NCBI GenBank assembly: GCA_030704615.1
Contig: CM060733.1
Location: 47,120,001-47,184,000, forward strand
Direction: 5' to 3'
Length of the DNA stretch: 64,000 bases
Source of the DNA: Takakia lepidozioides
Lineage: Eukaryota; Plantae; Bryophyta
Position numbers and translations under genes: made by a program. Below are positions 1 to 64,000 of this stretch, piece by piece (position 1 is the stretch's first letter; each line of letters opens with the position of its first letter). The notes below the pieces were generated by a model. That model made no database searches. It was not told the origin of the DNA and saw only the letters and a list, made by a program, of their open reading frames with translations.

Positions 1-1051
1 GGCTCGTACACACAGCCCACCACGAAACTCTCAACGTCAACAAGGTGCTCACTCACAAAGGTTTGCTACTCGGAAACAGTAAACCGTGAGGACACGGCTT
101 TTTGAGGGGGGAAGGGGTAATGTTAGAGGACTGTAGGGGACTTAGACACTTATACGGGATCTGTAGGGTACCCTTAATTTTTGCACAGACTGAGACCAAC
201 AGGAGCCTTAGGGGTGACAGCAGCGCACTGTAGAGGGGGGTTACATAGCCCACACAGCCGACACAGCAGTCACAGGCCACACAGCCAACACAGCCCGTCA
301 CAGTCGTCACAGCCCACACAGCCCGTCACAGTCGTCACAGCAGACACAGCCCACACAGCCCACACAGCCAGTCACAGCCCGGCACAGCCACACAGCCAGT
401 CACAGCCAAACACAGCCAGTCACCGCTTGACACAGCTGTCACGATAATAGGGAACGAAGAGTAGGACAGGGAACGACTGTGGGGAACAACACCTGTGAAG
501 GGAACATGTTAGTTCACATACGACGGTTAGAGAGGGAAACGGTTAGAACCGCGGATAGGAGGATAAAGGGAGAAACGGGGAATGAAGGAGGATCATTATT
601 CGGAGGGGGACTTCGGAGTCAGGCAGGAGATGGAGAGCACGATGAAGGAGGAAAGAGGATTAGTAGATGCTTGTTATATGCAAAGCGGTAGTGATATTGT
701 AGAGCAGATTAGAGACATAATGGCTTCGGCCTGATACCTGATAAATCATAATCTGATACTTATACGATACAATCACACTGTGTAGAGAGATCTGAGAGAA
801 GCTGTGGATTGAATGGATGAGTGAAGGAAACCGATAGATTGATGAAGCAACTGATACTTAATTATCAATGCCAAAGGTAGCTAAGATGAATGCGAAAAGG
901 GAAACGCATAGGAAACACCCCCATGATACACTAGCTGTAGGTCATGACTGATTGTTCTGCGCGGGCTGAGTACTTAGAGATTTCCAACTCTTCTATCTTG
1001 GAGTTTCCGCCTCGGATAGCGAAGGGATGGGTGAGTAAAAGCCGCGCGACA
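1..1051 (-). mobile_element. LTR-like repeat, copy A (continues beyond window start)
   Basis: Position 1 aligns with ~3170 (ggctcgtacac...ggtgctcactcacaaaggtttgct) and similarity continues to a shared right end ...gagtaaaagccgcgcgACA, i.e. 5'-TGTCG on the minus strand like an LTR terminus. Contains a CACAGC-rich low-complexity tract (~245-440). No gag/pol seen. Confidence 0.5.
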
Positions 1052-1055
1052 GTTC

Positions 1056-1434
1056 ATGCAAGCTGTAGAATTATACTGTAGGGCAGATTAGAGTCACCAT
1101 GGCATTGGCCTGATACCTGATTAATCGTAATCTGATACTTATTCGATACAATCGCACTGTGTAGAGAGACATGAGTGAAGCTGTGGAATGAATGCATGAT
1201 TAACTGGAACTTAGTAGATACTGAAGCAATCTGATGCTTCAGTATACACGGTAAGGTAAATTGATAACATGAAGGCAAGAAGGAATACAAATAGGAAGCA
1301 CAACCATGATTCACTAGCTGCACGTCATGACTGATTGTTTTGAGCGGGCTGAGTGCTTAGAGATATCCAACTCTTCTATCTTGGAGTTTCCACCTCGGAT
1401 AGCGAAGGGATGGATGAGTAAAAGCCGCTCGACA
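1056..1434 (-). mobile_element. LTR-like repeat, partial copy B (apparently interrupted by copy A)
   Basis: Highly similar to ~3940-4314 and ~678-1051. It starts mid-repeat right after the end of copy A and ends ...aaaagccgctcgACA, directly followed by a PPR fragment. Confidence 0.5.
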
Positions 1435-1512
1435 ATGTGGTGTCGTGGAGTGCGATGGTTGCAGGATATGCACAGCAAGGGCGCGGGATGGAGGCTTTGG
1501 AGTCCTATGAGC
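1435..1512 (+). pseudogene. PLS-class PPR gene fragment
   Basis: Encodes VVSWSAMVAGYAQQGRG; nearly identical to 18901-18978. Confidence 0.6.
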
Positions 1513-3169
1513 ACCTTCTTCAACACATTTCAACCTGTTTTCCCTATTATCAGAGTCGTCCCTAGATTTTCAGGTTGAATTCTGCAAGTTAGTTTGTTGG
1601 TGCAAAAAGGTGAATGCTTATTGGAAGCGCAAGTCAGCATAGGAACTTGTGTGATAAGTAGGGTTAGGGTGTTTGCTGGAACACATCTAGGCTGTCATTG
1701 TGAGCTGCTAGCAGCAAGGCAAGGATGTGTGCATAATTTGTGCAGAGGCAGAGATAGCTGAAGGAGCAGGGATAGAGAGTGGGTCCAGATTCATCCAAGA
1801 GGGCCAGATTTCAAGCACAATATTACTTATGATTCCATGTGGATCAATAGCTACAAGAAATCTGCATGGATAGATGGTCAACTGGATGCCACAGCAGCAG
1901 CGGCACAACTAATATTTTAATCAAGGCACCTTCTTCAACACATTTCACCCTATTTTTCCCTCTTATCAGAATCGGCCCTAAATTTCCATGTTGAATTCCG
2001 CAAGTTAGCTGGTTGAGTGAATGTAGTTTCGAGTGCAAGCCTCAATTTCCCAGGAGTTGTGCATTTAGTCATACATAAGATTTTAGGTGGAGGATAGGTT
2101 GTTAGTCTGAATGGGATAGACGTGAGAGCCGAATGCAGCCTTCCATTGTTGTGATCACGCATGCAGGAAGGGTGGGTTACGCCAACCTCAAAAACTCCCC
2201 CTCCCCACGACGACTCCCTTGTAAGTCCCTTCACCTCTTTACGATATTTATTGGTCCCAAACTATGCCTTTCTGAAATTAGTCATTGCATTGTTCCTCTT
2301 GCACATGATTGTCATGTAAAAACCTATTTTGGGGGGATTTCTGCTGCTAAAACATCTTTGCTTCTCTTCGTGGCCAGAAGGTCATTGTTGTTGGTATTTA
2401 TGAGTATGGCAACTAGAAAGAATTGACGGATGCCCAGGACCATGATGACTCTCGATTGCACAAGAACCACCTGTCTCCTCCCTTGTCTTACACCACCTTC
2501 TTTTGTGGCACTCTGGAAAGGATTGAAGGGCTCTCACATGTGATGGAAACTGTCCTGAATCATGGGGCAAAGGGCCAAGTGTAGGATTGTCTTTTGCCTC
2601 AGTTCTCACTCTACCACAAAGAAGTCTAACTGACTACACGGGTACAAGTATTTGGGTGGAAGAAGAAAATTTTGACATTGCGCAAGAGCCTGGAACACGA
2701 TTTACATTTGAAGCTGATTGCAAGGTCAGACCGTCGTGAACATTGGCGAGCGTCCTCTCCATTCTCTGCTGAAGTACACACCTCCTCTTGTTGGGCTGAA
2801 TGTCTTTCAACCTCGACTGCTATTTGTTGTGTGTTTGTTACCAGAATCATCCTTAAAGGAGGAAAGGGAGCCAACCATTATAGGTCTCCCTTTTCAAGTT
2901 TGTGTCATTATCTACTTGGGGTGTATGCTTCATGCTGTTAGATGATGGAGTCCATGTAGGGTTAAGGCTTATCCTTGGAAGCTATAGAATGTGCCAGTGG
3001 TTGGTCCAGCGGACTCTTTTGACATGGCAGAGGACTATGCACTTCAGATGGCAGAGAAGAAATGACGGGGATCTCCTATGCCTGAGAGGTTACTTCGTTA
3101 TCAGCCAAAGGAGGGTCAGACATTTCCAAGTAGTGCTCAATCATCTCCGTCAGCCAGTGACAGGACTCG

Positions 3170-4314
3170 GGCTCGCACACGGAGTCCTTCACGAGACTCT
3201 CACCGTCAGAAGGGTGCTCGCTCACAAAGGTTTGCTAATCCCAAACAGTAAACCGTGAGGACACGGCTTTTTGAGAGGGGGAGGGGTAAATGTTAGAGGG
3301 CTGCTTGGGACTTAGACGCTTTTACGGGTTCTGTGGGGTACCCTTAATTTTTGCGCAAACTGAGACCAACAGGAGCCTTAGGGGTGGCAACAGCAGGCTT
3401 TAGGGGGATTATACAGCCTGACACAGCTTTAGACAGCCCGACACATCTCCACACAGCTTTACACAGTCCGCCACAGTTACGCACAGCTTCACACAGCCCG
3501 TCACAACCAGTCACAGCCGACACAGCTCCACACAGTTTTACACAGTCCGCCACAGTTACGCACAGTTTCACATAGCCCGTCATAGCCAGTCACAGCCGTC
3601 ACAGCTTCGCACAGCCCAACACAGCCCGACACAACTTTACACAGACAGTCACAACTCGGCACAGCTTGACACAGCCTGTCACAGTACACGGGGGACAGTT
3701 ATCATTGACAGGGAAGGACTGTGAGGGAATGACATCTGCAGAGGGAACGTGTTACTTCAGGGATGACGGTTAGTTAGTTAGGTGGTTAGAACAGCTTGCG
3801 GGCAGATAAGGAGAGCGACAACGAAAAGATGATCACTTCACGGGGAGCGCTTCTTGGTCAGGCAGAAGAGGAGATCAGGCGGAGAGCAAGAACGAGAGCA
3901 CAGAGAAGGAGGAAAGATGAACAGTAGATGCTTATTACATGCAAAGCTGTAGTGATACTGTAGGGCAGATTAGAGTCACCATGGCATTGGCCTGATACCT
4001 GATAAATCATAATCTGATACTTATTCGATACAATCACACTGTGTAGAGAGACATGAGTGAAGCTGTGAAATGAATGCATGATTAACTGGAACTAAGTAGA
4101 TACTGAAGCAATCTGATGCTTCAGTATCAGATAAGGTAAATTGATAACATGAAGGCAAGAAGGAATACAAATGGAAAGCACAACCATGATTCACTAGTTG
4201 CAGGTCATGACTGATAGTTTTGAGCGGGCTGAGTGCTTAGAGATATTCAACTCTTCTATCTTGGAGTTTCCACCTCGGATAGCGAAGGGATGGGTTAGTA
4301 AAAGTCGTTCGACA
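3170..4314 (-). mobile_element. LTR-like repeat, copy C (left boundary uncertain, may extend to ~2950)
   Basis: Colinear with 1-1051, including the CACAGC-rich tract (~3410-3685) and the ...gtcgttcgACA end. No TSD identified. Confidence 0.5.
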
Positions 4315-5889
4315 CAGACTATCAAGAACTGCGTACAAGCCATGCTACAATGTCATGCGATTTCAAACGGACAGAAAATATTTCTTGCTCGTGTTTGCTC
4401 TTTCTTATTGCAAATTAGGCCAAAGCGCTTAGAAATTTTTCATAGGCTCTTTGTGCAGGGGAATAGAAAGGATTTCACGTGTGAAGTTTCCTTTGGACAA
4501 AGTTATCGGTTGAATCCCACCTGTTGCCTCCGCGTGAACAGCCTTTTGTGCTGCCATCACAGGTCGATCAGGTTTTTTTCTCTGAATGTTTCAATGAACT
4601 GAGGTGAAATGTGGTGTTGGAAAAAAGCCCCCGGTCACGTAGGGTGGTCAGCGATGTCAGCATTTGCAATGATGATATTGCGAGTGTGTCAGGCCTCTTA
4701 GCCCCTGATCAAATTGAAGAGACCAATGTTGCTGGAAACAGTTTGGGACAGACCATCCAAGTGACACCTGAAAATGTTGCTTCACTATACAGAGACATGG
4801 GATCTGAGGAAGGTCATCCATGTCCCACGGAGAACAATTTCGGTGAAGATACAAAATCAAGTGATGATGAGGACGTGTAGTTCCTGGAATGAGGTATCAC
4901 ATTCCCCAGAACTGCCTATTACAATCTGAAGTATATTAGGGCTTTGTTCACGAGAGGAATGCTTTGTTCAGCCTCAGACGTATATGAAGGGCTATGTTTT
5001 CACATACTAGATGTCTCTTTGGTTCCTTGATTTTTATTAAGGGCTTTGTGAGGCTGACACAAAGGAAGGGTGGGGGTGGGTTTAAGCAGGTGACATTGGT
5101 GGTCGTCAATTGTGATGGCGTGTCATCTGTGGGCTCAGCAATTGTGCACGCAATTCTTGTGCAATTCTCGTATTTTCTGGGAGGTTGAGCTTCATGTCCG
5201 GCCCCCTACATGGATGGGAGACTGCAGGGGGGAGTGAGAAGGGCCCAAAATGGAGAAGCCATACATGTTGGTCGCACATTTTCAGAAGGGGATATTGCTG
5301 GTTTTAGCTACTGGGATGAAGTTGTTGGTGGAATGGAGTGCCAGACCTCGTCATGTGGACAGCATAACAGCAGGCTGTCGGTTTGTGCGCTGAAGGTCCA
5401 CCCACGTTGTTGGGCCATTTTTCTCATGACTTTTGGTAGGTGCCTTGGGACTTGTTTGAACTCTATGGCATGTAGGTCTTATTTCTACCAGCTCGGAGAC
5501 TCTCTCACATTTGGCTGGTCTATTTGCTGCTTGCAGAATGTGTTGCGAGGCAGCAGAAGGAGAAGATACCATGTAGTGGTGGGCTAGAGCAAAGACTACT
5601 GGCTGAAGAAACCACCCTTGTTGAGTATATCTGCTGTATATATATTTTTTTACAATGTAAGTGAAGCACAATTATGTGCTTGGTGCATGGACTGTTCATT
5701 TGTTGCATGTCTTTGTAGTGTCTTATAGGCCATGGTTAATCCATCCTGGCTGAGGTTCTCTCCTCGGGTGGGACACATGATGTTCTCCCCTTGGGTGCGG
5801 TCAATGAGTATTAAGGCTTGAATAGTGGGTGGACGCTATTATCACGGTTACACATGTGTTCTCTTAACTGTCGTATGTAATGTGCCTAC

Positions 5890-6030
5890 CATTTCATGGG
5901 TGTTGTGGAGTGCGATGCTTGCAGGGTATGCACAACAGGGACATGGGATGGAGGCTTTGGAGACCTATGAGCAAATGATGGGGGAAGGGGTTCAGCCCGG
6001 CCACATCATGTTTGTGTGCATTGCAGGCCT
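5890..6030 (+). pseudogene. PLS-class PPR gene fragment
   Basis: Translation VLWSAMLAGYAQQGHGMEALETYEQMMGEGVQPGHIMFVCI is one typical PPR motif, with no extended ORF. Confidence 0.65.
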
Positions 6031-6453
6031 AGCAGCCCTGATTTAAATCAGGCACCTCAACCATCAGCGTAGCTACGGCGTGAGCCCAGCCCCGTGAGCC
6101 TGGGAGCTGAGCTCACGCTTCAGGGAAGCGTGAGCGGCATGAATCTGCTGGAGAAGCAGGTCCTATAGGCGAGGATTGCAGGAAGAGGGCCTATTACCGT
6201 GGACAAAACAAAGGAGGCCACCATGCACCATGTCTGCAATGCGTGCCAAAAAAGAGGAATATGTAAATATGGCAGATTTGAGCTCAGAATGATTGACACA
6301 GTTTATTTCAATCCACAGAGAGACGCTTACAATGAATCGCAAGTGCATTTGCCCTGGTTCCGTGAACGAAATGTATATGTTTGTCATAAAATGAAAAGTC
6401 TTCACACGGCAACCTGGAAACCAGCATGGGAAGCGGGCATGGCTCGTATGTGT

Positions 6454-9400
6454 TCAAAGAGAAGTTGGCGGAGCTCTACGCGAGGTGTCCCGCTGCAGAA
6501 GGGTGATGACTTCTCCGTAGCCTAGTGTGGCTTGGTGAATGAATTGGTCTCTCTTACCGTCGCAACACATAATTACAAGGTATATGTAATATTGATGCTT
6601 GCAGGGGACCCACTTCCCTCTCATGCCGAGAGCGCCCTCACGCATTGTTACAAAATCCAGACAAGTGCACGATGGGAAATTCCCGATGGTAACCTGATAT
6701 TCTTTGGCATGAAGAACTGAGCCAATTGACAGCACTGTGTAAATCCGTCCATACCCCGGGGAAGGGACTTCGGTGATACGAGTCACCCTAGCCTGCAAAA
6801 TTCTAGCCGATTCCATCTTGCATTCGTGATCTGCACCCGAAGCAACACGGCGCACTGTTTTTCCATCTCTTTTTGTTGGGTGGGAGTCGGCACCGGGTGG
6901 AGGCATTGTCGGAGCATGTGGCACATCTGTGCCGACAGTGCATAAGGGCACCACCCGGGACCGTGCAAGACAAAACCCTCCCTCCTCCAGCATGCTTATC
7001 TCGGTTGAGGACAGCGATGTCCCAATTTTCACAGGCCAAATTGCGGGGGGAGGGGGCTTCATTATCACGGAAGGACGAACTGTTCCCTTCACGCATCGTG
7101 CCATATCGTCTGGGCAGAACCAAAACTTGTGCTCTTTTGACTCCCCACTATGGTAAGGTCGGAACAACCCTGTGAATGTTGGAGCTGGAGTCCCCCTGGA
7201 GCCTTTGCATATTTTTGATTTGCATTTCTTGAATGAGGGGGTCCGAATTGCCATGCAAGCCACTCTAGATCCCGGTGGGGTGCGTTCTATATGCCAGTCA
7301 CTATCAATGCAATCAGATTCCTGCACCATGGCCACCACCTCCTCCAATGGGATTTCCGCTGCTATGCTTGCATGTTCTGCACCTGCTCCACAGGAGGAGG
7401 ACCCACCTGGGAAGGGGCCGGCACAGGACTTAGTCTGCACTGGAGACACCTTTGGCACAGAGAAATTGACCCTGTCTGGCCTATGGGAATCTCCATCTGA
7501 CCCTGGAAGAGTGTTTAATTTCCTTTTGCATGATCCAAATCTTTCCTCGCCTTCCAAATGGGGGAGCCTGGATTGCAGAGGGGAGCCTTCAGTGCACCTG
7601 TTTAGAGCTCTGGCCATCTTTGACGGGTCTCCGGACCTACTCGCAGCCCTTAGCATCAACAAAGTCGTATCGGGGCCCTTCCCTCCACCCCGTCCCATCA
7701 GAAAATTGCGGTACCTGGTTTGTTGTGTAAGTGCCCGCACCATGTCATCAGCAGTGGCCACATACAAGTCACGACCTGCTTTGGTAGACTGTTGCATCCA
7801 GGCGTTGTGAACAGTCTCTGCCAAATTACACGATGGCATGTCGGCCAAGTCCTCCAAGGACATGTCCTGCAGGAGGCATTGCATGGAAATGTGAGGAAGG
7901 AAAAGAAATGGTAGAGGTTCTTCAAGTGACAATCGAACAACCCCAAATGAACAGGCACGATGCAAAGTGCAATTTGTGTTTAAGGAAAACTTGTGAGGCT
8001 TACCGTCGTCATGAAAGCTCCCCACTGTCTGTACCTGAAGTGCCAGAAAACCAACCAGTCCTCCAACTCCTTCAGGTGGATACCTGTAGCAGCACCAGAG
8101 GAGAACCACCAAGCCCGGATTGCCTGGTAAGTGCTCTTAGCTTCTCCCATTGAGGTGGCATTCTTGTACTTCAGACAGAGCCTTCTATGCTCCAACTGAA
8201 GGTCAGGGCGAATGCAGCGCTTTGTATGACGTGCCAGAGATTGACTCCAATGGAAGAGGCATGTGCGCTCCCTATTTTCCATTGGGACCCTAGGATCCCC
8301 CGAACCAAACACGCGCCGCACTGCATTGAAATTTGCCTGTGCACTATCAGCCATGAAGCCCGCAAAATTTGTGTTCTGTATTCCATTGCGCTGCATGACG
8401 GCCAGGAGGGAATTCCACATGAGCATCTGGGATTCAGTGTCCTCCGACTGCATATCACAAATTGCTATGGAGAGCACACGCTGGTACGCTGGATCATACA
8501 CATGGCACGCCATGGTTGTCCAACCCTTCACCCGTTTGCAGTGATCAAACATTAACCAACATTTAGCCAAATCTCCTCCAGGTTGCATTCGGCGGACAAT
8601 GCTCACACCACTGCCTTGGCCCACAGCGGACATCTTGAACAAATACACTTTGGACGAGCCCTGGCCAGGGAACATACTGTTTTGAATGAATTCATAGCGA
8701 CTCCTCCGTTTGAGGTCCATAATGTTGTCCATGAATCCAGCAGTGCCTGTGCCCATTCTGAGTGCATTCACCTGGTTTCGAATATTGGGAGAGCTCAACA
8801 CGGAGAAATGGTCCATGACTGCCTCAAGGGAATCTGCATCCAGCATTGGCTGTGTCGCATCCCCTTCACCCAGTATGTGTTTTTCCAGGAATGCCTTGCT
8901 AGCTGCAAGCGCTATAGCAGAAGGTGTTGCACAAGGGGCATTGTGGAACTCTTGCTTCAGTAGATTTCTAGCGATGTCCACGCTATCCCTGCAACTCCCT
9001 TTGGACACAGGATGCTCGTGTGCACCCATATGAATGCAGGCACGAGTCATTGTCTTGCATCGATGTGCCACCTGATACATACGAGCGTGGCAAACAGAAA
9101 CACAGGACGGGGAAAGTTTGCAGAACCTGCACACAAAAGTATTGGTCTTGGGAGGTGCAAGCCCTGGGGTGAAAGGATTCAGGGGCACACCTTCCCACTC
9201 ACTTTCGTTTGGCTGAGCGCTGTTTCTCAGCCGAGGGCAAGAAATATTCAGGCACTTGCAATGCCCAACGCAAACCGACCTCCGAAATTTCAAGCCAATG
9301 TCGTTATGGATGTTCGACGTTTTTGTCCTGCACCAAGGATGTCCGTCATGTTTCTTGTCCATGCCCTGCAGAAGCCCAGCCAGTCCACTGGAAGACGTGG

Positions 9401-10034
9401 GAGGGTTGAGCTCAAACAAGATGTCCCCATCAAACTGAGCTGGCACGTATTGAACCCGTTGCACTGGAAGGGACTCCCAATCAACAAAACGTAGCTCGCT
9501 CTTGCACCCAGGCACACCTGCGAGGGCTTTCAATTTTGGAATGACACTTGTTATCTCTTGCAATTCGTCATCATGCAATAAGGGAGTTTGCACTGGCGGA
9601 GGAATCTCAGAAACATCCTCCGAGGACGAGTCCGAAAGAGTCACGAAGGTAGTGGATGTGCTCACCTCTTGTTTCACAGGAACTGTGCCCTTCTGTTGCA
9701 CGACCGATGCTGCAGTGCCAGGGGTAACGACTGATCCTGCTGATTGTCTTCTCTCTTTTCCAAGGACACGGTATGTTCCTGGAAGGACTCTCCACTTCCT
9801 TCCACACTCGCCAACCAAGGGTTTCTCCAAGTGCCCAGAATCCAAATTCCCATCATCGTCATACACCTCTTTCTGAACAAGCAGAGAACCCAACTCCAGC
9901 GGGAACACTGTAACCAGCTCATCCTCATGAACAACTGCATACCCATCGTCGTCTGCAGTGGCAGTCAGTGGAAGAGTACCTGCATTGGAATGGAATCGAG
10001 CGAGTGCATCTCGCTCCCTCGACATGTTTTCCAT
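6454..10034 (-). CDS. Mutator-type DDE transposase with GCM-like DNA-binding domain and C-terminal SWIM zinc finger (~1150 aa; 5' end uncertain)
   Basis: ORFs 7980-10448 and 6454-8112 join in phase 0 through a GT-AG intron 8003-7867 (ACG|gtaagc ... ctgcag|GAC). Motifs: LMFDHCKR (D1), FMADSAQA (D2), CLFHW (CxxH), CNLAETVH (E), SWIM CTCLDF...CKH, GCM-like PWCRTKTSNIHN...RRSVCVGHCKC...HEHP. No stops or frameshifts. Confidence 0.85.
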
Positions 10035-10967
10035 CACTGAACGAAACTGGCGATTCAGAACGGAATCCCCGAACTGAGAGCCCGTAATTATCGAAAGTGG
10101 AAATACCACCAGCAAACTGAGGTCAACAAGGGTAGCACCAAACCAAAGGCTGCCGGCGATGCATGCCAAGGATGTAGGGATGACGTGCACCTTCACCTCC
10201 CACCAACCAGAAAAACCGTTTTGAAAGACCAGAGCCACAAGAAGCCGTGCTGTTTTTGGATGGAAAACAAACCCTGAAAATGACATGAAACCATCCATTA
10301 TGAAATGACGGCAACAACCCTGGAGAGCAGTAAACAGGAAGATCCGATTGTAATGAGATTGTGTTGCGCCAGAATAGCACAGAACAAACACTGACACTCC
10401 AAGAGATACCTCGCACGAATGTGTGCAACACATGGTCATATCCGACAAAATCCTTTATACCGAATGACCCCATGGGGACGGTCACGGCATAAAAAAAACC
10501 ACAGGGCATGCAGTACAACACACGTGGATGCATATGTGAAGCATAACAATTATTGCGAATCTGGAAGAACTGCTCGGAATTGAAAAAGCACTACATTTCT
10601 ACGGCACATTCGAATTTGAAAGAAGGCAAGGAGGCCGCCATGTATTGGCAGGCGGCGAAGTACATCTGACATATATCGCAAATGCATGCAACGGATGTTC
10701 TTTTTCTTCGGCACTTTATTAGCTGGGTAATACAAAGACGCCAAAATGGATGAATTCCGTTCGCACACAATATCAACACCCGCATCCAAATACGGTTGAC
10801 AACGTCCATTTTTATTTTTGTTACATGCGATACCAGGACTTGTTGCAAACGTCAAACTGGAGAGCTCCAGGGGCATCGTGGGGAGCCCTTGTTTCCAGCG
10901 GAGGAGAAAGAGAAGGAAGTCATTATACTTCACGAGTTCTAGAAACAGGAATAGAGCTAGATATAGA

Positions 10968-13900
10968 ATGAGGATGGAAAGAGTGGAGGAAGAGGAAAAG
11001 GAGGAAGAAGAGGGAATACAGGAAAGTGTGGCGATGGAGGAGCAGGAATCTGGAGAAGAACAACAACCCAACATAGTTCCAGGAACAGGCGAGGAGGACA
11101 CTGCGTCTGAGGGAGAGACAGACGACATGGAGGAAGATGTTGACACTGGCCTCACGAAGAATCTGACCACGGGAAAGAGGAAGGGGGAGAGGCTCACCTA
11201 CATAGTCGGCGAAGAGAGCAGCCCGAAGCGGAAAGGGTCCCCGGCAACTGGGGAGTCTTCTCGAGTACCTACGAAAAAGGTAAAATCTACAGGACCCACA
11301 TTTGTGAAGAATTCGGCTTTCAATGGCAGGTATTTGAGAAAGAAAGAACCATTCAGTGGCAGCTCAAACAGTGTGCGTTGCCGCACACTGTTTGAGCTGC
11401 ACAAGTCACTGTTTAAGGGTGCAAAATTCTTCCTTCAACGACACCTTTCTGAGGATGAAATGAACCCTGCACTTCCAACTCAAACAGTGTGCGGCAACGC
11501 ACACTGTTTGAGCAAGTCTTCTCAATGTTTTAGGGTGCAAAATTTGGCCTTGGAGTCAGTTATCTGCGGGTGAAATGAACCCTTCACTGCCAGCCCAAAC
11601 AGTGTGCGGCAACGCACACTGTTTGAGCTGAACATTTCAATGTTTTAGGGTGCGAAATTTGGACTTCAGGGGCACCTTTCTGAGGATGGAATGAACCCTG
11701 CACTGCCAGCTCAAACAGTGTGCGGCAACGCACACTGTTTGAGCTGAACATTTCAATGTTTTAGGGTGCAAAATTTGGACTGCAGGGGCACCTATGTGAG
11801 GATGAAATGAACCTTTCACTGTCAGCCCAAACAGTGTGCGGCAACGCACACTGTTTGAGCTGAACATTTCAATGTTTTAGGGTGCAAAATTTGGTCTTGC
11901 TGTCTGTTATCTGAGGGTGAAATGAACCCTTCACTGCCAGCTCAGACAGTGTGCGGCAACGCACACTGTTTGAGCTGAACATTTCAATGTTTCAGGGTGC
12001 AAAATTTGGACTTCAGGGGCACCTATCTTAGGGTGAAATGAACCCTTCACTGCCAGCTCAGAAAGTGTGCGGCAACGCACACTGTTTGAGCTGAACATTT
12101 CAATGTTTCAGGGTGCAAAATTTGGACTTCAGGGGCACCTATAATAGGATGAAATGAACCCTTCCCTGTCAGCCCAAACAGTGTGCGGCAACGCACACTG
12201 TTTGAGCTGAACATTTCAATGTTTCTGGGTGCAAAATTTGGACTTCAGGGTGACCTGTTTGAGGATGAAATGAACCCTTCACTGTCAGCCCAAACAGTGT
12301 GCGGCAACGCACACTGTTTGAGCTGAACATTTCAATGTTTCAGGGTGCAAAATTTGGTCTTGCTGTCTGTTATCTGAGGTTGAAATGAACCCTTCACAAC
12401 CAGCTCAAACAGTGTGCGGCAACGCACACTGTTTGAGCAGAGCTTTTCAATGTTTTAGGGTGCAAAATTTGGTCTTGCTGTCTGTTATCTGAGGGTGAAA
12501 TGAACCCTTCACTGCCAGCTCAGACAGTGTGCGGCAACGCACACTGTTTGAGCTGAACATTTCAATGTTTCAGGGTGCAAAATTTGGACTTCAGGGGCAC
12601 CTATCTTAGGGTGAAATGAACCCTTCACTGCCAGCTCAGACAGTGTGCGGCAACGCACACTGTTTGAGCTGATCATTTCAATGTTTCAGGGTGCAAAATT
12701 TGGACTTCAGGGGCACCTATAATAGGATGAAATGAACCCTTCACTGTCAGCCCAAACAGTGTGCGGTAACGCACACTGTTTGAGCTGAACATTTCAATGT
12801 TTCTGGGTGCAAAATTTGGACTTCAGGGTGACCTGTTTGAGGATGAAATGAACCCTTCACTGTCAGCCCAAACAGTGTGCGGCAACGCACACTGTTTGAG
12901 CTGAACATTTCAATGTTTCAGGGTGCAAAATTTGGACTTCAGGGGCACCTATGTGAGGATGAAATGAACCCTTCACTGTCAGCCAAAACAGTGTGCGGCA
13001 ACGCACACTGTTTGAGCTGAACATTTCAATGTTTTAGGGTGCAAAATTTGGTCTTGCTGTCTGTTATCTGAGGTTGAAATGAACCCTTCACAACCAGCTC
13101 ACACAGTGTGCGGCAACGCACACTGTTTGAGCAGATCTTTTCAATGTTTTAGGGTGCAAAATTTGGTCTTGCTGTCTGTTATCTGGGGGTGAAATGAACC
13201 CTTCACTGCCAGCTCAGAAAGTGTGCGGCAACGCACACTGTTTGAGCTGAACATTTCAATGTTTCTGGGTGCAAAATTTGGATTTCAGGGGCACCTGTTT
13301 GAGGATGAAATGAACCCTTCACTGTCAGCCCAAACAGTGTGCGGCAACGCACACTATTTGAGATGAACATTTCAATGTTTCTGGGTGCAAAATTTGCACT
13401 TCAGGGGCACCTATGTGAGGATGAAATGAACCCTTCACTGTCAGCCCAAACAGTGTGCGGCAACGCACACTTTTTGAGCTGAACATTTCAATGTTTTAGG
13501 GTGCAAAATTTGGTCTTCAGTGTAACATTTCTGGGGATAAAATGAACCCTTCACTATCAGCTCAAACAGTCTGCGGAACCGCACACTATTTAGGCAGAAC
13601 ATATCAATATTGAAGGGCGCAACCTTCGGCCCTCATGGGCACATATCTGAGGATGAAATGAATCCTTTACTGCCAGCTCAAACAGTGTGCGGCAACGCAC
13701 ACTGTTTGAGCAGAACTTTTCAATGTTCTTTCCCTGTGAAAATCGGGAACATAGGGCAGGTCCGTGAGGATCAATGAACACTTACCTGGCAGCTCAAAGA
13801 ACACTTACCTGTTTGATCCCACTTTTTCATGCATCAGTCGACGTTTCATTCCTCTCTTATAAGAATTTGAGTGAACAACCTTGCAGGAGAAAATGCAAAG

Positions 13901-16900
13901 TGTGGCGGATGAGGTCCCTCAGGGTCAGGGGAAGGAGACCATAGTTGATGTTGACGATGAGTTTTATGAAAGCAAAGCCGCTGAGATGCTGGGGGGTCAA
14001 AAGGTGAACTCTCAGCTTGTGGTTCAAAGTATGCTTGCTCCTGGTGGGAGGTTGAAGATTCCCCTGTGTAGGTTGGTTTCCATGCCCGTCATTCGTCCAC
14101 CCCTTGTCAAAGACATTCTCAAGCTGGAGGCCGAGTTTGTTCATGGGTATTTGGATGGATCCGCAGTCTTTTACGTTTCTACTAGGGATTCTAGAGGTAA
14201 CGAGCTCCTTGTGGATGAGTCAATCGTCGACTCCTGGGACCCCATTTGGAGACAGGTGAACGAATCCTTCGAACTTCTTCTCTCCAGGAAACCTTCCACC
14301 CAGGTATTCTCGGGGAAGATGTTTCACGTTTGGGATGACAACCACCGGTTGCTTGCATGGATGGCTGTCATTGGGAGGCTGCACTCACAGGAGGAAGAGT
14401 GGCATTACTCTGTTCGATCGATGGTGCTTGATTGTGACGACAACATGATGGGTCTTCTGACGGCAATGAATGATGTGAACAGGTTGGTTTCTCATTGTAC
14501 ATGTTGCACTTCTGGTTCCGTTCTTCCTTGATTCAAGTCCTTGAATTACATTCTGAAATTCAGATATCATTCTGCAGAGGGACGGAGACATCGCATGTCA
14601 AAACGAGTCTGGTTCACACACTGTATAGGATACAAAGGATCGGGCAGATGCCCTTGACCAACTTCAAGACCATCCTTTCGGCAGAGATGTATAAGAAATG
14701 CGAAAGCTCCAAGACTTCGGAAACATGGTACTCGTTGACCCGTGAGGCTTTCATGGAGTACATGTACACGGTGAGATACATCTTCCTTCATCTGGCCTTT
14801 CCATATTCCTGCTTCCACATGTTTGTTTCTGTCTGTCTCCCTTGACCTTGGATTGATGCAACTCTCTTGCATTCCCTTGCAGCAAGACATTGCAGATGCA
14901 GGGGAGCGTGGCAAACTGGAATACTATAGCTCTACCCCTGAGGAGAGAAGGACAGCAAAGGGGGTTGAAAGTCACATCCAGAAGGAGATGAACGCTACAA
15001 GAAGGACAATAATGAGTGCTTTTGTGAAGCAGTTGAGAATGGCCGACCCATCATTCGGGCCGCAGTTTCTCCTGGAGATAAAAAACCATTATAACAAGCC
15101 AGGCAAGCCGGAGATGGCCCAGGAGAAGTTGCACAGGTTGTCTACCGCCGTCGTGTCTTCTGAACAGAAGGTGAAGTGGCTACAGATATGGAACTCCGAT
15201 CCCACAGTTAGGGATACCCACATGTTCCCAAGGCCAGAGAAAGAGAAGAAGACCCAGCGTGTCGTTCCTGTCAGTGACAATGTGCTGGACACCTGGCTTC
15301 ACAAGGCCACTTACTGGAGCCAGGTGTGATGTCCTCTCGTATCTCACTTTCTTTTCTCTTTTCCTGTCCTTCTCTTCCCATTGCCTCTTACATTCGCTGT
15401 GACTGTTTTTGGGTTCATTCTTCCATTTCAATTGTTTTGCAGTTGGAAGAAAGGGCCCGATCGGTTCTGCATACTCAGCTGGCTGACTATGGCATCACTA
15501 TGACAGCTCCGAAGGTCTCCTTCGAAGCTTACATGAGGAAATGGAGAGCCACAGTGTGGCACTCTGGTTTCTTTAGAGAGTTCAGCAAGGAGGGTGGCAT
15601 CAGTCGAACAAATGAGCTTGACCAGCAGGAAAAAGGAGAGGAAGCCTGGAAACGATGCCTTTACAGGTGCACACCCTTGCACTCTTTACTTGTGTTGTGG
15701 TTGCAATGTGTTGTGTGGCATACTGTTTAAGGGGGTCTTCCTGGTGTGTTGAAAAAGCTGGGACACAATATGTGTACTGGAAAATGAGGCTGTGTCTGTT
15801 CCTGCAGGTACATTAGGTTTGTTCTCTTGGAAGAGAATTGCTTGGACAAACATCCAGATTTCGTGGACCTTTGGCTTGTCCCTGCTGGCAACCAGACCAT
15901 GTTCACTGCTGGGATCTTGCATGACTGGGGCCCAGACCATCTTTCTTCTTGTGGTTGGTATTTGGATTGCCCTCCTTCAGAGACCCCAGCTGTAGAGTTG
16001 TCTTTGAGGAGAGAGAATGACCGTATTGCAGCCACTGCCGCAGCAGCGGACCTCGACATTCATGAGCGTAATCTGAGGACTCTTGCAGAGAAGGAGCCTC
16101 CCGCTCAGGATACCCCGGGTAGAGGAAGAAAGGCAAAGGGAAAAGATGTTGCTGGTGTTGTGGGGAAGGGAAGGGGTAGAGGGAAGGTGGCACAAGGGCA
16201 GGGAAGTGTTGCAGCTATTGGCCCTGTGGAGCATGTCCAGCAGACTCCACCGCATGGTAGGGGATCCGGGAGAAAAAACAAGGGGGTGGTTGATCCCAAG
16301 GACCCGTACCATGCAGTGGAACATCCCACGAGGGTCATTCGTCCAACCAGGTTGGAGATTGCCAACGTCGGGTTCCTTGCCATGATGGAGTCGAAGAAAT
16401 CTGATTACAAGGGCGAGCCATCACCAGTGTGGGAGAGGATTGTCGAGTTCCTCAGCACGGTGCGTGTTCTCTTTGGGTTCTGTGGCTTCTGCTCTCTTTG
16501 TCTGCTGTGGGCATGGATCGTTTATAAACTTGTCAGAATTCCATTGTATTTTTGTTTGCAGGCTAAAATGACCAAATCGTGGGTGAACGGGAAGGAGAAG
16601 CCATATGCAGCGGAACTCATCATCTTGGACATCCCTGATGGGTTGGCAGTCCCGGATATCCCTCCATCGGGTGCTTGTCCGGGTTGGAATGCATTTGATG
16701 AGCGCTACTGGCGGTGGGTTTTTTCCTTTTGCAACTTCTTCCTTTCCGATGCAGGTGTTTTGGTTCTCATCCAGTCCATCGATGTTCGGTGTCGCCGTGC
16801 CCTTGCCAGCTATTTGAAAGCCTCGGGCATGAGAGTCGTGAAGACATGGAATTGTGTGAACAGCATGTACCTTACGAAGGGGGATCGTCCGGGAGAGATG

Positions 16901-17621
16901 GTGAGTTTCCCTTCTTCTTCCTCTTCTTTTTTGTTCTGGGATTGTGTTGTATAGGTCGCTCGAACTCATATGTAGGGGCCCGATTTTATTTTGGTTCTTA
17001 GTTCCTTGTGGATGTCATGTTCGCAGACTCGTTGTTTGAAGCTGTTTGTCTCGTCCGGGTGCATCCACCAACGACTCCGGCCGGCATTACGGAGTTTGCC
17101 ATCACTCACGGGGGCAAGTTCATAGATGACAGGACAGATCCTCCCACGGATGACATGCATCACAACTACGTCGACAGCAACTTGTGCTTGCGAAGGGGGA
17201 ATGGGGTTCCTTGGAGAGGGGCGAGGGAGAGGAGCCCGGCTTTCATTCAAACGATTGTGGAGTGCTGCACCTACACAGACGCCAGAGTTCTGGATTTGTC
17301 GATGGGCACAGGTTCGTCTCTTCAACATTCACATTTCATGAGGTTTGATTGAGCTTGCACTTTCAGCACTTTCCACCGTTCCGAATGTGTCTTCAATGTC
17401 TGCTTACTTCATTCTATTCCACTGCAGGTGCTTCGTACCACGCTTGCAAGGCCAGTGCGCGACATGTCTTTGGGATTGAAGGGGATGCTGAGATTTACAA
17501 GAACCTCCTGATGGGTTTGGGTGGACACACTTCTCAGGTCCTTCCGAAGCCCCGTCCCGCTGATACTGGTACAGAGGAGACTTCTGACAAGGAGCTGGAC
17601 TCCGACTTTGCCTGTGAGTAA
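10968..17621 (+). CDS. Multi-exon protein: acidic N-terminus + ParB/Sulfiredoxin-like domain + C-terminal beta-class N4C/N6A DNA methyltransferase-like domain (~1086 aa)
   Basis: Phase-consistent GT-AG exon chain: 10968-11279, 13887-14482, 14578-14770, 14883-15323, 15443-15666, 15808-16459, 16562-16900, 17002-17311, 17428-17621 (3261 nt; start codon and exon-8 acceptor least certain). ParB-like IPLCRL...R...FHVWDDNHRLLAW. MTase motif IV-like LIILDIPDG precedes motif X/I RERSPAFIQTIVECCT...RVLDLSMGTGASYHACKASARHVFGIEGD. Confidence 0.75.
11360..13730 (+). repeat. Tandem array of 21 x 115/116-bp units, each with an ~18-bp-stem hairpin and a variable ~25-nt segment
   Basis: Core cagctcaaacagtgtgcg-GCAA-cgcacactgtttgagctg with loop starts at 11378, 11494, 11609, 11725, 11841, 11956, 12072, 12188, 12304, 12419, 12534, 12650, 12766, 12882, 12998, 13113, 13228, 13344, 13460, 13576, 13692. 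Degenerate remnants on both sides (to ~13820). Confidence 0.97.
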
Positions 17622-18260
17622 GTTCAACCTGTGCATGCTTGCATTGTTGTTTCAATATCGAGAATCGCTGTTCTTGAGGCAAAGTGCACATGGGAGACAT
17701 CCTCTTCGTTGGACTTGTGCATTGCATCATTGTGTTAAAAATGGGATTTTGTGGACATGTGTAGGAGTCCGCGTGCTTCCACTTGCCCTCCTGGGCTATC
17801 ACACCTATTTGGACTTGTTTTCAGTCCTCCTCGGTCTTGTGTGCTACCTGTCTATGCGGAGGCACTCGCAGCAAGCATGTCCGTTCATGGCACTCAGAGT
17901 CCACCTTGCGATGGCCTTCGTAGAACACGTGGTGTTGGGGCCAGAATCTTTGTAGATGACATAGCACAGGAGGTGGACACTGATTGTGATGACTGCGACA
18001 CTTGATATGAAGTATTCTTTTGGTTTAATTCTGGGACAAATTTGAAATGGGATGGTTGTGTGTCCTTATTGTCCTCTTTGCAATGTGTGCGTGGAATTCA
18101 CATTCATGGTTCCAAACTATTGTTGGAGATGGGGGTTGCATGGACTGCCCGGATTGTTCCTTCAATATATTTGTTGTTTTGTGGACCTCACAGACTTGAG
18201 TACATTGCAAAAACAAACAAACCACTTTGTTCTCAATTCTCAATTCTCCTCACATCAACC

Positions 18261-18313
18261 CGCGGAAATAGGTGACACCACTCGGAAATAGGTGACATCC
18301 GCGGAAATAGGCA
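18261..18313 (+). repeat. Subterminal direct repeats CGGAAATAGG(TGACA) x3 of the MULE-like element
   Basis: cgcggaaataggtgaca / ctcggaaataggtgaca / cgcggaaataggcac read directly. Confidence 0.8.
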
Positions 18314-18416
18314 CTGTTTGCATGCTGACGTGGCGTGAGCCTGTGCTGGGCTCACGCTTTCCTGGGCTCACAGGCTCACGCCTCCAGGCTCACGGAATAG
18401 CACCCCCCCCTCAACC

Positions 18417-19000
18417 ATGACCACAGCTTCTAAAAGAGGATCAAGAGAGGGAGTCCATAATGCCTCTTCTGGCTCTTCTGGGACTGTGAAGACGCTTTGT
18501 GAGGCAGGCAGACTGAAAGAGGCTTTACAACCTTTAAACCAAGGAGCATTTCAGCAGATTCAGATATGTATGTCTGTCTCTTGCTTAAGTGCATCAAATT
18601 GAAGGGTCTGGAAGCTGGAAAGCAGGTGCACACTCACATTATCCAAAGTGGATTCACGCCAAGTGTTTTTCTCCTCAACACCCTTGTGAACATGTATGTT
18701 AAGTGCAGGAGCATCATGAATGCACACCGAGTGTTCAATGGAATGCCTCAACGAACTTTGATCACGTTGAATATAATGTTGGCAGGATTTAACATGGGTG
18801 TGGTAGGAATGCTTTGGAGACCTATGAGCAACTGCATGTATGCCAAATGTGGGTGCATCGAGGATGCAAAGGAAGTGTTCGACAGTATGGCTGAACGAGA
18901 TGTGGTGTCGTGGAGTGCGATGATTGCAGGATATGCACAGCAAGGGCGCGGATGGAGGCTTTGGAGACCTATGAGCAATGATGCGGGAAGGGGTGATTCC
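18417..19000 (+). pseudogene. Decayed PLS-class PPR gene (N-terminal part)
   Basis: MTTASK...VKTLCEAGRLKEAL, then after a frameshift YVCLLLKCIKLKGLEAGKQVHTHIIQSG...NTLVNMYVKC...MYAKCGCIEDAKEVFDSMAERDVVSWSAMIAGYAQQG. Frameshifts and internal deletions are present. Confidence 0.8.
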
Positions 19001-20816
19001 CTGTGGAAAAATAGCTCCAATAAACCTGCATGGGTAGATGGTCAACTGGAAGCCGTAGCAGCAGCGGCACAATTGATAAAATCAGGCAATGCTAATCAAA
19101 GCACTTTCTTCAACACATTTCACTCTATTTTCCCCTCTTATCATAATCGCCCTAAATTTTCATGTTTTAAGAATTCTGCAAGTTAGCTGGTTGAGTGAAC
19201 CTTTGATAGTTTGGAGTGACTTTGACATGATATTGCCAAAGTGACAATAGGAAAGTATCCAGAAATAGGTAACAGAGAGGAGAAGCTATGGAATGAATAC
19301 TTTTCTGAGCCCAGTCAATGGTGGGACAACCGTCTTGGAAGGTAAATGCTTTTGGATTACAGAGTGGTAGATGCAATTGAGAATAGGAACTAGTGTGATA
19401 AGTTGAGTTGGGTGTTTGCTGGAACAAATCTAGGTTGCCATTGTCAGCTGCTAGCAACAATGCAAGGATGTATGCATGATTTGTGCAGAGGCATGAATAG
19501 CTGAAGGAGCAGGGATAGAGTGTCATCCAAGAGGGCCAGATTTCAAGCTCCACATTACTTATGATTCCCTGTGGAAGGATAGCTACAAGAAACTTGCATG
19601 GGTAGATGGTACATAGTTTGGAGTGATTTTGAGTGTTAGGTATGGAGTCATGCTCCAAAATAGGATTATAGAACCACAAGAAGTCATGAATCTTGGCATA
19701 TTAGCCTGACCACCTGGATGTGGATGGGGCATGCCTTGCCAAGTGGGCTACCTGGGGAATTAGAGGTAAATGAAGCATTGGGTTAAACTGCCTACCACAT
19801 ATGCAAGCAAAAGTTATGACAGATAAAATAGGTATGCCATGAGCCTTTCTGGTTGACATTGACGTTGAATGGTATACTCTAATGCGGCAGTTATACCAAG
19901 TCATGACCTACCACTGTGCACAAAGAAATGACTCCATACAGATTTGGAGGTGGCAAACCATATAGAATGTTTTAAGTGTATCTTTACTCCATTCATCTTG
20001 CAAGCGCTTCTTGGAAAATTAGGATGGGGTTCCATATGGTCCACCTGCTTGATGTTTAACATTTCATGTGCCAAAGCAAGCTTCACATTGTTCAAGTGGT
20101 GGCTCATGTGGCACCAATTATTTCCTAAGCAAGCAAGCATGTGTCAAGCAAGACCAGGTTGTGGAGGCTTAACAAATATTAAATGAGGGGGAAGCCTCTT
20201 CTCCGAACAATTTGTGGGGCTTCTGGCATACGGAAGGACTCATCTGCCACCTCCCTGAAATCCAGCTCTGGGTGGACAAATGCAGGCATATATTGAGTCA
20301 GATGAAGACATGGCTGAAAACACAAGAAGAACCTGTGATTTGATGCTGTCCTTCGTAAAATGTCTACAAAACTAGCTCTGTTTGTGTAGCATTATTTTAC
20401 ACATCAACCTTAACCTATTTGGGCACACATCAATTTCAGTTTTTGATTGATTGGTATGGGTGGTGTCTGGAATTGCAGTTGGAGCTGGCTCTTCACGCGG
20501 AGCGCCTAACAAACATGGAGCTGCACAAAAATATCACTAAACTACGAACTACCGGGGATATAGCATAGCACAAAAAAAATATGATCTGATCTGATCTGAT
20601 CTGAGCATCTATGGTTAGCAAGATGTTAGGGCTGAGTAGAAGGTCATGAAGGTGTCGGTTTACTCCTTGTTTTGGATTCACAAAGCTACTTCAAATGATT
20701 TACTCATCGACTTTGCTTGCCCCTGCATTATTATGAGATGCAGTTTCAAATCACACTCAATGAAACACTATTTGCTCACCAAGAGATCTTTGGGGACACA
20801 CAGACTGCAGTCAATA

Positions 20817-21920
20817 AGGAAGATGAAGGTGGTTGTTTGGGGTAACTGATGATGATGGGCATTCAGGTCTAAGTGCTGCAACTTGTGGCTGATGGCTGGT
20901 CGATTCCATGGGTATTATCGTAGTCACTAATTTGGGGCATCTTCACTTTAGGTCAATCATCCTTGGTGCGGCTATACTCTCGGTGGATGGGCTGGTTGGT
21001 CTGTAGCAATTAACTATGAACTGAAGCAAGGGAGACTGATCCATGGGTTATGTTTTGATTCCTTGAAGATGGGTTTCCATCTAGTGAGTGCAAGTGTGTA
21101 CTTCACGAAAAAGTGTGGTGGGAATTCGAGCCTCTCTCCTACCATTGCCTATAGCTCCAGTGAATGCCAAATTCAAGATAAGGCACACACAGGTAGAAAC
21201 TAGAAAACACGATGTGTGGATGTAGTAGAGAGATTTGTTTTTTTCTTTAAGAAAAAAACAGGTACTAGCATTGAGAGGGAGAGCGGGAAGGGAAGTTCGA
21301 CCCCTGCCCTAAGAAGCCACAATGATTACTCCTAACCACTGAACTACCCTTGATTCATGAAGGTAGGGTCATGTTTTGTATTTAAAGTCATTTAGGGCCT
21401 GGGTTCTGGCCCACTGGACCCTCCTTGTCCCCGCTGCCTCCCGGGTAGTACCCTCGCCTTCCAAAAGTGTCCAAAGTGGGCATTAAAGTTTTCCAGCCAT
21501 TTCCATTATTTTCCATGCAGAATCCAAAATCTTGAAAGTCCACAATGGTGTATATCCTATCCACGAGTATTCACTTAAGTCCAAAAATGTTCATTTAGGT
21601 TCCACAAAAGGTCCATAAACGTCCACAACTATATAATTAGGTGCTATGTTTAGAGATCTAAACGATTTTTTTTTCACTCCATTCTTGTTTCCCAAGCTTA
21701 ACGACAACATGCATAGGGTGCATGCAAAGTTTGAAGTCCAACTAAAATCATGTAGACCACAAACCACATGTGGTGTAGCGTGAGGGCACTCAAGCTTTAG
21801 TTTCTTTTCAACTTCCTACACTCTTCGTGTGAAGTAGGCCAAAGTAGCAAACATTGAAAGTTCATTTTATTATTATTATTTTTAAATCCCATCTTTTGCA
21901 TGGGTGTAGTACGATGAGTG
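20817..21920 (+). repeat. Left arm of a long inverted repeat (foldback)
   Basis: 20817-21089 is the reverse complement of 27179-27451, and ~21090-21920 is the reverse complement of ~25622-26440, with high identity by eye. Confidence 0.9.
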
Positions 21921-21923
21921 CTA

Positions 21924-24900
21924 AGGTAGTTACACCCAAATGTGAGCATTTAAGTAGTGGGGCCCACTCAAAGGGTGCAGTTACACCCAAAATTACACGA
22001 GCGGATTAGCAATTCAACAATGAGTTTGTGATATCAATTGTAAAATTTTGGAATGAGTTGGCTAATTAATATGAATTATCAAAGTCTGCGTACACATCAT
22101 CCCAAATCTGAGCAGTAGAGGGGGCTATGAAGGACACAAGTTGATACTAAAAAAGATTGTGTATGTGGCATGTCTTGCACGAGTTATGCACCTAAACTTA
22201 ACTCCATCGACCAGCTATCAGAGCCCATAAAGACACCTCAAAGCCTGGCCCACTAAAGCAAAAGGGGTATCCTATGGTGTTGAAACCAATTAAAGTGTGT
22301 GACATTAATGAGGCCTGGTCAGCCCAAATTCAACTCCAAAATGTGTCAAACTGAAATTCGTCTCAATGAAAATGTGAGTAGGCGGATAGATAGTATAAAT
22401 CCACCCATGGTGTCGCTCACACCATGTTCTTCCCTAATCTGTCATTTTGTGCACCTAGGTATCTCCTCGATTGAGAGCAACAACTCTAGTCCTCCCGCCA
22501 TTTTTGTGGTCGTCTTCTTCCATGTTGCTCCTCCTTCCCACCACCATGGCCTGCTGCTACAGACCTTTTACTCTATTGCAGGTGGTCCCACTCTTGATTG
22601 ATGCACCCATGGGGGAGAGATGAGGGTGAAACGGCTGCTGTCTTCACCACGCTGCTTGGCCCGACGTTTGGCTATGGCCATTTTTTTTATTGTGCTTGCA
22701 CATGGCTGGAGCCCACCCACAGAATGGGGGGACCCAAGCACCTGGTGAAGATGGAATGTTGTTTTTTATGGCTGCATGTAGGTTATCCCCTGCCTCTGCA
22801 TAGGCCTTCACTGACTAGCGCATGTCGAAGGCTTTCTTAGCTTGACATTCCTCAGCGCGGGCCCGCTTAGCTTCAGCTTGAGTGTTTTTTTCTGCTGCAC
22901 GTTTGGTTTTGGCTGCAAGGGCCTCCTCTTTCTTCCGCTCACGAGCTTTAATGGCCTCCTCTTTTAGGCTAGCTTTTTGTTCCAGAGATGCTAAGTATAC
23001 ATCTGATGTCATGATTGTTGACTTGCTATAGTCTATGATGGGATCGTTGGCATTCAATCTGACCCTCCTATTTGTATGTGCAGGTGCCTCTGGTAGCGTA
23101 AAAAAGCGCGAGATTGAGCTTGGCCTTGGCAGGGATGGCTGGTCCACCACCAACGAGGAGTCATCGTCGACCTCCATGGGCTCCTGACTCGCCCCCACTG
23201 CCTCCTCTTCATCGTCGTCGATGTCATTGGGCTGAACTTGGTCGTCCCCATCATCAACCACCACAAAGTAGTGGTGCTGGTCTTTGGTTGTATCCGACAC
23301 ACAAGTGCCCAATATCTCTTCTACGTGAAGCTTTGAAACCAGATCTTCTTCCTCTGGTTCTAGAGTGGTAGGATGCATGGGGTTTGTGCAGGTCTGCTCT
23401 TCTATTTGGTTTGAGAAACACTTAGATGGACCCATCTTTCCCACCATAGCTTCAGAATTGAGTGGCCAAATGCATGTAGTCTTGAACCCCTTTGCAATAT
23501 TGTGGGGGTTAGCCCCTTCTTCAAGGCAAGTGAGACCCATTGGGCCAGATCTTCCTTGAGAGCTCCTCTCCCCTTGTGAGCCATGGTCCATACATCTCTG
23601 TACTTCCGGAAAGGCTTGAATGGCTTGAACACAACCACATCAAGAGGCTGGAGTGCATGGGAAGTGTGGGAAGGAAGTGTAATCACGTCCAGTCCTACTG
23701 ATCTAGCTTGTTTGACAACATCTATAGTGACATGCGAGTTATGACCATCCAAGATCAGCAAGTGCCTATTTGTGATTGAGATCTCATTGCCCATTGCCTT
23801 TGTTGACTCCAAGAAATGTGAGATCCATTTGTGAAATAATATTGATGTCATCCATGCCTTCCTTTGCATTGCCATTGTAGCACCAGATTCGCATTTGTGA
23901 ATATAATTACGACAAAATCTTGTACCTTTGAAAATGTAGAAGTTCGGAATATAACTTCCTGCAGCGTTCATGCAGGTGAGGACACTCAACCATTCGCGTT
24001 GATCTGGCGTTATCGAATGGACAGCTCTTGAACCAACCTTGGCAAGCACAACAACACCTCCATTTCGCCCAGCTTGGGCCCCTGACTCGTCGCAATTCCA
24101 GATCCTGTTAGCCCCATAGTTATGCTTGTTGTACATTTCTGTCAAGTTAGCATAGAATGTTTGAACATTTTCAGGACATAGTCCCTTGGCCCTTCCACTC
24201 TCAAGTCCTTGAGCTACTTTGAGACTTAGGTGTGGATGTCTAGACCTGAACCATCTCACCCACCCCCAGCCGGGGATCCCTTGTGTGAAAGGTGTGAGCC
24301 GTTGTTGAGTAAGTTCTGCTACCTTGAGAGGAGTTGGGTTAGTGTCAATGGGTGATAAATATCTTGCATTTTTTCAATGTACTTCACTAGTTCATCCTCC
24401 TCCTTGGCATCTAGCGTTCCCTTGCTACCTCTCTTCCTTGTCATAGTAACTCCATACCGATGGTTTCGTAGACTAGTTGCAGGTACCCCAAACATCCGTG
24501 CCGCAGATCTGATGCCGTCCCCACGATCAACAGCTGCCATGGCTCCTTGGAGCTGCACATCAGTCTAGTTCCCGTTTTTATGTGGACGCGGTCCTCTTCT
24601 TGGTCGCCCTCCCGTCCTAGCAGGAACATCTTACTCTCCACATTGAAATTAGCTGGATGTGATGGTCCTTTTGTTGCATGTGTAGTTGTATCGACCATCA
24701 CTTCAGGTGGAAACTCTTTTGTAGATCCATGACCAACTTGAAATTCAACATTGGAATCCTGCCCTTGGTCCCATTGATAATATTGATCACTCTCGTCTTC
24801 ACTTTGACTGCCCTCATTTGCTGCATGTTCAATACGCTCATTGTATGCACGATCAGAGTCACTAGCCTGGCTGTCAATCTCTGCTGTGTTGTCACCCTCA

Positions 24901-25525
24901 TCAACTACCTCAGTGTTTGGCATCAAGAAAGCTTGGGAAAGCCTAAAATCTTGGTCCATGGCTACTGCAGCAAACACACGTCTCTCCTCTGATCTGAATC
25001 CTAGCAACTAAACTAGCAACTATCTTAAGTCTGCACTAAGCCTAAACTGATCCAGGAATCATCTCTAAGCTACGCAGCCCCCTCATGGATCGTGCACTGC
25101 AGTTAGCGAGATATGTGTATCGTAGTCATTCATAGTTTTCAGCGCAAGTTTCAAATGGCCCCCTAAGAATTTCAAATGGGCAGCCTATGAATTTGAATGT
25201 GAGCAGCCGCCCAGCACTGAATAAAAATTACATCGCCGCAAATCTGACCCACTTGGGCCTTCATACAACGTTAATTAAGTTAAGAACGTGTGTACACCAA
25301 AACCTCAGCTTAATAAGATGCAGCCCTAATCAAGTTACACATCGTATAATATTATGTACGCGTATGGTCACGTAACAAATCTACATGTAGAGGAGGATGC
25401 CCATAAGTGCATCCAATCTAGCCCATTGAATGCAGTGTCTCCATTTAAGGGGTATATAAACCCACTTTATGGCCCAAAAATAGGGGTCCATTTCAAGACC
25501 GGCTCATATTTGGGTGTAACTACCT
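21924..25525 (-). mobile_element. pogo-like (Tc1/mariner superfamily, DDE_1) DNA transposon
   Basis: 24-bp TIRs aggtagttacacccaaat(g/a)tgagc at 21924-21947 and 25502-25525, flanked by TA on both sides. Internal transposase relic. Confidence 0.85.
22815..25007 (-). pseudogene. Frameshifted pogo/CENP-B-like transposase
   Basis: Four ORF pieces: HTH GIRSAARMFGVPATSLR, CENP-B-type HTH, and catalytic motifs WNCDESG, LILDGHNSH and HALQPLDVVVFKPFK. Several frameshifts. Confidence 0.85.
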
Positions 25526-25621
25526 TAATGGTTACACAACAAGGATGAGGCCCAAACAAAATCATATGTAGGAGAAAACCTCATTCAATGGAAGGTTGTG
25601 GACTTTCATGGAAAGTTGGTT

Positions 25622-27451
25622 GCTCATCATACTACACCCATGCAAAAGATGGGATTTAATAATAATAATAATAAAATGAACTTTCAATGTTTGCTACTTT
25701 GGCCTACTTCACACGAAGAGTGTAGGAAGTTGAAAAGAAACTAAAGCTTGAGTGCCCTCACGCTAGACCACATGTGGTTTGTGGTCTACATGATTTTAGT
25801 TGGACTTCAAACTTTGCATGCACCCGATGCATGTTGTCGTTAAGCTTGGGAAACAAGAACGGAGTGAAAAAAAAATCGTTTAGATCTCTAAACATAGCAC
25901 CTAATTATACTCTAGTTGTGGACCTTTTGTGGAACCTAAATGAACATTTTTGGACTTAAGTGAATACTCGTGGATAGGATATACACCATTGTGGACTTTC
26001 AAGATTTTGGATTCTGCATGGAAAATAATGGAAATGGCTGGAAAACTTTAATACCCACTTTGGACACTTTTGGAAGGCGAGGGTACTACCCGGGAGGCAG
26101 CGGGGACAAGGAGGGTCCAGTGGGGGCCAGAACCCAGGCCCTAAATGACTTTAAATACAAAACATGACCCTATCTTCATGAATTAACATGGGTAGTTCAG
26201 TGGTTAGGAGTAGTCATTGGGGCTTCATAGAGCAGGGGTTGAATTCCCCTTCCCGCTCTCCCCCTCAACGCTAGTACTTTTTTTTTTTCTCTTAAAGAGA
26301 AAAACAAATCTCTACTACATCCACACACCGTGTTTTCTAGTTTCTACCTGTGTGTTGAATTTGGCATGCACTGGAGCTATAGGCAATGGCAAGAGAGGCT
26401 CGAATTCCCACCACACTTTTTCGTGAAGTACACACTTGCAAATCTACATATAAGCCCCCCACCTCCCCTTGCTGCTCCCTCTCTCTCTCTCTAGAAAAAC
26501 TGAGATTGAGGGTGACTGAGCGGGATAGGCACATGGAAACTAAGAGACTGAGAGGCTGAAAACAAATATGCAGAAAAGAGACCCTACCACACCACTCTGG
26601 TTGTACCCATATTCACCCTATTCCCAACAACTGAATCGTGATCCCCATCAGCCATTCATGAACATCAGCCTTGTCTTCAATCGTTATACTAATGAAACAT
26701 CACAATCTACTGTCCGTATATGGCGCCTTCCCTCATGACGCTGGCAGACTTCAGAGTTTAAATATTCCAAGACACCCAATCTACATGAGCAGCTGGTCAT
26801 GAGGTCGAGATGAACTGAACCCCCACATCTGAAGCCTTACCCAAATATGACACCGAAGCAGGACTGTAGGTTAGTTTTCCCACTATCTACTCATGGTTTA
26901 AAACTGAAAACAAATGCAGTAAGCAAGAATTTGATCAGGAAATGAGCTGCCGCTGCTCATAGACAACGATCCTTCATCACTCAAATACCAATTGCTACCT
27001 ATGGTAGCTTTCCTGAGCTAGAGCTCGAGCCAACCGTGTAATCTCCCAAATCCCAATGCCAAAACCATGCAACCAGTGCCCTAATGTCAACTGGAAATTA
27101 GTTACACCATCTTGGCTCGTAATCAATCACTACATGCTGCCGCATCAACTAAGTATCAAGGATGAAAAGAACAGCTGCCTCACTAGATGGAAACCCATCT
27201 TCAAGGAATCAAAACATAACCCATGGATCAGTCTCCCTTGCTTCAGTTCATAGTTAATTGCTGCAGACCAACCAGCCCATCTACCGAGAGTATAGCCGCA
27301 CCAAGGATGATTGACCTAAAGTGAAGATGCCCCAAATTAGTGACAACGATAATACCCATGGAATCGACCAGCCATCAGCCACAAGTTGCAGCACTTAGAC
27401 CTGAATGCCCATCATCATCAGTTACCCCAAACAACCACCTTCATCTTCCTT
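25622..27451 (-). repeat. Right arm of the long inverted repeat, with ~740 bp extra sequence (26441-27178) absent from the left arm
   Basis: Reverse complement of 20817-21920 in two blocks. Confidence 0.9.
26190..26256 (+). other. Degenerate tRNA-derived (SINE-head-like) sequence; mirror copy at ~21284-21349 (-)
   Basis: A-box-like tagttcagtggttagga and B-box-like ggggttgaattcc / ggggtcgaacttc. The left-arm copy has attGTGgc at the anticodon position. Stems are imperfect. Confidence 0.4.
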
Positions 27452-28141
27452 CAATAACAATTATCATCTCAGGTTCACACCGCTCCATGGAGCCTCCTTC
27501 TCACCATCAAATCGACTACGTCCTCCGAACCTCTCTCTCAACTATCTTATCTCCCACTACAATGCCAAAGAAAAAAAGTCTAGATTGCCTGAAGCACCAG
27601 GTTTAAATCCTATCCAACATCTACCCTGCTGCCGCCAAAGCTTCCCGCCATGCCTTGGCCTCCATATCTAGAAAGCTGCAGAAGCTGCGAAGAATCAAAC
27701 TTATGTCATAACTCAGCCGAAACTACATAAAAGCTACGAGCTGCCAGGCATCAATTGCATACCAGTCCATTGCTTACATCAAACCTGGATTTTGTTGCAT
27801 GTCACCCCAGTCCCCCTTTCCAATAAGAAAGGCCCTGCAGCAAATGATGACCTGAGAGGCAAAGCTCTTTGTTGGTACAATTGTGTGAACCAACAATGCA
27901 GCTGCACCCAAGTGGGGCTTGAACCCACTCGCATGCTTGCAGGGTGAAAGGTGCACGGGGCAAACTGCAAGTACTATGGCCTGCTGCTCGCCAAGGCCAT
28001 GGTACTTGCCCCCCCTATAACATGCAAAGTATGGATGCAATGGATGCAAGACCGAGCAAATGGATGCAATGGAAATGCCCACCCCCCCCAAAATCCCCAC
28101 AATGCAGAATGTATGCAAGGAACGTCTTGTATCTTATGTAG

Positions 28142-29950
28142 CTAGTCATTGCCAGAATCCAAAGCTGCAATTGCAGCCCTTATCCCTTCTTCAGCATATT
28201 CAGGCAATTTGTAAACCGGATCATTCCCTGCAACCCTGTAGTCGCATGGCAGCATAGGAAACTTGATGGCACGCACATGTTCAGAGTGCAGAAAGACCAC
28301 TTGTGATTTTTTCAGAAATACATACGTGTCTTCCGCTCTCCCCCACTTCTGGTAATACTTTCTTGCAATTACCATGTCCCCGTCTACAACGAAGTGCCCC
28401 ATGCATCAGTGAATGGCTTCTTCACTGCATGGAGAGCCCGACTACAACAAATGATGTTAAAGGTCTACCTGCTCATCATTGTTTTCCTCAGCATTGACTG
28501 CGAAATTGTCTCCAATTTCAATGAGGGATGCCAAATAATCACCATTGATGCCAAACTGGTCCCAATCCTCATCTGCATCTTTCTCCATGGCATGCCTGAC
28601 ATTTGCAGTGTTCTTCGGGGTCAAGATCTGCAACTCCCATTCACCAGTCCATGCAACATTCTCACAATTGTTCCATGCTGAGTCAATAAGTAAGTAAGTA
28701 TGACGCCTCCCGAAGGGAGCGTAACTTATGGTGTCACTTCACCACAAGGGCTACCTGCCTTCCAGCTGAAAGGTGGACACCTTCATGACACACCAGACCG
28801 TGGTTTGAACCCACAACCACATCCAACGTGGTATGTGCCCATTACCACTGGGCTACATGCTGGTTGTCTGCTGAGTCAATACAGAAACAACAGAAGCAAG
28901 CCAACCCTTTTATCATGAGTTTGTTAGTATCGCGACTGGCAACAGATCTGACTGAATGTAGTTTCTTGATTCCCTTGATAACATCACAGTCATGCAGTGA
29001 ACGACGGTTGATATCCTCTTTTTACATCCCAGAAAACTCGACGGACATAAGATCTCTGCCAGTAGGAAAACTCTGGTCTTGAGGACAACCGTTCTCTCAA
29101 AAATCTTACAACATCCTCCGCATTTTGCAGCTTCGGGCCTGAGACATCTAGCTGTGCAGTACGTAGGTATCTTTTGACAACTGCACCTGCTCCATTATGA
29201 GGGCCCTTGCCGTGCCCTGTACCAAAGAAGCTCCAAAGCAAAGTGCAACCCCCCGTGAGATGAGGGTACCTGCTGACTTTGGACTTGAATTGAGAAGAAC
29301 ACCCATCACTCATATCCAATGTTGTGATGGACGAAACAAGGTAGTGGTTACATGCTGCCAATGCAGCTGCAACCAATGTTGAACAAAGTAGTTGTCATGT
29401 GTTTTGTCGTCCGAGATAAAAAATGGTATTCCATCAAGCTATCAGAGCCAGGGCCACTCAAATTTGGGTTAGGATTTCGACGCCAGGTTATTAAGACCAA
29501 GATTGTAATCTGGTAAGAATGCCAGTGCATGCTTTGCACTTCATTCTGAATTTCAAAACTGTAATTTTCCGCAAAATCGACCACTGAAACCAATACGACA
29601 GCAGGAAAATTCTTCAAGCACTCTTTGAACTGTCTGTCTTCCCACTGAGCAACAAAATTATGACGAATGAAGAACTGAAGTTTAGGCTTCAAATACCGAA
29701 TAAGCTCGTGAGGTGGAGTCCGCTTGTAGAGGAGGGTGAGTTTCTTTCTTTCTTCTCCTTTCTTTGTCAAGATTGTTTGTAAAGAGAAGTGCCTCCACTG
29801 CACTAGGTGCTATGATGAATCATCATGCTCAAGAGGGCACAGAGATAGGTTTTCAACACCACAAGCTTGGCACTCTCCATACATGCACTCTTTCCTGTGC
29901 CAATCACTATACTCATCTTTTGGGCATACCACTGACTCCCACATATGAGT
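28142..29950 (-). pseudogene. Decayed Sola2-like DDD transposase (core and C-terminus)
   Basis: CPKDEYSDWHRKECMYGECQACG, VDFAENYSFEIQNEVQSMHWHSYQITIL, SDGCSSQFKSK, WSFFGTGHGKGPHNGAGAVVKR. Frameshifts are present and the third catalytic D reads N. Confidence 0.65.
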
Positions 29951-30049
29951 AACCCTCGAAAAAGTATATAGAGCACCTCTGCAGCCCTGTACAACATCCG
30001 GCTGACATATATATTCACATTCACAATCACATGATCCATTACAATGGAT

Positions 30050-33000
30050 ACCTGTGTAATTTCCTATGTATCCAAATGCCTCTCCTATGTCGAGGCCCCT
30101 CTAAGCCCAAGTGCAATCTTCTATTCATGTATCCAAGTGCATCTTCCATGTAGAGGCCCAAGTGTCCATTGTCATGTAACTTGCCAAAGTGCAATATCCT
30201 ATGTATCCACGTACGTCTCTCATGTCAAGGCCCAATTTATTTTTTCCATTAATTTGTTGAGTAGTAATATATCCATTAATTATTGATATATCTCCCGTCA
30301 AGGCTCCGAGGAAAGCCCACTTTGCTATTTTTCCCGAATTTCCAGCGACCAGAAGTACTTGAAATGACACATCTCCCACACCGTAGGTCCAAAAATCATG
30401 GTACCAAGCCGGTGCACCCCTCCTCATCAAGGGCTTTCCAATGGTACCAAGCAACCGGGGGGGGGGGGGGGGGGGGGCAGCAAATTGGGACATCTCAATG
30501 CTACAAAACAAAACAAAACAAAAAAATTGGCTTCTTTCATATATTGACTAGGGTGGCCTGTGCTGTTGGCCCAAGTGTCCAGTGTCAACTAATTAGTATA
30601 AGTGCAATCCCCGATGTATCCAAGTGCGTCTCCTATGTCGAGGCCCAAGTGCGACCTAAAGTGTAGCCTATGCCATTGGCCCATGTGTGAAGAATTGAAA
30701 TCTAAGACCAAGTGCAATTTCCTATGTATCCAAGTGTGTCTCCTAGGTCAAGGCCCTCTAAGCCCAAGTACAATCTTCTATTCATATGTCTAAGTGCATC
30801 TCCCATGTAGAGGCCCAAGTGTCCAGTGTCATCTAAGCCTAAGTGCAGTCTCCTATGTATTCAAGGGCGTCTCCTATGTCGAGGCCCATCTAAGCCCAGT
30901 GTGCAATCTCCTATGTCATCTAAATCCAAATGCATTTATTTTCCACGCCAGATTTGAACCGGAGACCTTTCCCTTGATATCTCTCCGGATCCTGTCGAGG
31001 CTCCAACCATTGTCCCATGAAGCCCACTTTGCTATTTTTCGTGAATTTCCAGCGACCAAAAGTACTTGAAATTCCACATCCACATCTCCCACACTGCAAG
31101 TCCAAAAATCATGAGATCAAGTCGGTGCACCCCTCCTCATCAAAGGCTTTCCAACAGTACCAAGCACCAAGGCTGGGCCCCGCGGTTTGGGACATCTCAA
31201 CGAGACAAAACAAAACAAAACAAACAAACAAACAAACAAACAAACTAGCTTCCTTCATATATTGATAGGTAATGTCAACTCATTCCACTATTTCCCTTTG
31301 AGAAGCAGATGATCTAGAAATGGGGTTGTCAGCACCACCCAACATGCTCTAGTTGGCTTGAACACTCCCGCTCCGCAAGCTCCCATTTCGCAAGCTCCCA
31401 TTTCGTAAGCTCCCGCTTTGCAAGTTCCTACTGTGCATGCTCTTGCCCCATTTGCCACTACCCGGCCCTTGTATCTCAGGGACCCCAACAGACACCATGG
31501 CCTAGAATGTTGTGTCTGGTTCCCTTCATTTTTCCCCTGTCCCTAAGCTCTGGGACTAGTGTTCAAAGACCTGCTGCAGTGAAATATGCCCACATTGTGA
31601 TTGATGACTCGACCCTAGCTCCTAATCCCTCTGCTGCAACTATAATTGTCCCAGAGCTGTGATACAGGGATAGAATTAATCACATCATACTGATTAGTGT
31701 CCCCGTCAATGCATGTTGAGGTCTGGTACCCCACTCTCACTCAATTCTGCCTTACCCACTGGGAGGCTAGATTCTCCAGGATCACAAACTTTCACCATGA
31801 CAGTCTCTCTCTACTTGGATCCTCGCGAAGAAGACCGTGTTTGTCTCGATTTGCTCTCTTTCTGTTCGTTTCAAAGGTCTAGGAGTGTTTATTTGTTGTA
31901 CGACGGCTTCTTACTTAGGAAATCACAATAAACTTTGATAAGCACCACCCCCTTAATGCTCCTCCTTTCGGTTTGTCACTTCAAATAAAGGGAGACTATC
32001 ATGCAGTTTGTCTTATTTGTTGCACTTGACCAGATATGGAGAGAGAAGAGAGAGAGGAATGGCTTCATCCATCCGCCATTTTTGACCAATGGTGTTGAAT
32101 AGATTGATCCTGTGCATTAGGCCACGCCGTGACGTGTTTAAAATTAATGTAATGCCACATAAACCTTGAGAGATAACAAGGGAAATGTCTCCGGTTCAAA
32201 TCTGGTCGTAGGCTCTATGGAAAAAAGATGCAATTGGACTTAGATGACATTGGACCCTTGGGCTAACATCAGAGGCTACCCTAGAGGTCGCACTTGGGCC
32301 TCGACATAGGAGACGCACTTGCATACATAGGAGATTGCACTAGGGCTTAGATGACACTTGACACTTGGGCCAATGGCACAGGCTACCCTAGAGACGGGAG
32401 ATACATCAATAATGATAGGATATATTACTACTCAATAAATTCATGGAAAAAAATTAATCGGGCCTTGACATGGGAGACGTATTTGGATACATAGGAGATT
32501 GCACAATAGGCTTAGATGGGCCTCGACATGGGAGACGCACATGGGAGATGCCTTTGGATACATAGGAGCTAACACACTTGGATACATAGGAGATTGCATA
32601 CTAGATGGGCCTCGACATGGGAGACGCACATGGGAGATGCCTTTGGATACATAGGAGACACACTTGGATACATAGGAGATTGCACTTGGCTCCAACCATT
32701 GTCCCAGGAATTCCCACTTTGCTATTTTTCCGGAATTTCCAGCGACCCAAAGTACTTGAAATTCCACATCTCCCACACCGCAGGTCCAAAAATCGTGAGA
32801 CCAAGCCCGTGCACCCCTCCTCGTTGAGGGCTTTCCAACGGGACCAAGCACCAGGGCTACTTCACATTAATGCGCTATCTATCAACATATGTTGTATTGT
32901 ATTGATGGAATGAGCTAGTGTAAATGCTAAGTGAAGTGGCTCTTAGTTACACTGGCTTTGGCTGGAGTGTTTTATCTCTCATTAGAAACTCTATTCCTGA

Positions 33001-34800
33001 TAAAAATATCTTTTAATAGAATGACGAATAAAAAATATCCAAATAAAATCCTCAAATAATGATAAAATTAGTTGTATATTAGATGAAAAAAATTGTCTGC
33101 TAATTAATATAGGGTAGCCTATGCCGTTGGCCCAAGTGTCTAGTGTCAAGTGTAAGATCTTCTATTATCACAATGCGTCTCCTATGTCGAGGCCCAAGTG
33201 TGACCTCTAGTGTAGCCTATGCCATTGGCCCATGTGTGAAGAATTGAAATCTTTACATCGTACTGAAACGTAGCGAGACGCTTCCGAGTGATATCTTTTG
33301 CATTAGGACTGACTCGTGTTTGGGACACCCACCAAGAGACCACAACATCCCTCGTTGCAACTGAAATTGTATCACGTCTCGTCTTCCTTATAGGCAAACT
33401 CCACATGAATCCTTTGCGAGCAGATGCCATATCCTCGCGGCGTGCTACTGCCGCGCTTATATTACGGGGATGAACAACTAACAGAGATGCCGTAGATCTA
33501 TACGAGGAACCACACCCATTGTTAACCACTGCTGTTAGTAGTGCATGCTTGCTCGCTAATTTGCCTGCGGAGTTAGGGTTTTTAATCTCAGCCACATAAG
33601 AGATTGCACTTGGGTTTAAATGACAGTGGACACTAGGGTCTCTACACGGGAGATGCACTTGGATATATAAAAGATTGCACTTGGGCTTAGATGGACCTCG
33701 ACATAGGAAACGCACTAGGATACATAGGAAATTTGTCGCGCACCTCATTTCGGTAAGCTCCCCTTCATGTCATAGTTACTCGCTTTGATGTGCGTGCCTA
33801 ACTCCCAAACTGGCCGCCGGGCCAACTCGGAGCTTCGGCTGCTCACCGGGACATAACGGTCCCCCTTTGCTCCTCCACAAGACCCTTGCTCACTTTGGGC
33901 CTAGTGGAAATTCCCTTTGGTTCTTGGCAGTCTGGAACAGCTCCCCACACATTGGTCGCTTTCCGGCTCACACGCTTACTCACTAGTTTTTGGTCACCAA
34001 CGGGCTTGCACCGTTCTCAGGGTTACTACTCCCTATATATACTTCTGTGACTGTCCGCGGGGGTTTCACAAACAACCCAATAATTTTATGGCGAACCACC
34101 ACGAAGACCCTCGATTCCCGGTGATGAGTCGCGATGAGTCTTGGCCCACCCACCACGGCCCCATTGGACTGTGATGAGTCCCAAGACTCCCCACGACTCC
34201 CGCCACAAGGTCTCTGCCCCATGGTGAGTCCTATGTCACCCCCACTAAGACCCACTAAGCTACCACCACCCCTCGTGGAACCACCCCCCACCGCAACCCG
34301 GTGTGCGGGGCTCAACCTAGTGAGCGCCTCCGCCTCCTTGAGTGCCTTGGGCACTCGAGGGTGCTTCAGCCCCCGTACCTATTGTTGCCACTGCCCCCAC
34401 CACAGGGGCAGCCCCTTTTGTGTCCCGACCCCCTGCCCTCAAGGCAAAGGGCCGCGACAAAATTGCACTTGGTCTTAGATTTCAATTATTCACACATCGG
34501 CCAGCGGCACAAGTTATAGTAGAGGTCGACTTGGGCCTCGACATATGAGACGCATTTGGATACATAGGAGATTGCACATGGGCTTAGATGACCCTGGGCC
34601 AACGGCTCAGGCTACCCTAGTCAATATATGAAGGAAGCCAATTTGTTTAATTTGTTTTGTTTTGTCACGTTGAGATGTCCCAAACCGCAAGGCCCCAGCC
34701 CTGGTGCTTGGTACCATTGGAAAACCCTCGACGAGGAGGGGTGCACGGGCTTGGTCTTATGATTTTTGGACCTGCGGTGTGGGAGATGTGGAATTGTACC
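30050..34800. repeat. Patchwork of modular 21-25-bp repeats and a ~170-250-bp dispersed repeat in both orientations
   Basis: Modules aagtgcaatctcctatgtatcc / aagtgcgtctcctatgtcgaggccc in + (30050-30910, 33110-33240) and - (32240-32690, 33590-33730, 34460-34620; also 36660-36770). The block cccactttgctatttt...ccaagcacc recurs at ~30315, ~31023, ~32712 and inverted at ~34690-34795. Confidence 0.8.
33255..33590 (-). pseudogene. Probable N-terminal fragment of the Sola2-like transposase
   Basis: KHALLTAVV...WSLPIRKTRRDTISVATRDVVVSWWVSQTRVSPNAKDITRKRL lies on the same strand, upstream of the core fragment. Assignment is by recalled similarity only. Confidence 0.4.
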
Positions 34801-37800
34801 ATCTAAGATTTTTCAAATGGAAAATGTTACGTGTTATGTGTTACACGTATGTTGTGCACCTAAGCATCGTGCCACAACATACATCGATGTACAACTGCTC
34901 CTAACACACAATCCTACCACTAGTCAGTGTGTTTTTTTTTGGCGAAAAATCGCCAAATGACGACCTCAAAACATTAAAACGGTTCCTCCATGAAGTCTCA
35001 TAAGAGCTCAATCCGTAGCATAATCATTGGCAATGCAACTTTCAAAACCAATTTGTGAGGTGGTAATCCGGCAGCTGTCAATGAATGTAAAAACTCTAGT
35101 GGATGAGCTATGTCAAACGCTAAACGTTTCATACGGACATTACATATAGGGGAATTCCCTGGAGGGCATTCTTGGATTTGAGGGCCTCAATCCTAGCTAG
35201 GGCGGCAATCCTAGCTAGGCACGGAAATTCAGAAAGGCCCGACAAGAGGGACCTCCCCCTGCATAAGGATTCTTAATTTTTTTTGTTATCTTTCTACTCT
35301 CTACCTTATATCACTCTAAAAGATGTAGGTTGTCCACAATTACTTCACAATTAATGATAATAGAAGTAGGAATGACAGAAGAGGAATGCAACGGAAAACC
35401 TTCAAGCATGAAACCACAACATGTTAATGAGTGAATTACCTTTAAACCCTTCCAAGTGTAAATCCACTCTATCGCTCACTATAGGTCAAGCCAATGGCAT
35501 GTTTGCTAAATGAATCCACCATACAGACCTCACACACACTACCACTCACGAACTAGAGCTATGGTGGTGAGAGAGGCCTTGGGAGGCTCGACTAAAAGAA
35601 CTAGATAAACTTTCCCAAGTGAGATTTGTCACCTCATTTGGCACATGGAACCAAATGAAGTCTCAAATGCCAACAAAATTTAAATGTATTATGTCTTAAT
35701 TAGTTAGAAATAAACTATTTATAGCTAACCATGACTAAAACCATGACATCGGTCGTGCACTTAAGCATTGTGCCACAACATACATCGCTGTCCAACCACA
35801 CTTCCTAGCATACAATCCTAGAAGGTTATGCCACAATCGCCATTAGGTCCCTGATCTAACACCGGATAGGTGACAAATATCCATCCCAATCGCATCATTG
35901 CTTGGTCTTTAGCCGCAGAGGTCCCAGTTTCTGTCGAGTGGCTAGGTGCAAAACTAGCCCCATGGTTAATTGCCTTCTTACACTCCATGACTTTCAGTCA
36001 AGTACTAAAGAGACAGAGGACTCTGGCCGAAACCGGCGTAACTAAGAGTCATTTGGACTTGCGGCTAATGCCCCCTTTCGGGGATGGGCCCTATTAGTCG
36101 AGTACTATCTATGGCGTTGGTCTCCCACTAGCTAGATCTTGGGTTCATTAATATTAGCCTCGAAATTGTCGTCATGCCCACTACCTCTATCAAAGGCATC
36201 GTGGACATAACCATTCCGTAATATGAACCTCCTCAAGTGGTAGTGTCAAACATCCCATGGGCCACCGCCTTGAGCATTTGTCACACCATTGATGCCCGAG
36301 TGTGTAGTGTCCGATTTTAACGTCGGTAACGTGCGAAATCCGTGTACATTGACCTCGTATGATATTTGTACGAGTCGCATGGAATTTGTAACTAAATTTA
36401 TGTGAATAAATGACAAATTACATGTCACAATAATTGCACATCACTTGGACATCACTTTGAGACTCTTCACATCACATAATCGTTCCAATTGAGGACACGT
36501 GAAATTTGTGTGATCTTCTTTATGACATAAATAGTGCATTGATAGTGTCAAGACTCTTTTCACCTTGAAGTCTATGTAGTATCAAAACAATTCCTTAATA
36601 AAATCCTACAACAGACATTCAACATGGTGGTAGTAGGCTTGAAAAGAGTCACAAACTCCGTGGACCCTAGAGGTCGCATTTGGGCCTCGACATAGGAGAC
36701 GCACTTGGATACATAGGGGATTGCACTTGGCCTTAGATAACACTTGGGCCAACGGCACATGCTACCCTAGTGCATAGTAAAAGTTAAGAGGCAAGGCATT
36801 TTGTAAGGGAGTACCACCTAGTAATGATGGGTGGGGTGGTATACTGATCTGTGTGTGAGCGATGTCAGGCTAGTCCATGACATCACACAAAGACTCCAAT
36901 CTACATTAGTGTGAGAAAGTCTGTACCTACCCACAGAAACAACATAGAAAACAAGCACTTACAATAGTACCTCTAATCTGTTGCCAGATATTTAGCTAGG
37001 TCAGGTCAGATTCTATATGATACCCAGTAGGGTACTGCAGCCTCATGCAATTCTCTGTGAATATCTTTTACACATCACAAAATTGAACAACATTGGTCAA
37101 AATCATTTCCTATTCACTATTTCATAGGTCAAAATCATTGACCTCGTATGATATTTGTACGAATGTCGCGTGGAATTTGTAACTAAATCTACGTGATTAA
37201 ACTCGCTGGTAGCTTACCGCTTGCAAAGGGATCAACATCGCAACGGTGTGCTTCATCTGCACGGACAACCATTACCACATCTTGCTTGATTGCATCCTTT
37301 TGTAACCGCCGTTAGTAATGGATGGCAATAGTGGGTGCCAGACCATTGCCCCCTTCCCTCTCAATCCCCCTCAGAAGTTGTGTGTATGAAGAAACGGCTT
37401 CATCCTCCAAGTATCCTGTGATTCGGTTAGCAAGATGGGACCATATGGTATACAGCAGGAAGTGGGCATTTCAAGAGGAAAAAACACGTTGCAGCACTAG
37501 TCAGAAAACATTAAAGCACGACACTTGCATTTAGATGGCTTGCACATTGTTTTGTGGCAATGCATCAGCCACTACAAGTGTTCCAGACATGATGTAAAAT
37601 GGTTCAGAAACAGCAAATGACCACCCCATGTCTACAAACAAACAAACAAACAGCAAGCCATACCCTTGTACTGTTGAATTCCACACAAAAACTAACAAAC
37701 CAGGCTGGTGTTGCATCCCCTTTGCAAACTTTCTTCACTTTAATCAAGGAGTTCTCACAGAAAGAGACACTTTATTGTCCACTTAGATCTAAGTTAAGTA

Positions 37801-38199
37801 CCCAATACTAGGGGCAAATCAATGGATTGCACATTCTCCTGTCAAAATGGCTTCTGTAGGTGGAGGGGATTAATAACACTCCCAGATTACGGTAACATGA
37901 ACTGACTTAATTCCACCTCTTCCACTATGAAGACGTCGAACTAGGCTCTCCCTCTAATGCAATGCAAAACCTCGGATATCCTTACTGCCTACAAGCCAAA
38001 AATAGCTATCGCGGCATATTGCTCTGGCAACTGGAAGGTGTAGTCGGCCCCGTCCTTCCATACCCGGCAATTGAATGAAGAGTTTGGCACAGAAGAAATA
38101 ATCAGATTCTATGTAGTTCAAACAAAACCAGCTCCATGAGCGCCATCATCTGGCCCCTTGTTAAAACTACATAGAAGCTGATATTTTACAAGTATTGGT

Positions 38200-41100
38200 T
38201 TACAAGGTAAGATCCTTTGGGTCTTCAATAATGGCAGCCAATGTCTTCAGAAACTCCGCAAGATCACCACCATAGATAATTCTGTGATCTGCCGTCACAT
38301 TCACCTGCCAGTTCGAAGACTCTCGTGTTACTTCTTTCAATATATGAGCCGAGCTAGCCTCTAATAAGAAAATCACGTCTTCAAAAGACAGAGTAGTCTA
38401 TATTACTTCATTCAGGAGCAAAACTGGTAAAATGTGCTTTCTAACCAGAAAATGGATGTTGAAGATATGGGGACAAATATTATTGACAAGCATGTTATAA
38501 GCTGGCAATGTCAACCTTCCAGAGAGTTACTTTGCAAGGAGATTGTACTGGAGCGGTACAGATGCAACCCTATTCCCTTCATATCTCACTCACACCAATT
38601 TCCATGAGGTGGGTTGGAAGGATGAATCACCTGCATCTGGTTCTTCACACCAAACAAGCCATTTTCTGTGGCCACAACGGTTAGCGATGACGCCCCCACA
38701 GCCATGATTGCTCCCTGTTCACAGCCCATCCACGAGGAATATCACATGTTGCATTGATAGTAGGGCAGCTCATCATTTCCATGACAGCGGCTCACTTGTA
38801 TAGACAGAGTGCCAATGTCAAACCTCCCTGATCACAAATGAAGTACCTACCGTGCCAGGGGGCAAAATTGCATCGAAACGGTCTACCCCAAACATTCCAA
38901 GGTTGGACAAAGTGAAAGTGCCTGCAACCATCCATGGCAGCATATCAGAAGACATGATTGTAACTAATATGTACCATCTCTCTACCTGAACATCGAGGAA
39001 GAAAATTGTGACTAATGCGTGACTAATGCCACTTCTGACGAAAATTCTGCCAGCTACCATAGGTATGCCTTGAGCAGCAGATTGTTTATAAAACTGGATA
39101 GGATGTAGCTAAAACCTGTGGTGTATTCCTGGGGTGAAAGCTGCTTAGCCCTGGCTTTGGCAACCAGCTCCTTCCACTTGCGAGACAGAGAGTAGATGTC
39201 CAACTACAGTCCCATGTGCACCCAACAGCCAACATCAACAGCCATGAGATTACTCCTGGGGTGCATCTGAGCTTGTTAATAATCATTTGTGCTCATTTGG
39301 CATCTTGATAATCTGTTTTCTTTATGTCTGGCTAACTGTGTCTTTTACATCGCGCTCTGTCCCCAACCTCTACCCAGTTTACTTTTGAGGGAAAAGACAG
39401 CATACATCAGCAGATGGGTTACAGTGAATGGAAGGACACAATCCAAATATGTAACGAGTACATTTAACTTCTGGTTTTGCCTACAACCACCCAGGCTGGA
39501 TTACCACAACTCACAAACATTGCTCCCATAAAGCACGGAAGGACAACACAAGATCTAGAGGCATAGAAGAACTCCTTTTATCATGAAACAAAGGTCACAG
39601 TCGAAATTGAGTAGCAGAAATACGCAAGCAGCATAAGTTACCTTGTCGGCATCTTGAAGGACAGGGGTGATAAGGCCGCCATCCATGGCAACCGCCACTG
39701 CAATGTTGATACTCTCATTGTATGTAAAGCTCTTGCCGTCCTTACAGCTTGAATTCACCACCGGGTGCTTCACTAGTGCCAGGGCAGTCGCTTTGGCCAA
39801 TAGTGCCGTCATAGTCACTCCCTTGGACTTGATCTGGACACAACCAACCTTGATCAGTGCTATATGACACTGACTGCTACAAGCTCCAGCAAATCTAGCA
39901 CTGCTATCAATTCTGTTTGCTAATTTTGCAGATAGGCTGGCTGCTTGCAGAGCAATATATTGAATTTAGGTGTAGCACGAGAAGAACTACTGTTGAGTAA
40001 CTGATGCTCAGCTGTAGAACAGTCTTCAAGCCATAGCTCATACACCTCTGTTGCACAGCCACTCATGTGACTCTATTTACTTCACAAGCGCATAAAAGCC
40101 TTCAAGACTCCTACAATAGATTTTCCATGAAGCCCAGAGCCATGCAAGCAAGTTCAGCATACCTTCTTGTAGAGAAGATCAAGCGCATCAGTTGTGATGG
40201 TGTAGCCCACACGGAATGCAGGGACAGTAAGGCTCTCCACCATGTTGCGACACACTGCCGCCTGCATCGCAGTGAATGGAACTGTAGTGCCTGCAACTGG
40301 TGCTGCTGGTGCCGGTGCTGGGCTGGCCTTGGGGGCAGCAGGGGAAACTGCTGCCACAGGGGGAGGAGGTGGGGGAATAGCAGGGGTCAAAGAGTTCTTG
40401 CCAGAAGCAGCCTCAACATCACTTGCAGTGATACGACCCAAAGGTCCAGATCCAGCCACTGTAGCAAGATCAACCTTGAACTGTTTTGCAAGCTTCTTGG
40501 CATATGGCGTAGCTACCACTCTCTTTCCCCCATCTGAGGCAGGATGAGAGGATACTACTATGGGGACTGAAACCACTGGGGCTGGGGTTGGGGAGGGGGG
40601 GAGGGGTTGTCACTGCTTCTTCAACAGGGGATGGAGCAGGGGGATCAGCAGCTGCGGTACTGGGACCAGATTGGGCTCCTTTGGCCTTTGCCTCAGCAAT
40701 CTCTTCCTCAGTTTCAGCAAGAAGCCCAATCGCAGTTCCAACTGGCGCGCTTTCTCCCTCTCCAACCACGATGTAGGCGAGGTACCCATCATAGAATGTC
40801 TCTACGTCCATGTCGGCTTTATCAGACTCCACAACTACCACGCTCTCACCTGCCAACATTCATAGCCCAGAGAATATATTATCAGGATTAGTTAGAGCAA
40901 TCCTAATGAGCGCCCTATTGGATAATCGGTGAAAGGAAATGTACTCCTAAATGGAAGTGCATAGGATGCTATGCAAAGCCTTTCCACCTCATCTTTGCTT
41001 CCTCTCCAACTATTCTCAAGACAATGCTGATACTTTTCAAATATATAAGCAGGCAGTCACTGGTTGATGAAACCCTGCTGGGATCCCAGTCAATGGGAAA

Positions 41101-41905
41101 GGCCCCCACTCTATGACACTGGATTGGAAGTACCCAATTGACAGCAACATAGACAACAAAGGACAGAAGCCGGCCATGAAGCACCACTGGTGCACATTTA
41201 GGAATTTATGAGCTAAAATGAGCTCTGCTCGTCCCCATCCAACGACTTCTTGTCATGTCCAACACAAAAGCCACAGGCTGCCTCCATCGGGTAAACTAGT
41301 TGCCAATGAGGCACATGGGCTTAGCCCAGCCACGATAGAGAAACCAGAATAGGTTGGGATTCGCCTTGAGAGTATTTCAGCATTAAAGAGTTCAGTCTGT
41401 GACAGTTCCACTTGTGCTCATTCTAAAGTGTTAGCGATTCCTCCAAAGTCACCCAGCTTCAAGCCCCCTTAAGGACATCGAACTAAAACCCTGCAACTAA
41501 GCGGAAGCTTCAATCTCAAATTTATACAAGAAGAATGACCAGACTAAGCCAGCGTGGACAGTCATGAATTCCTACTCATTGCGAACAAGAGAAAGAGATA
41601 TGGTCACCACCTTTGTTGAGTTTATCTCCTTCGTTCTTAACCCATGACACGATCTTCCCTTCAGTCATAGTTGAGCTGAGAGCGGGCATAAAAATCTCTC
41701 GAATCTTCGCCTCGACTACAAGAGATTGCACACGCCAGGACGATCCGAGAACAAGCCGTCGCTGCTGGAGCGCTCCGGCATTTCCAAAGAATGCAACAGA
41801 GGGACGAAGGGAAGTCCCCACATACGCTGGAGCTGGGGCGACCTCACAAACGTTCATTGCCAGCACACAGCGAGAAGCTGGAGCAACCACGGCGAGACCC
41901 GCCAT
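38200..41905 (-). CDS. LTA2: Plastid pyruvate dehydrogenase E2, dihydrolipoamide S-acetyltransferase
   Basis: Exons 41905-41611, 40849-40163, 39833-39642, 39203-39116, 38921-38851, 38714-38631, 38304-38200. Transit peptide, then KIREIFMPALSSTMTEGKIVSW, lipoyl motif VESDKADMDVE, E3-binding VATPYAKKLA, and catalytic GTFTLSNLGMFGVDRFDAILPPG and TADHRIIYG. One apparent frameshift in a G-run at ~40585-40607. Confidence 0.93.
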
Positions 41906-43163
41906 AGCTTGTGCCCTCTGCCTCGCTCGTCCTTGCCAGGTGCTCAAATGCCACAGAGATCTGCGAGAACGTGAAAGAGTGCAGAGTGCAGGAGCTCTGT
42001 ATCACAGTTAGACCTCCATAGAGCAAGCGCTGTAATAGGCCTCCGCGTTTTGGTGCAGCATGGGAATGCCCGGCCGATGGACGGCAGCAAGGGGACGCGG
42101 GCGATGCCTTCTAGGATCACCCCTTGTTTTCTCGGGTTGCTTCCTCCCCCAGCGAGCCTCAGTGTTTTTTCTAAGAAATTTGGAAAACAGCACGAGTGGC
42201 TACAGAGTTTTGCACACAATAGCGATACATTCTGTTCATCCACTTTATTTCATCCATTTATGTACTTCAATCCATTCATATCATCCATATTTGGCGAATT
42301 CATCCATAATTTATTTTTTATTTGGAGAAATTTGGCGATTTCATCCATGAAAAAACAGGGAATTTGCGACAAAATATTCCATTTTATTTTTTTGAGGTCG
42401 AAAGTCGAAGTTGACCCTTCTGCTTCAGCCTCGAGTGATGAAGCTGCAAGTCTACTCAGAGCAGCTTGGGTATCATCACCACAGTACGCTTGGAATGCAG
42501 ATCAACAGGTTGCGTTTGATGAATCGCTTTGTCTCCCCATGGCCGTTGAAGCTAACACTGCGATACTTGGTGGTCGATGCGCTCTTCAGGCTGTGCTTGC
42601 AGAGAGAGGAAGAAGAGATTGGTGATAAAAAGCTCACACTGTTGGAGTACTGTAAAGTTCGGAGTGACCTCTTAGTGAATTCTTACCTGGCTCGTTGGGC
42701 CACTTATGCTACAGGTCACTATTTCTAGGCCATCTCGCAAATCAACTGGGAAAATACCTCCCGGAGCTCTCATCACTCAAATCTACAGTACTAACAATCT
42801 CCCTGAAGATATCAATGTGTGATACACTTGTCCTCATACTGCAACAAGTCAGATTGAAAACAATTCTTCAAACCCTATAAATGGTGCAGAATGATTGCGC
42901 AAAGGACATAAATTCCTGGCTTAGTAGCCAAAGATGCTTGAGATGAATTGATTGGCATTTATGGGCTGGAGTTGAGGGAATCCTGAAAATGAAGGAGGTT
43001 GACTCTCGCCCTAATGCTCTAGCCCTTTAGCTTGCTATAGATGTGACACATACAGCTGCAGATGTAGAGATAAATAGAGACCTGTGGTAATTGGCCTTCT
43101 GGTTTGGTGACCATCTCCACACCAAAATGGCATAGTATGAAGGGTAACTCTTTAGACTACAGA

Positions 43164-46100
43164 TTAGTAGTAGTTCCTGTGTCCTGTACCTTCACTAACT
43201 TCACAGATGACTGGGTGCGGTGACTTGTCTCTAACATGCGCCGCACATGGGAAACACCTGTTACATCCTTCACTTGATGGCAAGCTTTGAGCAAGGCCCT
43301 GCAACAATGGCACTTGCAGGTACTTGTAAGTGAAAGAAACTGGTATTTCAATGACCCAAACCGAAGCTATCATATCTTCTTAGAAGTTACCCCAGTTTGA
43401 GTCTGACAGCAAGGGTGAATTTTGGAGCTGCTACTTCAGCCCAAGTTAAGAGTTTTAGCACCTTTTTACTATAACTGTATGTAACATGCAAAATGGCCCA
43501 CTGGATTGTCAAGTTTCCCTTTGAAACCTTCAACATAGAAATAAAGGAGCATTTCCACCATCATCGAAACTGGGACCATGACGATTTACCTGAGCAGGCG
43601 AGAATCTAGTTCAAGCCTGTCATCAGCTGCCTCAGCCAAAAGCTGATGGGTCCGACCTTTGATGGAGCCAATCCCTGACAAGGCTCGAATGCGCAATACC
43701 CATGTCCCTGCATCTGGTGTCACCCCCTCTGATCGCAATCGCTCCCACAAACACTCAACTTGCTCCACCTTCACAAGTAGAGACAGGAGACAACAGCAGT
43801 GTGCAACACATGAGGCACTGCTGAAATGATGCATGTATGTTGTGGTAGTTATTCTGAGAAAGAGAAGACCACAGGACCCAAGGGGCTTAGAGGATGAAAT
43901 GAAAAAGCTTTATGACAGCCAAAAGGTGGAGAGCGTATTGGAAAAGATTTCATAAACAATGCCTCGTAAAAGTACCTGCCAAGCATTTCTGGTCTTCAAA
44001 CGCCTCTACCAGGGTTAAGTTGCAATATCCTCATGACTGGGTGCGATGATCTGTTGGTGGGTTACCTGCTGGTTTCTACCTGATACAAGTTCGTTGGCTT
44101 CTTGACGAGTGCATACATTACATAACACATGGTGAAGTCGGTCAAACCACGGCATAGCTTGTGTGGGTCCGGCACTCAGTTGAGGGAGGATAGAAAAATA
44201 TGTGGAAGGGGCTGCCATTTGTGAAGGCTTGCTTCAGTGGTGGGGATCTCTCCAATACTCACCCCAGAATCCAGACCAAGAAGTGCCATGGCTTTAGCCC
44301 TTGCCTCAAATCTCCCCACTTGAGAGTGCATGATGTGTCTTGATCAGAAGAAATGGTGACTGCAACTTCTATCGAAGCAGATACTGTCCTCAACATCAGG
44401 CTCGGCAAAGGGTTGATTGTGCTGGATACGTAAAGGCGGGGAGGGGAAGAGGGATCTACCTGCTCGAGTTGAATGCAGGCCTCCATAAGTGCCCCGTACA
44501 CAAAGCTCGTGAGCTGCATCCCAAACTGTGACATTGCAACAACAAAACTTAGAGGTAAGAAGTGTGATGTGCACATTTCTTGATTTGCTCCCAGGCACAA
44601 TTTCCCACTCATCCTGGTGGTTACTACAGTTTCTGTGAATGATTTGTAGAAAGGAAAAACAAATATTGGTGCGTCATTTCCTACTCTTCAGCATCCCAAC
44701 CAGATACGTTCATTAATGCAAGGTCCTCCTACGGGCAGAGACAAATGTTCCTGCCTCCACTGGTGCAAAATACAAGCTCCTGCCCAAATTGTTTTGTATT
44801 CCATTCAGGCTCTTTGGGGGATAGCCTATCCTCGGATATATAGAGATTCTACGACGAGAAATGCTTGGTACAATCATGGAGCACTTGCTTGAAAAAATTA
44901 AATGGTCGAAACAACCCAGGGAAACTTCAAAGAGAGGATTAACCAGGCAAGCAGAAGTTTCCACTAGTTGCATGGCTCTTTTAAGGCGCTGGACCCTTGG
45001 ATCTTGCAGCGTCAATTCAGAAGTTTCCTGCAGTGGTTGGCTGCCAAGTGTTGGCTTACGGAGGGTCAATAATCCTTTTTCCTGGAAGCCTTGCATTTGA
45101 GGTGAGACATCCACACAAAGCTGGTGTATGGCACTAGTCACGGCACTGCACCCATATGCCACAAGACAGTCACTGCATCATTCTTCAAAAGCTAGCAACA
45201 GTACTTGTGTTCATCTGAGCCCTAGACAACCCTTAATATAAGGTTTGAGATCTAGTCTGGCCCTCCAATATAAGACGATATGCTTGCCTGAATCTTTCAA
45301 CAGCTGGAGTTCTCTTGGAAAATGCAACTGGACAAACCGTGGAAGCATCTGTACAGGCAAAAATTGATCCCAGTTTTCAAAAGGGGGGAATGAGCGGAAA
45401 CAGTATCCTCACCCTGGCCTACGAATGCCAACTGCAAAGTAGCTGGAAATTCATAGTGTGCATTTCGGAACATACCCAGGTTTCACTAGAATACCAACGT
45501 CTGCCAAGTCCTGCATAATTGTTGTTTCGCTGAGAGGTGTTTGCTGACTGCCTGATTCACTGCTTTCAAGAGCATGTCTTTCTCCCCCTGTGTTTCCAAG
45601 ATCCTACATTTCACAAAAACAAGGCTAATACTGTATGCTCTGAGTGCCCTGTAAACATATTTGGACAGCCAAAACTGGGAGACATGGCATGTAGATCTGT
45701 CACTTGCAACATATTCTTCCAAGGATGACCAACTTATACTTAGTATGGAAATTGCCAAATTCGTACAAACTGGGGAGAAAGAATGACAGACAAAGTCCAG
45801 ACAGACGTGGATGATTATAGGGATCAGCAAATCAAGTCATACCGCAGCAAACCCGCCAACAAGGGCAGCATCCAGGGTGTCCAAAAGCATCCTCTCCAGT
45901 GGATCCCTGCTTCCTTCCGCAGCATTAGGCAAGAGGTTTGCTTTCTGCATCCTTTGGTACACATCAATGGCCCGCTCTCCATCTCCACACCTATACAAAC
46001 ATGGTCATTTTCCAAGTGAATTCCAAGGACCTGCAACTACAGGGGAGCTGACTCTGATCATTCCAATAGTGCATAGGAGCTTTGCACGAAGGACACAAGG

Positions 46101-49100
46101 TTCTAGTTGTTATGATAACGCACCTTACGTAGATTGAAATGGCTGTTTCATAGATGATCCTGCAACACGTGAGACGCACTCTGTTAACTAACGGAATCAC
46201 AGAACACAGTCCTTTGAAATTCTGACATTTAGAGCACAAGTGAGACAGTGTCTCACGGTATGCATCATATGCTCAAGAGCTCCATTCTCAAAATAAAGTA
46301 GGGAGCAAGAGTCATCACATAAAAAACTCTATCGTCCCCTACAGATAAAACCTTGCCAGTAGAACAGTTATATATCCAAAGTCAGTTTCTTGACAATTCA
46401 AAACAAAAATTTCAGAGCTAAGGGCAGAATCCTAAATACACCCTCCGATCATGAGTTAGCCCTGGGGAAGGATGCAACCCCAGGGCCACGAGGGGCATTG
46501 ACACCTGCTGCACTGGCCCCGAAATGGCCATTCTCGAAATACTTTGGTTCTTGTGGAGTTGTATTGCAAGTCCTCAAGACTAGTACAGTATTCAAGGGAA
46601 TAGCAGCCTGACTTGCCTATCTGGAGAAGTTGCATCAGCCTCCATGGTATCTAAAATCCGGCTCACTTCAGCTGCTGCCTGAATATAGTCAGAACCACAC
46701 ATGCTTGATTGCTTGACTTTAAAAACGTATCATTAAAACAGATCCCAGATGGAAAGCATCCCTCTGGCTTCTTCAGGTTTTCTACATTCCTTATGGGCTA
46801 TGAAGAGCAACCAAAGAGGGAGATCATCAAAACTTGGGACACCTTTCAATGCAGAACACAGCAGGATATATAAGGGAAAAAACTGCTTGGGTAATTTTTC
46901 AGAGCTTGGAAGTCTTGGTCCTCATTTTGTAAACCAGGACAATTTCTGACATCTATTTCAAGCCTTCCATCAATAGCATGTGAGAACATAACAGATCTAG
47001 GTTGGGGGACAGCCTAAGCAAAGTTGATTTCAACAGTGGGACCATTGTGCTCCAAAAGAAAGCCCTTTCTGCATGTAAGGCACACTCAATCAGCATGGAA
47101 AAATTCTTACGGACAGTGTAGAGGAGATCATACCAACAAGGGATTCTGGTTTGGCCGAGTAGCGGATGCTCCAATGACCGACTGCCATGTGTATAAACCA
47201 AGCGAAGTGATGCCTAATCGATGGAACTCCCGAGCCACATCTGTTAATCCACTTATGTTCAAATTTGCAATTTTCCATTCACCACTCTCTTCAATCTCGT
47301 GAAACTTCTTTCCCGAAACACTGGAAAAACTTCACTGACAAGCAAGCTTTACAGAACAGAACTGAGCAGAATCCCAAACAGGAACTAGGAAAGGCAGCTA
47401 CCAAGTGACACTTTGACTCCATGAGAGTGAGCCAGTTTTCTGACAATTGCTCCACCACTTTCCCCAGTTGGTGACAACCCTGCACCAAAATTAGGTCCAC
47501 TGTCAATCCAAGGCTTGGGCAATCACTTTTATACAACACACTCATAAGACATTGTTTGCCTTGGATCAAAACAAGAATTTGGAAGCCTGCAGGAGGAAGA
47601 ATGAGGGGAGAGCATAAGAAACAATGTAAACAAGAGAAAGCATGTAATGTCCACTGGAAGCTCAAAGATGTTCTGGCCAAAGGTAAAACACGACAGAAAG
47701 TGGGGCCCCAACAGCCAGCCACCACAACCATCAAAAAACAGAATTCAGCTTCAAGTGATTCTCCAAGGTAGAAAGCCCTGGGTATTTATCCGGCAAAGCA
47801 TGCTATCTTCAATGGACTGGGTGGTTCAACCACCATTGGAGCTCAGGAAGAAGCAAAGATCCGCCAACTGTTGTTCCCTTTGCAGGTAGGTTGAGCCTTT
47901 TGGCATGTACTAAGAGCTGACGCTGAAATGCATTGTAGAATAATGAAACATAATCACTATTGGAAGGACTGCAAACAGGAAGATGTCCAAGATGTCGGTT
48001 ATGAAGTTTCCATGTCAAAAATACAAAATCTGACAGAGGAATAACAGCATTTGTGAACTACCACAGTCCATCAACACAGAGTACCTGCTGCCGCCATATC
48101 AGCCAAGAACTGATGTAGTCTCCCTGCTGGTGCAGCTGCTGTACACCCACGTAGTAGTGCGGCATCTACACTCTGCAAAAGTCCATAAAAGAATTTCAGC
48201 CACCTGCTGTCTGTTTAAGAGAGACGTGTATGTAACAAGGCTTTCCTGGGCCAAGGGAAAGAGAACAAGCTTACTTTGGTGAGGACCTCGGGGACTGTCA
48301 TGGCAGGAGTGAAGCCCGCATCGTTCATTCTTTCAAGAATTTCCACTGCTGCACCTCCTTCTCCGCAATGCACATAGGCGTACACAGCACAGCGGTACAT
48401 CTTCAAAAACAGTGAAAAAAAAAAAGGTCAGCAACTTACTTCTCGTGGGTCCCCTTGCTCTCCACACACATTCCAATCCTAATTGTTGAAGCCGATTGAA
48501 TACTGTTCATAACTGCATTCTCTTTCAAGTCTTCCCACCGAATATTAGACAACTGGGGTATGATTTGTCCCCCCCAAGGCTGAAAACAAGCCTATTCAAT
48601 GGAGTGATCTCCACATTGGCCATGGCATGAAGCTGAGGAAAGAACTTACAACTTCATCAAGAGTACATTGGGCGGTTTCCATGTCTTGAAGCACCTTGTG
48701 CACCATGGCTGTGTCCCGAAGTAGACCTGCTGCTCTCTGCTTGGCTCAATGTACCATTCCATACAACCAATGATCAGGTTGGTTAGGGTCTTCATTTCAA
48801 GTGTGGCTGGAAAATTTGAGAAATTTTGTGGTCTTTAACATGGAACACACTCATCTTCAACAAATTACATCTGTTCAGAAGCTTTGGTTCAAAAGTTACT
48901 CTATTCTAAGCTTCAACCAAATTCTATCATCAGGCATCAAGTAAGGGTTTTAGATGCACTAGCTGCACTGCTGACTCTCTGCAATTATGCAGATAGGTTT
49001 GATTCAATCATGTTCAGTGTTCTCTACAAAAACATGTACGACAGCTTTGAAGCAATGTGTTAAAGATGTGAGCATAAGGTGAAGTCTTGACTCAAGCAAT

Positions 49101-52100
49101 AGAGTCCAGTCAAACTGTGTAAGCAAGTATTACCAGCATGGTGGCAAATGTAACAGGGTCAGGCTTCAAGTGGTGTAGACGTAGCTCCATGGCTAAACTC
49201 AATGCACGCTGCATAGCACGACCCCGTATGCAGGCGTCCATGACTGTGTTGTATGTTATAATGCAAGGCCGCACACCTGGTATTAGAAACCCCATCGATC
49301 AAACACATCTGTGGTTGAGCTTCATCCCTTTCAGCAATAATTCGCAAGTTCAATGAGTTCAAAGTGTGAGAGGTCAACTGGGCCAGCTTCTTTGGCAGCT
49401 GACTCCCCCTCTGTCTTTTGGTCTCCGGATGGTTTGGGGGGCCTCCCCCCTTACTGTATTTTATGGCTCTCTCTCTGTAAAGTGCTTCTTCTGTTCAGTT
49501 TAAATTGTAGTTCAAAATAAGCAAATTGAAGCAACTCTATGAGCCTGTGAGACTCAAGCTTTTGGTCCTGATATTCCCTGCATTACTGAAACCTGTTGTG
49601 TAGCTCAAGGTTGGGTTACTTTCTGAAACTGGAAAGCTCCTTGAGTCCCATCACAAACTTTAACTGCAGACGTCTTTTTGTTTGTTGTTTAGATACTCAA
49701 TAGGAGAAATTTCTACCTTTACGTTGCATCTTTCGCAATACTCCAACCGCACCATCAGCATCACGGCAGCGTCCATGGGCTTTCAACAACGTGTTGTAAC
49801 TGTCTCTTGGCAAAGTCAGTCCTTTTAACTCCATCTCATCTACAATCTTCTTGCAGGCCTCCACATCCCCCACATTTGCATATGCTGAAACAGGACACAA
49901 GAGAAGTTCAATAACTAAAAAAGTGTAATTTTTGGCACAGTTCTGCACTGTAACACAGCTTGGGAAGCTTACGGAAACTTCAGAGGAAACATGTACCATC
50001 AAGGAGGGAGTTGAAAGTAAAGACAGAGGGAGCCACTCCTTCTGTGGTCATCTGCTGCCAGAGCCTGCGTACTACACCCAGCTGTCCTGCGCGTCCATGG
50101 CACCTGATTGCAGCACTGGTCACATCTCGCTCTCAGAAAATGGTAGAGCACTGGACTTGACTGGACTCTACAGTGGTTCCTCCAACATGTTAGATTCACC
50201 CAAGCCCCTCTCATAGGTTTCTCTTTTACAAAGTGGTGCAACAAGTTTCCCCAAAAGCACTCCCTTGAGGGCCAAGCTGTTCAGTGAATTAGGAAGAATC
50301 AGCCCTTATAGAGCCATAGGCCAAGCAGGCTTACAACGAAAAGTGGTCTATAAGTATCGTAAATTCACACTTCATGCAATGATGGTAAAACCAGTGTGTG
50401 CTTGTCTACTCAATTTAAAAACCTTTGATTATGATCCTAATGCTGCTCTGCTCCTCTAGAGACTACATCAGACCAAGCCAACGAACTTCATATTAGCCAT
50501 CATCATTATGTATGACTCAATCATTGGGTAGTTCAAGGTGACGGGTGTTTCTCAATGAGATTCACAACAACAACAGGATGAAACAAGGTTGTCTGCTCTC
50601 AACAACTCCCTTGAAAATTTGACAGTGAGACTGAAGAATGCTATTTCTTTCATTCTATTCTCTACTATGAGATCCAGGGTCGATATTACAGTCTATTCCA
50701 GGATATATGTATGTATATACATACATATACATATACATATATATATATGTGTGTGTGTGTGTGTGTATAATGGCAAAGGTAAGTCCCACTACTGGAGTGA
50801 GCCCCTCACAAAGGTAGTGTCTGCTCCGCCCAAACTGGGAGCGGGGTCTACAGCAAACAACGTCTCACGTTCTCTATGGCATTGTCGACGAGCTAATTAA
50901 GCATGGTGGCAATCCTATGGTAGAGGTCCTGGCCCTCCTCTTTAACCTGATTTGGAAATCTGAAATGATGCCCTTTTGCTGGAGAGAGGGTGTCATTGTC
51001 AACTATATAAGAAAGGCGACAGAGAAGAGGCTGGAACTACTGTGGCATTACACTTCTTAGCGCAGTTGGCAAGCTGTTTTGTAGAAGAGCTTTCCATGAA
51101 GGTCAGGGGGCTTCCGGAGAAATAAGGTTTTGACCTATCTTTACCCTAAGCCAGGGGAAAACCCACCTTTAGGATGTGAAAAATGCGTATGACACGGTAT
51201 GGCACAATCGTGGCATTGTCTATGGTCTTATGGGGTCAGAGGAAAGATGGTTCACAACCCCTGTATGTGAACACCACTCTCCCCACTGCTCTTCAATTCA
51301 TTAATCAGCTCCTTGAATATGTGGAAAGTAAGGGATTGGGGTTAAAGGTGGGTGATGCCACCATACCAGCTCTTATAGTTGTGGATGACTTCGTGGGCTT
51401 AGGGGATACTCCATCCAATCTTCAGGAGTTGATTGATTGTGCGAAGAGGTACTTTGACCTGTGGAGGCTAGAAGCCACTGTTAGTAAATGTGCAGGCCTT
51501 CAATGATTGAGGGGAGGAAGGAGAGGATCTCAAATGGACATGGGGCAGTGAGAGATCCTCCCTCCTACACATATCTTGGCGTTAACGTTTCCTCTAGGTG
51601 TATATACAAAAAGTGGTTCAAGCAGTTAAACACAAGCCTTGGGTCTCACTCAATTTTCCACTGCAGAGGGATTAACACTGAAGTGAAAAGGACCATGCGT
51701 TGCAAGGTTATTAGGCCTACCATGGAGTATGCATCTGCCATGTGGGTTGGCAACTCCAGCCATACTAAAAATTTAGAATCCATTCAGCTTTCGGTGCTCA
51801 ATTGAGAGCATGTCAGCGTGCTCTAGAACAGCTAATGTGGCTGTTTGCGGGGAATTTGGCGTACCACCCTTGAGCTCTCGACGTGATGAGTTCAGCATCA
51901 GATGGTGGGGTCAGTTGAATCGCATGCCTAATACGAGATACTCTAAGATTATCAACTCTATTTCTTGGAAGCAAGACCAGCATCCTGCTAAACAGACTAA
52001 GTCCAGGCTGACAAAAGTAGAGGAAATTTTCCAATACCCGAATATTAGGCAGGAAGAACTGGCCCTGCTAGATGAAGCTGACTTGCAGGCTGAAGTGACT

Positions 52101-54971
52101 AATCATAATGACATAATTAAGACACATACACTAATAATGTCCTTTGTTACATTCAGGCAGTCCAAGGCATCATTACCTGTAAGTGCGTTCGTCGGGCTGT
52201 ATCCCTCTTTTCCCCAACTCTTGTACAAGAAAGTCCACTCCTTCTGGGCTTTGCTCAGTCTGTCAGTGAAACCACAAAAAAAACCAGACAACATGCCAAA
52301 AGGAAGTACCTTTAGGCCTGGACCCTGATAGTTTCCACTCCTTCCAAAAGCTCATTTGCAAGTCATAGAACCCTTCTGTTTCTCTCCGTCTTGTGCATTT
52401 TCAATCTAGAGTAACTTCACGGGAAATTAACCCCCATAAATTAGAGTCTAACTGCACCATTGGACTATGCGTAAACCTCAAAACAGTCATTGTTTCCGAA
52501 ACACATGAGACCTTTTCTCTGAACCAAGGACACTGAAAAATATGATATCATCTGACTGCTACTCCAGGAAACCTTCAGATACTGTTGATGGTCCTTGCCA
52601 ACGCAGTCTTGAGGTTAAGACATACAGCCAGGGACCAAAGACAAGAACTCCCTGATATTGATTGACTCTGTATCGAAGCTAAGTGACTGATTGCTCTTAA
52701 AATCAATAATTTCTGCAATTTCTGCACTTCATACCTTGAAAGACTACCAGCCTGTACTATAATGAAGGACAAATGTCAAACAGTTTCGACAACGTGGCAG
52801 GACTTGTAACTTACCTCTAGGAGCGTGTTGTACATGACAACATCATGCTTCACTCCTTCTTTGTCCATCACCTTTCATGCAGAAATCAATCATTAGCCAT
52901 TTGCTATTCGGTTGAAGAATAGCAGAGCAGCTGAGCAATAACAAAACTGGAACATCCATGCAGCCCCATGAAACTCCAATTGGAGAAATTGGTTGCCTGT
53001 AAGTCCATCGCTGACTTCAAGGTAAAAAAAAGTCATAAAGCAACCATGCCAGGCCCAGCAGTCTGTAGTTTACGCAGTTCCCGGCATGTTGGTTTTAAAG
53101 GCTCAGTATACATGATGTTGCTCAAAGTGCATTTCCTACAAAGATCCAGATTAAGATTACCACCCACCTATCTCCTGTCCCCTTGCTCCACTCCAAGCTA
53201 TTTGAGAGAAATTCAGAGTCCAAACCAAAATGCGCTGAGCTGGCAAAGATGAAAGGAAACATATGTTGAACATACAGCAAGCAATGCAAATGCCTCTCTC
53301 CGTTGATCCAAAGAGCAGTAACCCTGTATGAGTTTTGCAAACACAAATGCGTTGATCAGAGCAGTGTTGCCCTTGGAACGGGCGTTATCCACTATCTGCT
53401 CTGCCACTCCCATTGCATCTGCATTTATGCATACCTGAGAAGCAATATTCTCATTAATCAAGTGAGTTCCATGGTTAATAGAAGAGCTGGATCACTAACC
53501 AGGAATCGCCATTTGGACATTAGTACCATCCCATTGATAGTGTTGCTGAAACTACTGCAGGATCATAGACACCAGAGCTCTTAGATTACAAAGCATGGCT
53601 AGGAGACTTTTATAAACAGCACGAACCCAGACAATTCTTGATAAGAATTTATAGTCAACTTAGAAGGTGGCGGTATTTCCTTAAGCACCACTTTGCGGAG
53701 CCCGAACCTTCCAACGCATATGCACTAATACTTTATGGTATGACATTGGTCGTCAGTCAGAACTTGTAGGGTAGTTACCAGGGGAGACAACTCACAGTGA
53801 CTGCAGCACAAATGTGCATAGCATTGACGCTTACGCCACTGTCATACATCATATCCAAAAGCTGCAATATCAGGTCAGGTCTCTCAAGCTTCGACAATTT
53901 GGACTCCTGCACGCTTGACAGAAGCCTCAGCCACTTCTTCTCTTGAGTCTTCCTTTCACTGGACTCCCCCGTTTTCTGCAAGCACGTCCAACTTGAGCAA
54001 AACACAGCAGGGACAGCTGACTGCTTACTCGAAATCTGAATTTGCCAGTAGAAACAGGACTTTGAAAAGTGCAAATCTCTTTTTCTACTGCTCCTGTGAT
54101 AATAAACAGAATGGAGCGGAGAAACAGACATTATACATACGTCCGCAGATGCACTGTCAATGATATCTTGTGCCTTCTCTATAAATATTCGAGAAGACTT
54201 TGTTTTGACAGGCGAATCCGCACGCTTGTACAGGGTTCTTGCAATCTCTTTGCTCCATGTCCCTCTCAAATATTTCCCTTCACCAAATAATCGAAATTCA
54301 TTTCTGCCCTCTACTACACCTTCAGATCTCGATGTGCCTCTATAATTAGAGAGCGGAATTGCTCCCATTGCCACCATATTTGCTCTTCCATCGCCTACAT
54401 TCGTTTCGAAATTGCAATCTGCCTCTCCCCCTACCTCCCTCTCTTGCCTGAATTTTCCAGGCTGAGCTGTGTGGCTCCGGTTATTCTCCTTCCTCGCTCC
54501 TGCGTTACGACTACTCACCTTCACGAATCCTTCTACTTTGAGCTCTCTTCCAGCTTTTCCCGGCAAGTTCTTCATCCTGATCTCACGAGCGGAAGATGCT
54601 TCAAGAACCTCCTTAGAATCATCCCTACTTCCTCTTCGAAGCTTCAAATCTTTCTCCTTCCTCGCATTTGCCAACTCTTCGTTTCCAGCTCTAGGAGCTG
54701 AATTATCCTGCCGGTTGAAGTTTAATGCGGACTTCCTATCTCCAAAAGGATCAAATCCAGATTTTCTATGACTAAGACTCAAGTCACTCACCCTGTACCT
54801 CCCCAGTTTTCCAGCAAAATGCAAGAGAAAACAATTATCCACTCCATTTTGGTCGCAGCCGAATGTCGACGCTGGAAACAATGTTACTAGAATGTTTTCA
54901 TGGCGAAATGTTGTCCCAGCGAGAAACAGAGGGAAACCATAAGAGAAGGGGAGAGGAACTACATTGGCCAT
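43164..54971 (-). CDS. Large multi-exon P-type pentatricopeptide repeat protein (both boundaries approximate)
   Basis: Minus-strand exons with PPR motifs: NAFVFAKLIQGYC (~53300), DKEGVKHDVVMYNTLLE (~52830), SAYANVGDVEACKKIVDEM...SYNTLLKAHGRCRDADGAVGVLRKM (~49720-49890), PCIITYNTVMDACIRG (~49200), YRCAVYAYVHCGEGGAAVEILERM (~48350), SFVYGALMEACIQ (~44490), LWERLRSEGVTPDAGTW (~43720). Long N-terminal exons at 53790-54810. Confidence 0.7.
50703..50768. repeat. Compound (TA/CATA/TG)n microsatellite
   Basis: Directly visible. Confidence 0.9.
50895..52100 (+). mobile_element. Degenerate non-LTR retrotransposon (LINE) RT fragment in a PPR-gene intron
   Basis: WREGVIV..KKGDREEAG....ITLLSAVGKLFCR, ALIVVDDFVGL (YADD region), YTYLGV, IRPTMEYASAMW. 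Many frameshifts. Confidence 0.75.
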
Positions 54972-55319
54972 TCAGACAACACTCCGCCCCCGAGCTACAT
55001 TGCATGTCTCTGCAGAGCGTCCTTGAAAGCTTGCATCGTCTTCCCAAAAAACATTTGCACGAAGGCTGCCCAGATCACGTTGGGTAGCCATAGAAACTTT
55101 CAAAGGCAGTTCTTGCGCGACGACAAAATCCCGGGCAGCCTGGAAAACAATTCCACGCCCATGGAATGTACTTTTATTTACTACCCGGGGCCCGTGGGGG
55201 GCAGCTGTTTACGGGGGAGGGGCCTTGAGATAATGAGAGTAGAAGGAAAGAAGGAAGGATTAGAAAATCCTGGAAACGATTAGAGAGAGAGAAAGAGAGG
55301 GAGAAGAGAGCAAGGCACG

Positions 55320-57037
55320 ATGGGGTTGCTGGAGGGTGCGGCGGAGTCGCGCATGAAGAAGAAGGTGGAAGAAGGTGTGTCCATGCTTCATTCCTTTCTT
55401 GCAAGTAAACCCCTGGCGTTCTTTTCTCAGTAATGGCTGCTGCTTTCTCCTCTCACAACTTATTTTTTATGGATTCTTGTATGTTCTTTTTAGGATGTCC
55501 TGTTGAAGAGTTTCTATCGTGGACGAAAGATCCCGTCCTCACATTCACGATACCTCCAGAAAGATGTGTAGCTCGTTCTCTTCAATTGGAGGGACGGGTT
55601 TTCAGGGGAGTAGTAGTGTGTCAGGATGGGTGAGTCTAAATCCTTTCATACGTACAATAAATGCCTCTGTTTGGTTTGTCTAATACCTATAATGAACTCC
55701 ACCAAACACCAGGTCGATGGACAGAATCTGAGAAGTTTTTTGTGCTCTCTTGGTTGGTCTTAGCACCTCATCCCCCATTGTTGACATTTAGTAAGATTGA
55801 TAACAATCTACCAAGTCAGTTTCTGTATAAATTCTAAGAATCCATTATCCTTGCTGAACTCACTACAAGGAAGCATGGATTAGGGCAGCGGTAAGAACTG
55901 GCAGGGGTCTTTCACCATAAAACCCCAAATTTGATAGTTTCAAACGTCTTACTAAGATTGGGTTCTCACACTGGTAGTGCAACTGACGTTCTCTCAATAT
56001 CATCTCTTACTTTGTATACAACTTCATACTCATATAAGCCCTAGATTATGAAGATGTCTAAGCAATGTAGTACAAGTATTGTATCCTTCACCTACTCTCT
56101 AGTACAAATCAAAGAATGGTCCTATTTTCAGTTGACCTGCTTTACTTTGTGTCATTCCATAAAGGTGAGGTGCTTGTCTTCTTAGACTAAAGTTTTGACC
56201 ATTCTCTTAAATATGTATTTGACTGTTCCCCTATATCCAGTTCCTGCCATAACAGGTTATGGATGTGTGTGTGTGTGTGAGAGAGAGTGCATCACTAATT
56301 TGTGGGCTTATGCTAGCCCTCCGCAGTAAGATGAAGGCACAAGCTCTTAAAGAGTGTGACAGCATCGTTGCAAAATTTGCTGAATGTGCAAAAGGAAAGA
56401 CCCTGTCTGTAATCTGGACATGCCGCTTGCAAGCAAGAGAGATGAATGCCTGCCTCCATCAATAGTAATTTTTTCATACCCTCTTTTCAGCATTTCCATC
56501 CTGCTGTTGACTGGTTCTTAGACTTTTATTGCCTTCTTTAAAGGTCACATTATGTGGTGATGATAGAGTCTTCTTTGCAATTAGCTTGGAATCTCATTAA
56601 ACCAGAAGAGACATTCTATTCAAGGTAGTGCAGAGGGAAGTGCAGAGTATGCAATTGACAAATGCGGGTAGGTTATGAGCACATGCCTGGCATCAGGTCA
56701 AATGCCAGTGTAGCTATCTGTGATCACAGGATATGACATTTCTAGCAAGTAATACCCTCTTTCTGTCATGCATCTCTTAAAACAAAACTCTTCCTATCCA
56801 ATTCATAGCGTTCTCAGCATGGTGAAATTTCCTTGATGTGTCGCATACAAAACAAGCAAATCTTTGAGACATTCCTCAAGTTGACTCACATCATCTGAGC
56901 AGGGTTAAGCAAAGTCAGTTGGTTGTGTGCATGACAAAATCAAAACCCTTTGTGTGTGCTGCAGTACAAATGATGAGGTTCTTGAAGTGTTTAAGAAGCA
57001 ATACACAATGGAGCAAGAGGCCCGGCAAAGGAGCTGA
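55320..57037 (+). CDS. CMC1: Cytochrome c oxidase assembly factor Cmc1-like twin Cx9C protein
   Basis: Exons 55320-55374, 56317-56464, 56965-57037 splice in frame to MGLLEGAAESRMKKKVEEALRSKMKAQALKECDSIVAKFAECAKGKTLSVIWTCRLQAREMNACLHQYTNDEVLEVFKKQYTMEQEARQRS*, with two Cx9C motifs. Confidence 0.88.
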
Positions 57038-57633
57038 TATTTTGAACTTCCTACTGTAGTTGCTTGGTTCCGTATTTCGTCTGAATGTGATTTGACGGAA
57101 TGTCAGATTTCATCATCTGCAAGATTGCAAGGTTGAGATTCCCACTGTGTTGATAGTTTACCAAAGAAGTGTGAAAAGACATCAGAGTGTTATGCAAAGG
57201 ATGTTCCTTTTTCGGACTCCTGGTTTGTCGGCTCAAATTTAATCTCAGATTGGGTAGATACTCAAACAGAGCAGAATATCTGATTTGTTGAGGCTCTTAG
57301 ACCACATTTCTGTTAGGTGTAAAGACACTTGTCTTCCTACGATGTTTCTTATTCAACTCATGAGATGCAAGTGTACAGTCATAAATCTTGTAGACTTCAG
57401 AAAGATACTTTCACTCCTGTATTTTCTTCTGCGCGGCTACTTTCCTGTGATGTTGTTGGCATGTCATAATTTTAGTAGTGGAGGTTTCTGCATGTGGCCT
57501 TTCAAGCTCTTACTGACTTGGAAATGAAAGAGATGCTATACTTACACCAATTTACATTTACTTACAAAACAGTAGTGGGAGGGTACCCTTGTTTTGTGAG
57601 AACGGCTGGCCCGGGAGTTTGTGTTTGTACCTT

Positions 57634-57706
57634 GGGCAGGTAGCCCAGTGGTTGGGTGTTTGTGCCTTGCCTGTGCATAACCTAGGTGATCCTGGGTTCA
57701 ATACCT
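57634..57706 (+). other. tRNA-derived SINE-head-like relic
   Basis: A-box-like gtagcccagtggtt and B-box-like gggttcaatacc at tRNA-like spacing; no full cloverleaf. Confidence 0.35.
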
Positions 57707-59493
57707 CAAAATGTGCCTTCAGACCGTCCATTGGGCCCTCCGATGGCCTGTGTGCTGAGCAGTAGGCTCTGTAAATTCACTGGATGTTAAAGAAACTTTC
57801 TTTTATCTCCCTCCCAAGGGTAAATGTATCTCGCTGATACATTTACCCTTGGGTGTTTGTATGGAAAGTAGGTATAAATCCAAGGTACAAGGAAAACTAT
57901 ACGCCCTGCATAGTACCATTGGGTAAATGACATTGGCCCTATTAAACAGCCCTGTGGTCATAATCCCATGTCCGCATGCATATTGGATACATCTCCCCTT
58001 CCAATCTACCCTCATAGAAGTTTATACCCACCATAGGGTAAATTTATGAACTACGTCTGACTATATAGCGTGGTCCAGGAGTTAAAAGAGGGGGCCCATG
58101 TAACAAGGCCATCTGTATTAAGGAATGAAATGAAGGGTAAAAAAAAAAACCGGCAGGAAGTTGGTAGCTTTTAAATAGGGGATGTTGATACCTATCGGCC
58201 CATCGGGAGCAGACACAACCAAAATGCCCCCATCCATCTGTGCAGCACCTGTTATCATGTTCTGTAGCCACCCCAAGTGTAAAGTGGTTGGAGTGGGCCT
58301 TATTAGGGTCTACCACGTGTCCCACCCTTCTAGAAAGGTCCCACCGCCCTCACATGGTATATATAGGAGAGTCGGGCTCTTCCTACTTACTAAGTAACTA
58401 CTTATTAAATCAGTAGCTTATTACTAGCTAGGGGGCTCTGCAGACACAGGGCCCCAAAAGAAAAAAAAACAAGAACCATAGATCTATTAATTAATAAAAA
58501 AGACTAGTATAATATGTAGAGCAATTTCATTCGGGCCCTGATTCTAGAGTGGTCCAAGAATTACTACTCTCTCACGATGCAGATGTCCATCCTGCTCCCC
58601 CCCAATCTCTCTTGCAAGTCAAGCTCCCCTTCAAGCGGTAACATGAACATTTTGCTATGTTATCCCAACCATCTCTCCCCCCTGCGCTCTTTTTCAAAAC
58701 GATGACGCAAAAGGAAAACCTAAAGCATCTGTTGAGATTTCATATTCCCAGTGTTCATCTTCATGTGCCTCTCTTCTCAAGTCTTTCTTCATTCATAAGA
58801 TCTAACAGAGTTCTTCCCATCCCCTCGGCTTCCCAAGTTGGTTTAATGAGCCACCACGCTCACACACCCTCCCTTTGCCATTGTCTCAGGCACTTAAGCT
58901 CTTGTCGCTAATCGGTGGATCCCCGAGCCCTGCAATGGTCTGCACGGTGCAGCGGTTCTTAATGAGCCTTGAAAGAGCTGCAGTATGGAGACGCTGCCAA
59001 GCCACCATGCATTCTCTATAGAAAGGGAAAACTACTCTTCTTCTTTTAACCCCTCCTTATCTGCTGCATAGACCAAGGATAGAGGCGAGCTCACGTTTTT
59101 CTCTAAATGTTCATGTTGATGCAGTTCTCCATGCATTCACCTGATTCAGCTATCTATCATCTGTAACAGCTTGTCGTAGTTGTTGTCTTCGCTCCACATC
59201 GTGCCCTCGCAAATTCCACATCTATCTCACCCCTCCACTCGCTACCTCATCCCTCACCTCCCACCACTCTAATTCTTATTCCCATTCTTGCTTCTCGCGC
59301 CTGCTGTCTGCCTGAAACGCCTGCTAATCGCAGTTCTGTTGCAGCTGTCCCATGGATTCCAGAGGTCGTGGATCCAGGAAGGCGAGACGTGGAGGAGTGT
59401 CTGGAGGTTTGTCTCCAGTAGCGAAAGCCAAAAATCAGATTTGGACTAGGAAATCCTCCATGTTGCAAGGCGAAGCTGCCTCCATTCTAGGAA

Positions 59494-62400
59494 ATGGCCC
59501 CTAAGCCTCTGCCCTCCCGCCCTCACCATTGATGACTGAGAACACATGGGAGGACACAACGATGCAAAAAGACAAGGAGCAACCTATCATAAATTTGAAC
59601 AAAGCTAAGCTGCAAGCTCAAGTGCAAAAGTTAATAAAGACAAGCATCCTCTTGTACTTCCTTGGAAAGCCGTGGACAAGAAAATCAATTCGTACTTGGA
59701 TTATCGAGCACCTAGGAACTGCTGGTGGATTGGCACAACACTTTAGCCTTTCAATGAGGAAAGGCTTCTACGCAATCATCTTCAACTCGCCCGTAGTTGC
59801 AGAAAAGGCTCTGCGCTTCAACACGCAGACATCCGCCTCTAATTTCCATGGACCCAGGATTGGGGACACAAGAAAGGCATCTTGTGCAAGCTGAGAGTCA
59901 TTGCCAACCCCTTCGTACCTCCCACGTATCTGACTTCGTTCCCAGAGATAGGTGCCAGCTTTGGCTCATTCATAGGGGCAATCAATGTTCTGGAGCCAGC
60001 TCAGGACAAAATTCTCAGTGTCGATACCGAGGTCACACATTCTCAAGTTAGTGAGGACATTGGCATCCCCAAGATCATTGTGCTCATGCCTGAAAACGCA
60101 GCCATTGGCACCTCTATCAAACTGCCCACCTTGAATGACTCATACATTGTGGTAGCAGTGAAAGAGGAGGTTCTCTCGGTGATTTGTTACCACTGCAATG
60201 CCGAAGGGCATATCAAGGCAGACTGCCCAATCATCAAGATCACAAGAAAGGAGGAGGGCTCCTCCCAGCCACTCGATACCTCCAAGGCCAATCAAACGCA
60301 GCAGGAACAAGAAGCTCAAAGAAATCCAGATGATCAAGCAATGGTTGACATGCTGCCTTCCAAGAAAAGAAAAAGAGGCTCCGAATTGATAGAAGAGATG
60401 TCCCCCAATAAACCAAATAGGATCGGGCCTCTTCCCAGTGCGCATCATGGAGGCTTGGGGATCCTTCCCATTCTCAGTCTCTGATATGTAGCAGCTGGAC
60501 TCTACCAGCTTGGCAATTATCACGATTCTGGAGTTGCATTCTTTCAAGCTCAGCCCCCTGCCAAGGTGGGAAGCAGGCTTCTCATTTGAGAGAGAAAAGT
60601 CGGCAATATGTGTCACCCCCCTGCTCTACAATTTTGTAGATGATTACACCAGTTTCTTCCTGCCAAGTGTGCAACAAGGATTTCAGTCTGCATGGGTTTC
60701 GGAAGTACTGGCTCTTCAGTTCGGCATTGGGAAAGAAAGAGAGCTCGCATTGACCCTCACGCAAAACATTCTCAATGACTTCTTTCCAAATCTAAACCTG
60801 ACTCTATCTCATATACAACATATTGGCATAATAGTTGAAAGTATTGTCTCTCTCCTAGACTTTGCCGTTGTTCATGTCATGCCCGTTATTTTCAGTAGGG
60901 GCTTGGATACCTTTGGGGCTCATAACACATGGATTTGGGTAAGTAAGCACTACCTGTCTTATATCTAGAGTCAAAGACCCCACTGAGTGGGCAAGAGGCA
61001 CGAAAATAATGGAGGTAGGTTCCAAGCTGGTAGATGAGCATTACCAGCTGCTACATCCTCGGACGGAATCCAGCAGGAGCCAAATCTCAACACACAAATG
61101 GTGCTGGCAAACACAAATCACTTCAATGCTGCAGCAGATCACTCCATCACCTTTCTACTACCGGAAGAGACAGTGGACTCGCCCCCACAGGTGAGCATCT
61201 CTACTACGTGCTCCCCCCTCTTCTTTTATGTGCTTGACCACTTAGACTGTAAACGGGTGTGGACTTTGCTGCTGGATAGTGTTCATAAGCAGAAAATCCT
61301 GCCAGCCTGGTGGAACACAACAGACCTTCCATCCTCCCCACAATCCCTCTCCCTCCTTTCAAAAGCTCTAGCGTGGGACATCTCTGCAGACATGTTTTCA
61401 GTTCTTAGAGACGGAGGGACCCACTTCATACCTTTTCAAAACAATTGCAAACGACAAAAGGCAACGATTGTGTTCACCTGTCAACTCCCTGTTTTGATCC
61501 ATCCTCCACAAGGGTTCAAGTGGTTCTCCACCCCGCCCCCATCCGACAAGCGTCCAAAGTACTCCTTCCTCCCACAATGGCCATCAAGTCACGCAAAGAG
61601 CGTGGGCCTGATAGTCACACCCACATGAATCTATCTCTTGTCTCCTGGAATGTGCGAGGTCTCGGCTCTGACCACTCCGCCCCCAAAAGGGCAAGGATCA
61701 AAGCACGGGCCTCCACTCTGTTACGTGGTTCCAATATTATATTTCTGTAAGAAAATAAATTAAATCAACAAAAGATAGCTTCCCTTGGTGCCTCCATTTG
61801 GCCAGCGCCCACAGCCTTCTAGAATTCCACCATCTCCGATTCCAGGGGGTACAACAATCCTTGCTTCCCCCTCCTTACAACAATCCATTGTCTCCCATGA
61901 GATTTGGTTGCAAGGCAAAGTGCAGCTTCTTGTCTTGAACATAGGTCAATCTTTGGGGGAGGTGGGTTTTCTAAACATCTATGCTCCGAATGGGGAGGAA
62001 GACATGATAGACCTCTAGAACCAGACCAGAAATAACATGCAGCAGCGCCATCATCTCCAGCACTGGCTGATAGGCGGCGACTTCAATATGGTGGAGGAAA
62101 AAGAGACAGGCTTGGGAGATTGGTGCATGGTCTCTCCATGACAGAAAAAAACGCATGGGATGCCATGTGCTTATTAGTGGGGCTGATCGACACTTTGTCT
62201 CCAAGCCAGGGCGAATTGAAATTCACATGGTCGAACAATAGGGACCCCCTCACTTGTGTCAGGCTCGGTTGGACAGATTTTATTGCTCCTACACTCTGAA
62301 GTCTTGGTCAACCAGTATCCCGCTGCAGCCTATCCTCCCAGAGTTTGACCATGCCATGGTGCAACTGACGCTCAACACCCCGGGGTCCAGGGTGAGAGGC

Positions 62401-64000
62401 AGGGGCTTTTTCAAGCTAAATCCCATCATGTTGCAGGACCCCCAGCTCATCATTCAGACCCTTCAGAATGCCTGGGAATCAGCGTCCACTCAGCTAGCCT
62501 TGCCCACTGCCAGATTCTTGGCGAAGATGGAAATGTTAAGAGACCTTTGTAAAGTCATGTCAAGGGAGAAGGCAGATGACAATACTAGAAGACAAAAGGC
62601 TCTGACTAAGTGCTTGCAAGTCTGCCAGTTTAAGCTGCAGTCGGGTCTGGAGGGAGCGCATACCATAACTGCATACAAGGATGCCTGCAAGAGAAATCTC
62701 TCCACGCTGTTACATGCCAAGGAGCAATTCTCTAGAGTCAATTGGAGCCTTAAAGGGGGAAAGATGAATAGATATTTCTTTGTCAAGGCTGCGCAGCGGA
62801 AAGCTGCCACAATGGTCCTAGCTTTGCGAGATGCAGATGGACATTTGGTAGATAAGCCAAGAATCATGGTAGAAGTGGCATCCTCATATTTTCAAGCTCT
62901 GTTTCAAATGCAAGATGCTTCGCAACAGAAACAAGAGGCAACAGCGGCCCTGCTGCACCACATCCCCTGCTCGATCTCTCAACTGGACAAATCAAACCTG
63001 GCGGCCCCCCTGTCTGTGTATGAATTGGGGCAGGCAGTCATCTCTTTGGCATCACAAAAATTTTCAGGACTGGATGGTCTCCCAATTGAACTTTTTAAAG
63101 CACTATGGCATACAATTGGGGTGGACTTCCTCCTTATGGCAAATGATATTATGGACAAACAAATAATGCCCTCGCAGATGGCGGAAGGTCTCATTACTCT
63201 TGTCTTCAAGAAAGGAGATAGAGATGATATGGCCAACTACCGGCCAATCACTTTGCTAAACTCAACTTACAAGATTATCGCAAAGACCCTGGCCTTGAGG
63301 TTGCAGGCCCTGTTGCCGAAAATTATTAGGAAGGAGCAGACTAGCTTTCTCAAAGATCGCATGATCTTAGACAACATCTTGCTGCCCCACGTGGCCCTTT
63401 GACTCCATTGATTGGACCTTTCTGGAAGGGGCTATGGAGAAATCAGGGTTGGGGGGGCCTTTCCTGACATGGGTCCACATCCTCTTGCATGCAGCATCCA
63501 GCAAGGTCATGGTTAATGGGGTTATATCGAAGCCCTTCCGCATTTCCAGATCGGTGCGGCAGGGTTGCCCCCTGGCACCCTTCCTCTTCATCATAGCGGC
63601 GGACTCATTGGGACACATGTTGCACTACAGGCAAGACATCATTTGCCTTCACTTGCCTACACTGACCTCGGAGATGCTGAAACTCTCAATGTATGCAGAT
63701 GACACTATTCTATTGCTGGACAACTCCACAAAGGCCAACATTGACAGGGCACTCCAAATTCTCCACACCTTCTGCTTGGCTACTGGGCTCAAGGTCAATT
63801 GGAAAAAATCCATGGGCATTTTGTCCAAGCTACATAATGAAGCAACGACATCCCACTGTCAGCCATGGGGGGCAGATATAGGACTTGGATGGCTGCAAGA
63901 GGGCCGAATGCACAAGCTGCTAGGGCATCAAATAGGGCTGAACATGTCAAATCATGACCGCTTTAAGGAGGTGCTTGCAAGACTCAAGAAAAACCTGGCG
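59494..64000 (+). mobile_element. Degenerate L1-clade LINE (ORF1 + ORF2), truncated by window end
   Basis: ORF1 with zinc knuckle CYHCNAEGHIKADC. ORF2 from ATG 61625: APE endonuclease SWNVRGL, NIYAPN, GGDFN, ARLDRFY; RT YRPITLLNSTYKIIAK, SVRQGCPLAPFLF, MYADD. In-frame stops and frameshifts. Confidence 0.9.

Follow-up and report, generated by a model that had tools for sequence, protein, structure and literature searches.

Phased palindromes in a predicted intron of a Takakia Mutator-like transposon are candidate DNA sites for the element's own ParB-like protein

A Mutator-like DNA transposon of Takakia lepidozioides carries an array of 21 palindromes within the first predicted intron of its second gene. 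This array occupies positions 11331 to 13727 of the window, which is the 64,000-nucleotide stretch of DNA that was analyzed. The explanation that we favor, with slightly better than even confidence, is that the palindromes are helically phased DNA sites to which dimers of the ParB/methyltransferase-like protein predicted from the same gene would bind, and that this binding would identify the element as self and likely sustain its activity. Taken by itself, the intron is ordinary, and it is the sites and their predicted reader that deserve attention.

The transposon belongs to an element group that we call family A and spans positions 6066 to 18408 (12.3 kb). Homology with sister copies extends from 6065/6066 to 18408–18411, which places the left end at 6065 or 6066, and the flanking DNA outside these limits differs from copy to copy. 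Identical 10-bp sequences on the plus strand at 6055–6064 and 18409–18418 form the target-site duplication, and a 10-bp duplication is present in all three copies for which both ends are visible (L013, L025, and the window copy). Target-site duplications of MULEs range from 9 to 11 bp. Long terminal inverted repeats were not found at the element ends, which have just a short imperfect inverted motif and repeated 8- to 9-mers. These ends fit a non-TIR MULE rather than a classic Mu element. Their repeated motif is common to families A and B and is unlike the internal palindromes. The surrounding locus is presumably a PPR-type gene remnant, judging from its open reading frames. An earlier note on this DNA did not say that the gene containing the array belongs to a transposon.

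Two genes were seen in the element, and they are divergently oriented. A MULE-type transposase gene lies on the minus strand (6454–10283) and consists of two long ORFs with a predicted intron near 8000 (approximate) and a SWIM-like finger near the C terminus. Its assignment as a MULE-type DDE transposase comes from a single indirect source, the Atlas features, which give matches of 0.91–0.93 to PF10551 clusters (best 0.93); all ten of the best Atlas matches with an assigned family belong to the MULE family or clan. A direct Pfam scan returned SWIM only (E = 0.58). Searches of the 326-Mb plant assembly with exon 2 of the second gene gave 457 candidate matches, and the 40 that were scored are 99%–100% identical. 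The element is present in hundreds of copies, and the genome holds at least four such families (A–D) with thousands of palindrome sites.

The second gene is predicted to comprise nine exons on the plus strand. Exon 1 (10857–11279) encodes a basic RKRRKSLYF peptide followed by an acidic tail. Exon 2 (13887–14482) encodes a domain whose AlphaFold model and structure matches indicate a ParB/Srx fold. A middle region with no fold assigned and no Pfam match is encoded by exons 3–6 (14578–14770, 14883–15323, 15443–15666, and 15808–16459), and profile and motif evidence indicates a beta-class amino-methyltransferase-like domain in exons 7–9 (16562–16900, 17027–17311, and 17428–17621). Compared with four diverged copies, exon 1 has dN/dS values of 0.30–0.36, and the values for exon 2 are 0.14–0.21. 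The first ATG of exon 1 is at 10968, and the in-frame segment upstream of it (10857–10967) has a dN/dS of 0–0.21. In the 37 codons preceding this ATG, 7 of 7 changes in copies L033 and L037 are synonymous. Because coding constraint begins 5′ of the ATG, exon 1 is longer than the acidic ORF.

The simplest reading of the 5′ end is that translation likely starts at a CUG codon at 10857. In family A, this CTG lies 22 codons upstream of an L-Y-F/Y motif and has an A at −3 and a G at +4. Family B, whose exon 1 matches that of family A by BLASTP (E = 1e-8), has the same GTC-AAR-CTG-GAG context nearer to the motif, and in families C and D an ATG lies 23–24 codons 5′ of this shared motif. It is also possible that a further intron exists 5′ of exon 1. 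We considered an alternative start at ATG 10747 that would be joined through a 40- to 42-nt mini-intron (10797–10838). This candidate intron is very short, and the surrounding region has frame-breaking indels between copies.

The window copy itself is damaged. Exon 8 is thrown out of frame by a one-base change near 17032, and DDNHR stands where other copies have DGNHR. Spliced models were attempted for 15 sequences, of which nine were complete. Three of these (L025, L027, and L049) have an unbroken frame of 1115 codons, with the donor of L027 having been placed one base off by the anchor used. The remaining six complete models carry one-base indels or stops.

The boundaries proposed in the earlier note for intron 1 (11280–13886, plus strand, 2607 nt) were confirmed in the sequence and are supported by comparison among copies. 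The predicted donor is AAG|GTAAAATC at 11279/11280 and the predicted acceptor is TTGCAG|GAG at 13886/13887, both in phase 0. A simple pattern search found this last TTGCAG-type acceptor to be the only one in the interval. The other seven predicted introns are short, as had been claimed (95, 112, 119, 141, 102, 126, and 116 nt), and all are GT-AG. The statement that the intron brackets the array exactly is looser than the data allow: The array does lie within the intron and fills 92% of it, but 51 nt precede it and 159 nt follow it.

Several comparisons indicate that exon 1 ends at this donor. AAG|GT occupies the same alignment column in all seven aligned 5′ regions, and identity with five diverged copies falls from 0.80–0.83 over the final 60 nt of exon 1 to 0.30–0.44 over the 61 nt that follow. 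When the frame is read past the donor, a stop is reached after 4 to 97 codons, and therefore no coding constraint exists beyond this point. At the other end, the acceptor motif (YAG|G) is present in all ten sister copies, and each of five additional copies has CAG or TAG, although the acceptors were found by a motif search beside the exon, which makes this conservation partly circular. Intron 1 ranges from 2201 to 8099 nt among 14 family-A sequences, a count that excludes L015 and L019, whose first exons lie outside the stretches fetched.

The intron position is also retained beyond family A. Family B is 50% identical in exon 2 and has a phase-0 intron at the corresponding place in 8 of 11 stretches (439–444 nt in seven and 716 nt in one). 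Family C has an intron of 346–359 nt with a GC donor there in 4 of 11 copies, these being the copies in which both sites were found. A metagenome contig (L114) that has no DNA match to the loci fetched from this genome, and whose palindrome motif is absent from the genome, contains a K-L-Y-F and acidic exon 1, an intron of 2684 nt that holds 12 palindromes, and, after it, a ParB exon. The L114 intron is in phase 1 rather than phase 0. We consider it to be in the same intron region, though not necessarily at an identical site. Contigs from four runs, which give thin cover and two of which are only guessed to be RNA, were compared with the element and a family-B copy and contained no joint at the predicted introns. 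A gapped two-motif probe of the genome for an intron-less copy yielded one match, an unrelated chance site. From the comparisons among copies and families, intron 1 is very probably spliced out.

The alternative is that there is no intron 1, and that transcription begins within the array or beyond it, with the ATG at 13893 as the start codon. This ATG is preceded by an A at −3, and diverged copies of family A retain it. However, family B lacks an ATG at the equivalent place, and exon 1 is under purifying selection and ends at a conserved donor. Furthermore, an annotated liverwort homologue (P0154) is a single 1207-amino-acid protein with a low-complexity N-terminal tail ahead of its ParB domain. 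We consider this alternative to be highly improbable.

Since intron 1 is supported, the array would be transcribed within the pre-mRNA whenever the gene is. To this extent the coexpression of array and protein proposed in the earlier note would hold, but the further proposal that the array acts as a cluster of functional RNAs like those of snoRNAs or miRNAs is unsupported. According to TRF, the array has a period of 116 bp and 20.7 copies, and each palindrome has 18-bp arms, a 4-nt spacer, and a CG-N4-CG core. On the gene strand, 18 of the 21 hairpin loops of the window copy are GCAA, as the note had reported, and the others are one GTAA, one GAAC, and the TTGC of the first unit (11360–11399), which is inverted. 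This pattern is not kept in every copy. GNRA loops account for 19 of 21 units in the window copy, 13 of 17 in L039, and 4 of 16 in L043, but for 0 of 22 in L033 and 0 of 17 in L037. The GCAA tetraloop was rejected as a conserved feature.

A rival reading is that the intron releases functional hairpin RNAs of the snoRNA or miRNA type, or that the hairpins feed siRNA silencing. Each unit does fold far better than shuffled sequences (z = −4.0 to −6.4), and most loops of the window copy are of the GNRA type. But the two strands fold about equally well, and loops occur in both orientations, flipping between units and subfamilies. Stem mismatches read on the gene strand have no G-U bias (167 G-U, 169 A-C, and 123 other, in units that are not independent). 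Six Rfam matches were obtained, all far below the gathering score, and the box C motif TGATGA was not found on either strand. Plant miRNA duplexes are longer than the 18-bp stems. The main arrays of families C and D lie outside the coding span, and the helical phasing described below would be meaningless for separate RNA hairpins. The array resembles intron-hosted snoRNA and miRNA clusters in having repeated hairpins within an intron. It differs from them in having no boxes, Rfam match, or strand preference, in its short stems, and in a position that is not bound to introns. We regard an RNA role of any of these kinds as very unlikely.

The pattern of conservation instead points to duplex DNA. 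Between family-A subfamilies, the arms are 0.93–0.96 identical, whereas the 79- to 81-bp spacers are only 0.53–0.56 identical (shuffled spacers give 0.44–0.45). Genome-wide, there are 3175 exact occurrences of the 22-mer and 0 of a control, and the motif of family D is found at 3532 genome places. Each of families A–D has its own arms around the common CG-N4-CG core. The fetched DNA, which was chosen for these elements, contains 946 perfect palindromes, 669 of them with this core. The same core is found in other organisms. Among 80 metagenome loci with a relative of the ParB exon, 14 hold 30 CG-N4-CG palindromes with other arms, compared with one in resampled sequence. The other 66 loci, which include nearly all of those that are AT-rich, have no intact CG-N4-CG palindrome, and a few AT-rich loci show TG/CA-decayed versions.

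The placement of sites varies among the families. For families C and D, the principal array occupies the stretch that separates the transposase from the second gene's start codon, where it may or may not lie in an untranslated intron. Another array of family C is located in intron 5, and family D has a single site in intron 2 and one more near the transposase end. The sites of family B are dispersed and non-tandem, in introns 1 and 5, and are mostly phased too.

Distances between sites follow the DNA helix. Site-to-site spacings cluster at 53, 64, 85, 96, 106, 116, 127, and 138 bp, and the mean spacing in the window copy is 115.7 bp, which corresponds to 11 turns of 10.5 bp. A set of 27 modal spacings fits a period of 10.62 bp with a mean cosine of 0.60, and none of 2000 random sets was as good; with the 24 distinct modal spacings, 4 of 2000 random sets were as good. 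Four of the 27 modes (50, 111, 112, and 121) are near half turns or off phase. The six dominant spacings, one per lineage, correspond to 10.95, 10.01, 5.00, 13.03, 6.04, and 11.99 turns. All are within 0.05 turn of a whole number, for which the chance is 4 in 100,000, although these spacings were chosen after looking. Phasing is also found in contigs from other organisms. Symmetric sites that all face the same side of the helix are the hallmark of proteins binding cooperatively to duplex DNA, and the rotational setting of nucleosomes could contribute to phasing. Given the strand symmetry, the conservation of the arms, and the 10.6-bp phasing, the palindromes are likely double-stranded DNA sites for protein binding.

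Rapid turnover of the units might instead be taken to mean that the array is a neutral satellite that grew by slippage around a cruciform-forming palindrome. The number of units does change quickly between near-identical copies. However, the arms are retained while the spacers turn over, and unrelated arms share the core and the helical phase across organisms. The dispersed but mostly phased sites of family B are likewise not expected from this process. A neutral origin is in our judgment very unlikely, and protein-binding sites remain the preferred reading.

The candidate reader of these sites is the protein encoded around them. An AlphaFold model of exon 2 built from 81 rows has a pLDDT of 92; a first model built from seven rows was discarded (pLDDT of 35). 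Superposition of the model on ParB-CTPγS aligns 89 residues with an rmsd of 2.2 and a Z score of 8.2, and the 14 best structure matches are all ParB, Noc, PadC, or KorB (KorB Z 7.3–7.4). A Z score of 8.2 is at the edge of the tool's "common arrangement" class, and the Foldseek E-value is 0.04. Atlas matches of exon 2 are to DUF3723 and ParB_N. Exon 2 is predicted from these data to carry a ParB/Srx N-terminal fold. The DGNHR motif and the Asn that follows it are conserved in relatives. A profile search returned 756 clusters, whose named members include proteins of Riccia and Adiantum, and this lineage of elements has relatives in a liverwort and in ferns. A word-based search for homologues in which exon 2 forms part of longer proteins gave 0 of 598 candidates. 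Pfam searches with single exons produced no match for any exon and identified no DNA-binding (HTH) domain in exons 3–6, and PDB sequence searches with the ParB profile, the exon 7 profile, P0154, and P0155 yielded nothing useful.

A profile of the C-terminal domain that includes liverwort homologues matches DpnA (E = 3e-5) and CcrM (E = 0.003), with the DpnA match lying mostly in the motif I half and the profile being dominated by liverwort rows. The family PF01555 (N6_N4_Mtase) scores below the cut-off in P0154 and is carried by 4 of 26 liverwort homologues. As in beta-class amino-methyltransferases (DpnA, CcrM), a motif IV-like segment precedes a motif I-like segment. The catalytic consensus of beta-class enzymes is [DNS]PP[YFW] (DPPY-type). 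Unlike this, motif IV here has the form D-x-P-[DNST]-G (DIPDG in the window copy, and DIPDG, DIPNG, DLP[ST]G, or DMP[ST]G across the rows) and has no aromatic residue in any row covering it. Because the DPPY-type aromatic residue is lacking, the methyltransferase-like domain may be inactive and might bind rather than methylate.

Bacterial ParB proteins bind palindromic parS sites. The parallels with the bacterial ParB-parS, Noc, and KorB systems are an N-terminal ParB/Srx fold that carries a motif of the G-x-x-R type and a gene encoded beside clusters of palindromic sites. The differences are that no ParA-like gene was seen among the two genes found in the element, that no HTH was identified, and that the ParB-like domain is fused to a methyltransferase-like domain within a eukaryotic transposon with spliceosomal introns. 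Iyer et al. (PMC4738411) report ParB-linked eukaryotic methylases. As described in the available part of that paper, these include ParB-HTH fusions in chlorophytes and chytrids, as well as phage-derived clades, and are not land-plant Mutator elements.

Phasing and symmetry do not name the binder. The palindromes could be recognized by the transposase or by a host factor, either to help assemble the transpososome or to allow activation driven by the transposase, and the ParB-like protein would then have another role. The array of families C and D lies between two divergent genes, with the extra family-D site near the transposase end, and sequence-specific activation by the AtMu1 transposase is reported in the accessible portion of a preprint (10.64898/2026.08.24.746577). 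However, the element ends carry a different repeated motif that is shared by families A and B, which is a more usual place for transposase sites, and the internal palindromes differ between these two families and lie mostly in or just 5′ of the ParB-like gene. A transposase or host factor is in our view an unlikely though reasonable binder. The ParB-like protein is probably the binder, as suggested by its fold, its linkage to the sites, and the family-specific arms.

The most useful comparison for function is with the VANDAL elements and VANC proteins of Arabidopsis (PMC5735166; PMC10398659). In the sections of these papers available to us, a Mutator-like element also carries an accessory gene, family-specific motifs are likewise located in non-coding parts that include introns of the accessory gene, and the motifs form tandem repeats with fast gain and loss of units. 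In particular, VANC21 is described as binding both to introns and to intergenic DNA within VANDAL21, and the motifs it recognizes there form dynamic tandem repeats (PMC5735166, in part). The target of VANC21 given there is a 9-bp non-palindromic motif, YAGTATTAY, whereas the present sites are 22- to 40-bp palindromes with a common CG-N4-CG core and 10.6-bp phasing. The accessory protein also differs from VANC in its ParB fold and methyltransferase-like domain, and its binding and anti-silencing are predictions. Membership in the VANDAL/VANC group is not claimed.

The mechanism that we propose has four steps of decreasing certainty. First, splicing would remove intron 1, for which comparison among copies gives high confidence. 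Second, the palindromes would serve as protein-binding sites in duplex DNA, which their symmetry, arms, and phasing make likely. Third, the ParB-like protein would be the binder, a step that fold, linkage, and family-specific arms make somewhat probable. Fourth, the outcome would be sequence-specific self-recognition; by analogy only, its most likely form is VANC-like anti-silencing, and we offer this step tentatively. The protein might possibly load and spread in the manner of ParB, and a ParB clamp would account for the element-wide reach of anti-silencing. Intron 1 would be one of several non-coding places where sites pile up while the protein stays unbroken.

The Discussion of PMC5735166 poses as an open question how silencing across an entire element can be lifted by a single transposon protein that recognizes a specific sequence. 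A ParB-type protein acting with phased palindromes would be a concrete and testable load-and-spread mechanism for this effect. If this mechanism is true, then a bacterial partition-type module has been reused by a eukaryotic transposon, and the families provide protein-site pairs that are naturally orthogonal. A bolder scenario can be drawn by extending the analogy with ParB/parS: Mutator-like elements of seed-free plants would carry a nucleotide-gated clamp that loads at phased arrays and slides, and the fused amino-methyltransferase would write or read a non-5mC mark at CG-N4-CG, giving each family an epigenetic identity and element-wide anti-silencing. We consider this scenario to be improbable in full. 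A literature search found no description of the ParB/methyltransferase gene or its sites in plant Mutator elements, with subscription papers, Repbase reports, and supplements largely outside its reach (e.g., that of PMC4738411, which may list such proteins). The present analysis contributes the helical phasing, the tests of the intron, the non-AUG start, and the core that is common to several organisms.

The ParB-like protein might also bind the array as a repressor or copy-number sensor, with autoregulation like that of KorB, rather than as an anti-silencer. Sites are present in the gene's own introns and between divergent start codons, KorB is among the fold matches, and the CG decay of family A is normal. 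However, the array of intron 1 varies widely among family-A copies, from 16 to 48 units, without evident cost. We find a repressor or sensor doubtful and continue to prefer self-recognition by the ParB-like protein.

Substitutions at CG positions were considered as a possible footprint of protection from methylation. The ratio of CG to CHH transitions is 1.36 when all families are pooled, compared with 2.41 for other repeats. Between subfamilies of family A, the ratio is 2.35–2.94, which counts against anti-silencing. This footprint was rejected as support, with the pooled set being low and family A alone being ordinary. In 872 family-A half-sites, 31 of 35 changes at the core CGs are to TG or CA. 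Ordinary CG decay is expected of dead copies in any case.

Comparison of copies of the element reveals that the second, predicted ParB/methyltransferase-like gene is under coding constraint 5′ of its first ATG (10968), and that this constraint is in frame across window positions 10857–10967. Judging from the sequence, a CUG codon in a strong context within this region is the likely start codon. A basic peptide resembling an NLS is encoded in the same interval and is common to all families.

In family C, the first intron of this gene has a GC donor (CAG|GCAAG, at position 4732 of fetched locus L051). For family D, a comparable GC site at about position 11385 of locus L096 is a candidate donor. 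The family C arrays (L051:3180–4373) also include a second, interleaved palindrome type that has a different core and likewise recurs with periods of 32, 53, and 85 bp.

Because exon 8 of the window copy carries a one-base frameshift at 17032, and its DGNHR motif (about 14341) a G-to-D change, it is likely that active protein could not be produced from this copy itself.

The element ends (6066–6140 and 18330–18408) lack long inverted repeats. Instead, short inverted 8–9-mers are repeated at both ends, as they also are in family B, and the right end includes a run of six C residues. The short repeated motifs are candidates for transposase sites.

Contigs from sequencing run X2 cover positions 10564–11411 at a depth of 145–195, whereas depth is about 0–20 across most of the element. 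One contig of this run links 11306 with 12786 on opposite strands. This depth peak and joint may reflect a short, nonautonomous derivative.

What flanks the element on either side (5822–6046 and 18503–19186) is presumably the remnant of a PPR-like gene that it interrupted, and runs X3 and X4 each contribute numerous contigs matching this flanking sequence. Farther left, short tandem repeats (243–423 and 3413–3684) and a 383-bp duplication (694–1434) are probably retroelement parts. Nested insertions between families are frequent among the fetched loci. At L030, the right end of a family-A element directly abuts a family-D palindrome, and for this reason the element is likely to have inserted into a family-D array.
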